A DNA stretch of 64,000 bases, from assembly GCA_965112155.1 (NCBI GenBank), contig OZ218103.1; one strand, written 5' to 3'. The notes below the pieces were generated by a model, which was not told the origin of the DNA, searched no databases, and saw only the letters and a program-made list of their open reading frames with translations. Origin of the DNA: Podarcis liolepis (Eukaryota). Position numbers and translations under genes: made by a program. How positions within the stretch are numbered: the first letter of the stretch is position 1; each line of letters begins with the position of its first letter. Positions 1 to 64,000 of this stretch are shown here, one piece after another.

Positions 1-512
1 ACCTAAAGAGATGGTTGGGGAGCTGCTGGGCTACCAGCTGCAGTTCAAACATGCTGAGGAGGAGAAGATGAGGATTATGAACTTTGAGAAGAACGTGGAT
101 CACTTCACCGTGACTGACCTTTACAAGGGTGCCACCTACATCTTCAAGCTGGCTGCCAAGAATAGGGTTGGTCTTGGGGAGGAGTTTGAAAAAGAAATCA
201 CTACCGCGGAGGAGGCGCCAAGCGGTTTCCCCCAGAACCTGCATGTGGTGGGGCTGACCACCTCCACCACTAAAGTGACTTGGGAGCCTCCACTTCTGGC
301 AGAGAGGAATGGGAAAATGACCAACTACACAGTTGTGTACAGAGACATTAACAGCCAGCAGAACCTGACCAATGTTACGAGGGAAACGAGCATCACTCTG
401 ACCAACCTCAAACCTGACACAACCTATGACATCAAAGTTAGAGCCCACACTAACAAGGGAGCTGGCCCTCTCAGCCCCAGCATTCAGTCTAGGACGATGC
501 CGATGGAACAAG
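1..512 (+). CDS. PTPRF: PTPRF exon, FNIII repeats; 5' end outside the window
   Basis: PKEMVGELLGYQL...LKPDTTYDIKVRAHTNKGAGPLSPSIQSRTMPMEQ; donor G|GTAAGC at 513, phase 1. Confidence 0.95.
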
Positions 513-1135
513 GTAAGCGCCTCCCCTGTGATCAGTTAATGAACCTCTATGGCAGAAAACAGGTCAGAGATGACCTGGTCAGTCTTACCTTCCTGAGCTT
601 ATAATTTTTTGGATGGGGGGGGGGCATAGAGGTTGCATGACTGCATTTGTTTTTTCAAACACATACCCCATTTTCTGTTTCCAGATAAGAATTGTTGCTT
701 TGGTGCAAACTGAACAGGCAGCTTCTGTGAAGAAACAGTGCCTCATAACTGCTACCTTTTGAAGATTGCTGTGTACACACTATACCTTTAAAGTACAATC
801 GGAACACATTATTTTCCTCAAAGAATTCAGGGCACTGTAGTTTACCTCTTGCAGTGTTAAAAATCCTAGCAACCCATAACAAACTACAGGGCCCAGAGAG
901 AGAATATACTTTGAACGTGCTTTAAATATATAGTTTGTACACAGTCTGTGACAAAGAGGGGAAGGTGGCAACACAGTTTGGTCAAAAAGCTTAAGTGTCC
1001 TAAGGTGCGAGAAGGCTTATTGAATCTACAGGAAAACACCAAATTTTGCTGCTACTGAGAAGAGTGGAAGGGAAAGGGTTAGTTGTCCAGTGTTGCCTCA
1101 CGGGGGCCACTCAATAGGATTCTTTCTAATTGCAG

Positions 1136-1233
1136 TGTTCGCAAAGAACTTTCGTGTCAGTGCTGTGATGAAAACATCAGTGCTACTTAGCTGGGAGGTT
1201 CCAGACTCTTACAAATCTGCAGTTCCTTTCAAG
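1136..1233 (+). CDS. PTPRF: PTPRF exon, FNIII
   Basis: ttgcag| [33 protein letters not shown] |gtaagg. Confidence 0.95.
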
Positions 1234-2221
1234 GTAAGGGAATATGTCTGTCACGTATGGGGACCCGATTAATGTGCAGTAAGGAAGAAATTAGAAAGTC
1301 TATCTCAGGGACCTTCAGACCAAGAGTCTTGCTTTCATCAACCCAGTTATGTAAGCTGAGCAACCAAATCCGGAGAAACATCAGGGGCTTGAGTCAGGAT
1401 GTAAGAAGTGTGGACACCCCCTTGTCCTGGGTACCCTCGAGTCCTGACACTTGTTTCCTTTAGTCTAGATCACCAAGCAAGGTAAATCAGCAGGCAAGTC
1501 TTTAGAAATGAGTTAAAAACTGGTACATTTCCAGACCAAACCTCTTGATTCCCTTGACGATTTTGGAGACTCATATATGCCCTTTAAATGTTACTCTAGC
1601 TGTATGGGAATTGGTTTCCCATGAGTCCTGCACGGTGGAGTGAGGAATTCATTCTGGGCACTGGCACAATCTTCTGCTCAGAACAGACTACAATTAGGAG
1701 CCCAAACCCCCTGCATTCCAGGCAAAATGGTTTGATCCTACTGCTGATCATGAAGCATTTTTGTTCAGAACACAGGAAGAATTACGCTTAGGGCAGGATA
1801 GAGATACCTCTAGAACCCAACAGGGCACCATAGTGTGCTGCTCTGCCTGTGGTCGCTAGCAACATGACAGAGATAAGTAAGCACTCGTGACAGCAGGAGA
1901 ATTCTGTGCGGGGAATTTGTTCATAAAAGGCTAGTTCTTTGGACTCGTTCCTAATGCTGTATGGTCAGAGCTGCCTTGGAACCATCATCAAAGCGGTTGC
2001 ATAGTGTGGGCTTCAAAACGTAGTTGCCAGATTTTGCTGACGTAAGCAGAGAGTTGAGAGCAGTTGCTGCCATGGGTTTGCCATGATGAGGCACAGGAGC
2101 AGATGGTGTTAGCGGCTCACTAGCTGAGGAGCAGCCATGCAAACGCAACGGGTGTAAATGAGCTTTCTTCTTCCTGTAGACAGTATTAGATGTCCAGGCC
2201 ATGCACAAGTGCCAACAGAGT

Positions 2222-2251
2222 AGCTGGCCCAGGAGCAGCTGGCCCAGGAGC
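2222..2251. repeat. 15-bp tandem duplication
   Basis: agctggcccaggagc x2. Confidence 0.85.
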
Positions 2252-3343
2252 AGCAGCAACTTTGCAAACAGGACACTCCCCCACCCACCTGTGCTGAGCT
2301 GCTTAATTCAAGTGTACAGGATGCCAGGCCAAAGCCTAATAATCTAACGAGCACTGCTGATAAGTCTCCATGGGAACAATTAGCATTATCTACACTTGAT
2401 AAACAGTCTCGCACTAAATCTACATCCCAAAGGGTGTCCTCTTTCTCTTTAACAGATTTAATTAAGGCAGATATTGTTATGATTTGTGAACACTGAGGCG
2501 CAGGCTAAATATCATGGTATTATTTATTGGGAATGAACCGAGACCTCTGAAATTCCTTCACTGAAAAATCAACAACAGGGCTTTCAGTTCTCCTCAGAGA
2601 AGAGCCGTTGCTTCATCTGGTCCAGGAGATAAAACTCCCTGCAAAGAGATGACTGGTCCTGTGAAGTGAGTGAGAAGTGATGTTATGGTGAGATTCCTGC
2701 TGCAATCAGAACCTGACACTGTCCCTGATCTAAGAGAGCTGCTTCCCTGCCTGTGTTTGATGCTAGAAATGGATTTTAAATGAACGCTGTGTTGGGGAAT
2801 GAGAACTGATCATGAGACATTTTCATGAGGGCATAGGCAGAATGTTTTCAGACTAGTAGCCCTGGCTTCCACCTCCTAATATTGTACCTTGACAGATTTT
2901 TAGTAACAGATTCATTTTGCAGGCTACTTTAGCTTTTCTGACACAGTAACTTACATCATTGTTGCCTAACTCCAGAAGGCCCAGCAAGTAAGGAGGAGCC
3001 AAGCAGCCATCTCTACCCTAGATAACCGTACCACCGCACTCCTTACTCCCGAATGGACGACAGAAAAAGTTGCAATAGTTATGGGAGCTAGGGACCTTAT
3101 CTTTCTTCCTACCCACATGTGCAGACCAACAGAGCTGGGAGAAGGCAGCACCAACTCTTATTTCTACATGGGGGTTCATGTTCTCAGATTTGGTATAGTC
3201 ACGCTTATCAACAGGTCAGCTTGTTTGGTACCTTACACAAAGAAAAAAAAGACCCAAACCAGGAAGAGGAGTTTTGGAAAGAACTTCATCCAACCCTTTT
3301 CCTATCAGTTTGGGCTGAATCAACTGTTTCCCTCTGCTTACAG

Positions 3344-3597
3344 ATTCTGTACAATGGCCAGACTGTGGAGGTGGATGGCCACTCCATGAGGAAGCTGATT
3401 AATAACCTGCAGCCAGACACAAATTATTCCTTTGCACTCACAAACCGGGGAAGTAGCGCAGGAGCCTTGCAGCACCGAGTCTTCATCCGGACAGCACCTG
3501 ATGTCATCCAGAGCAAGCCCATTTCCACATACAAATACATCCATAATGGGCAGTTCACTCTGACTCTTCCCAAAGTGCAGACCTCTGTGCCAGTCAG
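3344..3597 (+). CDS. PTPRF: PTPRF exon, last FNIII repeat
   Basis: ttacag| ILYNGQTVEVDGHSMRKLINNLQPDTNYSF...QTSVPV(R) |gtacgt; 254 nt, ends phase 2. Confidence 0.95.
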
Positions 3598-4401
3598 GTA
3601 CGTTTCTACTTTATTTATTTTTTATTTATGATGCTATCATAGGAAAACATGGTGTTGTACAGTTGGGGAAGGGTCTCCTGAGTCCCTGCAGAGTTTTGGT
3701 GGTTTTGCACAGGTAATAAGGGTGGTATTGAACTGTATTGGATTTCATAGATCATGATAATGGTGTAAATCCACCTACAACATGTTAAAAATGGTTCCCA
3801 ATAGCAAGAGGTTACTAAAAATATATGAGCACCCTGTGCAGCAGCCTTACCTGATCTGATGTTTTGAACTACAACTCCCAGCTGGCATGGTCGATGGACA
3901 AAGGTATCAGAGCTGTAGCCCAAAACATCTGGAAGGCACTAGGTTGGGCAAGGGCGATGTGCAGGATGTGATCAGGGTTCTGGATCTGGGCTACCATTTT
4001 TACATATTATAACCTGCTCCTCTCAGTCACCTATCATTATATGAAAAATAGGGAGTCATAATCCCCATCATTCATCTGAAAGGGCCCAGGATGTACTTTC
4101 CACACTGCTGCACAGTTACTTTAAATAATGTATGTAAATCCTAATAGGAAGCTTGTGGAAGTCTCATTTGTGTTTTTGATCTTCCACCACTGAAAAAGGA
4201 ACCAGATTATAGAGCTGTGCTTTCCCAGTTTCGGACACTATCACTTAGAAGCTGGCCTGGTGACTTTTATTAACCTAATACATGCCAGCAGGCTACAGCC
4301 CGTGTCTCTGGGAAGTTCAAAGGAGGGAGTTGCAGGGCTTTCATGGAGAGCATCCCTCTGTTTGAAGTAGAGCTCACTTATTCCCCTCTCTTGTTCCCCA
4401 G

Positions 4402-4492
4402 GTGGTACTACATCGTGGTTGTGCCGATAGACCACACAAGCAACCTAGTTGGCTCCAGATTGACGAGCCCAGATGATATGGGACTAGACCAG
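4402..4492 (+). CDS. PTPRF: PTPRF exon, membrane-proximal ectodomain
   Basis: ccccag| WYYIVVVPIDHTSNLVGSRLTSPDDMGLDQ |gtagga; 91 nt. Confidence 0.93.
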
Positions 4493-6313
4493 GTAGGAGA
4501 AGGCCAAAACTTGTTTCCACTTGTTTTGAAGGGGGTAAGGGAAACAGATGTTCAAGAAACTAGCCCACACATATGAAATAATTTGGGAGAGTATATGAGC
4601 AGCGTTAACCATCCTGTCATACTGGAGATAATGGCAAAGGACCTGGGGTTTCGGAAACTTTGCCTATGTGGGATAATTCCCACATTTGATAGCTTAATTT
4701 GGAGGTGCCATCTTCTGCCATCCTGAAGTCATCAAGTTCCTCAAATACCCATGATATCCATATTTATCTTTAACCAGCTCTCAAAATTGCCTGTGAAGCT
4801 TACTGGTCCAGTGAAAGAGGTCACTGAAGTGTGATTGCCCATGGACTTGTTGCATGTATGGATCACACCACGCCTCCTTCTGCCCTCAGGTTCTGTTGTA
4901 TAATTTATATGCAAAACAAGATGTAGGAAGCAGAGGTCCCCATTGGGATGGGTAAGGCAGAAGGCAGGGAGCCCAAACTGTACTTGGAGTCGGAGCCAGT
5001 GACAGGCAGAGTCACTTAATTCTCCCTGCTGAGTTTTGCAAGGGAAACACTGAGACTTAAGAAAGAGAAAACTGGCAGTCAGTGCCACCCCCTACACTGG
5101 ATGTAAATAAGAAGCCAGGCAAGTGGGGGCTTACCAAGGGGAGCAGTGCCCCAATTTGCCCCAATAGATCAGTTTCCACTGGTAAAAACTGAAGCTTGGA
5201 TAAGACTGTGTGCACACACACATCTTTGTGTTGCACACATTAGTTAGGATGCAGAGAAGCTGTGGTTGGAGGGCAGGGATGCCATTTTGTTAAGGTCACA
5301 AGCCAGCACCCCCCTTCCCTGAAATAATGGCATGGTTCTGTGTGGTCTCTGTTTTCTTCCTGGCACCACCATTGCTCTAATGCTTCATCTCTGCCCTAAC
5401 ACATTTTTGTGTGAAATGTATTTCATGCCTCCTCCTTCATTTTAAATTAGAATTTCTGTTCAGAGCCTAGCATTCATTTTTATTCATTAGAAAAACATCT
5501 TTAAACATCTGAGAGCTTTTCTGAGCAATGTAATTGAATTTTGGTGTGTTTATATCCTTTTTTCTTGAGTTTGTGGATGACTATGAAATTTGCCATTTTT
5601 TCCTCTCTCTGAACATTCCATGTTAGCACTGTGTGTGATTTATACAAAGTCTTGCTGCAGCCCAGCAGGATGTGGTGGGGGTGGTGAGCTCTGCGTACAG
5701 ATTTTGTCCGTTTTAGTGTAAGCTACAAAGTGTGTTTGCAGAGTGGCAGAAATCTGTGTCAAAGCCTGTGGAATTTTTGCCTATCTCTAAAAGTTCAAAT
5801 TGCTGGGCATCTAAAGATGCATATGTGGACTGTGTGGCCTGTTCTCTGCTACTCCTGCTGCTCCACCGTCAAAGAGAAACACATATTTTAAAATGATTTC
5901 CCTTGAGATGTTGAGGGGTATAAACTTTATAAAAATGGTACACTATTTTTCACAAAACTTGTGCCCAGTGTAGGTTATGATGAATACAAACAAAACATGC
6001 ATAAGAATGTGAACAGAGCCCTGCTGGGTCAGACCAGGGGTCCATTGTGTCCTGCTTCCTGTTTTCACAGTCATCCACCATAAACCCAGGACAACACTTG
6101 GTTCCAGCAACTTAATTAACTGTTCTGTTAAGGAAGTAGGTGTACATTCATTGAGTTCTAGAGAAAGCCTTTGGGAATGCACTAGAGTAATGAATACCTG
6201 GACCTCCCTGGTATTTTTTGTCACCTGGCTTACAGGTTTTCCTCATGGAAATGTAGAGTCACCTTGGTAAATAGCATTGCTCTCTCTCACGCTAGCTTCC
6301 TTTTGCTACCCAG

Positions 6314-6526
6314 CTACTTGAGGCCATGAACCAAGGGGACCCAAGCAGGCGCCAGCGACGTCAGGCAGAGCGGCTCAAGCCTTATATTGCTGCCCAAATG
6401 GATGATCTGCCAGAGACCTTTGTCTTGGGGGACCAGAAGAGCTATCAAGGCTTTTACAATAAGCCCCTTTCAGAAGACTTGAGCTACCGTTGTTTTGTGC
6501 TGGCTTCACTGGAGGATGGGGATACG
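6314..6526 (+). CDS. PTPRF: PTPRF exon with furin-type cleavage site RRQRR (6347-6361)
   Basis: acccag| LLEAMNQGDPSRRQRRQAERLKPYIAAQ...CFVLASLEDGDT |gtaagg; 213 nt. Confidence 0.94.
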
Positions 6527-8667
6527 GTAAGGACCACTAGAAGCGAAGGGACTGTGTGCTGCCTAAGACAGCCATTCCAGAGATGGCATTAGGGAAGCTT
6601 TGTCACAGTGGAACTTTGCTCTGCAAAGCTTAAGCTAATAAAATCAGATGTATAAAACAACTCAGAATCTCCTTCCCCTTCTCCATGCCTCTCTTGCCGG
6701 GTGCCTTGCAGTCCATAGGAAGAAAATAGATTATCTGCCCCACTCTCTGTGCTTCTTCACTTTCCACACCCCTGTAATCTTTAGGATTATCCATTGTTCC
6801 AAGCCAGAATGAATAAGGGAGGGGAAATGGTGGATAATGCCATTGCTTCTGCAAATGTGTAAATAATGTCCACCCATAATGAAGATACTCAAGCCCTTCT
6901 GCTCCGTCCCATGCTGGGTCTCTCACTTTCAGCCTCATTTACTTGTAATGGCTCATTAGAGCTGGTCAAATGCTTCATTACTCTTCTGGTCTGAGCACTT
7001 GTGTGGCGGACATAGGAAACATGCAGGCAGGAGAATAGAGGCCGCAGAGCAGGCGGAGAAGGTGCCCTTGTGCCACAAGGTTGGGTACTGCATGTACAAG
7101 AGTGAATGTGCACAAGAGCACTTTGGCTAGCAGAGCAAACTCTCCAAGCAACTGGTTTTATTTTGTGGTGCAACTGCAGCTGCCCTCTACATAAGATCTG
7201 CTGCCCTCACAAAGTTCTCTGCCAGTTCTTTCTGAAACCTGTGCCAGGTTGTGAGCTCCAGCTTGGCACTCAACTCAGTCGTCGTGTTCTTAAACTAGAG
7301 GAATGAAGCCACAACATCATAAATGGCTGTTGCTGAAAGAACGATTGCAGAGCCACAGATTACTTTGTCATTTAGCACTTTATCAGTCTTGTTTCATTTA
7401 TCACTGCATTATTCTGCATTTCATTTCCCTGTGACTTCATTGGTTACAGCCCCCTCCATGTCCCTAGGCATGTGTATATATACATATACCTGTAATTCAG
7501 AGTAACACATCATGCATCTAATGGTCTGTAGTTCACAAAAGCTATGCCACAGTGAATTTATTAGTCTTTAAGGCACCACAAATACCTTCCTAGTTTTTGC
7601 TGCCCCCTGGAATTCAACATTTATTGTTTTGTTTCCCCAAGAAGTGTCAGAAATTTAGTTCTAATCTTAGAACTTGGGGAACGTATAGTTATTTCTCAGT
7701 AATGTGAAAATGGACTCTAGAATATTATTTTTTACTATTCTGCATGTTCTAGGACTTAGCCCTGCCACTGAACCAGGTTCCAGAGACAAAATGTGGCTCA
7801 AATTAAGCCAGGCAGGTGTTTCCTGCTGAGCATCCACAAAAGCAGCTGCTATGGGCACGTTTTCTCTGTGTTTCAGAGAAGAGGCTATTTAAGATCTCCG
7901 CTTTCAGACTGGCAGAATTTGGTCAACAGGCATCTCCGCAGGGGCTAAAAGTGAGACCAGTGTACGCCTCTACCTTGAGCAGGGCAACAGGAAGCCTCCA
8001 CTAGAAAAGAGAACATGGTCCTCCCTGAACATATGTCTTCTGGCAGGCATTAAAAAAAAGATATAAGCATAGCATGTATTGGAACAGAGCCAGCCAATTT
8101 TGTATTGCTTTTTTGGTAGCAACTTGCCAGTCCCTTGTATGACTTGGAAGCCTTTGCATGTTAGAAGCCCCATGTGAATCCTGCTGTATTCGGGGCTTAT
8201 GCTAGAGCTTCAAGGACAGCCATGAGTTAGTCTGCTGTTCAGTGTGGAACATAATGCCCAGTGGGTGTTCCTTGACATATAACCCCCCAGGGTGATGTGT
8301 TTATAACGGCATAATAGGTATTATAAACCACTTAGTCACTACCCGCCAGGCCTGATGCTCAATTGGCTGCATCTCCAAAGCCTATAATTTGGATCTTCGT
8401 GTGTCTGAGGCTGGCAACTTGTTCTCAGCTGGACCATTCCTTTCTGGCACTGAGGGAGGCCACTTTCTAGCTGATGTGGTTCTGAATGTTCCATTACTGT
8501 GGAGAGGAGGTTTGTTTTCACGATGTCTGTTACTTCCCTGGGTGCTCATGAGGAAAATTGCAGGTGGGCAGCTTGGGGCTATTGTACCAAGGGACAACTC
8601 AGAATTAAGCAAGGAAGAGACCTGATCAGTGATCTTTGTCTGCTCTCCTCTCTCTCAAACTCACCAG

Positions 8668-8819
8668 AAGAAGTATGCAGCCAGCCCCTACTCAGATGAG
8701 ATTGTGATGGAGGTTTCAGCAAAACAGCAGGATGAACCAGAGATGCTGTGGGTGATGGGGCCTGTCCTGGCTGTCATCTTAATCATCATCATTGTCATTG
8801 CTATCCTGCTCTTCAAAAG
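8668..8819 (+). CDS. PTPRF: PTPRF transmembrane exon
   Basis: caccag| KKYAASPYSDEIV...EPEMLWVMGPVLAVILIIIIVIAILLFK(R/S) |gtgagc; hydrophobic helix, ends phase 2. Confidence 0.95.
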
Positions 8820-9592
8820 GTGAGCACACGCCTATGCCCGTGCAATGTGGTGGTGTCCATGGTGCAGTATTGAGCCAAGCTCAAGAACATTTACAGTGAG
8901 CAAACTATATGATAAATCCAAGGACACTGTCTCTTCTGGGGGATGTGGTCTGAACCTTCCTGAAGGTGTTTCTCAATGGAGCCTGCAAAACAGTGCTATG
9001 TAAGGCAAGCCCTAGGAAGGGGAGCATGGGATCACATTCAGTGGTTTCTGTATTTCATTTTGTGCTGGGAAGGTATATACTGGAAGTGAACTGGGGCTGT
9101 GTCAGTGCCAGATGAACTGTGAAGCCATAGGACATGGCTTCTGCTTAGTGGTCCTAGGGTGATGACCTGGATCACCATGCCTCAGATTAAGTAAAAGGCT
9201 CTGGCCAACAAATGCCTACATCCCTTGGTTTATTCAGAGGCCTGGTGCTTTTCCCCAAGTCTTCTTGGCTCCGAGAATGAACCCTCCATGTGGTAACAGG
9301 GACCCTGTTCCAGAGATTTGTCCTCAGCCTAGTCATAGGTGTTCTGATCCATGATCTGGGACGTGGGTGTCAAGTGCTTGGGCTGTTAAAAGAAGCAGGA
9401 GCTGCTCATTTGGTTACAGGGAGTGCTTACTCTCCCATCTTTGCTCTGGGAAGCTGTCATCATTTTTCTCCAACTAAATGTGCATAATAACACCAAGAGG
9501 GGAGGTGACTTTGGGTTATTGCATGCACAATTAGTACCTTTTTGTAACCTGGATTTCCTCTTTTTTTCTATTTCTGCTGTCCCTGGATCTAG

Positions 9593-9604
9593 CAAACAAG
9601 AAAG
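9593..9604 (+). CDS. PTPRF: PTPRF alternative 12-nt juxtamembrane microexon (adds SKQE)
   Basis: Long polypyrimidine tract, then tctag|CAAACAAGAAAG|gtagac. Phase 2-2, giving LLFK-SKQE-RKRANS. Same position as the recalled K-P-D-type insert of PTPRS/PTPRD. Confidence 0.75.
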
Positions 9605-11180
9605 GTAGACATCTGCCCTCCTCCCCCCACCCTTACTAATCCTTTGCTTTGTCTGTTTCACATCCACTGTTTCATCTTGTTAAAAACAGTAAGCATAAGT
9701 CTTCCTATCCAGACTAATCTGGCTTTTGGATATTGCTCTGCCTACCTAGCCATTGTGGTGTCCTAAACTCCTTTAACCTTCTCTTGCTGTTATATTTAAA
9801 TAAATGGCTTCACAAGTAAGGTGTGACAGAGTTTTAGAAAATTCCTTTTCAGTGCATTTGGTGTTCCAGGATTTGTGGGGTTATTTGCCCCCTATATTGA
9901 TCAAGGATGTGACATTACCATGAGCTGACTCTAGTTCCTTGGCATAATCAGCATGCTCTATAAACCAGTTAATAAGGCCTTGCTCTGAGCTGTTCCCTTT
10001 TCAGTGTCACTGTGTGTGTCCTACAAAGGTCTCCCACTGCTTGCTGACTTTGGTGTCTAGCTGATTCTTAGTAAATCTGGAAGTAATGCTGTTACAACAG
10101 AGTGACACTGACTTTCAGCAGGAGGCAGGAACCAAAGCAAAGTCTTAGGCTTATTTCAACAATGGTCCCCTTTGGTGATAAATTCAAGTTGATGCAGGGC
10201 TCTTATTTCAGATGTTGTAATGTGGTGGCTGCTTTATAAATGACTCCCCACTTCATGCATGCATGTGCATACAGCTGAACAAACTTTTGTTTTCTCCCCT
10301 CACAGCACAGAGAGCTCGTGAGGCACCATGCTAATTGTGGCAATTTCTCCCTTCTAACAAATAGAGTTGTGCCGTCAGGCAAAGTAAAAAAATCCTTTGC
10401 AGGGTGCTATCAACAGTGTCTCCAGGTTAATCAGAAGTGCTTTGGGCTTCTGATGTGTTTGAAAGAGCAACAGATACACACACCTCTCTGCTGAATTGCC
10501 TGCAGGATTGCAGCACAGTGCTCCTTAATACCAGGCTGGGGTGTTTGTTTCTGTTGAATACCCCCTCCCCGTGGCTTAGTTACCCCAGAAAACACATTGC
10601 AACTTTAAGAGGCAGCACCATATGAGGTTTTTTGGTTTAATGGTAGCCACTGGACATCACTGATAACTCTTCTTGTCATGCCAAAATTTCCTGTAAATGT
10701 CTCCCATTTAATCACTGAGCAGGTTCATCTCTGCTTAGCTAGTGAAATCTACTAGGATAAGAGCCTAGGGTGGTGGAGCTGCAGGCATAAATATAGCATG
10801 AAGAGACAACAGTGTATTTTATTGTTCCATTAACACACGTCTGGGGGGCCTTCAGCCACTCAAGACAAGTATTAATGGACCAATAAAATTCACCCTGAAG
10901 AGCCCTTACCCTATTATATTACAACTCTTCACATTTTAAATAATTTTTTTAATACTTGGCAAAATCTTAAGTATATTCATCCACCACAGGAAATAGTTCC
11001 CAACACTGGTGTGTGGAAGATGGAAGTGGAACTGGAGATTTTGTAAGCCTGTGTCTGGCTCTGGGGAGCCCCCTTACAGCTAGGTGCATTATTGAGTCTG
11101 CTACAGGGTCATCTTGAAGCTCTCTGCCATTTGGTCCATGCCCAGATCTACCTTCTGAGCTGCGCCTTCTCTTCCTTTAG

Positions 11181-11296
11181 GAAAAGGGCCAATTCACCCT
11201 CCGCCAAGGATGAACATTCCATTGGCCTGAAGGACTCCTTGCTGGCCCATTCCTCTGATCCTGTTGAAATGAGGCGACTCAACTACCAAACACCAG
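11181..11296 (+). CDS. PTPRF: PTPRF juxtamembrane exon
   Basis: ctttag| RKRANSPSAKDEHSIGLKDSLLAHSSDPVEMRRLNYQTP |gtaggt; 116 nt. Confidence 0.95.
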
Positions 11297-13253
11297 GTAG
11301 GTACCACTTGACGGCCCCACAGAGGCCCGTGCTCCTTTTACTGGCAGAAGTTTGTGATAAGAGAGCCTCTTCTTCCCTTTGCAGTGTTGTGTGCACCTTC
11401 TCAGGCTAGGTTCAGAGTGCCAGTGTATATCTGACATTGGCAACAGTCAGAATGGGGATGGCAGGCTTTCTGTTGGCTCAATAGCCTGACCATACATGCA
11501 TCACAAGGTGCTGGAAGGCATAGCGTGACAAAGAACAGGCTCTAATGGAGCCCTTGTCATGATTTATCTTATATTCCATAGATAACACTCAGTTTTTTGG
11601 CCCACATCGTGCTTTCCAGATATGGTCTCAAAATTAGCCAGCAAAAGGAAAGTCCAACATGCCAGTAGGTCCACTGTCAAGTAGCAGGTAGGCAGGTTCA
11701 TGATTCAGCTCCTGCAGTGCTTCCAACTCTTAAGGTACGTTGCAGTTGTAATAGATGCTGCTTAGCTGTGTCAGCAAAACAATCTGTCTTCAACAGAGTC
11801 TATTTCCTAGATTTCTTGCTTTGTGGAGGGCCTCACATCCTCATCTGAGGCAGGATGTGGTTTGCATTCTATTGTGTTAGAGTTGAAGCAACCTATTACT
11901 TCCTTATTTAGATTGTGGGATTCATGAAGGCTATTGAATGATGTTAGTGGTCAGTGGGGGCTTCTAGCTCAGTACACCCAGACTCTACCTAGCAAGATGT
12001 GACCTGTATTCCTTTTCCTCAAAACTATTTGTCCTCCTATAATAGATTTTGGGGGGAAAGCAGTTGCAGGAAGGGAATTGGAAGTTGTGCCCTGTGACTA
12101 TGTGCAGCGCTGCTCTCTTGTCTCTCTCTCTAGGCTTGAGTCCTTTACCTCATACTGCCTTGCAGATGGGTCAGAGGACGGGGGCTTTTGTGGGTTGTAC
12201 GCACACAGCTTGTAGAATTGGGAGCACGACCCACCCTATTAGTGTAAAGTCATTATTCCACCAGATGGTTTGCAGAGTCCAACATGACAGGAGAGTTAGA
12301 GGTCTAGTCCAGAGGGGTCACAGAGAGAAGATAAGAGGCATGGACATGGTGCAGAGTTGTATGTGCTAACAAGGGATGTTGCACAAAAGGGAAGCTTGAC
12401 AAAAGAAAGCGAGTTAGCCTCATAGTGTATACGCAATCCCCCCCCCCATATTCTCAGGTGTGACCATACTTGCTGAGCTGCTAGCTTGAGCTTTTGCACC
12501 CTTTTATCTTCTCAGGTGCCCAGTAGGGAACAATCAGTGTACAAAAAAAGTTCTGGTATTATTGTTTCAGTCTGAGACACTTAGTTGCCTCCACCTATCC
12601 TCACCCTCTTCTGTGATGGATGGATGCCTTCTGTGGGCCAGACAGCAGCAACTAAACCCTGAGCAGTCTCATAGTTGATATCCCTTCTGGCAAATGTAGA
12701 GGCAGGAAAGGCCTTGCTCAGTACATAATTAATCAAGCTGCTGTTATTAAATATTAAGCTTATCACTTTAATAGTTTCCACTTCAGACACAGGTTCTTGC
12801 GTGAATTGTCAGCTCCTTTGTTCTCATGTTCCATTTTGCAGACTTGTGGCAGGTCAGGCAGGGTGATGTCGCTACTAAGCGATTGGGTGAATTTTGACTA
12901 CACCTTGGTTCCAAGGCTCTGCTGCTGTCTCATGTAGGAGGGAAGCATGGTCTTGGAAAGCAGCATGTGCTGGGAATAGGAACTCTGTTTCCTGGCCAAT
13001 AAGCAAAGCCATCTATCATGTCTGTTGTGGGGAAATCCTCTTTGTGAAATAATCCTGGTTGTACTTGGTGCTTGTCTTAATACATCACCCTCCATGCTGC
13101 CACATGTGTAGCAAGCATCAAGCTGCAATTCCCATCCCTAAATGTAGGAATGTGAAGATTGTTGTGGGGATTTTTGTGTTGCCCTTTGACCCTCCTCTGT
13201 CGCATCTTTAACTCTTCCCTCAGCAACAGCTAATGGGATTTCTGTTCTTTCAG

Positions 13254-13286
13254 GTGCCAGTGGCCCCAGTTGCCCGAATATCTCAA
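13254..13286 (+). CDS. PTPRF: PTPRF alternative 33-nt exon (LASE-a-like; ASGPSCPNISS)
   Basis: tttcag|GTGCCAGTGGCCCCAGTTGCCCGAATATCTCAA|gttagt. Phase 1-1; resembles the recalled mammalian LAR insert SSAPSCPNISS. Confidence 0.85.
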
Positions 13287-13890
13287 GTTAGTTTTCTCTC
13301 CTCCTCCTTTTTCTTCTTCCTCACTATCTTTTCCCCGCCTCTTTCTTTCTCATCTTTTTTGTTCAGTGTCATGAAGGTCAACCTCACTCACCACAGACTT
13401 AGTGCTAACTCTTCTCTTGCTAGTGAGCCAGGCTGTCCCCCACAAACTAGTCTCTGGTGCTACTCACATACAATGCTCCAGCCTGCATGTGAAGGAAGAA
13501 AGAGAAATTAACACGTCACAGTTTTCCAAACAATGAAATTCATAAATCAGCCAGCAAAATTGCAATCTTGACTGAGCACATGAAGCTGCAGCAGCTCTTT
13601 CTTTGGTATGTTATAGGACCCCAACTTAGGGAAGCAAGGCCTGGCTGCATATGCAAAGGATGCACTTATATCATGTGGAGGCCATACAGCATCTCCTCCA
13701 AAATGAAAAGGAAGTGTTCTCTATCCAAATGTAGTCTAGCAAGCTAGGACTTGCTCATCTCCTCCATATGCTCCTCAGCCATTGTTTCGCAGGCAGCACC
13801 TTATTGGAATGCCTTAAACCCAAATGTGTTTATTTAGGCATTCAGTCATTCTTAAACCCAGTTCAGGTTATACAGGTATAAAAACAATGA

Positions 13891-13891
<1 letters not shown>

Positions 13892-13939
<48 letters not shown>
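13892..13939. repeat. (ATT)n microsatellite
   Basis: About 16 ATT units; probably the tail of the adjacent antisense LINE. Confidence 0.9.
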
Positions 13940-14635
13940 TAAAAGGTCATAGATTGTCTAATTAGCCAAATGCCTGGGAGAAAAGGAATGAAGAAGGGCC
14001 TCAGATAATGATTACAGGGTTCAGGTTGGTTGATATGAGGAGAGGTGGTCCTCGAGGTACAATACAAAATAATACATGAGAGTAGCAGAAATTAAAATTT
14101 ACAAAACCAAGTCCTGGGGATAATTCCATAAAATCCCAACACTTAAAAATGTTTGTGAAAACAAAAAGGTTTTGAGCTGATGCAAAAATGATAACTCCAT
14201 GGGCACTGACCCTTGATGTGGGACATCAAAAGGGGACTTTTGTTCACATCTTAACAACTACCGTATTTTTTGCACCATAACACTCACTTTTTTCCTCCTA
14301 AAAAGTAAGGGGAAATGTCTGTGCGTGTTATGGAGGGAATGCCTACGGGTGGCATGCCTACGGATTTTCCTCCTCTAAAAACTACGTGCGTGTTATGGTC
14401 GGGAGCGTGTTATAGAGCGAAAAATACGGTAGGCGGGACAGTACTGGGAGTGGTGCTCCTTCAGGAGTCCTGAGTCATGCAGGACTTAATAGGTCAGTGA
14501 GAGTACATTGGATTGATCTCAGAAATGTATTGGAAGCCTGTGTAAATCCCGTAGAATTAGAATGATTCCAGGTGGTTGACCCACTAACCAAATGGGCTGC
14601 TGCATTTTCCTCTAACTGCAGCTTCTGAACCCTCA
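13940..14635 (-). mobile_element. Degraded L2-type LINE 3' fragment
   Basis: The minus strand near 14590-14630 reads VQKLQLEENAAAHL, resembling the L2 ORF2 KLQLVQNAAARL motif. Boundaries approximate. Confidence 0.55.
14261..14429. mobile_element. Tc1/mariner (pogo/Tigger-type) MITE nested in the L2 remnant
   Basis: 23-bp TIRs ccgtattttttgcaccataacac / gtgttatagagcgaaaaatacgg (3 mismatches), TA on both sides. Confidence 0.85.
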
Positions 14636-15787
14636 TGCAGCTGCTCTTTTATTCTTTTGCTCTCTCTGCCTATGTCTTAATGAATGTGAAGTGCAGTGTG
14701 TCACCTACAAATACTGTCTTAATTTTCTGAGCTTCTGGTGGACAAAGGAGAAGGATGGGATTTTGCTCTATATTGTGCCTGTAAAGTTTACTTTGGCTCT
14801 GGCCTCCACAGCAAGAGGAAAATGCGGGGGGGGGGGCAGGAATTGCTGCAGATTTTACTTCCTATTGATACTTTGAGAATTGCAGAGGAACAGAGATGAG
14901 GTTTAACTTGTAAGAAGAACAGATCCTGTCTCTTGATTAGGGGCTGGTGTAAGTCTACTTTGTGAGATTGTGCATCATTGCACAGTCATCAAACTCAAGA
15001 AGGCTAGGTGCACAAAAGCTTACTTTCCAGACCCTCTTTGCTCCCTACCTATCACTAGGCAAAATATTCTTTGATAAGGAATGGTTTTTAATTGCCCAGC
15101 TATTAGATACAGGATTTCTTGGTGCCTTTCTTATAGATGCATGGCTGTGAGTGCTTAAGACTTGTCCGCTGCCTCAGTCACTGAGAACATGAGAGTGGGC
15201 TGTTGAGAGATACAGAAAGTGGTCCCAGGGCCCAGTGAACAATGCTGGCATCTGTTCAGGATCTCTGTATCTGTACTGTAGTGTGCACTGTCTGAATGGA
15301 ATGCAGGGCGCAGACTCCAAGGGCTTTGTACTTTATTGTGAGATAAGATGGCACCCGGCACTCTTCCTCTGTGCCTTTGCTCGCTCGTGCCGATAGAAAA
15401 CTTTACTCTTCACAGCTTTCAGCAGAGTTCTTTGCACAGCGGTAGAAAGTGTTGCCGTGTGTGTGGATAATAAATCAGGCTGGCGGCTTCGTGGTGGAGA
15501 ACATTTATTGCCTAGGCCCCTTCCAGCCTCAGTCCATACAGCAGTATCTTCACCCTTTTTGGCCTGGTATTATATGTAGAAGCCATCTGGCTGGTCGCTG
15601 TCTCATCAGAGCATGCACACATACATTGTGCCATTGCGTGGGCACTGCATGCCATGTTTCCTCACTCATGTTCCATCCATCGCGCCACATTGCCATTTGG
15701 TTTGCTGTGTGCATGTGCGGGAACATTCTTCAACTGTGCAATAACTTCTTACCCTGCTACCTCCCCTCCTTATGTTTGATCTGGTAG

Positions 15788-15885
15788 GCATGCGTGATCA
15801 TCCTCCCATTCCAGTGACGGACCTCGCAGACAACATCGACCGACTGAAGGCCAATGATGGGCTGAAGTTTTCCCAGGAATATGAG
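15788..15885 (+). CDS. PTPRF: PTPRF exon, D1 N-terminal wedge region
   Basis: tggtag| [33 protein letters not shown] |gtgagt; 98 nt. Confidence 0.95.
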
Positions 15886-18730
15886 GTGAGTCTGCTTGGG
15901 TGTTTATCTTGGATCTGTGTTCTTCCAGGCTCAGGGGTCAACAACCTGGTGCCCTCCGGATTTCTGGACTGCAACTCCAATGAGCCCCAGCCAGAGAGTT
16001 AATGAGAGTTGTGATTTAGAATGTCTCGATAGCACCGGAATGATTGCTTTTGACCTGGACAATAGTTTTGTCTGCCGCTCCTCAGCCCAACCTAACATTG
16101 CAGAACTTACAAAAGAATTCTGCCCATAGCTGCCCTATATGCTGGGGAAAAAGTGTAAAATGTAATGTGTGAACGGTCAAGTGCAGACCTGTTTTGCTTC
16201 CAGTATATAGAGAAATATAGATATAGATTCTCACATTATGTTTTGCACACTTTCTGTTAGTTATTAATTATATTGGAAAAGGTTACAGTTTCAGTAGCCT
16301 CGGAGTGCTGTTTACGCTGTGATGGAGGCCAAAATAGTGGTATTGAGAGGCCAGGAATTATGGTGGCTTTTGCAGGCAAACTCCTTCTCTCCACGATGAA
16401 CCATTTACTAGGCAGATGATTAATTTGAAAAATTGCTATGTTGGAAAAAGTTCCCTTGTAGCTATTAGAGTCACAGTAGCAGGATAAATGTTTTCCTGTG
16501 CTTGCAGCATGCCCTGTAGGGCCCACTTCAGCTGTGAGGGGCTTAAATCATAAATAAAACTCTTCTCATATGTGTAGAGGGGGAGGATAAATTGAGGAAG
16601 TGTCCTTTTCATGCATTATTGGTCCTGCTTGAATTGTTATCTTCTTTTGCCCCTGACCTCCCCTTGCAGCAGCATATCTCCCTTGATTCAGGGGATGTGA
16701 TACAAGCATTGCCCAGAAGGCAAGATTATAGAGGCCAGGGAGAAGCACTGGCTGGCTAAAGGCTAGCATGTGAAAGAGGCACTAAAGCCTAGCAAGGTTT
16801 GGAAAGACTGTTAACCACACACTGCTGATCCACAGCATTTAGCAGGGAAGGACACAAAAAAGGAGTATGTTTTCCAGGAACTCCCAGCTGGGTGAATGCT
16901 TATGAGCCTGTTAGCCTGCCAGGACCCAAAATCCCACATGCAAGCCCATTTCTAATTGGGCTCTTGTTTTCATAGATCATTGTGACAGGATCCATTTTTT
17001 TCTGGAGTGTGGTACAAAAGAGGACCATGGGCAACAGTAGCTACAATAGTATCAGGGCTGGTGGGGGCTGCTGAGTGTTCTCACTCTTATAGGGGGCTTC
17101 AATCACACTTTAAAGAACACACTATCTCTTAAAAGTGGTCATTAGATACAATTCTGACTTGCAACCTTCCAATCCCTCTCTCTCAAATTCCAGTTTCAAG
17201 TAAACATCAGCTGCATTTACCATGATTAAGTAGCTATTAAGGAAGGAACTAATTTTGGTATATGGATTTTTCTTGGGTATTCTGCTGCCTTGTACCCCTG
17301 TCTGAACCATTCATCTTTGTTAAGTCCAGGGCAGACTGAGTAACAGGAGAGGATTTTCCCACTAGCGCAGGGAGAAGGCATACTGAAGCAATACTCATTC
17401 AGAAAGTTGGAAAATAAAGAAATAACCCTTTATTGCTTTTTGTCCTTGTCACTACTAGAGAAAATTTGAACTTTCAGGCCTAGCAAGCACTTTGATACCA
17501 CAGGCACTCTGTTAGGGCCATGGCTGTGTGGTGTGGAAGAAGAAATCTAGAATAGTAGGTAGATGATTCAGGAGCAGTCTTGTGTATCTAAGCTGAGTAG
17601 TGGAAGAGCAATATAGTGCTGAGATGTGGGGATATACTGAGACATTGAGAAGGCATTCTGCATCACAACACAGATCACAGTTTTTCCTCTCAGCCTAATC
17701 CTGTGAGTTCAAGAACCCAGCTAATTGAACTGGGTTTGCAGCTGGCTGAAGCAGCAAGAAGGAAAGGGGAAGCAGTTTGGATCAGCCCTTGAGGCTATTT
17801 GTGTGCTCATTAATTTGGGTAGAATTGCAAGTTACGTTTCTCACACAAACCTAGCCGCAAAACCGCTGCATAAAGGACATGCTCAAAGCCATAGGTAATT
17901 CAGAGGTCTGCATACTTAATACTTCAGCCACAGGGATGGAACAGCATTAGGAGTACCTGCTCAGTGCAAAACCTAGCTCATAAGCAAGATAAGAAACACT
18001 ACAGTTCCTAGCCTCAACTTCAGGACCTCAGGGGTAGTAGTAGTAGAGAAAGTGTGGTCAAGCACTGTGCCAGCAGCCTGCAGAGGGTGTAGCTGCGCTA
18101 GAATTGGGAGCGGAAAAAGGATTTGCCCAGCAAAACAGCTGCCTGGTGCTGCCAGTGCTGGTTATGAGCCCTTGTGGATCTCAAGTCAGTGTGTCATTCT
18201 CCATGTGACTTCCACAGACCGTAAGGAGTGGAAGTGGCTTAGCTCATTGTTTCTCTTGATAGGTCTGGATGTCAAACCACAGAGAGAGCATCTTTAGCTC
18301 CTACAGCACACTGAACCTTGGAGAGAATTTACAGCCAGGGATTAATAGAATTAAATAAGCACAATCACGCCAGCATGTTAATTATTTATCTACACTCTTG
18401 CTGTGCTAGAGCAATGCTTGTATTTGAGCTCCTCCTGTTGGACTGTTGCCTGTACTGCAGACAGGCTGTGCCCACAAGATACTCAAAGCAGGTGGTCTGC
18501 CAGACTGTGGATAAATATTAGGCAATTTTGAGGTGGGGCCAGTCTTCCTCCTCGGCTCAGTGAGTGAGCAAGTGAGATTCCTTCTGTCACTGACTAGCAA
18601 GCTGGAGTGCTTCCTCCTCCCCCCCCCCGCACGGTCGCATGCAAATAGGAAGCAGATGCTGTGTGTTGTGCAGTAAGTGAATTAGCTAGAGCTCTTTTCC
18701 TTGTATCTGTCAATGAGGTGAGAAGACTAG

Positions 18731-18764
18731 TGCTGTTGCTGCTGCTGCTGCTGCTGTTGCTGCT
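18731..18764. repeat. Imperfect (CTG)n tract
   Basis: tgctgttgctgctgctgctgctgctgttgctgct. Confidence 0.8.
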
Positions 18765-18922
18765 CATGATCCTTTCTAGGCTTCCACGTTGCCCCTTCTC
18801 TTGGGTTCAAAATATATTCAGGGCTTTGAAACAATTGCAGCATCATGCTCTGACAGATACATTCACTGGAATGTTATACGGTGGTGAGGAACATGTTTTA
18901 GCTTTATTGACCTGCCATGTAA

Positions 18923-20160
18923 TGTGTTGGCATGCATCTGTCTTGGGAGACAATGGAGGAGTGCACTTTTGAGAGTGAAGTCAAACCATAGGACAGTTAT
19001 AGCACCTGCTGTGGCTGTAGAGACCGATACGGGAGAGAGATGTTGCAGCTGGGGCAGTTGAAGAAGTCCAGCAGTCATTCCTTCCTGGTCACTGCTGTGG
19101 ATAGACGACCTGACTACCTCCAAGCACTGCGGTCATCTGCAAGAGATTCCCACACGGTGGGGTTTATGTTGTCAGCCTCCATGTCTTGTTTGCAGACATC
19201 TTGGTCTGCTAACAGACCTGGTGCCTGAAGCCAGCTCCCCATAGAGGATGTCCTTGGGGACCCTGCTGTCTTCCATTCTGTGGACACGACCAAGTTAATA
19301 TAGACGTGTCTGAGACAGAAGTCTAGTTCCTTGTAGAACTGGTCCCTGGTCTGTATGTCAGGGCACATAGTGGGAGTGTAGATGCTCAAGACATTAACCA
19401 GACATGAAGTGGTTGAAAAGCAGAGGGAAAGCAAGCATTCTGAGCCCTCTGTCAGCTGTTCTATTGTAGGCAGATGGGAGTTCCTCATTGCAAAGCCTAT
19501 GCCACAAATACGTGGTTCTTCTGGGTTCCCTGCTTGCCAGAAGAAGGTGCAAGTTCTTGTCTCTGAGGCAGCCATTTGAAGCAAGTTTGGTCTCCTGTAG
19601 AGTGGCAACGGCAATGTTGAGCATTTTCAGCTCACAGTCAATGTTGGCTGTCTTTCGGGAGTTATTGACCTGCAGCAGGTCGGTGGACAAGCCAGGACAC
19701 ATAGTCCTTCCTGATGTTCCAGCTTGCTAGGTGCAAGAGGGTTTATTTCTTTTTTGCCTGGTACAGTTGTTTGGTCTGCTTGTTGAGTGACACCCAGCAA
19801 GACACAATGATCTCTCCCACCAACCAAGGCAACTCATAGAGCTTATAACTTACACTTGCGCCAATCAGGTTGAGCTTACAACTCATAACTGCTGTCTCCG
19901 TGTTGTTTTTGCTGCATTTGCACCATAAAAGTGATTTCACTGAAGTGCAAGCCTGGGCAATGTTTATAGGGGTCCTGGGCTGCCCAGATGCCAAGACCTC
20001 CCTCTTGGCCTCACTGTTGTGGTCCAAAGGAAAGCAGAGCAATACATTTGGCACCAGCTTGGCTGTGGGAGTTGTCGAAAAGAGGCCATTCAACTGGAAA
20101 GATGCCATCCAACCATCTTAGGGGCTCCACTCCAAAGTTGTGTAGGTTTTACTACCTAGG
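18923..20160 (-). mobile_element. Internally deleted RTE-clade LINE (5' UTR and APE endonuclease joined to the ORF C-terminus)
   Basis: Minus strand gives TMCPGL...LQETKL...GIGFAMRN...SIYTPT...DQFYKELD. It then jumps to LGRVHRMEDSRVPKDILYGELASG...WESLADDRSAWR...CPSCNISLSRIGLYSHSRC and an RTE-like 3' end. 5' boundary approximate. Confidence 0.8.
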
Positions 20161-22603
20161 CTGGTCATGCTAAGAGAATATCTCATGGAAGCAGGCAGAA
20201 AGAACCTCCAGTGAAGACCATGGATGGTTGGCCTCCTCCCAACATTTCCAGGCATTTCATTCTCTGATCAGTTAATGGAGACCAGGTATACTTTTGCCAT
20301 CTACAAAAGCAGTATCTAAACTGAATTATTGGACTGTTGTGAAGATCTGTTAACCTATCCCTGCCTCACTTTAATCATGTCAGCATAGTTAGTAGGTGGT
20401 GGCTGCAATGCTCCAAATAGATCAAAGAGGGCAAAACTACAGGCCATGGAGCAAGTCCCTCTGTATATGTGTTGTTGTAAAAAGAGGGTGTCCTGTTTCA
20501 CTCTGAATCATTTCCTTATACACCTTAGAGGCTCCTAATGGTTGTAGATTTTGTCTCTTGCTTCAACTAATAATTGTCCTAACATCTCCATTGCAGAACC
20601 AGAAATATCACCCAGCATTTTTGGCACTCAGCATTTCCTTCCCCTAATTCTATCCTGCTGGATAGATTTACGACTCCCAGACTGCCATGCACCCTTCCTT
20701 ATTTGGGAAGCCACAAATAAGTCAGTTACTGAAGAAGCCCTGCAGATTCTGCTTAGCAACCACCTGCTAAGGCAATATGTTCATTGTTGCCCCTTGAAAT
20801 GATAATGAAAGACTAGCAAATGCTTCCAAGCATCTGAGCTGCATCTTTTCCAGCTCTTCCTTTCCAACCATCTGCCATAGCATTAGAACCTATCAGACAC
20901 TCTAGCAAGGTGCAGATATTTAGTTGTATGATGATGGTTACAGCTAGAAAAGAGCAGTGTGGCTTGTTCCTCACTGTATCTCCTTTCCCCTCTCCAAGTA
21001 TCCTGCCATGCCTCCCACTTCCAAAATCCTCCTTGGCCCTCTGACCATAGAACAAAGACCCCACTGGGGTTTGCTAAGAGACTGCCTGTCACTTTAAGAG
21101 CTCAAGGCAAGTATGACAGCAAGTGTGCAGTAGCAACACCTCCTGCCCTGCTAATTAATTTGCTCACCCTTCTCTCTCGTCTCCTGTAGCAAGCAGGGTG
21201 CAAGTAAGGGAAGAGATCATTGGAGCAGGAGGTACTGCATACTCAGTCACTGCCATCAAGCTCCTGTGGCAGCAAGGGATTTCTGGAAGGTGAGCTCCTC
21301 AGTTATCCCCAGTTGCTTTCCTTCCAGACATTCATTGGGCCCATCAAAACTACATGCAAGTTCCCACAGCCATATCTGCTTACTGTGCTACAATATATCC
21401 TAGAAGTTGGAAGTTTTCAGTGACAGACGTGACTCTGCAATTTGACAAATTGCCAGTGATTGGTTCAGAAGCCATTCTTTTCCCATTTAAGAAGTTTTTT
21501 TGACTTTGTATTGGTCAATGGCTGTGTTAACATGGGTGCTGCCATCATTAATACACTGGTAGTACATTAATGCACTAGCTTGCTATGGTTATTTCTAGTG
21601 CACTGCCTGGAGTTCAGGGTTTAGGAATCATAACCTCTTGATGGGCACAGCAAACATGCTGGAACCAAACCATGTAGCTAGCAAGGTTTGCATCATCCCA
21701 GCCTGCTAAAAAAGTAGAGACATTGCCAACTTCTTCTCTAGTTGTGCTCCTGCACCTTTAACAAAAGGAATATTATCCTTTCAGTCATTGGACCTGCCAA
21801 GAAAAGCTTCACCTGCTGAATTTCTGCTGGCCATACAGGAAATCTTCCAGGGAAAAAGTTGACAACTCTTTATTCAAATTGGTGTCTGTCCCTCCCTTCC
21901 TGAAAAATCCCACCCCATACATACACGCTGCTGTTGCTGTCTTAGGTTGGGTAATGTGAGGTTCTTGTGGGGCCCAAATTGCAAGAGTGAATGTGCACAT
22001 CCCAGTACAGCAAAGCTGTTTTGCTCGTGGACAGAGGAGAGGAGTTAGCTAACAGTGGGATGAGCCTTTTACTTGGTGTGGCCCATCTGAAAAAAAACTG
22101 CTTGATGGGTTTCAGCTGCATTTGGGGCACCTCTCTTTCCCTGCCTTATTTACTCATTTGCCCGCCATTAAGGGGGAAACAGGTGCACATTAATTCATCA
22201 GCAGAGTTTAAATTAAATCATTTCACTTCTAAACAAGTCACTCATTTGCAGGCGTATTTAATTAGCACTTCTTCACTGCCAGGTGGATGCTGCTTTTCTC
22301 ACCTGTTTGCCCTCTTATGGGGTCGTTGGTGATAGAACATGGGAGATTTTTCACCTCCGCATTGCAGAGCAAGACAATTGCTGTAGTGGTACTGCTGATG
22401 CTACACTCTGGGGGATCGGGTGAAGCTATGCCATCCTCGCCTTTATCTTCCATGTCATTGCAGCCGTCTCAGTGTGACTCTGACTGAGCAGAGGTGTGTT
22501 TTGTGCTTCAGACTCTACCCTTAGGGCAAGGCCTCCAGGAGGGTTCTGAAGGAGGCTTTTCTGCACAGAGGTTCTACACAGTCTAAAGTGATGTGGCCCA
22601 CTT

Positions 22604-22662
22604 TATATCCCAGTATAGGACCACATATGAGCACATATATCCCAGTATAGGACCACATATGA
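22604..22662. repeat. Tandem duplication with 32-bp period
   Basis: tatatcccagtataggaccacatatga repeated at 22604 and 22636. Confidence 0.85.
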
Positions 22663-22669
22663 CACACAA

Positions 22670-22950
22670 GCAATATAAATAAGTAACTCTATTAAAAAGA
22701 GCACCAAAAACCACTCAAAACAATTTAAAAGCACACACAAAAAGAAAAATGTGTAGAACCCCCACCTTCAGAATATACTGCCACAGCAGCCAGTAAATGA
22801 CCAAAGGCCTGTCTAGACAAAAAAGTATTTCCCTACCAGCTAAAGGAAAGCTGGGTGGGGGGCAGCCTAACCTACTGTGGAAGAGATTTCCACAATCTTG
22901 GAACAACCACCGAGAAGGCCCTCTCTTGTGTCCTCACCAAATCCACCTGT
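22670..22950 (-). mobile_element. Degraded L2-type LINE 3' fragment
   Basis: ttccacaatcttggaacaaccaccgagaaggccctctc resembles the antisense of squamate L2 3' ends; A-rich flank. Confidence 0.45.
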
Positions 22951-22998
22951 GAAAGTGCACTGCTGCCCATTCATCACTTTGGATCTTACCAGTGCAAT

Positions 22999-23066
<68 letters not shown>
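22999..23066. repeat. Compound (TG)n(AG)n microsatellite
   Basis: Seen directly in the sequence. Confidence 0.95.
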
Positions 23067-23068
<2 letters not shown>

Positions 23069-24947
23069 AGTAGACATCTTCCTACTTGTTTGCTGAGGAT
23101 ATTACCATATTTATTGAAATGTAGCCTGAAATATAATATTAGGCTTGGGATGGGCTATATTTGCTATGCTTGTCGTGAGCTGTAAAAAAATCCTGCCAAG
23201 ACGCAAAATGCTTCCCTACCATTGATTTATTGCAGAGAGGATAGTTTACAAAAAACACAAATGGAATTCCTCTCTGCTAGGGGAAAACAAAAGACATCTG
23301 GGTGCCAAATGGACAGGTCCAGGTAGCTATGGACCAGAAACCTGGCTTGTTTCTGTTATGTGTGACATGTGCTTAGTGTGACTTGAGCCCTAGCCTTGAG
23401 CTGCAGAGAGCTGGGCTGTGTCTACTCCTGCCACTTTGCACTGCACTGCCTGCTTATTACTCTGATAATAGAAGATTATAGGGTTCCTGTTGGAAACGTC
23501 TATTTACATCCTGCATTTCCCAAACCACCTATTAGCAGTGCTGTGATGTCATATCCTCCCTGCTGAGACAGTGGAAATCTCTTTTGTGTGCTGCATTGCT
23601 CTTCTTTGAAAGGAATACCCATTGCCACTGAACCTAACATGGGATGCTGTTTTCCTGAAAGGCCTGTGCAGTTTCTTGGACTTATAACCTGTCATTCCTC
23701 CAAGTGAACCAGCCCGTGTGCGTTTTTGTTTATGACTGCCTCAGCCTGTTGCTCCTGTAAATGCAGTGGGAGAAAAGCCCTTAAACAAGGAAACTTCCCA
23801 GCAGTGGTTGGGAGGAGTCAGACTGGGGGAAGTGCCAACACTACCTATACTGAGCTGCTTTGACTTTGTTGCTCATGTGCCTTCTACTATTCTATAAAGT
23901 GCTTGCTCTGGTTTTGCTCAGACAGTTTTGTCTGCCATGCTGTGCCTGTGGGAAACTGAAAAAGCAGCTCTCTGTCCATTGCAGTCTGCATCATGTAGGA
24001 CTGTTACCTAAATTGCCATGTCAGGCATGAAACAGATCGCATGCCAAGTGTTAACTGGATATCACAATCGGGTGTTTTAAGTTTTGCAGGAGAGCAGGCA
24101 GTAGTTGCTGACCTAGTCCTGCCAACTACACTGAGAATTGTGGCAAAAACATTGATCAAAGCAGACCAGTGCATTGGATACATATGCTTGGATGGGCACA
24201 GATTCTCCAGCATTTGCTCCATGAACCCATGTTGAAGATGCAGGTGTGAGTTCTCAGCCACTCAAAAATGAAGGAACTTGTACATAGAATTATAGAGTAT
24301 GATCCAGCTGAGAGAGATTTCTCTGGCTGAGCCCACATAAGAGGAACCAACTGCTAAAGTTCCTATTTAAATTCCACCTGAGTGCTTCTCCACAACCTGT
24401 TTCCCGTAGAAGGCAGGAAAGGAACATTTACTCTGCAGTCCTGTACTTCTGTAGGACGATGTAGGGTTGAATGGTGTTTTTCCTTCCTTTCATTGCTCTT
24501 TAGTTTTCTGGCAGTTGCACCTTTGACTTACTGTAAAAAAAAAAACCTCCCTTTTTACTAGTAGCTCTGGTTAGCCTGACACAGTAGATATCACTGTGGC
24601 AGAAGGGGAGAGAGGACTTAAGCGTTCAGGGATTTGGGTCTGGTTTAAAGGCCAAATTTATATGGTGATCTGCAAAAGGGTCTAGGTACCAGGTGGTTGT
24701 ATCTTTGCTGCAGAGTACTGTTGGAAGGAATTTGCAGGATTGAAACAACAATTGGAATAAATTATTAACTCTTAATCCACCCACAGAGCACGTTCCAAGA
24801 TGCTTTATTCCCAGATGATTATTTGCCACATCAAGTGGTGGGAAAGCAGCTGGAGAGGTTACAAGGAAAAGGTTGATTATATACACACCATTTCCTCTCT
24901 ACATATCATGCCTCACTGGTGTGCAGAGGAGAAAGAGAGACTTGCAT

Positions 24948-25205
24948 TAGAATCATAGAGTTGGAAGAGATCTTTGAGATCATCTCATCTAGCCTGCTGA
25001 ATGCACAATTTATAATGCATGATTAAATTACAGAACTTCTGACAGACCTACTGAAATACCTCCAGCAAAGGAGAGCCCATCACCTTCCAAGGCTCTCTGT
25101 TCACTGTCAAAACAGTTCTTACCATTAGCAAGTTTCTCCTAATATTTGGTCAAAAAATGCTCCCTTGCAATTTTCATACAATGGTTCCAATCCTGCCATC
25201 TGGAG
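24948..25205 (-). mobile_element. CR1 LINE 3' fragment
   Basis: tagaatcatagagttggaagagatc is the antisense of the CR1 ATTCTATG-type terminus, followed by a CR1-like body. Confidence 0.55.
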
Positions 25206-25208
25206 CAA

Positions 25209-25246
25209 CACAGACTCATCCTAGATGCACAGACTCATCCTAGATG
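25209..25246. repeat. 19-bp perfect tandem duplication
   Basis: cacagactcatcctagatg x2. Confidence 0.9.
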
Positions 25247-25826
25247 CAAACAATACTGTTCATGCCTAAGAGAGAATATATCTACTATACATGTTGGCTT
25301 CTGTCCTCAAGCTTATTTTTAAAGATGTTTCAGTATTTTGCCCAATAATGCCTCTAAGACAGTTGGGAGTTTATTTTTTCACTGGGCACAGATTTGCAGA
25401 GATGCTGCACATCAGAGGATTTGCTCTTGAGACAACTTTCACCAACTCAAGATGAATCACTGTTTTTGACTTTTAGAGAATTCACACAGTGCAAAAAGTA
25501 TTTAATTGCTGCATTGATTGTAAAGGGCCAATTCAATTTTTGGGGTTGACTTTCAAGATAGGCAAGGCTCCCCCCCCCCTTTGGGGGGGGTCTGCCCAGA
25601 CTGAATGTGCCGATGGCAAATCAATCTGAAAGCTGATTCACAAGATCTCGCATACAGAACTTTCTTTCCATACTGTTTCACATTCTAGGGTGGCTGGTGT
25701 TTATTTCAGAGTTGAAAGGCATACATGCACACATAGAAGTGTGAAAGCTTGTAATCGTGCCATGAATTGAGAGAGACAGAAAGAACTTGTGTTTTAGCCC
25801 TCCTTTTCTCCTTTTCTTTGTTGCAG

Positions 25827-25950
25827 TCGATTGATCCCGGGCAGCAGTTCACCTGGGAGAACTCCAACCTGGAAGTGAACAAACCAAAGAACCGCTATGC
25901 AAACGTGATTGCCTATGACCATTCACGTGTCATTCTGACCTCCATTGATG
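25827..25950 (+). CDS. PTPRF: PTPRF exon, D1 KNRY motif
   Basis: ttgcag| [41 protein letters not shown] |gtaagt; 124 nt. Confidence 0.96.
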
Positions 25951-26382
25951 GTAAGTGTTGTTAGCAGCACCTCGTGCTAACAAAATTCTCAGTGCATCAG
26001 ACCTGATGTTAATGTTAATCTTTTACCTTTGTACAGCTGACTAGTTACATACACTCCTTTGTATCCTCCACCCAGGCATGTGTAAGGCGTTATCAGAGTT
26101 CAATGACACATTCCAGCCAGGCAAAAACACTCAAAGAGAGTGTGACGCAGGGTCAGTGAGGGGCATGCCTGGGGAGGGTGTATGGCAAGGAGCAGATGGA
26201 GAGGTTTGGAGGGCTGTGTTTGGCCCCCAGTCCAGAGGTCCCCCACCCCCAGAGTACATCATAGGAAGCCTCTCCCCAACCACTTTCACATCTCTTAACA
26301 ACTACTCCCTGTAGTACAGTCTGTTTCCACTACCAGCATGGTCCAGGATTCTGGCGACCCCCTTGTCTTCTCAACCCCCTGA

Positions 26383-26622
<240 letters not shown>

Positions 26623-29600
26623 TAAGTCAGAGAAATGTGGTGCATGTTGATTCTGTGTGTGCAGTGCAGCTGAGATTAGTAGCAGCCTCATATGGTACTG
26701 TGACATGGGGCAAGGGGTCCTAATGCAGGCCTCTGAGGAAAATAGAATATAACATTATAGACAAAGATGGTACTAGGATTTTAATGCCAGCCTGATCATC
26801 AAGCATAGCCTCTCCACCCTGACCAGTTCTAGAAATCCATAACTGAATACTTTTAATATCAGATTCCAACAGCCTAAATGAGTGATATGACATGGGGGAA
26901 TGGTAATTTCTATGGCTGTTTCACAGTCTGATGGAGTTTTTGCTTCATCAATGAATCATGGTGGGAATCTTATCCCATAGAGCTACATACAAAGAATAAA
27001 AACTCAGCGTGGCTTCCTGTGTGAAATAGTGGCTTGGGAGGCAGGGCTGTAGAGCTCCTCTCCAGCCTTATGCTCAAAGGCATAATGCAGATGTTCAAAG
27101 GCATTCAAAGTGGGAGGAAGGAATCGGAACCATTGTGGCAAGTCCCCATCACCTTGCTGGACCCAACCTCCATTAGAGGACAAGTTTCTATACAGGCAAC
27201 AACAACTCATTTATGTGTGATGTATTTGCACACGACCAACACGTACAAGCAGTGCTAGGAACCTGGAAGATGAACCTGGAAATATGGAGCTCCCTGGAGA
27301 GTCCTCCTGGCTCACGAGGAGACCTTCCCCAGAGCCCAAAGAGGACTTCAATGTGAGCTGGAGGGGCACCAGGGCTTGCTCAGCTGATGCACGGGGAAGC
27401 AGCAACAGTGGCTGTTACGCCCCACATGTCAGCTGTTTGGCGGGGAGGTTGAGCAACTCAGTAAAGCCCCTCTGCCCCTCCAGCTCACAAGGAAACCCTC
27501 TTTGGTGGGTCTGGGGTGAGTCTCCATGCAAGCCACTAGGATTCTCCAAGTTGCTCCCTGTTTTACACAATTTTACGTATGCATGCAGGGGCCCAGAATG
27601 TAGCTACCACATAAATGGAGAGTTGCTTTTTAGTATGATATGTGCTGGCAAAGGGGGCGGGGGAGGCTCTTCATGCATAGGCTATTGTGCAGATGTGTCC
27701 TCCAACACAGGGAGGTCAGACATAACAAATAGTGAGATCTGATTTCAATCCCTATCCCCATGTTTACTCTTTGAATGTGCACAGGGATTTATGGAGGGTT
27801 CTTTCACCCCTGTATAGCTGTGCCCTTCCCAGTTGCCTGGGTGTCACTGAGCTTAAGATGCATGTGTTTAAAGATATCCTCAGAGACATGGATTTCAGTG
27901 TGGAGAACCTTGGGCGGAGGGTTCCCCAGAAAGTACCATCTTTTGTAGTGAACATTTATGCTCACAGAATATTTTATGTTTCCATGCCAACCACAGGGCA
28001 GGGAGATGTGCACTTGGACTGTGGTTTACTTGTCTCTTTAGTCAAATAGACTTGAGTCAGGAGATTGGAAATGGGGAATTTGCAGAGAGAGGGAAGTAGC
28101 TGAATGAAGGGGGGGTGATGTATGTGGAGGGAGAAAAGACAAACGCAGGCATGTATCCTTCCTTGCTTTGCTGAGTTTTATTGCTGAAAGCAGAACACCA
28201 GTGCTTTGTGTGATAAGAGGACAACAGAACTGAGTTACAGAGAGTGCAATAGGGACCAGCCTATGCTCCATCCTAGGCAAAAAGGAATCAACCCCAGATT
28301 ATTGTAGAAAAAGCTTGTCGGTATTGATGGATGGTGTGTGGGGGGGTACCTGTTAAGTGTATCTCCCCCTGCCCCCTTAAGCATTCAGTCAGCAGTGTGA
28401 AAGTAGCCTCCTTCATCGTGGATTTGCACAGCTGTTGCTAAGTCTTTGCCAGTGCCTAATAAGAAATGCTAGGCTGGATCAGACCAGTGGTCCATATAGT
28501 TGACTTCCTGACACTGCCCCCACCCCCAGATATAATAGACATTTTTACAAAGTAGGAATGAAAATGAGAATCTGTTCTCTGTTGCTATTCTCCCACCATC
28601 TGACATAGTGGCCATTTATGTTTCTTTCCTTCCCATATTTTATCTAGCCTGATTTGAAAACAATTTGTTCTAGCTGCATAAGAGCATTCTGCAGCGAAGT
28701 TAATCATGCATTCTGTAGCAAAGTTTGTTTAACTAAAAAACCATTTGTTTTAATTTCAATGAGTAGCCTCAAGGTTTATGACAATTTCCCCTTGTCATTC
28801 TTCCTATACCATTCTTGATCTCTATCCAGCCCCTCCTCAGTAATGTTTTCCCCCCAAAGCTAAATAACCCTCAAAACCTTTTTCCACAAGGATTATTGAC
28901 CTGTTGTATTTTCTTGTCCTTTTCTGTACCAGCTGCTTTCCTATAATGTCCCTTTTTTGTGGGGAGGGCAACCAGAGTGATATGCAGTCACCCCAAATAC
29001 TGCCATATACATGAAACGGATACAATAGGGAAGAGGAGGACAGTGGGCTGTTGCACTGTGTTCATTCTAGAAAAAAAGCAGAGGTAGGGAATAGGTTGGT
29101 TCTGAAAGTGTTTGTGAACTTAAAGCTAACCTAGTTTTCTGGGGCAGGTAATGGCTGTTGCAAACATACCAAAGTGGCAGCAACTTTGTGTGCCAAGCAA
29201 CTTTGTGCATGAAGCAGTTCCCCACCACCACTCCAATGCAATTCTTCTCCTTCACATTTGTCTTGAGAGAGCTAAAATTGCGAGAATAGGTTGGGAGTTA
29301 GTTTGCACAAACAGTTTGCCAAGTAGACATGCCTCCATGTGCTTGCATTTAAGCAGCAGACAGAGTATTTGTCTGTGGTTATTAACTGGGCCATGGAACT
29401 CCAATACAGGCTTTTCAGTTTTAGAATGGTGCTTGCATTTAAGGTAAACATGAAATGACCCTTTTTTTGTGTGTCAGAATAAATGAATATCCAAAGTCCA
29501 TTTTGCTTTATTTTGGGGCTGTCCAGTTATCAGAAGATGCTCCACAGAGTGTGTTTCTCCAAGATAACATGTTCGGTAAGGCCCTTTGGGCACTTGTCTC

Positions 29601-29959
29601 TCTCCTGCCTCGCTGCTTGTTGAGATGCACATTATCTCCTAGTAGCACACTTCCCCTCCTCCCCCTCCTAATTACTTCCTATGAAATGGAGGATGCAGTA
29701 GTACCCTCAAGGTGACATACTTCCATGAGTTAGCATACCATCCAGCCAGATATGGTGGGTAGGGAAGATTCACTGACACACTTGTTCCTCTGCACTGAAC
29801 TGAGTTCATACCACTACTCTTTAGAAGCCTGCCTTACTACCAGTCACAGATATGATGCACCCACTTCAAGGGAACCATCAATTAAGTAGTCATAGTAGCT
29901 TCAGGGTGGAATCAGACAAACAGGTACCTGATGGGTGGGAGTAAAAGATTGATCTAAGC

Positions 29960-30095
29960 CAGGCATAGGCAAACTTGGCCCTCCACATGTTTTGGGACTA
30001 CAACTCCCATCATCCCTGACCACTGGTCCTGTTAGCCAGGGATGGTGGGAGTTGTAGTCCCAAAACATCTGGAAGGCCAAGTTTGCCTATGTGTG
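29960..30095. mobile_element. Palindromic hAT MITE
   Basis: Near-complete fold-back caggcataggcaaacttggccctcca...tctggaaggccaagtttgcctatgtgtg. 8-bp TSD atctaagc / atctaaac (1 mismatch). Related degraded copies at ~3840-3955, ~49780-49915 and ~51597-51880. Confidence 0.85.
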
Positions 30096-32863
30096 ATCTA
30101 AACTCTAGACTAGCTCTTGGGGATTCTCCAGGTGAAAGGGTTCACTTTTAACATCTGTCTTTTTCAGTGCTTGCTCAAGCTTGTCCCTTTTCTTATCTCC
30201 AAGCTGTCTCCCAGCCTAGGACCTTTGAGCACGGTTTCAGATGAATGCTAGCAAGTAGCACTTTCTCAGGCCCAGCAGCAATGCTGTGTGTGGGTATTGT
30301 TGCTCTGGACTTTGACTTCGTGGATTTGGGGAGCTCAATGCTTCAAAAGGTTTCCACTTCTTCTGGAGAGCAATCAATGGGGGGGGGGTACCTATTTGGT
30401 GCCTTGTTATGACCTGCAGGGCCTGGCAGCTTCGTGGTACATATCATCCTCACCTTTCATGTTTGCATACTACATAAAAGCATATTCATTCACTGCCTCC
30501 AAAGCTTTTGCAATTGGCAGCAGAATCAGCAATATGTGAGTCTCCAGGGCCCTATGTGTTCTGGGGAACTGGCCCAGACTGCCTTTTCCATAGGAAACTT
30601 CCCTTGCACTCTCCCAGTTTCTGCACCGCTCAATAGAAAGTGCCCTGAAGCCCAGGTATATTAGAGACCTCTCATCCCATTTTGCAGACAGTGGGTCTTG
30701 GGATGTGGCCTGCCTGGTAAAGATATATTCTAAACCAGCTGTTCTTCCTTTGTAGCACTTTTATTAAGGGGGTCTCCTTATTTTCCCAGCAACTGAGGGA
30801 GCCACTGGGCACTGCCAGCAGTAAATGAATTTCCAGGTTGTAAGCGTGTTCATGACATTAATGAGAAGCGAGTGATGCCAGAAGAAAGACTCTCTTATCT
30901 GGTTTAGTGCCATCGTGCATCAGCTTCAGCATAAAATTTACAGAGCTTGAAAATGGGGCATAAACATTATGGGTAAATTTGGCAGAAAATGTGAGTGACT
31001 CTTATCTGGTCATGAATAAATAATTTTCAATTACCAGTTTGGGCTTTGCTATTAAACCCTAGGATAGAGTACTTGAAAGTTTGCTTTGTGTTTGAACATA
31101 AACACTGTAATCTCCCCAGAGTTGGGCAGGAAAAGGGTGACATTTGCTGAAGAAGCAGTTGGACACAGCCAGGCCTGCACTGCCATTTGCTATATTAGCT
31201 GTCACTTGGGTGGGGCAGCTTACCAGTAAGCCAGACAACAGACCTTCCTTCTTGAGCACATACTTCTGTGACCTCAGGAGAACCAGGATCCCAGCTACCT
31301 GTAGCTCCTCTACAGACTTCCCTAACTGCCCAGGAAGTTGCTTCTGACCTTAAGCAGTGATTCTGAAGGTGAAGAAGTTGTACCCCAGCAGTTCTAGGGT
31401 GCACTTAAATCTCTTATCTAGGCATGTTTACTAAGCCCACCCATTAAAATATCCTCAATTAACAGGCGGAACACCAATGATTTCTAATTAGGGTGTTGTT
31501 CCATGTCCTCCATTCCCTAGAAACACACACAGCTAATAATTGAGCTTACCATTACTTGACAGGTCCAGATGATCCTCATTCATTCTCCCTTGTAGAGGTT
31601 CTGTTGTAGCCAGGCTTTAGTTGGGAAGGAGAAATAGGGAGAGGCAGAATAGGAAGCAGAGTACAAGGGACGGGTGGGTGGATAGGTGAAGCAGGAGGTG
31701 GAGAGGAATAGCAGCAGACACACATGGAATTTAGTTTTTAAAATAGGGAAGTTTTGAGCAAAGGAACAAGACATCTTCCCTGCCACCTCTCTCCACCATG
31801 GAATAGGCTATACAGAGAGCAATTTACATCCAGGAAAATGTGTTGGTGCTTCCCACTAATGCATCTTAGTCAAATGGGAGTGGGAAAATTCGTCCTTGCT
31901 GTGTGGACTGCCCACAGCGCATTTATAGACAGGAAGTACACTTCCAGGTCTTGGGCTTTGACAAAGAGAGAGAACTAGATGAAAATATGCTTCATAGCTT
32001 GATGCATCTCTCACATATTTGGCACCTTCCCAGCAAAGCAGGCCAATCCTACTTCAGCAGAGAGCAGCATTTTCAGCTATCCTTTAGAGGGGCTCCTTCT
32101 AGCAGGCATACACTGGCATTTCTTCAGGGCCTGGAGAAGCTCAAGCTAAACCCCCCAAAATGTCCATTCTGTGGCTCCGTTTGACTCTTTTCTCTTGCTA
32201 GACATTTTTTTGGTTCAAACTGGCTGTCTCAGTTGCCCTTCAAGAATCTACTACTCCGTCCCCACTTAGAGCATCTTATCCCCACCTGCTGTCTCCTGGA
32301 GAGGACATTGCCAGTGACCGTCATGGCAGGAACCCTGGCAGATTCCCAAGCAGAGGATGATAGACTGTGGCCAGGCTTCCCACATTCACCACTGAGGGGG
32401 AGGAAAGATCAGTACATTTGTCTACAGACACCAATCTTCTCAAAGAGCAGGGAAAGGACAGAAAATTACAGGGGAAGAAATTGCTTTTGAATAGACCATT
32501 TCTCTCTGTTGCACTCCCCTTGCCCATTAACATTCTTGCTCCTTATTCCTACCTTTGAGCATCAAGTATCTTGTCTTTCCTTGTTTCCTACCAGACCATC
32601 CAGTATTACTGGCCTTTTGCAGAACAAAGTAGAGGGTCAAACAAAAATACCCACTTGCTTTGTAAGCCTCAGCCAAATGCAGTAAAGGTGTTTTGCGTTT
32701 CTACACTACTCAGAGTGTGTCTATACCAGCCATTGGCTCCTAGCAGGGGCAATTTGAGTAAGGCGAGAAAACCAGGCTCTGAGGCATCTTAGGGGCATAT
32801 GTGGAGCCCATTGATAACTTCACCCCCAAACATTGACCCATTATTTCATTTTTCTCAATGCAG

Positions 32864-32983
32864 GTGAAGTGTGACCAGTACTGGCCAGGCCGTGGTACAG
32901 AGACCTATGGATTGATCCAGGTGACATTGCTGGACACAGTTGAACTTGCCACATACACAGTTCGGACATTCGCCCTCTACAAG
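32864..32983 (+). CDS. PTPRF: PTPRF exon, D1 KCDQYWP motif
   Basis: atgcag| [40 protein letters not shown] |gtaaag; 120 nt. Confidence 0.96.
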
Positions 32984-33528
32984 GTAAAGGAGGAAGGAAA
33001 GTGTGGGCAGCCAAGGTCTTGCAAGAGCGCCCAGGAAGTATCTTTCCCAGAGAGTTACATGAAAGTGCAAGGAGTTATACTGACTCTTTCACAGATGCTT
33101 GACGTGAGAGAACCCAACATCAAATACAGGCTGAAGTGGAAGAGCCATCTACACACATTTCACTCCCAGCCCAGTCTTGCCTTATTCTGCCAAGGAGCTT
33201 ATTCTTTGTGCATCTTGGCCTTGCAGTGAAGGCCAAGCCATGTGTTCTCATTGTGCTGGTGAACTAACCTGAAGGTTAAAATGGCCTGAGGAATTCCATC
33301 TATCTATACAGCTATTAGCCATGGCTCTCAAAGCAGCTGATAAAATACAGCAAACAACAAATCACAGTGGGCAGCCAAAAATTCAGCATGAAACAAAAAT
33401 AGAACAGAACAGATTGTGAACATATTATGAAAGGAAGTGTATGGAATGAATGAGGAACCACCAGCCAGGTGCCATGTGCAGCCCTAAAGCCTCCAAATCT
33501 AACCCACAGCCTCCCCTCTTCAGTGTGT

Positions 33529-33553
33529 CACACACACACACACACACACACAC
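33529..33553. repeat. (CA)n microsatellite
   Basis: Seen directly in the sequence. Confidence 0.9.
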
Positions 33554-34378
33554 AGGGCTTGCAACAGCCTTTCCTCTGAGCACACAATAGTCTGTTTTGA
33601 AACCTTAATGCAGGGAGGGGGCATGAGTGTGCAGAGTTAGAGAGGAAAGAATTAACCCTCCCTTTCCCATATACTGTGGCCCCACCACCCAAAGTTGCCT
33701 CCTCCCCACAGAAAGCAGCCTTCTATTGGCTCAAATGAGAGGCTGTTTCCAAGAACAATCTTTGTTGAGATTGCGGCTGGGGAGGGAAGAATTAACCGTC
33801 CCCTCCCAATCTGCAATCACCATAAATGTTGCCTCTTTCCCCTCTGGGAATTAGGCTTTTCCCCCAAGCCTAATTACTTGTAGGGTGGGGGGAGGCGAGT
33901 ATTAACGTCTGTGTGTGCCATGTAGGATGGTAGTATGTATCTGCTGTGTGTGTGAACACTTGATAGTATAGTCCTCTCCAGATGTTCAGGATGTGGCTGT
34001 ACAACATGCAGGGAGCATCTACAGTCACAAAAGGCTGCTTACTTCACACAGTCCTCTTCCACAAGTTGGAAGGCAAAATGATGAAGGGGCTGATGTAGCA
34101 CACTCATCCCTGTTGTTTCCCCACCCCAAAAAGACCCATTGAAATTTTACCAATTGAAGAGAGCTTTTGTCATCCATCCCTCCGTTTTGGCCCAACCACC
34201 ATAGGGCTGTGGCTATGAGGCAGTGCAGCCCTTGGGCTGAAACAAAGGGTTTCCCATCCCTGGTGTACAGTAATCCTGTGCCCTGAAGTGTCTGAAGGCA
34301 TGGAATTTTTAAACCAGAGAAATAAGCCCACTGTCCACTGCACCACCACTAGCTGGCATATTTTGGCTTCTTCCATAG

Positions 34379-34533
34379 AACGGGTCCAGTGAAAAGCGGG
34401 AGCTGCGGCAGTTCCAGTTTATGGCTTGGCCTGACCATGGGGTGCCAGAGTACCCTACCCCGATCTTAGCCTTCCTGAGAAGAGTGAAAGCCTGCAACCC
34501 CCCTGATGCTGGGCCAGTGGTTGTACATTGCAG
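34379..34533 (+). CDS. PTPRF: PTPRF exon, D1 WPD loop and catalytic Cys
   Basis: ccatag| [51 protein letters not shown](S) |gtaagg; 155 nt. Confidence 0.96.
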
Positions 34534-34799
34534 GTAAGGACTAGTAGTATAAAGGAATGGGAAGGGCCTGCCAGTCTCTGTATTTTGGCAGGGGTGCACC
34601 TGTTGGGATTTACAGTCAGCCTGGTGCCGCCGCTGCTGCTGCTGCTGCTGCAAGAGCAATGAAATCATCATTACTCTGCTAGCATAAGTAGCTCTTTGCA
34701 GTCAGTGCCCATCATCGCAACACTTAATTCACTATTTTTACCTGAGAAGCAACAACAATATTTTTAAAATTAAAACATTTCAGAGGGGAATTCTGCATA

Positions 34800-34905
34800 T
34801 TTATTATATATTTATTTTATTGCATTTCTATCCTACCTTTTCCTCCAAGGAGCTCAAGGTGGGGTACATGGTTTTTCCTCTCTCCATTTTATCCTCACAC
34901 CAACC
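34800..34905 (-). mobile_element. MIR/Squam2-like SINE or L2 tail fragment
   Basis: T-rich tail followed by tcctccaaggagctcaaggtggggtacatgg...attttatcctcac; family assigned from memory. Confidence 0.4.
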
Positions 34906-35978
34906 AATGGCAATAATACTGATGACAGAAACCCACAAATCCATCTCACATAAAATGCAAGCATACTTTAGCATCCATAAAATGTGCAATTATTACTCTG
35001 TTATTGACTTGCTTCTATTTCCCCCCTGTACCTGAAGGCTTAGGCTAGCTACAACATATTAAAATGAACCTTCAAGGTAGAATATCTAACTGAACCACAC
35101 AGCAAGATGAAATATCCCAGCACCATGCATACACAATTCAGGAAACTTTTATGCCTAATCTAAACTTACAGCTCAAACATTCATATTCTGCTAACAAGTA
35201 TGTGCATTCACAACACAAAAACATATGGGACACCATTCTGCACAAACATACACATGCCATCTATTTACAGAGCATGACACACCATCTGCATGTGCACTCA
35301 TATAATCTCTTGCTGCACTTCAGGATGGAAAGAAATGACTGCTTCAGCCACAAACATTAGTTCACTAGGAATCAGCATCTTATCTGGCCAGTGATTTATC
35401 TCTTGTAGCTGAGTGGGAACTATTACTGAACAAACCACTTCATCACTGCAGCTCTCACGAACTCCTTAGAAACGGTATTTAATGCTCTCCCTTCATGCTC
35501 TGGTTCAGATGGGAGTGGTGTATAATTAACACACGCTCTCTCCCTATTAAAACCCTGTTAGGAATTTGACATGAGCAGCGGCAAGGAGATGTCCTGCTGT
35601 AGAATTCTTAGCTGTCAGACATCACATTTGTTGTTTGTTGGCGTGTTTTTGGTTGTGCTGGTTTGTGCACTGGGAGCAGGACCAAGTTATACACTTCAAA
35701 AAGCCTCCACCAAGGAAGATTTGGGTTTGCTGGTTTTGTAAGAAGGAACATTACTCAGAAAGTGTGCACAGGGCAGGGGCAGAGAGACCATAGTGCAGAA
35801 TCCTCATTCCATTTGCTCTATTCAGGTGCGTCAACCTGCCTCTCTGAGGGTTCTTCCGAGAAAGTGTGAACTTGAATCAGTCCCTGCAGTATGCGGTGGG
35901 TTGGGGCAGGGCTTGGTGAAGGCTTAGAACTGATTCTGAAGGAAGTACTATTTCATGATTTGTGCCATGCTTTTACAG

Positions 35979-36264
35979 CGCCGGTGTGGGCAGGACAGGC
36001 TGCTTCATTGTAATCGATGCCATGCTTGAGAGGATGAAGCATGAGAAGACAGTGGACATCTATGGGCATGTGACATGCATGCGCTCACAAAGAAACTATA
36101 TGGTGCAGACTGAGGATCAGTATATCTTCATCCACGAGGCCTTGCTTGAAGCAGCCACCTGTGGAAACACTGAGGTGCCCGCACGCAACCTCTTTGCTCA
36201 CATCCAGAAGCTGAGTCAGGTACCTCCGGGTGAGAGTGTCACAGCAATGGAACTGGAGTTTAAG
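35979..36264 (+). CDS. PTPRF: PTPRF exon, D1 P-loop/Q-loop and D1-D2 linker
   Basis: ttacag| [23 protein letters not shown]...MVQTEDQY...AMELEFK |gtgagc; 286 nt. Confidence 0.96.
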
Positions 36265-38277
36265 GTGAGCAGAAGAGCATTTGCAATTTTTCCACATGTC
36301 AACACACAGAGTGATCAAGGGGCTGCTCAGCTGGAACTTGCACCCCTGCCTGTCATCCCCCACAGATCTGTGAGCAACTATGAAGAGTTGATTCTTGGGT
36401 TGAAGGGAGATTTTCTAGGGATAATGATTCTTTTGTAAATTTCTAAACCAGGTAGGAAGTGATTAAAATATATTTGCATTGCAGAGTGAGTGTCCTCGAC
36501 ATTTCCCTCCTAGAACGGCAGCTTCTGGCAAGGATATAAAAAAGCAGATTGATATGAAGTTCTCAGCAACATTGCTTTGCAGAGTGGCTGGAGCTGCATC
36601 CAAAATCAGATGCAGATTGGGCATTAGTGGTAATTGATGTCACTATGAACAACTTCGCTGGAAATGCTTCTAGTTTAAATACTTGAGATGTCAACAGCTC
36701 CAGTGCCCCCTGCCTTGCTCCACTTGTACTTCTCCCTAGTATGGAGGAGGAGAGAGGGAGGGCCACTGTCAGGCTTAGCTGGCATATTGCCTGGTGCAAT
36801 TTAAGGAAGTAAAGTCCCCTGGTTGTCACAATTGTCTTTGCTTGCCAGCACCAACACCCACACTTGTGTCGGTTTCACACCAGTTTTTTCTTACAGCCTT
36901 GATACAGGCTGCAATTTTTGCTAATGCCCACATTCTCCAATGATGTGCATTTGTACAGCAAAGGCTGGGGGGGGGGGGGAATAGTTCCTGTGGGGAAGCA
37001 GTGAAGCATGTAGAGTGTGAAACAGACTGTGGAAGCCCTGCTCTACCCTGGGAATAGCCTCTTGCAAAACAGCAGCCATGGAGTCAAAATATTGACTTGC
37101 TGTGGAAACAGCACAAAGCAAAACAGCATTGCCTCTTTGCTCTGAATACTGCTCACACTGGAGGTTTTTTGGGGGTGGGGAATTGGACAAGGCTCTCACC
37201 TCCACCTGCACCTATTCCCAATCCCCAATACTTCCCCAAAGGAGAAGTGAACAAGTGGGGGGTGCCATGCTGCTGCTCCTGGATTCTGACATCACTGCTC
37301 AATGAACGTGAGAGAGGTAATGGCAGCAAGCAAGAGCAGCTGCTGTCGCTACTTGCTAGATGGCTTGCTTTGCCCACCACTGGCTTGCTGTTCTCTGCAG
37401 GTGAGTGAGCAGAGTGGTAACAGCCTCACAATGAGAAGAGGAGGAGTTACTGCCACTTGCTTACTCCAGAAGAGCCAAGGGGCAAGTAGGTGGCAGTGGA
37501 TGCTGCTCTTCCTTGCGGCCGCCACCACTCCCAAGAGAGATGATAGAGGAGACTGGTTGAATTGATAATGGTGAGGAGAGTGAACAGCTGTCACTCAGTG
37601 GTAGTGGGAACTAGGCCTAGCCTGCTCCCAGTGCCAACCAGAGGGAAAGGCAGACATGGAAGCAGGTGGCAGCGTCTGCTTCTTACTGCTGATGCTTATT
37701 GCCTGGAAAGTGGAGGCAAGTAGGCAGTGATAATGAGGAGGAACAACAGGCCTCTGGCAGTCAGTAGTAGACCTCAACAGATGTCAGCAGCTCAGATTGC
37801 AGCCCTGTTTCTGAAAGCAACTTGGTTGTATGTGCCATGCCATACATCAGAGCAGGAGCCACGGAGTGAAAGAAGTGGATGGGTAGAGCTGCAGTAAGAA
37901 TTAAGGGGGAAAGGAGTGGAAAGTGAGTTACATGGAGCAAAACAGATCTCTAAGTCCTCATACAATTAGAAAGAAATTGGGCACCACATCCATAAAGGGT
38001 CCCCTAACTCTTTCTGGTAGAGAATGTGAAAAATTGTCCTTTTCCTGCCAAGCAAGGAAGCTGTCCTGCAAGGAGAAGAAGCTACTAGGCTAAGCAAGGG
38101 CTTATCTCCTGGAGCTGTGGAATTAGCACTGAGCAGCCGGGAATGGGTGGCATTTATAGAGGACCTGTTGGCCGCAGCTCTTCCTAGAGCTGCTTAGAAG
38201 TATACATGGGGCTTGCTTCCTTCTTCTGAGTAGGTCTAATGAATGGGAGACACTGCTGGGCTCAACCAGAGTTTCAA

Positions 38278-38279
<2 letters not shown>

Positions 38280-38348
<69 letters not shown>
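38280..38348. repeat. Compound (CT)n(CA)n microsatellite
   Basis: Seen directly in the sequence. Confidence 0.95.
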
Positions 38349-38351
<3 letters not shown>

Positions 38352-38991
38352 CAAGGTCCTGGAGGAGGGGGTGTCCCAATATTAAAGTCCCCTCAAGAGC
38401 AAGATACATGCTTCTAAGCAGGTCAGGAATGATGTTAGAATGAGTATTAGTAAGGTGCTAATGAGTAAAAGCAAATACTGTAACAAGAGCTCCCAGGGGA
38501 AGAATACTATAGAGTGACCCTAAGTACCCACCTAAGACACACACACACACACGAGCCTATGTTTTTAGGTGTACAAGTAAGATGCTTTAAAATGTGCATC
38601 TAAAATCTATAGTGTGAACTTGAAGAACAGGGTACGCTCATCATGGAGTTGTGACTGGCTATAGATCCTTGCTGAGCTTGTCTCTGCATCATGGGTAAAA
38701 TGACCCTACTTCGGGTGAAAAGACATCCTCCCAGGGTCTTGCCTCCTCAGGACCTTTGCCAGGGTAGGCAGGAATTTTCTTCCTTTTCAAGGCTGCTGGA
38801 ATGCCCCTTTATTTCAGCTGGGCAGAGGTGCTGCTCTAGCCCAGCTTCCTGCATCTTTTGTTACCTCGGTCATTATTCTATGTGCCAGAGTGAATAAATG
38901 TGTGTACATCATATGGGAGCTGCTCCTCCCAGAGTAGTTACAACTTCTGTGTCTCCCTGTCCCCCTCTAATCTGTACTTCTCCCCTAACAG

Positions 38992-39170
38992 CTCCTCGCC
39001 AACTCTAAAGCACATACCTCACGATTCATCAGTGCCAACCTCCCCTGCAACAAATTCAAAAACCGCCTGGTGAATATTATGCCCTATGAGCTGACACGGG
39101 TTTGCCTGCAGCCAATCCGAGGCGTCGAGGGCTCAGATTACATCAATGCCAGCTTTGTAGATGGCTATAG
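38992..39170 (+). CDS. PTPRF: PTPRF exon, start of D2 (KNRL)
   Basis: taacag| [59 protein letters not shown](R) |gtaatg; 179 nt; not in the ORF track. Confidence 0.96.
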
Positions 39171-40795
39171 GTAATGTAGTCATTCTAAACAGAGTTTAAA
39201 CTCTCCTCCTGTGATGTTGCTGTGCTGCTGCTTTACTTTTCCTTTTTTCAAAAAAATGATGCTATTATACAGTATCAGTAGAAATCATAACATTAACCAC
39301 ATCCTAAATATTTCAACATTTCATTAATATATTAAAATAATTTTAAATTGAAGCTTACATCCTTAAATAGGCATCTTAGAATTATCATCTGAAATATAAT
39401 AAATTACTAAAATAGGTATGTTCAAAATTTAGTTATAAATATATTTATAGTATATAAATTACTTTTAAATTTGAATATAAGCTGGACAGCTCTATCTTTC
39501 AATAAGAGCACAGACAGTAGCCTTTCATTAGCAAACATGGGGCTTTTTTCAAGCTGCCTATTCCCCAGAGCCTGGGATCCTGGTAGACGTTACCTTTTCC
39601 CTCTCAGGCTTTATTAGCCTGGGGGTGACAGGTACTGGCTCCTGCATCCTCAGCTTTTCATTAGCCAAGATACTGCTGGGAACCAACTGTACAGTTCACC
39701 TCCCACAATGGGATTGTCTTGCAAAGTTGTTCACAGTTCTGCAATAACAGCAACTGAAATGCATCCTGCCACTTGAAAGCAAAGAAACAGTGAGAAGAGC
39801 AAATCTGCCTCCAAAATGGACTTGGGGATCCTTGAGGAGGGCTGCACCCTCTGTGTGGGGGCAAAGGAAGCATTGTCCTATAACTTACTCCCTGCCCCCA
39901 TTTCCGAGACACCCCATGAGGCTACAAAAACAGCTGTGAGTTGGTAGTGCAAAAAATATCTTAGGAGAGCATTTGAGTGGCAGAGGTCCAGCAACATGGG
40001 GAGGCTTTTCAGTGCAAAACAGGAGCCTGATGCCAGGCCTCTAGGCTGCTGTGCTGGAAACAGAAGAGCAGATGAGGTCCTGGCCACTTATCTGCTTCAG
40101 ATTTCAAGTGCCCAGAGTGTGTTAGAGCCGCCACCTCCATGTGTCTGGTGCTGCAAGAGAGCTGCTAAGGTTGGGAGGGGGGTGCTGGCAAAAATGTGTG
40201 CCAAAGCAGCAGGTGGTAGCATTTCATGTCCTACCTAAACCGTCCCTGCAGGCCCCTGTTTATCTCTTCCCGTCCTTCCCTTTGAAGTGAGCAATCGTTC
40301 TCCACTTTATCTAAAGAGATCAATTGGCCCAAGGAGCTACAGACGGCTCTGAAGCTGCATCTTTATTAGCGCCTTTGTTTCTGCCACCTCCCCTCCCCCC
40401 CGCCCCACTCCTGCCTTTTATGATGTCTTATAAATCCACCTTGGAACAGCTTCCATCTCTGTCCCACACATTACAGCTGTCCTACAACAGATTCATTAAT
40501 TTTTAGCACCAGTGGAGAGATTAAATGAGAGTGGATAAGGCTGAGAGCCTAAGACTACATTCAAGGATCTGTAGTGCCCCATAGTGGTAGAATACAGATG
40601 GCACAGATTCTCTTTTCAATTTTCTGACGTATTTTCCTACATATCACTGTGGAAACAGGATTCACTGTCTTCACTGATAGCATATGTCGGGGTCTGTGTA
40701 TGTATTTGCTCACTACTGTCTAATTTCTGTGAAGTCAGCAATGTAGCTAGAGTTTTGCAGTGGCAGAAATTCCACCCTTTGGGGTCATATACAAC

Positions 40796-41145
40796 ATGCG
40801 GGTGGCGCTGTGGGTTAAACCACAGAGCCTAGGACTTGCCGATCAGAAGGTCGGCGTTTCGAAGCCCCGTGACGGGATGAGCTCCCGCTGCTCGGTCCCT
40901 GCTCCTGCCAACCTAGCAGTTCAAAAGCACGTCAAAGTGCAAGTAGATAAATAGGTACCACTCCGGCAGGAAGGTAAACGGCGTTTCCGTGTGCTGCTCT
41001 GGTTCGCCAGAAGCGGCTTAGTCATGCTGGCCACATGACCCGGAAGCTGTAGGCCGGCTCCCTCAGCCAATAAAGCGAGATGAGCGCCGCAACCCCAGAG
41101 TCGGTCACAACTGGACCTAATGGTCAGGGGTCCCTTTACCTTTAC
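40796..41145 (+). mobile_element. Sauria SINE (lacertid POM/Squam1 type), near full length
   Basis: tRNA-like head gcgggtggcgctgtgggttaaacc with a B-box-like segment, a body containing gtcatgctggccacatgacccgg, and a tail ending ccctttacctttac. Flanked by tacaaca(t/c)gc direct repeats (40790-40799 / 41143-41152). Confidence 0.9.
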
Positions 41146-41614
41146 AACACGCATCCTATACCAGGGTTTCCTGCGCACCTCAAAGGAACTCACACAATTT
41201 TACAAAAAGCTTACTGTAGAGTTGTAGCACTACTCTGGTATTATATTTCACCCCACGTGTGCATTTTAGAAGATCCAACTGGTGTAATAACATTAGTTAC
41301 TCCAACTTATATAATATGCCTCTTCTCACATTGAGTAACTTTGGCTAATTACTTAGTGCCTTTGTGTTAATACTCTACTTTCATCAAGGGACCTCTGATA
41401 GCCTTATTGATCTCATAGCGGAACAGGTGGTTGTAGGCAAGGACTACAGAAGGAAGCAGCTAGATGCTATCAGAAATCCGATGTGTGGCACAAGTCCTCC
41501 TCTCCTCCCCCAGCAAACCCTTTAACTAGTTCTCTAGACCTAACTGCTAAGCATCTCCTTTCCATCCCAGAAGTGTCAGTCATCTACCACTCTGAAATTT
41601 TTGATACCTTGCAG

Positions 41615-41741
41615 GCAGCAAAAGGCCTACATTGCCACACAGGGACCCCTTGCTGAAACTACAGAGGATTTCTGGCGGATGCTGTGGGAGCACAACTCTA
41701 CCATTGTGGTGATGCTGACCAAATTGCGAGAGATGGGGCGG
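41615..41741 (+). CDS. PTPRF: PTPRF exon, D2
   Basis: ttgcag| [42 protein letters not shown] |gtaagc; 127 nt. Confidence 0.96.
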
Positions 41742-42653
41742 GTAAGCTAGCACTCTCAGCTACTAAGTGATGTCTATTCTGGGGCTGTTTCTCCAGTGAG
41801 ATTCCAGGTGTATGGCCCAGTCTTGGGAGCAAATATTTTGCTTTCATTCTCCTAATGCTAGAGGGTACTGAAGTCACTGCTAAAGGTGAAGCTCATTGCA
41901 CTGACGTCTTCAGCCTGTAACTGTTTTGTGGGAGGGATTCAGTTGCATACGAGTAAATTTAGGTTTGTGCTATTGAAGTGAATTAAAACTCTTGCACAAC
42001 AACAAAAACGACTTTTTTTTGGTGATGGGAAAATGCACCAGAAATATAGCAACTGATCAACATGAAGTCATATAACCTCCCCACAAACAAATCAGGTGAT
42101 TGCTGAATAAACAGTGAGCATTGTATAACCTCCTTGTCAGCTTTATTTAAATAAATCAGAATGTATGCTCAATAAGCACGCAATCTGCAGGAGTCATTCA
42201 TCTCCAGCTACATGGCTGACTAGCTCTGCTGGGACCCAGTTGGTGAACAAGTATCCTCTGCAACCATCAATGGACTTGATCCCCCTGGCCCGCTCAAACT
42301 TTAAGAGGAGCTAGCAGCTTCAGGTTTCTTGCTTTGCCCAGAGCCAGCAAAAAACGGGCATTTGGGCTAGAACTGAGGTTTTCTACCTAGTAACTTGGCA
42401 TGGAAGAGCAGGCTGATTGCTAATCAGGAAGTCGTGGGAAATGGAGGCGTGCAGGAGCAAGGGGAGCCTAATCATGGCAGGAGGGAAGAAATAGATCAGT
42501 GTCTTGCTGCGCATATTAGAGCATGGAGTTGTGTGGGTATTGTACTACCCAACAGGACAAGATGTCAAAAGGCACCTCACTCTAAAATATTCAAGTTTCA
42601 GTCACATCACACATTTTGACTGTAACAATTCTGACTCTTCCTTTGCTTTTCAG

Positions 42654-42779
42654 GAGAAATGCCACCAGTACTGGCCAGCAGAGCGTTCTGCTCGGTACCA
42701 GTACTTTGTGGTGGATCCCATGGCTGAATACAACATGCCCCAGTACATTCTGCGTGAATTCAAGGTCACTGATGCCAGG
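42654..42779 (+). CDS. PTPRF: PTPRF exon, D2
   Basis: tttcag| [42 protein letters not shown] |gtgagt; 126 nt. Confidence 0.96.
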
Positions 42780-43165
42780 GTGAGTACCGCACAGCCTACC
42801 CTGAATTCCCCAATATTTATTTCCCATTACTGCTCAGAAATTGCAAGTAGAACAGGACAGAAGGGCTTTATCTTCAACGTGCATCCGATTGTCCATTGCT
42901 TTATCACTCTCTGCATTGGTGTTACTGTGTGTCAAGTGGCTGAGACAGCTGGAAAGCAGAAGCAAGGATTTCAGTTGTGTTTATATCTACTACACCCTGC
43001 TATATAAAACAAAATACTCACTAAGGGGCAAAAGAAATCTGCTTAGGTCGGCTGGGCCTCCCCTCCTCAAGGCTTTTCTGGCACCAGTAGGAAAGGCCTG
43101 ACCATGAAGGTTGCCGTGCGTTTTGAGAGGATGCAGTGACTATATCTCCCTTTAACCACAACTAG

Positions 43166-43320
43166 GATGGACAGTCAAGAACCATCCGGCAGTTCCAGTT
43201 CACGGACTGGCCTGAGCAGGGAGTACCAAAAACTGGAGAGGGCTTCATTGACTTCATTGGGCAAGTTCATAAAACCAAGGAGCAGTTTGGCCAGGATGGG
43301 CCCATCACTGTACACTGCAG
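43166..43320 (+). CDS. PTPRF: PTPRF exon, D2 WPE loop
   Basis: aactag| [51 protein letters not shown](S) |gtaagt; 155 nt. Confidence 0.96.
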
Positions 43321-43626
43321 GTAAGTTCTGCTGTTTGCTTGTCCGTGGAAGCTGGCTAGGTGCTGTGTGCCAGTGGTGAGGAGGCTGGGGTCATCAGGGA
43401 AAGCTAGATTACTACTGCAGAGATGGCCTCACCTTTCTAGGTATAGAAGCCATTTCCTTGGTAAAAGGCAGGGGAAATCTCTGCTTTGTAGTTTTGAGCA
43501 CACAAAAACATTGTGGCACTTGTAGAGAGATATTTTAGCTTTTGGGAGAGCTTCTTTTGATCTTTGTGATCTTTTGATGCTTCAGTTCCCTTTCACTGCG
43601 TCTCTTTCTCTCTTCCTTATGTGCAG

Positions 43627-43762
43627 TGCGGGGGTCGGACGCACAGGGGTGTTCATCACATTAAGCATTGTACTGGAGCGCATGCGCTATGAGGGCGTAG
43701 TTGACATGTTCCAGACTGTGAAGACCTTGAGGACACAACGACCAGCCATGGTGCAAACAGAG
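43627..43762 (+). CDS. PTPRF: PTPRF exon, D2 P-loop
   Basis: gtgcag| [45 protein letters not shown] |gtaaac; 136 nt. Confidence 0.96.
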
Positions 43763-43972
43763 GTAAACCACCAGCCACATGCTTGCTGCTGCACAGAGGA
43801 CTGGGGGCAAGCATTTAAGACCAAAACTTTGCTTTCACTTGCTTTCAGTATGGAAAAGGGATGTAACTTTCTCTGTAAGTAGGCATATTCCATATAAATC
43901 ACATCAAGCAGCCACCAATCTTGCCCCCATTCCCATGTTGATGTGTTCTATGAGCTTTATAGGGTATATACA

Positions 43973-44346
43973 ATCTTCTCCTTTGGTGATCACTCATAGC
44001 CGAGTAAGATTGTCTTCCATAAACACAGTTTTAACAAAGAGTCCGTAAGTGACTGTGGAGGCCAATTCTGGATCCACACGTCCTTCCACAGTGGGGACAT
44101 TGGTTTCTGGGTGGGAGTTGATCACGATGTGGATTTGCCAAGCGTGCCTTCCTCTTAGCACATTTCTCCCTTGCATCCTGAGTTCGCGTGTCTTCAAAGC
44201 CCATGACACCTTTGGTAAAGGCTGTTCTCCAATTGGAGTGCTTGCAGGCAAGTGTTTCCCAATTGTTGGTGTTTATACTACATTTTTTTTAGATTTGCCT
44301 TGAGACAGTCTTTAAACCTCTTTTGTTGACCACCAGCATTACGCTA
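43973..44346 (-). mobile_element. RTE-clade LINE, 5'-truncated 3' end
   Basis: Minus strand reads GGQQKRFKDCLKANLKKCSINTNNWETLA...CPHCGRTCGSRIGLHSHLRT (C2H2-like), then a GAA-type tail. Confidence 0.8.
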
Positions 44347-44979
44347 AGCTATGACTGGCACAGTATCTACAGCATCTTCTGAAGCCTGTAAAAGGCTTTA
44401 AAAAGGTGAGACAGCTGGATCAGTCAAGACTGATGAAGCCACATCAGAGCACCTTCCAGCCAAGATTTCTCACCATGAGTTAAACCCCACTCTGGATTAG
44501 TCCCAAAAGGTAGCCATGGTTATACTGTGCAAAATAACAGTGCCAGCAAGCATTTGCAAAGGATTACACATGGCTAGTGGCTATCCTCTGGTTAGAACCC
44601 ATGGTGTTTTCTGGTCTAACTTGATGGCAGCTTGGATTGGCCTCTCTTTCACCTGATCAATGCGACCTTTGATTCTGTGCTGTTCTTTGTGTAGTGCAAG
44701 GATATCAGAACCAGTGGTTGGATGGGTCGTGAGACGGAGAGCAGAAATCCATAATTCATCCTCCTTTTTATATAGAACTCCCAATCTAAGCTTACTGTAC
44801 TAATCTGAGCAAAATGGCCCCTCTTTACATCAGATGCAGGGCTTGGTGCTAGCCAGCTGCCTCTTTTAGAGTGAGGTGGTGAAGGAGTCCGCTTGCAGGT
44901 ATTTGCACCATGATGTGATAGAAGTGGTGGTCTCCTTTAGAGGCTTTTTGCTTATCCCATTCTCTTCCTTCTTCTCCAG

Positions 44980-45048
44980 GACCAGTATCAGCTGTGCTAC
45001 AGGGCTGCACTGGAGTACCTTGGCAGCTTCGATCACTATGCAACGTAA
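44980..45048 (+). CDS. PTPRF: PTPRF terminal coding exon, including stop
   Basis: ctccag| [22 protein letters not shown] (TAA at 45046-45048). Confidence 0.96.
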
Positions 45049-46530
45049 CTAGCACTTTCAGCCAGTTGCAGCGGGAATGTCCAAGAGCAGAGACGGGTTC
45101 TTCCCAGCCAGCCGCCCATTTGTTAGTCCTTCTGTGCAGATGCTGCTGCTGTTGTTGCAGCATCAAGCCTCCCCATGACCAACCAGTTCTGACCACAGTA
45201 TTTGGGTTCATTGCCACAGCGCCAAAGGTGGGACCAGCTTCTAGCGTTTCCAATTTCCAGATGAATTTCTGTTAATGCCCCCACTCCTCCTCCTCCCCTT
45301 GACAGCATTTCATGGTGAGAGTCACTGGGTGGATGGAATGGGATCTTTTATATATGTAAAATAGTTAAACTTAGTCTTTTATATCTTTTCTTTTTTAAAT
45401 TCTTTTGCAAGTCTTAATGTTTTGCTCAAGCAAAACAGAAGAATGGAGGTGGTGGGGTTTGAATTTCCTTTTGCTTCCCCCGCCCTTAACTCTTTTGTTG
45501 TCTCAATCAAGGTGGTGCTGCCCATTTTCGGGCAGCCCCAGGTTAATATTAGTGGCTGGCTCACAGCTCTGGGACCCTTCCACTCCCTCTTCAGTCCTTT
45601 GTAGAATATTCAATTTCACAGAGCTGGAGCCAACTTAATGCTTATTTCTAAAGCCTTTTATTCATAAGCCTGTCTGTCAGGTGGGACTCCAGCAGCTATT
45701 AGATGCTTGGTCCTATTGACATGTGTCCAGTGACCTCATATTTGTCAGCAGATCCCTTATGAACTTTCCATTTGAGTGAGAGACCCACTGCTTGGGATTC
45801 TCTTGTTAAGATGGGGGGGGGGATGTGGCATCCTTGCCGCACGAAAACCAAGTTCCCAAAAGGGACCTGACCGACACATTTATTTAGTTCTTTCTGTGCC
45901 AGTAGCATCCTGAGGTGCTGTTGCCTAGGCAACTGTGGCCAACCAAGTGCATTGGAGCACCTTCCAAGGTGAAAGAGCACAACTCTGGGAAGTCAAGCCT
46001 TCCTGCACAAACAACCCCGGCATGGGGGTGCCTTGGCTATTAGGGAGGGAGGGGTGGGATTCTTCAGGTAAGGAATTCAGTTCTCAGAGGCTGAGTGTAA
46101 CTATAATTTCTGCTATCCTGTACCACATTTAAAAGTCATTAGAATGCTGTATTTTTCACTATGACAGGATGGTCTAATTAACCAATGTGGCAAGGCTACT
46201 GGACTTAATTTAACGGTACTATATATTAATACTCCTTATTCTCTCTCACTTGCACTAAAGGCAGGGAGATTACAGCCTTCTCCCAGGTGCATAGTTCTAT
46301 AAATAAAGGTGGTGGAAAGGTCTCTAACTATATTATCCAATGTAGTCAAATTACATTGAAATCAACAATCCTGGGTTGGTGATGTTGGAGAGAACATTCA
46401 TTTTTACCTTGTGAAAGCATAGTGCTGTAGGGGTCACTGTTGTATACAGTCTGTTTTCTATTTGTTAATAAAAATCTACAGCATCATTGCATAATTCTTG
46501 ATGTTAATAAATTTGAATAATCGGGTTTCC
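45049..46530 (+). other. PTPRF: PTPRF 3' UTR (end approximate)
   Basis: Follows the stop codon and runs to AATAAA signals with a downstream GU/U-rich element. Confidence 0.7.
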
Positions 46531-46560
46531 TACATGTTCGTTTTGCTGTCTTGTTTTATT
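46467..46560 (+). terminator. Polyadenylation signals
   Basis: AATAAA at 46467-46472 and 46506-46511, followed by tgttcgttttgctgtcttgttttattt. A further AATAAA lies at 46302-46307. Confidence 0.7.
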
Positions 46561-46901
46561 TGCCAGTTAGCAGATAAACCTGTAGTTACCCTGGCAGGAG
46601 CTCCAAAAGACCACAACTCTGTGGGAGTGAATCCTACCTGTCCATGTGGTGGAAAGCAGAACTCAAACAAAATTCTGTGAAAGCGAAATGCTCTTGCTTG
46701 GCTGCTCACACAGACAAGAAAAAGGAGGAGCGGCTGGAACAGTTCGCCTTTCAGTAGAAGAAGGGTGTGCCATGAATCATTTCCACATGGACAATTTGGC
46801 TGCTGAAACAATAGCACTTACATGATAGTATGAAAGTGCTTCTGTTTGTAATACACTACATGTGTCATATATGGGAATGTTGAGGGTTGCAGGAGAGGAT
46901 A

Positions 46902-47127
46902 CAGTGGTACCTCGGGTTACAGACGCTTCAGGTTACAGACTCCACTAACCCAGAAATAGTACCTCAGGTTAAGAACTTTGCTTCAGGATGAGAACAGAAA
47001 TTGTGTTCCGGCGGTGCGGCAGCAGCAGGAGGCCCCATTAGCTTAAGTGGTGCTTCAGGTTAAGAAGAGTTTCAGGTTAAGAACGGGCCTCCGGAACAAA
47101 TTAAGTACTTAACTTGAGGTACCACTG
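46902..47127. mobile_element. Tc1/mariner (Tigger-like) MITE
   Basis: TIRs cagtggtacctc / gaggtaccactg, TA on both sides. Confidence 0.9.
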
Positions 47128-48488
47128 TATATTGATTCCTTCCTAACTTGCGCTAGCAAGTTTCTTCACCTAGTAGAGTACATTCCCCCTTTATGCAGCA
47201 AAAAACTGGTTGCAGACTTGTGTGAGCCTCTTAAGACAATAAACAATTCAATCTGGCTTGCCCTGGTAAGGCCTCTTTGATCCCTCCTAAAAGAATAAAG
47301 GCACCATAGTGTTATTCATAAGTAACAAAAAGTAGTTTTACTCACGATCAGGCAGAGCACAGTGTGATCTCTGAAGGCAGGCTTGGGGCTTAAAGTTACA
47401 AATATGTACAAACAGGTTTACCCCATATGGGATATAACCTGGGGAGACTGCTGGCTGGCAGTCAGCTAGCAGTCCAGTCCAGGTGAATCAGGAAGTTTGC
47501 AGGATGAAAAAGAAGATCGAAGAGTGGGGAGGTGGCTGTGTGACTTGGCCTTTTACCAGGTCTGGAAAGGTCACGCCCACCTACTAGTCACATGCAAAGA
47601 AGGATGCTCCAGGCCAAGAGGGAACAGGAAGTTTGACTGGCTGGATCAACATCCCCTGCATGACCACTCCAGCAAAACAGGTAATGTTGTACTTGACTGC
47701 TCCCAGTGGATTACATCCCACATCATACCACCAGTAGCATGAGTTATTGGCACCCGGGGCCAGCAAGCCACCAACACTGCCAGTGCACCCCTCCACCAAA
47801 GCCAAGCAGGACTGCGCCGCCTGCCCACCCACATAGTCATCACCCAAGTGAACCTCACTCTTACCTCCCTGCTGCTGCTACTGCTGCACCACCATCTTTT
47901 TTCCCCCAAGCTAAATTTACAAACCCTTTATTTAAAAAAGAAAATAGGGATTTACTGTCCAAAACATCACTTAACAGCTTGAAAAATCTGCATTTTGGCC
48001 CCATGTTTACATGCTAAACTTTATCGTAATATCCTAGACATGCACACAACCATAGCTATGCACATTCTACATTTATGCAAACAGGAGGTATTCTCAGAAA
48101 GTGTGGGGCGGTAGGAAAAGTTACTGCCGCTCCACACAGCAAGTTGTGTTTCCTTTGTTGTAAGGCAGCTACACACAAAACTGCAGCTACAGAACCTGTG
48201 CAAAAGTTTTCAGGACACAAAAGGGTTTGGATAGGGGAGGTCTCTTCTGCCTTCCCTCCCACAACACTAATACACTGCCTGCCTCTTGCTATCCGAGAGA
48301 AAGAGAATAGCATCCACGTTGAAAGAAAGGAAACAAACCTTACTTAATATTTTTTTGGGAAACTATCCACCATGCTAAGTGCAAAATTATTCATGGGGTA
48401 ATACAGGTGCCTGAGAAACAAACTTAACACTCCCTTTCCCTCCAGATTCCACTGCCAAAGATCTGGAAAGCTACTTTATAGGCATGTA

Positions 48489-48713
48489 CAGTGGTACCTC
48501 AGGTTAACAACGCTTCAGGTTACAGATGTTTCAGGTTACAGACTCCACTAACTCAGAAACAGTACCTCGGGTTAAGAACTTTGCTTCAGGATGAGAACAG
48601 AAATCGTGCAGCGGCAGCAGGAGGCCCCTTTAGTGGTGCTTCAGGTTAAGAACAGCTTCAGGTCAAGAACGGACCTCCAGAACGAATTAAGTACTTAATC
48701 TGAGGTACCACTG
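48489..48713. mobile_element. Tc1/mariner (Tigger-like) MITE, same family as 46902-47127
   Basis: Same TIRs and TA flanks; shared internal ttaagaactttgcttcaggatgagaacagaaat. Confidence 0.9.
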
Positions 48714-51700
48714 TATTTAAATGCCATTGGTGGTGTTCAATGAAGTTTTACTCAGAGCAGACCTACTGAAATTAATGGACCTAACTTAAGTCATGTTCAT
48801 AAATTTTCATGTGTCTTCTCCAAGTAAAACTTAGTTGAATTACTAAGTAAAAGCAGCTTAAGATGATCATCACCTCCCCTTAGTCAGGATCCTACATACA
48901 TGCATAAACCCACTTAAAAGACCTGGAAACAGCACAAGAGGTGGGGGGGGGGGGACAACGTGCTTTGCACAGTTTGGGAAGTTTCTAGTAAAGCCATGCA
49001 AATCTCAAGAAAATGAGCCAAGCCACACATAGCTTGACTGGTGCTCCCAATAAAGGGGATACATTTTCCTATATAAGCACTGTTTTGAACCAATTTAGCT
49101 TTCCTACAACTTTTGCAAGTACAAAATTTTTTTCTAGCATGTTGGAAGTTTTCTTGTTATGTATATTTACAGGCAAAGTTCCTGTAGAAAGAGAGCAGAT
49201 TTTCATTTTCTGCTGTTGACCCCCCACATTAAGGTCAACCACCTTCAATCTGGAATCCTCACTACCTGTTTTCAGCCCTGAAATAAGTCTAATGGTGTGT
49301 GTTTAAGAATCTTCAGACTATAGTTTCCTAAATAACCACAGTTAGCCACATCATAGCTCTCCGGTCTTAGCTCCTATGTCTGTTTCTGGAGCCAATTTCT
49401 GGTGCTGCTTTTTAACTTCCAAATGCCTAAATGGCTTACAGGGCCTAGGTATCTCAAGGACTACCTGCTGCCAAACAAGCTGCTCACCCTAAGATCTTCA
49501 TGATGTGCTTTTTTTGCACGATTATAAGGTGATCAGGGATATGATTTTTGTTTTGTTTTGCAGCATCTTGCTTTTGGAATCTGCCTCCCGCTGCTATCTC
49601 TGTTATCTTTTCATTGCCAGGTAAAGGCTTTTCTAAAAAAAATCTGTCTGGATTTGACAGGATATGGGTTTATCTGGCTTAAGTGCTCTCTTGTTTTGCA
49701 GTCATCTTCTGTGTTGTTGTATTTTTATTGCTACATACAACATTTCAAACTTTTGCAAACTGCTCTGGTAGGCTGTATATACTGGGGGGGGTGTCTGTGT
49801 CCCCAAAGACGTTGTTGAACTTCCGTTCCATCATCCCTGGCCACTGGCCATGCTGGCAGGAGCTAATGGGAACTAGAAGTTCAGCAACAGTTGGAGTATC
49901 ACAAGGCTTCAGTCCTAGTACTGTTCATGTTAACTATTAATCAGTGCTTCTCAGACTCCTACTTCATCAGCTAAACAGGCCCAACATTTCCAGCTTCTCA
50001 TGTAACATAGAATGCATGCAGTTGAGAACTGAGGCTGCAAATTTTGTTCCAATTTAAAAGCAGTCTTTCTTAAACAGAGTGACCTATGCTGGACACACTA
50101 TTTCAGGGAAGGTCTCACCCAAGTACCGTAATCTAAGAATTATAATTTTCCTCCTTTGCTGATGCCTCAAATTGGAGACTGCAGCTAATATTTTAGATGC
50201 AAAGGGGGCAGGCAGTTCTGCAAGTAAATCTACTTCCTCTTCTGAAACTAAAAGGGGTGGAGGAATGGGAATGGAAGGTCAGTTTCAAGCTCTTGTTCCA
50301 CCCAGTTGCCCATACAGATCATAATTTGAAATGGGAAAACCTAATGTTCCTGACTTCAGAAGGTAAAAGTACAAGACCTGCAACTACTATTGTTTTTGAC
50401 ATGAGCACTAAGGTAGTTACAGAGATGCCTATGGATAGTGCACAAGAGGAAGAGAATTAAAAGGCAGCAGGTGATATTTTTTTTATGGTGATGCAGATTC
50501 AAAAAAGGACTTGGTAGAAGTTGTGTCCAATTTGCCACTATATAGGGGCAAAACCTACCCAAAAGTGATTATCAAGTAAAGCTGGAAATTATCTTGCCTG
50601 GTTTTATCAGATGAAAAATCAGCCTTTGTGTACTGACCAATCAGAATCTTCTAACCAAGTAAACTCATGAACATGCTTTATACGTAATACTGGATTTTTG
50701 CTCTGATGTTTGAAAAACAAAATTCTCTAGCCTTCCTACACACGGCTTCATTTTCAGTAAAATGTAGCATAAGTCCCATAGCCATGATACAAGCAATGTG
50801 AACTAGCAAGAGCTATTTTATGGTGCATATTGTTTCTTATATAACTGGGTGGGGAAGAAGGAATATCTTAATTAATGCTTAATTTTTAAATAAAAGGTAT
50901 GGAGTCAATCTTCTGAAAATCATATTTAGGCTTTCTTACATGAAAGCTCTTTCCTTGTCCATAGATGTGCAAAGAATACTTGACAGGGGGATGGGGCTAG
51001 AGATTATGAGATTGTGACATTCTGCACATGTGTAATGGCACATGTTCCTAAATAACACCCTTCAACTGTCCTGATTTAAGTGAGACATCCCATTTTGGGG
51101 GGCCGTGCTCTCATGAGAGTCACATGGCCCTAAAAAAACCCACATTTTTGGTGTGGGGTGCTTTTACTCAAGTCACCTGGCTCTCACAAGATCGCGGCCC
51201 TGAAATATGTGTGTTCCAGTTTTCCTCTGGGGCATGTTGGAGGGTATAAAATAAGTGCTGTACAAGACCTATTGCGATGAAAACAGCAGGGTTAGAAATT
51301 GCAGTTCTACCAAGTCAAACTTTTACCTGACATCACTGCTATTTGAACAGGTAGACACAAAAATGAAGTCTCAGTAGCCTGCTGCCGACACCTCTACCAG
51401 GCTTTAGTTCATGATCACTTAGTGGCCACAGAACAAAGACATATTCAGCTTTCCTTTTTGGGAGTGTCTCTTAACTTGCTAGTTCTAAACAATGCAAGAG
51501 GGAGGAGTTGTCTTTAGACCAGCAGTGCTGTGTTGCCTTGGCTGTCGGCTATTCATAGGCCTGTACCTGATGGGAGCTTATACATATTATTTTAAAACAG
51601 GCATGGGGAAACTGTAGCCCTTCAAATATCCAACACCCATGAGCCCAAAAAGCAAGATCAGGGATGATGGGAACAGTAGTCCAGGGCAGTGGAGGACTTT

Positions 51701-52865
51701 GAGCTTTAAAACTGTGACATCAAAATTTGCTGCCCCCTCCCACCTCTCGGCTTCTGTTATTTGTCAGTGTTGAGATGCCTTCTTGGCTTGACGCCCAATG
51801 CAGCCAAACCAGTTGCACTCCTCTAAATCTGCCTCTGTCCAAAAACACCTGGAGGATGACAAGTCCCCCATCCCTGTATTAAAACTAAAAAGTAAAGGGG
51901 AAACAACAATGTTACTTGAAGGGAGAAATACATGAAGACATCAGCCAGCAGGAGCAGTATCTTCTAGTGGCTTTGGGTAATTAACCAGTCTCTAGCCTGC
52001 TCAAGAAAGGCAGGTCTTTCCTTCCACTATAATCTTTTCTGGCATTCAAACTCAGTTTAGCCCACATGTAAACTGATTTGCTGGATGGATTTGAGTTCTG
52101 CATGTGTTAGCTTTTCAGTTTGCAAAAAACACACCACCTTTCCTCTGTAGGACTATTCACCCACCTCTACCTATGCACCAGTGATGTTGGAGGACATTTT
52201 GAGGAAATCAAAATTTAAAAAGGCTTGACAGAGCCAGCAAGTGAAGATCAGTGAGAAGGCTGCAGAATAAGGGGACAGTTTTAAATAAAAGCTCAGGTGT
52301 CCTTTATGTGAAATTCAGATCCATAACCCCAAGAAAATATGGAGGAAAGGGTGGGAACATTCTGATACTGTAGGTCATAATCAAGAATGGCTTTTAGATG
52401 ATACACGCCAAAGTTTGTGGCACATGGGGAAGTGCTATAATGATTCATCAGGAATTGAGAATAGCAGTGTCCCCTCATTAACTATCAGGCATGGACTCAA
52501 TTGCCTTTAGTTGCCAGAGCAACCAAAAGGAACAGAAGAAGTCAAGCTGCTCCAATTAAAGGCAATTTAATGTCCCTACTCAGTACACTCATTGTGTAAT
52601 AATATGTGCAGTCAAGGCATCTCATCAACAAAACTTAGCAAATAGCTGCTTAGGGCAACATCATCCACTCAAGCCAGGGATAAAGCTCCACTAAGACTGG
52701 AGAGAAACAGCATCTGGCTCAGGTTGTCAAGATCCAATTTCTAGCAAAAAATGCAAAATGAGCTGCATTTTGTGCATTTTAGCTGTTATTTATGTCACCT
52801 TAGTTTGCATTGCAGAAAGAGTAGGAAGGAAAAGAGACAGTAGTGAGGAACACTGCTCACTGTTT

Positions 52866-53050
52866 CATAAGAACCTAAGATCTCTGCAAGATTAGACCAA
52901 AAGTCTATCCAGTCCAGCACCCTGTTTCTTCCAACAGATGCCAGCCAACAGTCTCCAGAAAGCCCACAAGCAAAGCACAAAGATTTAACCTGCTGTATGC
53001 TTCCAGCAACTTCTACAAAGAGCTGGCACACTTCCAAACATGGATTAACA
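52866..53050 (-). mobile_element. CR1 / Squam3-like 3' fragment
   Basis: cataagaacctaaga...gattagaccaaaagtctatccagtccagcaccctgtt; similar degraded pieces at ~6000-6090 and ~28458-28510. Confidence 0.45.
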
Positions 53051-55304
53051 TTTTGTTGTCCTAACTATTCATAGAGCTATTAAACTAGGACTATCTAATA
53101 TCCATCCAAAATCATCTTAAGGGCCAAACCAAATGCAGTACCATTTACAATATTAGCAGATGTGTTTATATTTTTAAAGAATAAATAACAGGCCGCCTGC
53201 CAGGACGGTTCCAATCCAGATCATGGTCTTGATCTGCTGTTTGTATTGGAATAAAGCCCCCATTCACACTTATCATTTCAGAAACCTGGCTCAATAAATC
53301 ACGGGTGACAATAGTACAATTCCTTCTCCCTCTTCAGCACCAGTCTCTTAAATAGGAATCAGTACAGCCTCATGCTATCTCCTCCACTGCCACCACTAAC
53401 CTCTGACCTTTTTCCTTCCCTCTGTGCAACTTAAATGTTCAGTATAGCATTTAAAAAGCATGCCTCTTATGCTGTACATCTGTTATAGTAATAATTGTGT
53501 GGCAATTCAGAAGCTGAGAGTCTGCATCCGCCCACTCTCCATCTCATTAAGTATGAGGGTTTTTTATGCTTTCTCTAACCCAGGACCAGGGTGGGGGACC
53601 ATTGTCAATTGTCCTTCAGGTGTAGATATGTTGCAGTCAAGTAGACTATTAAGACTGCACAGCCTGACCCATGATATTTGCCCATGAAATACAAAGAGTC
53701 TTGCATGACTTGAGCTGTATGCCCTAGCTCATCCCTCTCTGCAGCCTGCTCACTACTGACTATTATGAGAACCCACATGGTATGCATTGCTTCAGATGGT
53801 TTCCTATAGGTGACTAAATTCAAAAGCCACAGGGAGCAGAACAAGGAAAAAGCAGCACTTACCTTGCAAACCTCAGCTTCAGAACTCCTGCTGTATCAAG
53901 CAAAGGTCTACTGTTGTGCCTTAGCTAATTTATACCAATTGGATACACCTGCTGGGGCTGCAGTGAAACAAGAAGCAATGTTATTGCAGGTGGAAAAGCA
54001 GCTGCCTTAGTCTCAGCAGGATTCTAGAAGACAGTGCTTTAGCTATTGCTCGTGTTATCAAAAGTCACCACCCAATATTCAATAGGTTTCTTTCTATTTA
54101 GCAACCTTATTTTTATGACCACCCATCAACATACATTACATTCTCTGTACAGCTTACAGAATGAAGAATACAATATTAATATGTAATGTGATTAAAGTGA
54201 AACAATTAAAACAGGTAAATGCAGCCTTTGAAAAATCTATTAGCAGCCTTAAAAAAAACCTATCGTTTGCAGCTGCAGCAAAGCCAGCAAGTGGAAGTGT
54301 GAGCAGGTTCAAACTCCTAGCTAAGCATTATCAGTTCTCTCTTCCAGTTTAGCTCATGCACTGAGAGATTAGCTATTAGTGAGCATGATTTGTATATGCA
54401 AAGTGGCACTTTGCATTCCAAACCACCTCACTGAAAAGCCACCTCCTGGTATGGAAAATTGGATGTGCCTTTCTGTTTAGCTGTTCTACTGTTACATTTA
54501 CACATAGATGTACTATTAGTTCCAAAAGCAAAACCTAATAACTGACAGTGCAATCATATGTTTATTCAATAGAGCGGATTCCTTGGTAGATGTGCAGAAG
54601 ACTGCAGCTTGGATGATTTTGTTAAGAGAGCAAGCATCTGAAAATTGTGAGTTTATTGGTACAGCTCACTCAGTTAAATAATTAATCATATGTTTTGTCA
54701 GCTCATCTATTATATTTGTATATGAGTAAAAACAATAGTTCTGAAGCAAACCCACCTACTTTTTTAGATGTATGACATCATTTTAGAAGAGACATTCTCT
54801 CCTGTCAGACTGAAAGCAGAAAATGTGCCCTAAGATTATGCTTGCCATTTACTGTTTTCAATAACTACACATATGTGTGTTTGTGTATTGATTTAATTCT
54901 GTTTAATTAATCACCCATTTCACCTAACTATTCCTTTGTCCTTTTCAAACTCTCCCTTGCACACAGACCACCTCACACCGCATCCTCCTCTCTCCTATTC
55001 CACAGCTCCCCTTGCACACACACCCAGTGATGATGTCTGTTACTGTATCTTTAATATTTATAGAATCTTAAGAGCAAGCCTGTCCATTAGCTTGTTCTGA
55101 GCTCATACAAGCATCCTAGAGCTGGTGTACTGAGCAGGCCTTGCCCCCCAAGCAAGTCAGAGAGCTTAAGAACTCGTTATACACAGGTTCCACTTGGGTT
55201 ACCTGGCGCATAAAGAGCTTTTGAGCTCTCTGCCTTGCTTGTGAGGAAAGGCCAGCTGTGCAATGCTTGTGTGAGTTCGCACGCGAACTCAGGTGGCTCT
55301 AGGT

Positions 55305-56329
55305 CAGTGTTTCCCAACCGGTGTTCCGCGGCACACTAGTGTGCCGCGAGACGTTGCCTGGTGTGCCGCGAGATGTTGCCTGGAGGGAGGCGGGCGAGTC
55401 GGGCGGCGAGAGGCGGGGCGGCGGCGGCGAGGAGAGGCCGCCCAGCGCGGGGCTCTCGCCGTCTGCCTGCCTGGCTGCCTGCGTGGCGCTGACGTCACGG
55501 GGCTGTAACATGCCCCACATAGGCACACGCGGGGTGGCGAGCGAGCGAGCTCCCACATCCCATCGCCGCTCGCTTCGGCCGGCCTACTGGGCTGTCGCAG
55601 GCAGACGGCGAGAGCCCCGCGCTGGGCGGCCTCTCCTCGCCGCCGCCGCCCCGCCGCCTGCGTGGCGCTGACGTCACGGGGCTGTAACATGCCCCACATA
55701 GGCACACGCGGGGTGGCGAGCGAGCGAGCTCCCACATCCCATCGCCGCTCGCTTCGGCCGGCCTACTGGGCTGTCGCAGGCGGAAGGCCTGCGCATGCGC
55801 GAGGTTTTCGTGCCTTCGGGATTCCCTTCACGCCTTCCTCCTCCCGGGTCCTTGAGAGCGCGGGAAGCGGCAGCGCGAGACCGGCGTTGAGCCTGGTAGG
55901 TATTGCGCTTGCCAAGGCAGTCATTTGGGAAATGAAAACTTGCAAAGCAAGCAACCAGTTCAATCTGAAGTACTTGTATGCTTAATATCCTGTATCTGAA
56001 ACCTGTTCTGCCCCCTCCCCCACACTTGGTGCCATTTTCATCTACACATGCAGCAGAGTAAGTTGACCCAGAATAGTACCAATTCAGATGGCAGATGGGA
56101 GAATGACAGTGCTGAATGCTTTCCCATGTAGAACAGTCCCTGCAAATAAAAACCTAGCATATTTGGAAGAGGGATGCTAGCCTAACCATTACCTTCTATG
56201 CTGTTACTATTTTTTTATTTTTTTTTACATAAGTAAAAAGTGACCTTTCCCCATCTGGCATGGTGGTGTGCCTCGAGATTTTTTTCATGAAACAAGTGTG
56301 CCTTTGCCCAAAAAGGTTGGGAAACACTG
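55305..56329. mobile_element. Non-autonomous hAT (Charlie-type) transposon with CpG-rich internal cargo
   Basis: Perfect 15-bp TIRs CAGTGTTTCCCAACC / GGTTGGGAAACACTG. Perfect 8-bp TSD CTCTAGGT (55297-55304, 56330-56337). Subterminal gtgtgcc motifs. No transposase ORF. Confidence 0.93.
55385..55905. promoter_or_regulatory. CpG-island-like, promoter-motif-rich segment inside the hAT element
   Basis: Very high GC and CpG content. TGACGTCA at 55490-55497 and 55669-55676, TGCGCATGCGC at 55790-55800, GCGGAAG at 55780-55786, GGGGCGG GC box near 55415. Function untested. Confidence 0.5.
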
Positions 56330-57158
56330 CTCTAGGTCTAGGATACTCATGCAAGATCTCACAGGCCCATCTGAATTCCTATGAGCTCTTGTAAGCACAC
56401 CCCAAAGCAGGAACACTGAAAAGGCCTTGCCACCCAAGCAAGGCAGAGAGTTTAAAAGCTCTTTATCCACCAAGTAACCTTAAGTGGACCTGGTGCAAAG
56501 AGAGCTTTTAAGGTCTCTAGCTTGCTTGAATTTAACTTGTGCAATTTCAACCAGCCTGCCTTCAACTGCATATAGCTGAAATTGCACAAAGTAAATGTGC
56601 CTAAGATGCAATTTTATTGTATTCTGCAGACTGAGATCAGGCAACCCTATTGAACAGAGTTGGCCATTTATTAGCTGCAGGCTGTCCAATGTGCATGGAC
56701 AGACAAGGTTTTCCTATCAACTATGCACACTAGGTATCCTCCAACACTACATTTCTACCCATCTGTAAAGCTAAGTTAACCATGACCTACTTCAAAGAAC
56801 TGCTGTGAAGATATATGGGATAACTATTATAAATTATTTGCCATACTAGACATATGATAATGTTTATCTACAGTTGGGATCTGCAACAAAACTGCAGTGT
56901 GGAGTGCATCTGTCTGGATTCTAGTCAGCCCCTCTCCAGTTTTCCATTTATTAAAAATCTCAGGAAATTATCCTTCTGTGGCCCCTGAGCTGTCCCCCCT
57001 TCTTACAGGGGGATTTACTCATTTAAGAAAAATATCTCTGAAAACCTTGTGTTTTCTCTGAGCCTGCTGATACTTCCCTCCTGTGTGTGGATGGTGCTGT
57101 TCTGGCTACATAAGAGTCTACACTGAGTTTGACATTAGAATATACTAGGATACCAGAC

Positions 57159-57903
57159 AGAAAGTAAGTAAGGCGTATTTAAAGAACCTTTTAATGAGGG
57201 TGAAAGAGGAGAGCACAAAATATGGTCTGAAGCTCAACATCAAAAAAACGAAGATCATGGCCACTGGGCCCATCACCTCCTGGCAAATAGAAGGGGAAGA
57301 AATGGAGGCAGTGAGAGATTTTACTTTCTTGGGCTCCATGATCACTGCAGATGGTGACAGCAGTCACGAAATTAAAAGACGCCTGCTCCTTGGGAGAAAG
57401 GCGATGGCAAACCTAGACAACACCTTAAAAAGCAGAGACATCACCTTGCCAACAAAGTAAAAGCCATGGTTTTCCCAGTAGTGATGTATGGAAGTGAGAG
57501 CTGGACCATAAAGAAGGCTGATCGCCGAAGAATTGATGCTTTTGAATTATGGTGCTGGAGGAGACTCTTAAGAGTCCCATGGACTGCAAGAAGATCAAAC
57601 GTATCCATTCTTAAGCAAATCAGCCCTGAGTGCTCACTGGAAGGACAGATCGTGAAGCTGAGGCTCCAATACTTTGGCCACCTCATGAGAAGAGAAGACT
57701 CTCTGGAAAAGACCCTGATGTTGGGAAAGATGGAGGGCACAAGGAGAAGGGGATGACAGAGGATGAGACGGTTAGACAGTGTTCTCGAAGCTACAAATAT
57801 GAGTCTGACCAAACTGCGGGAGGCAGTGGAAGACACGAGTGCCTGGCGTGCTCTGGTCCATGGGGTCACGAAGAGTCGGACACGACTAAACGACTACAAC
57901 AAC
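57159..57903 (+). mobile_element. Bov-B (RTE) LINE, 5'-truncated
   Basis: RVKEESTKYGLKLNIKKTKIMA...MVFPVVMYGSESWTIKKADRRRIDAFELWCWRRLLRVPWTARRSN...WRALVHGVTKSRTRLND with a caacaac tail. 12-bp TSD aggataccagac (57147-57158, 57904-57915). One frameshift and one stop. Confidence 0.93.
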
Positions 57904-59345
57904 AGGATACCAGACTGCCTGTCTGGTAGAATTAAACTGAGGAAGATGAGATTTGGTGACAAAATAAGTAACTCTGAGCTCTTGATAACCAAGTTTAGTT
58001 TCCATATTCCATATGTCCACTTCTTATTTCTCAGGAGTTTAGATGTTCTCCATTTTTTGCTAATTCCCACTTTATGTCTGCTCAGGTAAGGCAAGCAGCT
58101 GTGAGAGGAGGCATTTTACCTCACCTGCAAATTGGTCCCAGTGGGGCTCAGTGGATGCTAGATTTTGTTCTGCACTCTGGGCGCACAGCACTAGTGCAGG
58201 TAATCAGAAACAAATCAAGCTAAATATACTCCCATCAGGGGAAGTTATGGTACTCCCACCCAGTATCCAGAGTTACTGCAGTATATGGGAATAATCCCAC
58301 AATAATCAGTATGTGTAATGGATCACTTAAGTGGGCAAGATTGAAAGTGCTCAGAATGAAAGTGCTCCCCCATTTTATGTATGTCTTGAGAGGAATTTCT
58401 CAGTACTTTTCACAACAATATTCTAAATGAATCAATATTTTGTAAGGTTCTCAATGGCTTCCTCCCCTCAGCTATCCCTCCAAATAATGCAGTTACCAAC
58501 AGATGAAGCGGGGGTATTGGTGTTGTATTTCCTTATCTGGAACTGCACCAGAGAGTACACCTGTTGGTGGGCACTCAATTGCTACAGGGATTTGCCATTT
58601 TTAATCTTTTTATGTGCTCTCTTACTAAGGTGTCCTCAGATCTAAGCACAGCCAGGGAGGGCTGGCACCCTACTGTTCATCTTAGCTGCATGAAAAGTCT
58701 TGGGACAGATTAACAATGACATTTTATGCACGCCCTGGGGCAACCCTTGTTTAAAAATTTGAAGTTGTACATTTATCTGGGCAGGGGTAGAGCGCTGGTC
58801 AAGTTAAACCAGTTAACTGATATTGTGTCCTCTTTTCAGATCTGAGGAAAAACTGTAGCTTATTGATAACCACAAATTGGCAAAGCATTCAGTTGCACAA
58901 CCTCCTGATTTTTGTATTTGGCCCTGCGGTCCTTAAAACATCTGAATCTTCTACTGCGTTGGGAACCGAAGTCCACCATTCTGCATCTGTAAAGTGGTCT
59001 CCAACAGAAATAGGAGTATGAGGCTTCTCTTCTGTCTGCCAGAATACCTGATAATGTTTTACTGATTGCATTACCTGGGCAGTCTGACCATTCTTTTGAG
59101 ATGGTAAATACTTTAGTTCTTGTATCTAGGTCACTGGCCCACCCTATTCATACATAAATATGCCCTTAAGGCAAGATTTGAAAACGAAAGAACTATTGGG
59201 GAAGTGTTCTCCAAGATATCTCCTTTTGTAGAGGAAATATTTGGAGTAATGAGGAGAGCCAGAGATGGCTTTTTGTGATTGTTCTGTGTGCTAAAATAAT
59301 GTGTAATTTTCTCAGGGAATATTTCCTAAATTTTGATGGATGAAG

Positions 59346-59494
59346 CATGGGCATAGGCAAGGGGTGTGGGGGGCAGAGAGGGGCAGCTGCCCCCCTTAAA
59401 TCAATAAAACTCAAAAAAATACATAGCAAACTGAGGTTCTGCCCCCCCAACAAAAGGCATGCCACCCCTAACAAAAATCCTAGCTACGCCCATG
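59346..59494. mobile_element. Short non-autonomous DNA transposon (MITE)
   Basis: TIR-like ends catgggcatag / ctacgcccatg; no clear TSD. Confidence 0.45.
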
Positions 59495-60729
59495 AGGTCA
59501 ATCTTCTGACTTGAAATTGGGTGTCCCAATTTCAAGGCTTTGTTCCCCTCTCACAGTGCTGCCCTGGCAGTGAGTGAGAGTGGCAACAGCAGATCACAGA
59601 GGCCACGCAGGGCCTGAGACTTACCTGCCATCCACGCAGTGGATTGGACTCTCCAAGGTTGGTTCTTTGGATCAGATCTGCATGAATTTTGCCTCTCTTC
59701 CCCTCGCAGTTTGGTGATCTGCAAGCTTGATGGTCTGGCCTGATGATGTCATTCACCAGGGCACCTTTCAGAGAGAGGGGGGGCAGGGATTAAAAGGGCT
59801 ACAGTGCAGATTGGAGCTGGCAACAGCAATGGTTGAGTCCTGAGCAACTAGCAAGATGGATAAGAGGGCAGAGGGAAAGGGAACGAGGGCTGATGCCTAG
59901 TGCTAGGGTCTCATCCGGTTATGTGTGAGGTAATGAAGAGATGGCAGTAGTACCTCTGAGCATGTACTGAGTAAGTGTGCACCTATTTCCTCCACCACCC
60001 TTTCCCCCCAGTCAGAAACACCTTGCATTCCTCAGATGAAAATGTCCTGATTTTCATCTGAGTGATGTTGGAAGGTATGAATTATTAGTGTTTTATTACT
60101 TCCTTTTCTCTCCATCTCCTAGCTATCACTCTGCCCAAGCCTTTTGTATTCAAACATTTCCCTGATACATCTGGGCCTCCATTTCACCCTCCCATATCCC
60201 TAAAAACACTCTTATACAGCAACAGTAGCCCCCCTCCATCTAGCCCTGCCACTATAATGAAGTGTAAGCTACAGACCCAGGCCTCAGGCATTGGTTGCCA
60301 TAGGGAGCATGTGTTTGTGAAACATGTGAATGGAGACATGTGCACTAGGAAAAATATATTCCCAGCCCTTCCAAATGCTCTATTATTCTCATGCTGAATT
60401 GAGACCTGACCAAGGGTCAATTCTCATATAATGAGTGTGGCACCATTGCTGCTTCCCATACCACTTTAACACAGGCAGGACATGCTAAAACAGGCTAATA
60501 CTGTCGGGTGTGCGTGCAGGAGCCAGGCCCTGTGACCAATAGGACTCTGCAGGACTGGAGCCTTCCTAAGTTTGTTCTGAAGAGGCAAGGCACGGCGACA
60601 GGAACCGTTCACAGGTTGGATACTAGCCCGGTGCCTTTGGGACTGGGGGGTGCGCCGCTTGATGTCCGGGATGGGTGTATCATCGCAGCCGGCTCTAAAT
60701 TCCAGAGGGGCTGCTCCGAACCCAGGTCC

Positions 60730-62248
60730 TTGAGCAGTGCCATGATATGTGAACTGCCGGACATGGGGGATACGCGAAGACACTGCAGCTATTGGCCTGA
60801 GCTTTCTGGTGGCCAGGGGTTCACGCGGACATTAAGAAGTACGTGCGGTCCTGTGAGACTTTTGATCGGACCAAGGTGCCACGGCAGAGACCCTTGGGGC
60901 TTCTCCAGCCATTACCCACCCCCCACAGGCCATGGTCAACACTTTCTATGGACTTCATCATGGACCTCCCTGTGTCCAAAGGACAGTTGGTCATTCTGGT
61001 GGTGGTGGATTCACTCACCAAGATGGCACACTTCATCCCAGCTCGAAGCCTCCCCACAGCGCAACAGACAGCCCACTTGTTTCTTGAACCCATGTTCCGG
61101 CTACATGGGCTCCCGGATGCAGTGATCTCCGATAGGGGTCCCCAGTTCATGTCCCGGTTCTGGGCGGCCTTCCTCAAGGGACTGAGTATTGAGAGGCGCC
61201 TCTCTTCCACATACCACCCTGAAACACATGGCCAGACGGAGAGGGTTAATCAAGTCCTGGAGCAATATCTCCACTGGTTCCTGAGCTACCATCAGGATGA
61301 TTGGATGGACCTTCTGCCACTGGCTGAGTTTGCCTATACAGTGGTGCCCCGCAAGACGAATGCCTCGCAAGACGGAAAACTCGCTAGACAAAAGAGTTTT
61401 CCGTTTTGGAGGTGCTTCGCAAAACGAATCTCCTATGAGCTTGCTTCGCAAGACGAAAATGTCTTGCGAGTTCCTGCGGTTTTTTCCCCCCTCCCCCCCT
61501 TTTTCTAAGCCGCTAAGCCGCTTATCAGCTGATCCGATAAGCCGATAAGCCGCTAAAAGCACTAATAGCGCTAATCCGTCAATGGGCTTGCTTCGCAAGA
61601 CGAAAAAACCGCTAGACGAAGAGAATCACAGAACAGATTCTTTTCGTCTTGCGAGGCACTATTGTAACAACACCTGCCATGCCTCCACGGGACAGAGCCC
61701 TTTCTACGCTAACTACCGGCGGCGTCTCTTGTGCCTTCCGCCAATGATCGGGTCTCCCACATCCAGGAAACACAAGCTGACCTGATACGGCACCTATCGA
61801 GAGCCAAGGCAGATTATAAGGCGCAAATGGATTGACCGCGCCAGCAGGGGCCTGCGTTCCAGGTTGGGGACAAGGTCTGGCTGTCGTTGGAGCACCAACA
61901 CACTGGACATCCATTGGCTAAGGTGGACCAGGGACCATTCACCACCCTGCAGCAGATCAATCCGGTCGCCTACAAGTTGGAGCTTCCCCCCTCCCTGAAG
62001 ATCCACCCAGTGTTTCACGTATCCCAGCTGAAGCATTGCCCCACCGCCAGTCCAGGTTGGCGGCCATGATGAGTTCCAGGTTGCCCAGATTCTGGACTCG
62101 AAATGGCTCCGTTGCAAGCTCTAATGTCTAATTGACTGGGTGGGCTACGGGCCAGAGGAACGATCGTGGGAGCCGGCAGACTTCGTGCACACGCCCACCA
62201 AAGTACGGGCCTTCCATCGGAGGTTCCCAGACAAGCCTGGGCCATGAC
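60730..62248 (+). pseudogene. Degenerate Gypsy integrase with GPY/F motif and chromodomain
   Basis: Zinc-binding remnant (CHD...AGHGG...YVRSCET), DDE core (LSMDFIMDL, VISDRGPQF, GQTERVNQVLEQYL), GPF...YKLELPPSLKIHPVFHVSQLK, and chromodomain ILDS...[16 protein letters not shown]...[11 protein letters not shown]. Disrupted by stops, frameshifts and a MITE insertion. Confidence 0.9.
61339..61664. mobile_element. Tc1/mariner (Tigger-like) MITE nested in the integrase
   Basis: 22-bp TIRs cagtggtgccccgcaagacgaa / ttcgtcttgcgaggcactattg with TA duplicated; removing it restores EFAYNNTCHASTGQSPFYANY. Confidence 0.92.
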
Positions 62249-62285
62249 CAGGGATGGAACCCCATTTTCCTATGGGGGGGAGTAC

Positions 62286-62715
62286 TGTCAGGTGTGCGTG
62301 CAAGAGCCAGGCCCTGTGACAATAGGACTCTGCAGGACTGGGGCCTTCCTAAGTTTGTTCTGAAGAGGCAAGGCGCGGCCACACAGGTGAGGCCAATTGG
62401 TAACTCACAACACCTGGTGGCAAGAGCAGGGAAGGGATATAAGGTCAGCATTTTCCCTTCAGCTCTTTGCCACAACAACACGTTTCCTGCCTTTCTGCGT
62501 TTGACTCCTTGACTCTCAGACCCTTGACTTCATGACTCCTTGCTTCCTGACCGTTGGACCCTTGGCTTCTTGACTCCTGGATCTCTAACCCTCGGAATCT
62601 AGGTTTTCTGACTCCTGTCTTCTGGATTCCCGTTCCTGCTCCCACCCCGCTATCTTGCCCCCGGTCCCAACATCCCCAGCCAGGACTTCGATCGCCCGTG
62701 AACCGGACCGTGACA
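62286..62715 (+). repeat. 3' LTR (430 bp)
   Basis: TGTCA...TGACA ends; first ~95 bp nearly identical to 60502-60600; TATA-like gatataag near 62436. Confidence 0.9.
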
Positions 62716-62989
62716 AATACCATAAAATTGGCTTTTGGGTGTTCTGCCCCAGAGTCTTACCAGGTAATAACTCACAGAACCTCTCTATCTGCTTAGGAAT
62801 TTTTCAGATGTAACTTCTACATCCCTGCTCTTCGCAAAATACTATCTTCCTTACACTTTCCATCTCCTATGGAACAGCACAAACATCCTGCTTGTTTAAG
62901 TAGGCAGGAGAGGAGAATGGGTGCAAGAGCCAGGGGAAGAATGGGATGGTAAATCTGCATTCCCCTTGTGGTTGAAGGAGAAAGAAGAG

Positions 62990-63598
62990 TATTCTAGACC
63001 CTCCAAGTGTCCCTATTTTCCAGGGACAGTCCCGCATTTACAGAAGTCATCCTGGTTTCTGATTTTATCCCTGAATGTTCCACTTTTCCTTAGGATGTCC
63101 CTATTTTAATCGGATAAATGTTGGCAGCTATGGAGTTATGCAACCCCCCAAGCCAAGAAGATAAGTAACTATACAGCTTTTAGAAGATATTGGAAGGCAG
63201 CCATGTATAGGGAAGTTCTTAACCTGAGGTACCACTTTAGTTAATGGGGCCTCCCGCTACCGCCGTGCGATTTCTGTTCTCATCCCGAAGCAAAGTTCTT
63301 AACCCAAGGTACTATTTCTGGGTTAGCAGAGTCTGTAACCTGAAGCATCTGTAACCCAAGACCTCAGTTTAAGAACAGCCCTGTTTACAAACTATTCAGT
63401 TTACGAACTCCACAAAACCGGAAGTAGTGTCCCAGTTTGCAAACTTTACCTTGGTGTAAGAATGGAAGCCGAAGGGTGGAAGGGCACTGGTGGCGGGAGG
63501 CCACATTAGGGAAAGCGCACCTCTGTTTAAGAACGGGTTCGGTTTAAGAGCAGACTTCTGGAACGGATTGTTTGTAAACCAAGGTACTTTACCACTGT
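62990..63598. mobile_element. Cluster of DNA-transposon/MITE fragments
   Basis: 63214-63360 is the reverse complement of part of the 46902/48489 MITE family. 63361-63598 ends in accactg-ta. 62990-63135 resembles 51057-51247. Confidence 0.65.
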
Positions 63599-64000
63599 AC
63601 TGAGAAGGAGCAAAGAGTGTTACAATATCACAGGTTTCTTTTGCTATGACATACCACATAATAAAGATGCATGAGACTAAGAATAATGGCACAATCCAGC
63701 TCATTCTAACTTTAAATCTGTAAATGCCTGAGTCACATATACACTCCTTCTTATTCAAGCATTTTAACAATTTTGCACTTAATGTACAAGGAAAAATACC
63801 ATCAAATAATTCAGTCCACTACTTTAACATGTTCTTGAATAAAAGGCCCAGTTTAGTTGCATGTTTTCCAATATTCACATACCACTGAAACATCCTCTTC
63901 TCTCCCTTCCAGATCACCCTTTTTAGCATGCTTTAGCTGAATCTGTGCAGCCTCTTTTCAATCTTTCTTTCAATCTTTCAGTCTTTGTTTTCCTCACTTC

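Follow-up and report, generated by a model that had tools for sequence, protein, structure and literature searches.

The element found at positions 55305-56329 of the window, as we call the whole analysed stretch of Podarcis liolepis DNA (64,000 nucleotides, C6:50220001-50284000 of the 1.57-Gb genome), is very probably a young non-autonomous hAT transposon of Buster type, the interior of which derives from four host loci including the likely promoter of TFDP1 read backwards, so that the joined pieces would form a unit of start site, exon and splice donor, yielding spliced RNA in some members of the family and likely driving the transposase of the parental elements.

Both borders of this element are exactly as described in an earlier note on this DNA. 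Its 15-bp terminal inverted repeats (TIRs, 55305-55319 and 56315-56329) are perfect, and so is the 8-bp target site duplication (TSD) CTCTAGGT, which lies on the plus strand at 55297-55304 and 56330-56337. The duplication is of nnnTAnnn type, a pattern taken from 45 insertions of this and sibling families, with T at position 4 in 44 of them and A at position 5 in all 45. The left transposon end (55305-55384, plus strand) is composed of the TIR and subterminal repeats and is the same as in cargo-less relatives, with an additional 11-bp repeat in the window copy. The right end with its TIR (56260-56329, plus strand) is identical to that of transposase-bearing parents. A tyrosine-phosphatase gene (detected by Pfam), which we take to be PTPRF, ends upstream of the element, and KDM4A, expected next in the earlier note, starts ~19 kb downstream of it on the same strand. 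The insertion is flanked by diverged (~75%) palindromic units at 55098-55257 and 56382-56528, probably an older repeat that it interrupted. Between KDM4A and the element, 60499-63000 is rich in CpG and contains integrase-like open frames; as we assume from its motifs, it is probably an LTR element of Gypsy type, and 57149-58086 presumably represents a fragment of a LINE-type reverse transcriptase frame.

The CpG-rich interior stands out from its CpG-poor background as sharply as had been supposed: the segment 55385-55895 is 74% GC and contains 71 CpG, with an observed/expected ratio of 1.03 vs 0.20 in the remaining window. All motifs named in the earlier note were found in their places, that is, the CRE palindrome TGACGTCA at 55490 and 55669, the ETS-type CGGAAG at 55781, the NRF1-type motif at 55790 and the donor-like CTG/GTAGGT with its GT at 55896. 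In 5000 dinucleotide shuffles of the CpG part of the family, CRE (p 0.0004) and the NRF1-type motif (p 0.004) were above chance and GC boxes weakly so (p 0.03), while E2F-type (p 0.07) and ETS-type (p 0.28) sites showed no excess, all these patterns being picked after they had been seen in the sequence. Two CREs had been ascribed to the cargo. Both are present, but the second one exists because of a duplication-inversion rearrangement specific to this copy, and 19 of 19 other aligned copies have one CRE each. The 179 extra bp of the window copy form a duplication-inversion-duplication, in which an incomplete first copy of the TFDP1-derived piece, bearing the extra CRE at 55490 (55486-55608, plus strand), is followed by a perfect inverted 59-bp copy of 55412-55470 (55597-55655, minus strand) placed between the duplicated units, as is characteristic of template switching. 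The inversion junction occurs once in the genome, and the whole rearrangement looks like a small template switch.

Except for ~15 bp, the interior is a mosaic of four single host loci on C6, C4, C5 and C2, which are devoid of TIRs and 93-99% identical to the corresponding pieces; each was the single locus in its own search (best 40 candidates scored per DNA search). Consensus positions 85-114 and 116-170 derive from a host CpG island at C6:97.157 Mb and are present in the window copy as an inverted 30-bp piece (55400-55429, minus strand, 28/30 identical) and a 55-bp piece (55431-55485, plus strand, 53/55 identical), the latter having the same sense as the first exon predicted at that donor. 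Further on lies a 229-bp piece of the TFDP1 5' CpG island (55665-55893, plus strand, consensus 171-399), which runs antisense to TFDP1 and matches C4:28669399-28669644 at 225 of 229 positions (98%) with deletions of 16 bp and 1 bp; it contains the CRE at 55669, the ETS-type site at 55781, the NRF1-type site at 55790 and an E2F-type site at 55806. The adjoining 32 bp (55893-55924, plus strand, consensus 399-430) are 31/32 identical to a locus at C5:60.6476 Mb and include the splice donor, the only change from this locus, C to T, being the one that creates the GT at 55896 used by the reads described below. The 340-bp AT-rich filler (55922-56262, plus strand, consensus 428-768) is 338/341 identical to C2:104376218-104376616 with a 55-bp internal deletion. 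Raw overlaps at three joints are 1 bp, CAT and ATG. No clear coding exon was revealed at the C6, C5 and C2 donors by ORF and exon scans. The C2 donor was found with a pattern that excluded the family junction, and family copies alone were obtained when the AT-rich part itself was used in a plain DNA search (best 40 of 608 candidates). For the left CpG segment a pattern of that kind gave no match, and the C6 donor was reached with a second pattern, by way of an older sibling family. Capture of host sequence, suspected earlier, can be regarded as almost certain, and the donor loci dispose of the opposite case considered in the earlier note, an interior that is simply a hAT consensus with no donor outside transposons. 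The idea that promoter, first exon and beginning of an intron were taken as one unit from one gene is not supported, since three loci contributed to them and the TFDP1 piece runs antisense to its gene.

The C4 donor is a CpG island located 2.3 kb upstream of the ATG exon of TFDP1 (MAKD), which is on the opposite strand. The plus-strand exons that come after the MAKD exon match residues 5 to 238 of DP-1 (PDB 2aze_A; Pfam DP). The TFDP1 locus is adjoined by a DCN1-like gene. A further exon had no Pfam match, and we take it to be TMCO3-like, assuming also the human gene order. A GTAAGT donor 30 bp past the C4 piece forms the end of the predicted first exon of TFDP1, and judging by position and this donor the island is predicted to contain the TFDP1 start site.

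The number of copies in the genome is ~400, ranging from 395 for the family-specific junction to 409 for the donor motif in exact pattern counts, and a typical copy is 836 bp long. Forty of 40 scored candidates (best 40 of 2060 first-look candidates) match the element at 98-100%. Perfect TSDs were registered in 18 of 19 top-hit copies and in 18 of 20 consecutive copies on C1, and the dispersal proposed earlier is borne out by ~400 copies with distinct TSDs. Divergence from the family consensus at non-CpG positions is 0.34%. It is well known that methylated CpG is biased towards deamination. In 19 of the 20 C1 copies, leaving out one variant copy of 1229 bp and three columns that differ in a subfamily, transitions were counted at 82 of 2150 CpG sites (3.81%) vs 15 of 6726 other G/C sites (0.22%), which corresponds to an odds ratio of 17.7 (p 3e-36). 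With the variant copy and columns included the values were 3.86% vs 0.28%, and the top-hit copies gave 55/2139 vs 10/6775. This ~17-fold decay means that intact CpGs reflect youth and not protection. Thus, of the two explanations offered earlier, recent insertion and protection from methylation, the first is retained and the second is rejected, and the family does not show the protected CpGs of an unmethylated CpG-island promoter. Based on these substitutions one can assume that the family is very young and undergoes germ-line methylation. The window copy has three CpG transitions, which is ordinary for the family, and one of them breaks the E2F-type site at 55806. At C1:120.01 Mb (L133:471-2124) a family copy and a derivative of the type B parents described below stand head to tail with the same TSD present three times, which is an insertion into an existing TSD.

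A search for the transposase revealed three architectures, designated types 0, A and B. Type 0, represented by one complete but interrupted copy, one partial copy and 11 examined deletion derivatives, has no CpG cargo and carries a 222-bp block with TATA-like TATAAATA 59 bp before the ATG. The block is present in two of two long cargo-less elements vs none of nine A and B parents, and its lack in the latter suggests a promoter swap. Type A (3 copies) starts with the 430 bp that also head the 836-bp family. These are continued by DNA of the C5 locus (1.1 kb), a remnant of the left end (35 bp) and another 210 bp from upstream of TFDP1, in which a polypyrimidine-AG acceptor is located, and the ORF comes last; at C15:44.84 Mb (L040) a 613-bp sibling element in opposite orientation interrupts one type A transposase. 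Type B (6 copies, L043-L048) has an intact 626-aa ORF, perfect TSDs and a right end identical to that of the family. The pair of type B elements that was compared differed by 0.5% or less, and by these features all six full-length elements are likely still active. They are headed by a different CpG module with rearranged TFDP1 fragments and a donor from a TIR-less C17 locus. The acceptor is common to types A and B, and ORFs of 625-626 aa stand behind this TFDP1-derived acceptor in all three type A and six type B copies. Single nnnTAnnn sites, with a remnant left TIR behind them, terminate both the C5 and the C2 pieces in parents, which would be expected if these pieces had been copied from DNA beside earlier insertions.

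The transposase has a BED-type finger, ZBED5/SCAND3-like homologues, and D-D-E and RW motifs, for which we assume catalytic roles. Its identity is 98% with a Podarcis muralis entry, 85% with a Xenopus laevis protein and ~80% with fish proteins, a patchy distribution of relatives which would be typical of horizontal transfer. Three residues (445, 447 and 489) are the same in the cargo-less copy as in fish and amphibian relatives, types A and B having another residue in common; in the transposase tree types 0 and A stand in an unresolved fork, and the cargo-less copy was not placed. For one type B frame (L044:4897-6774) relatives with 80-93% identity were noticed in frogs, fish, a snake, a tunicate and a spider, which suggests repeated horizontal transfer. 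At least four further non-autonomous sibling families (L087-L094; L040:5592-6204; L141-L145; L146-L154) have the same ends and other CpG-rich cargo; one of them, with 391 copies, carries the end of predicted TFDP1 exon 1, and another carries TFDP1 intron 1. Another sibling, located 23 kb from the TFDP1 donor at C4:28645701-28646940 (L067:1701-2940), shares these ends, is flanked by the TSD GTATAGCA and contains in antisense ~750 bp from a coding exon of ARHGEF33, with open frame and 95% identity to a Podarcis entry. The TFDP1 piece as such recurs across several amplified sibling families.

These relatives bear upon two other ways to account for the CpG-rich interior. Since 98% identity alone gives no direction and the comparison was made within one genome without an outgroup, one could suppose that the C4 island at TFDP1 is itself a transposon remnant adopted by the host. 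We consider this highly improbable. Neither TIR nor TSD was found within 10 kb around the C4 locus, where sub-pieces distributed singly, and in shorter form, among four different element families make up one continuous run; cargo-less relatives exist and have kept ancestral residues, and the sibling cargo includes the conserved ARHGEF33 coding exon, necessarily derived from the host. That the CpG island is a native promoter of the transposon without any host donor is hardly tenable at all. The same 430 bp do head transposase-bearing parents, but cargo-less elements have no CpG island, and the TIR-less donors, available for all interior segments except the ~15 bp, refute it.

Four raw-read RNA runs with the same species label were aligned to typical copy L010, positions being transferred from it to the window; the source animal may differ from the sequenced one, and the reads are assignable to the family rather than to a locus. 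Evidence for starts and splicing came from one run of the four, the single-cell run X21 (253 reads aligned, ~6% of the run sampled). In seven of its reads the Smart-seq3 tag (sequence as given in the accessible text of PMC9546772), 8 letters and GGG precede element position 360, which is 55854 in the window. No GGG stands before the start base in the element, an argument against strand invasion. Exactly at the predicted donor CTG/GT, 42 nt after the start, 29 reads are spliced, thereby delimiting at the family level a 42-nt first exon (55854-55895 of the window, plus strand, donor at 55895/55896) and showing that the donor noticed earlier at 55896 is in use. Eighteen of the 29 continue from the acceptor that precedes the transposase in type A parents and is also present at the TFDP1 upstream locus. 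Four genomic matches (three type A elements and the TFDP1 upstream locus), each with a one-base difference, were obtained for the 30 letters that follow the donor, and at the position of the GT used by the reads the three type A parents of the reference show GC or another context. The other 11 of the 29 continue into DCTPP1 exon 2 (L026, C14:17.28 Mb), which holds an ATG and was identified by a PDB match, with no Pfam match for the exon. Both continuations begin at genomic AG acceptors. No element copy was found in the reference from 150 kb upstream to 30 kb downstream of DCTPP1 exon 2, which is a candidate locus of polymorphic insertion, and the source loci of the reads are probably alleles missing from the reference. 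In two bulk runs the depth was flat (~5-25) on both strands across the donor, with no such loose end among the entries listed and no site where many molecules begin. Taken together, the single-cell reads make promoter activity in some members of the family probable.

One may object that the captured DNA is an inert passenger, so that nearly all copies are methylated and silent, the reads come from one or two stray insertions, and the transposase is made in some other way. Such an explanation is possible but not likely. It agrees with the excess of transitions at CpG (82/2150 vs 15/6726 other G/C sites), with the bulk RNA devoid of exon-shaped depth, and with the fact that type B, having the intact ORF and perfect TSDs, holds only rearranged fragments of the TFDP1 promoter; it would leave unexplained why start, donor and acceptor coincide exactly with joints of the mosaic, why the TATA-like block is missing from the A and B parents, and why the TFDP1 piece was retained in several amplified sibling families. 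A narrower doubt concerns the DCTPP1 chimera, which might be a product of trans-splicing or a library artefact instead of a cis insertion acting as a new promoter. The reference has no element copy within 150 kb upstream, there are 11 reads from one run, and the end of the element exon has seven letters in common with the beginning of the DCTPP1 exon. However, the reads retain both copies of the shared letters, as in splicing and unlike a homology-driven switch, the junction joins a true donor to a true acceptor, and a family so young (0.34% non-CpG divergence) is expected to be polymorphic. Trans-splicing or an artefact appears rather unlikely. For the preferred reading, in which the captured unit is functional, we see the chances that it drives the transposase in the parents as evenly balanced, and activity of the window copy itself as quite improbable.

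The most complete scenario is put forward tentatively, with a little less than even confidence. A recent hAT element would have swapped its TATA-type promoter for the CpG promoter of TFDP1 turned backwards, built an exon and an intron from flanks of old insertions, and placed its transposase under a host promoter of proliferation type, while ~400 offspring would spread the cassette, some of them producing full-length host mRNAs such as that of DCTPP1. In the preferred reading as such, the pieces were most likely gained one after another in the course of repair of broken elements with repeated template switching, a process proposed for Pack-TIRs in the accessible part of PMC8277862. DNA of the C6 and TFDP1 islands would have come first; flank DNA of C5 could then have split the TFDP1 piece and supplied the donor, some pieces being presumably taken from DNA adjacent to former insertion sites, and TFDP1 upstream DNA would provide the acceptor before the transposase. 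CpG-island promoters are known to fire in both directions, and owing to this an antisense piece gives a start site that faces the transposase. The TFDP1 island may accordingly be seen as a divergent promoter, of which the element would use the upstream-antisense direction. In parents of types A and B the TATA-like block was probably lost and the captured module took its place. The 836-bp family may have originated from a type A parent by replacement of the stretch between the donor and the right end with the C2 filler, which would have kept promoter, exon and donor, removed acceptor and ORF, and left amplification to intact parents. Having no acceptor of its own, such an element would act as an exon trap for a downstream gene, and KDM4A, which is correctly oriented for this, is the predicted target of the window copy. 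Most copies, probably including the window copy, may be methylated and quiet, a few of them serving as mobile promoters or exon traps.

With several families of ~400 copies, traceable donors, intermediates and intact parents, the order of captures can be read directly. If the captured module does drive the parental transposase, this would answer the question of how a DNA transposon gains a working promoter in a new host. The ~400 young and probably polymorphic promoter-donor cassettes also represent a testable source of expression differences between individual lizards.

The mostly open literature yielded no earlier description of this element, nor of a captured host promoter that drives a transposase, and the supplement of PMC8277862 may list lizard cases. 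By the features tested the element is a member of both Buster hATs and Pack-TIRs, and it appears to work like HelibatN3, being no member of that group. Plant Pack-MULEs and Pack-TYPE elements are non-autonomous TIR elements in which GC-rich host fragments of several loci are combined, and the present one is like them in this mosaic structure and unlike them in its vertebrate host and hAT superfamily. For Buster hATs, the accessible text of PMC3517528 gives the TSD consensus nnnTAnnn. The element shares with them 8-bp TSDs with central TA, short TIRs, and an autonomous partner (6 copies) with the same ends and a 626-aa hAT transposase with BED-type finger; it differs in the spliced host-derived 5' module before the ORF and in the remnant inner TIRs.

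As a Pack-TIR it has host sequence between TIRs with parental loci, and distinct TSDs. In the accessible part of Tan et al. 2021 (PMC8277862), high-copy Pack-TIRs are reported as very rare in animals, with 4 multicopy cases (1.4%) for 100 genomes, one of them being Pack-hAT-N8_XT of Xenopus tropicalis, for which a single donor and 3 copies are given. These multicopy cases and the element studied have in common the hAT ends and TSDs enclosing host DNA, identifiable parental loci and capture of 5' gene regions. By the same text, chimeric transcripts and microhomology at joints occur in the former; their candidate counterparts here are the reads to DCTPP1 exon 2 and the overlaps of 1, 3 and 3 bp. 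Unlike the Pack-TIRs described there, it has ~400 copies, four donors on four contigs and sibling families of similar size, and its module is also present in transposase-bearing parents. HelibatN3 of Myotis bats carries, according to the accessible text of Thomas et al. 2014 (PMC4224331) and Grabundzija et al. 2016 (PMC4778049), a captured host promoter, first exon and donor in a thousand copies. It is a Helitron with promoter, exon and donor of one gene in sense, while here we deal with a cut-and-paste hAT having TIRs and TSDs, a promoter antisense to TFDP1, a donor from the C5 locus, and a module standing apparently before its own transposase; transcripts from the element to a host exon are represented by 11 reads to DCTPP1 exon 2 in one run, with the source insertion missing from the reference. 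What unites the two systems, as far as those texts go, is an amplified captured unit of promoter, exon and donor, which in the present element too may splice into downstream exons of the host.
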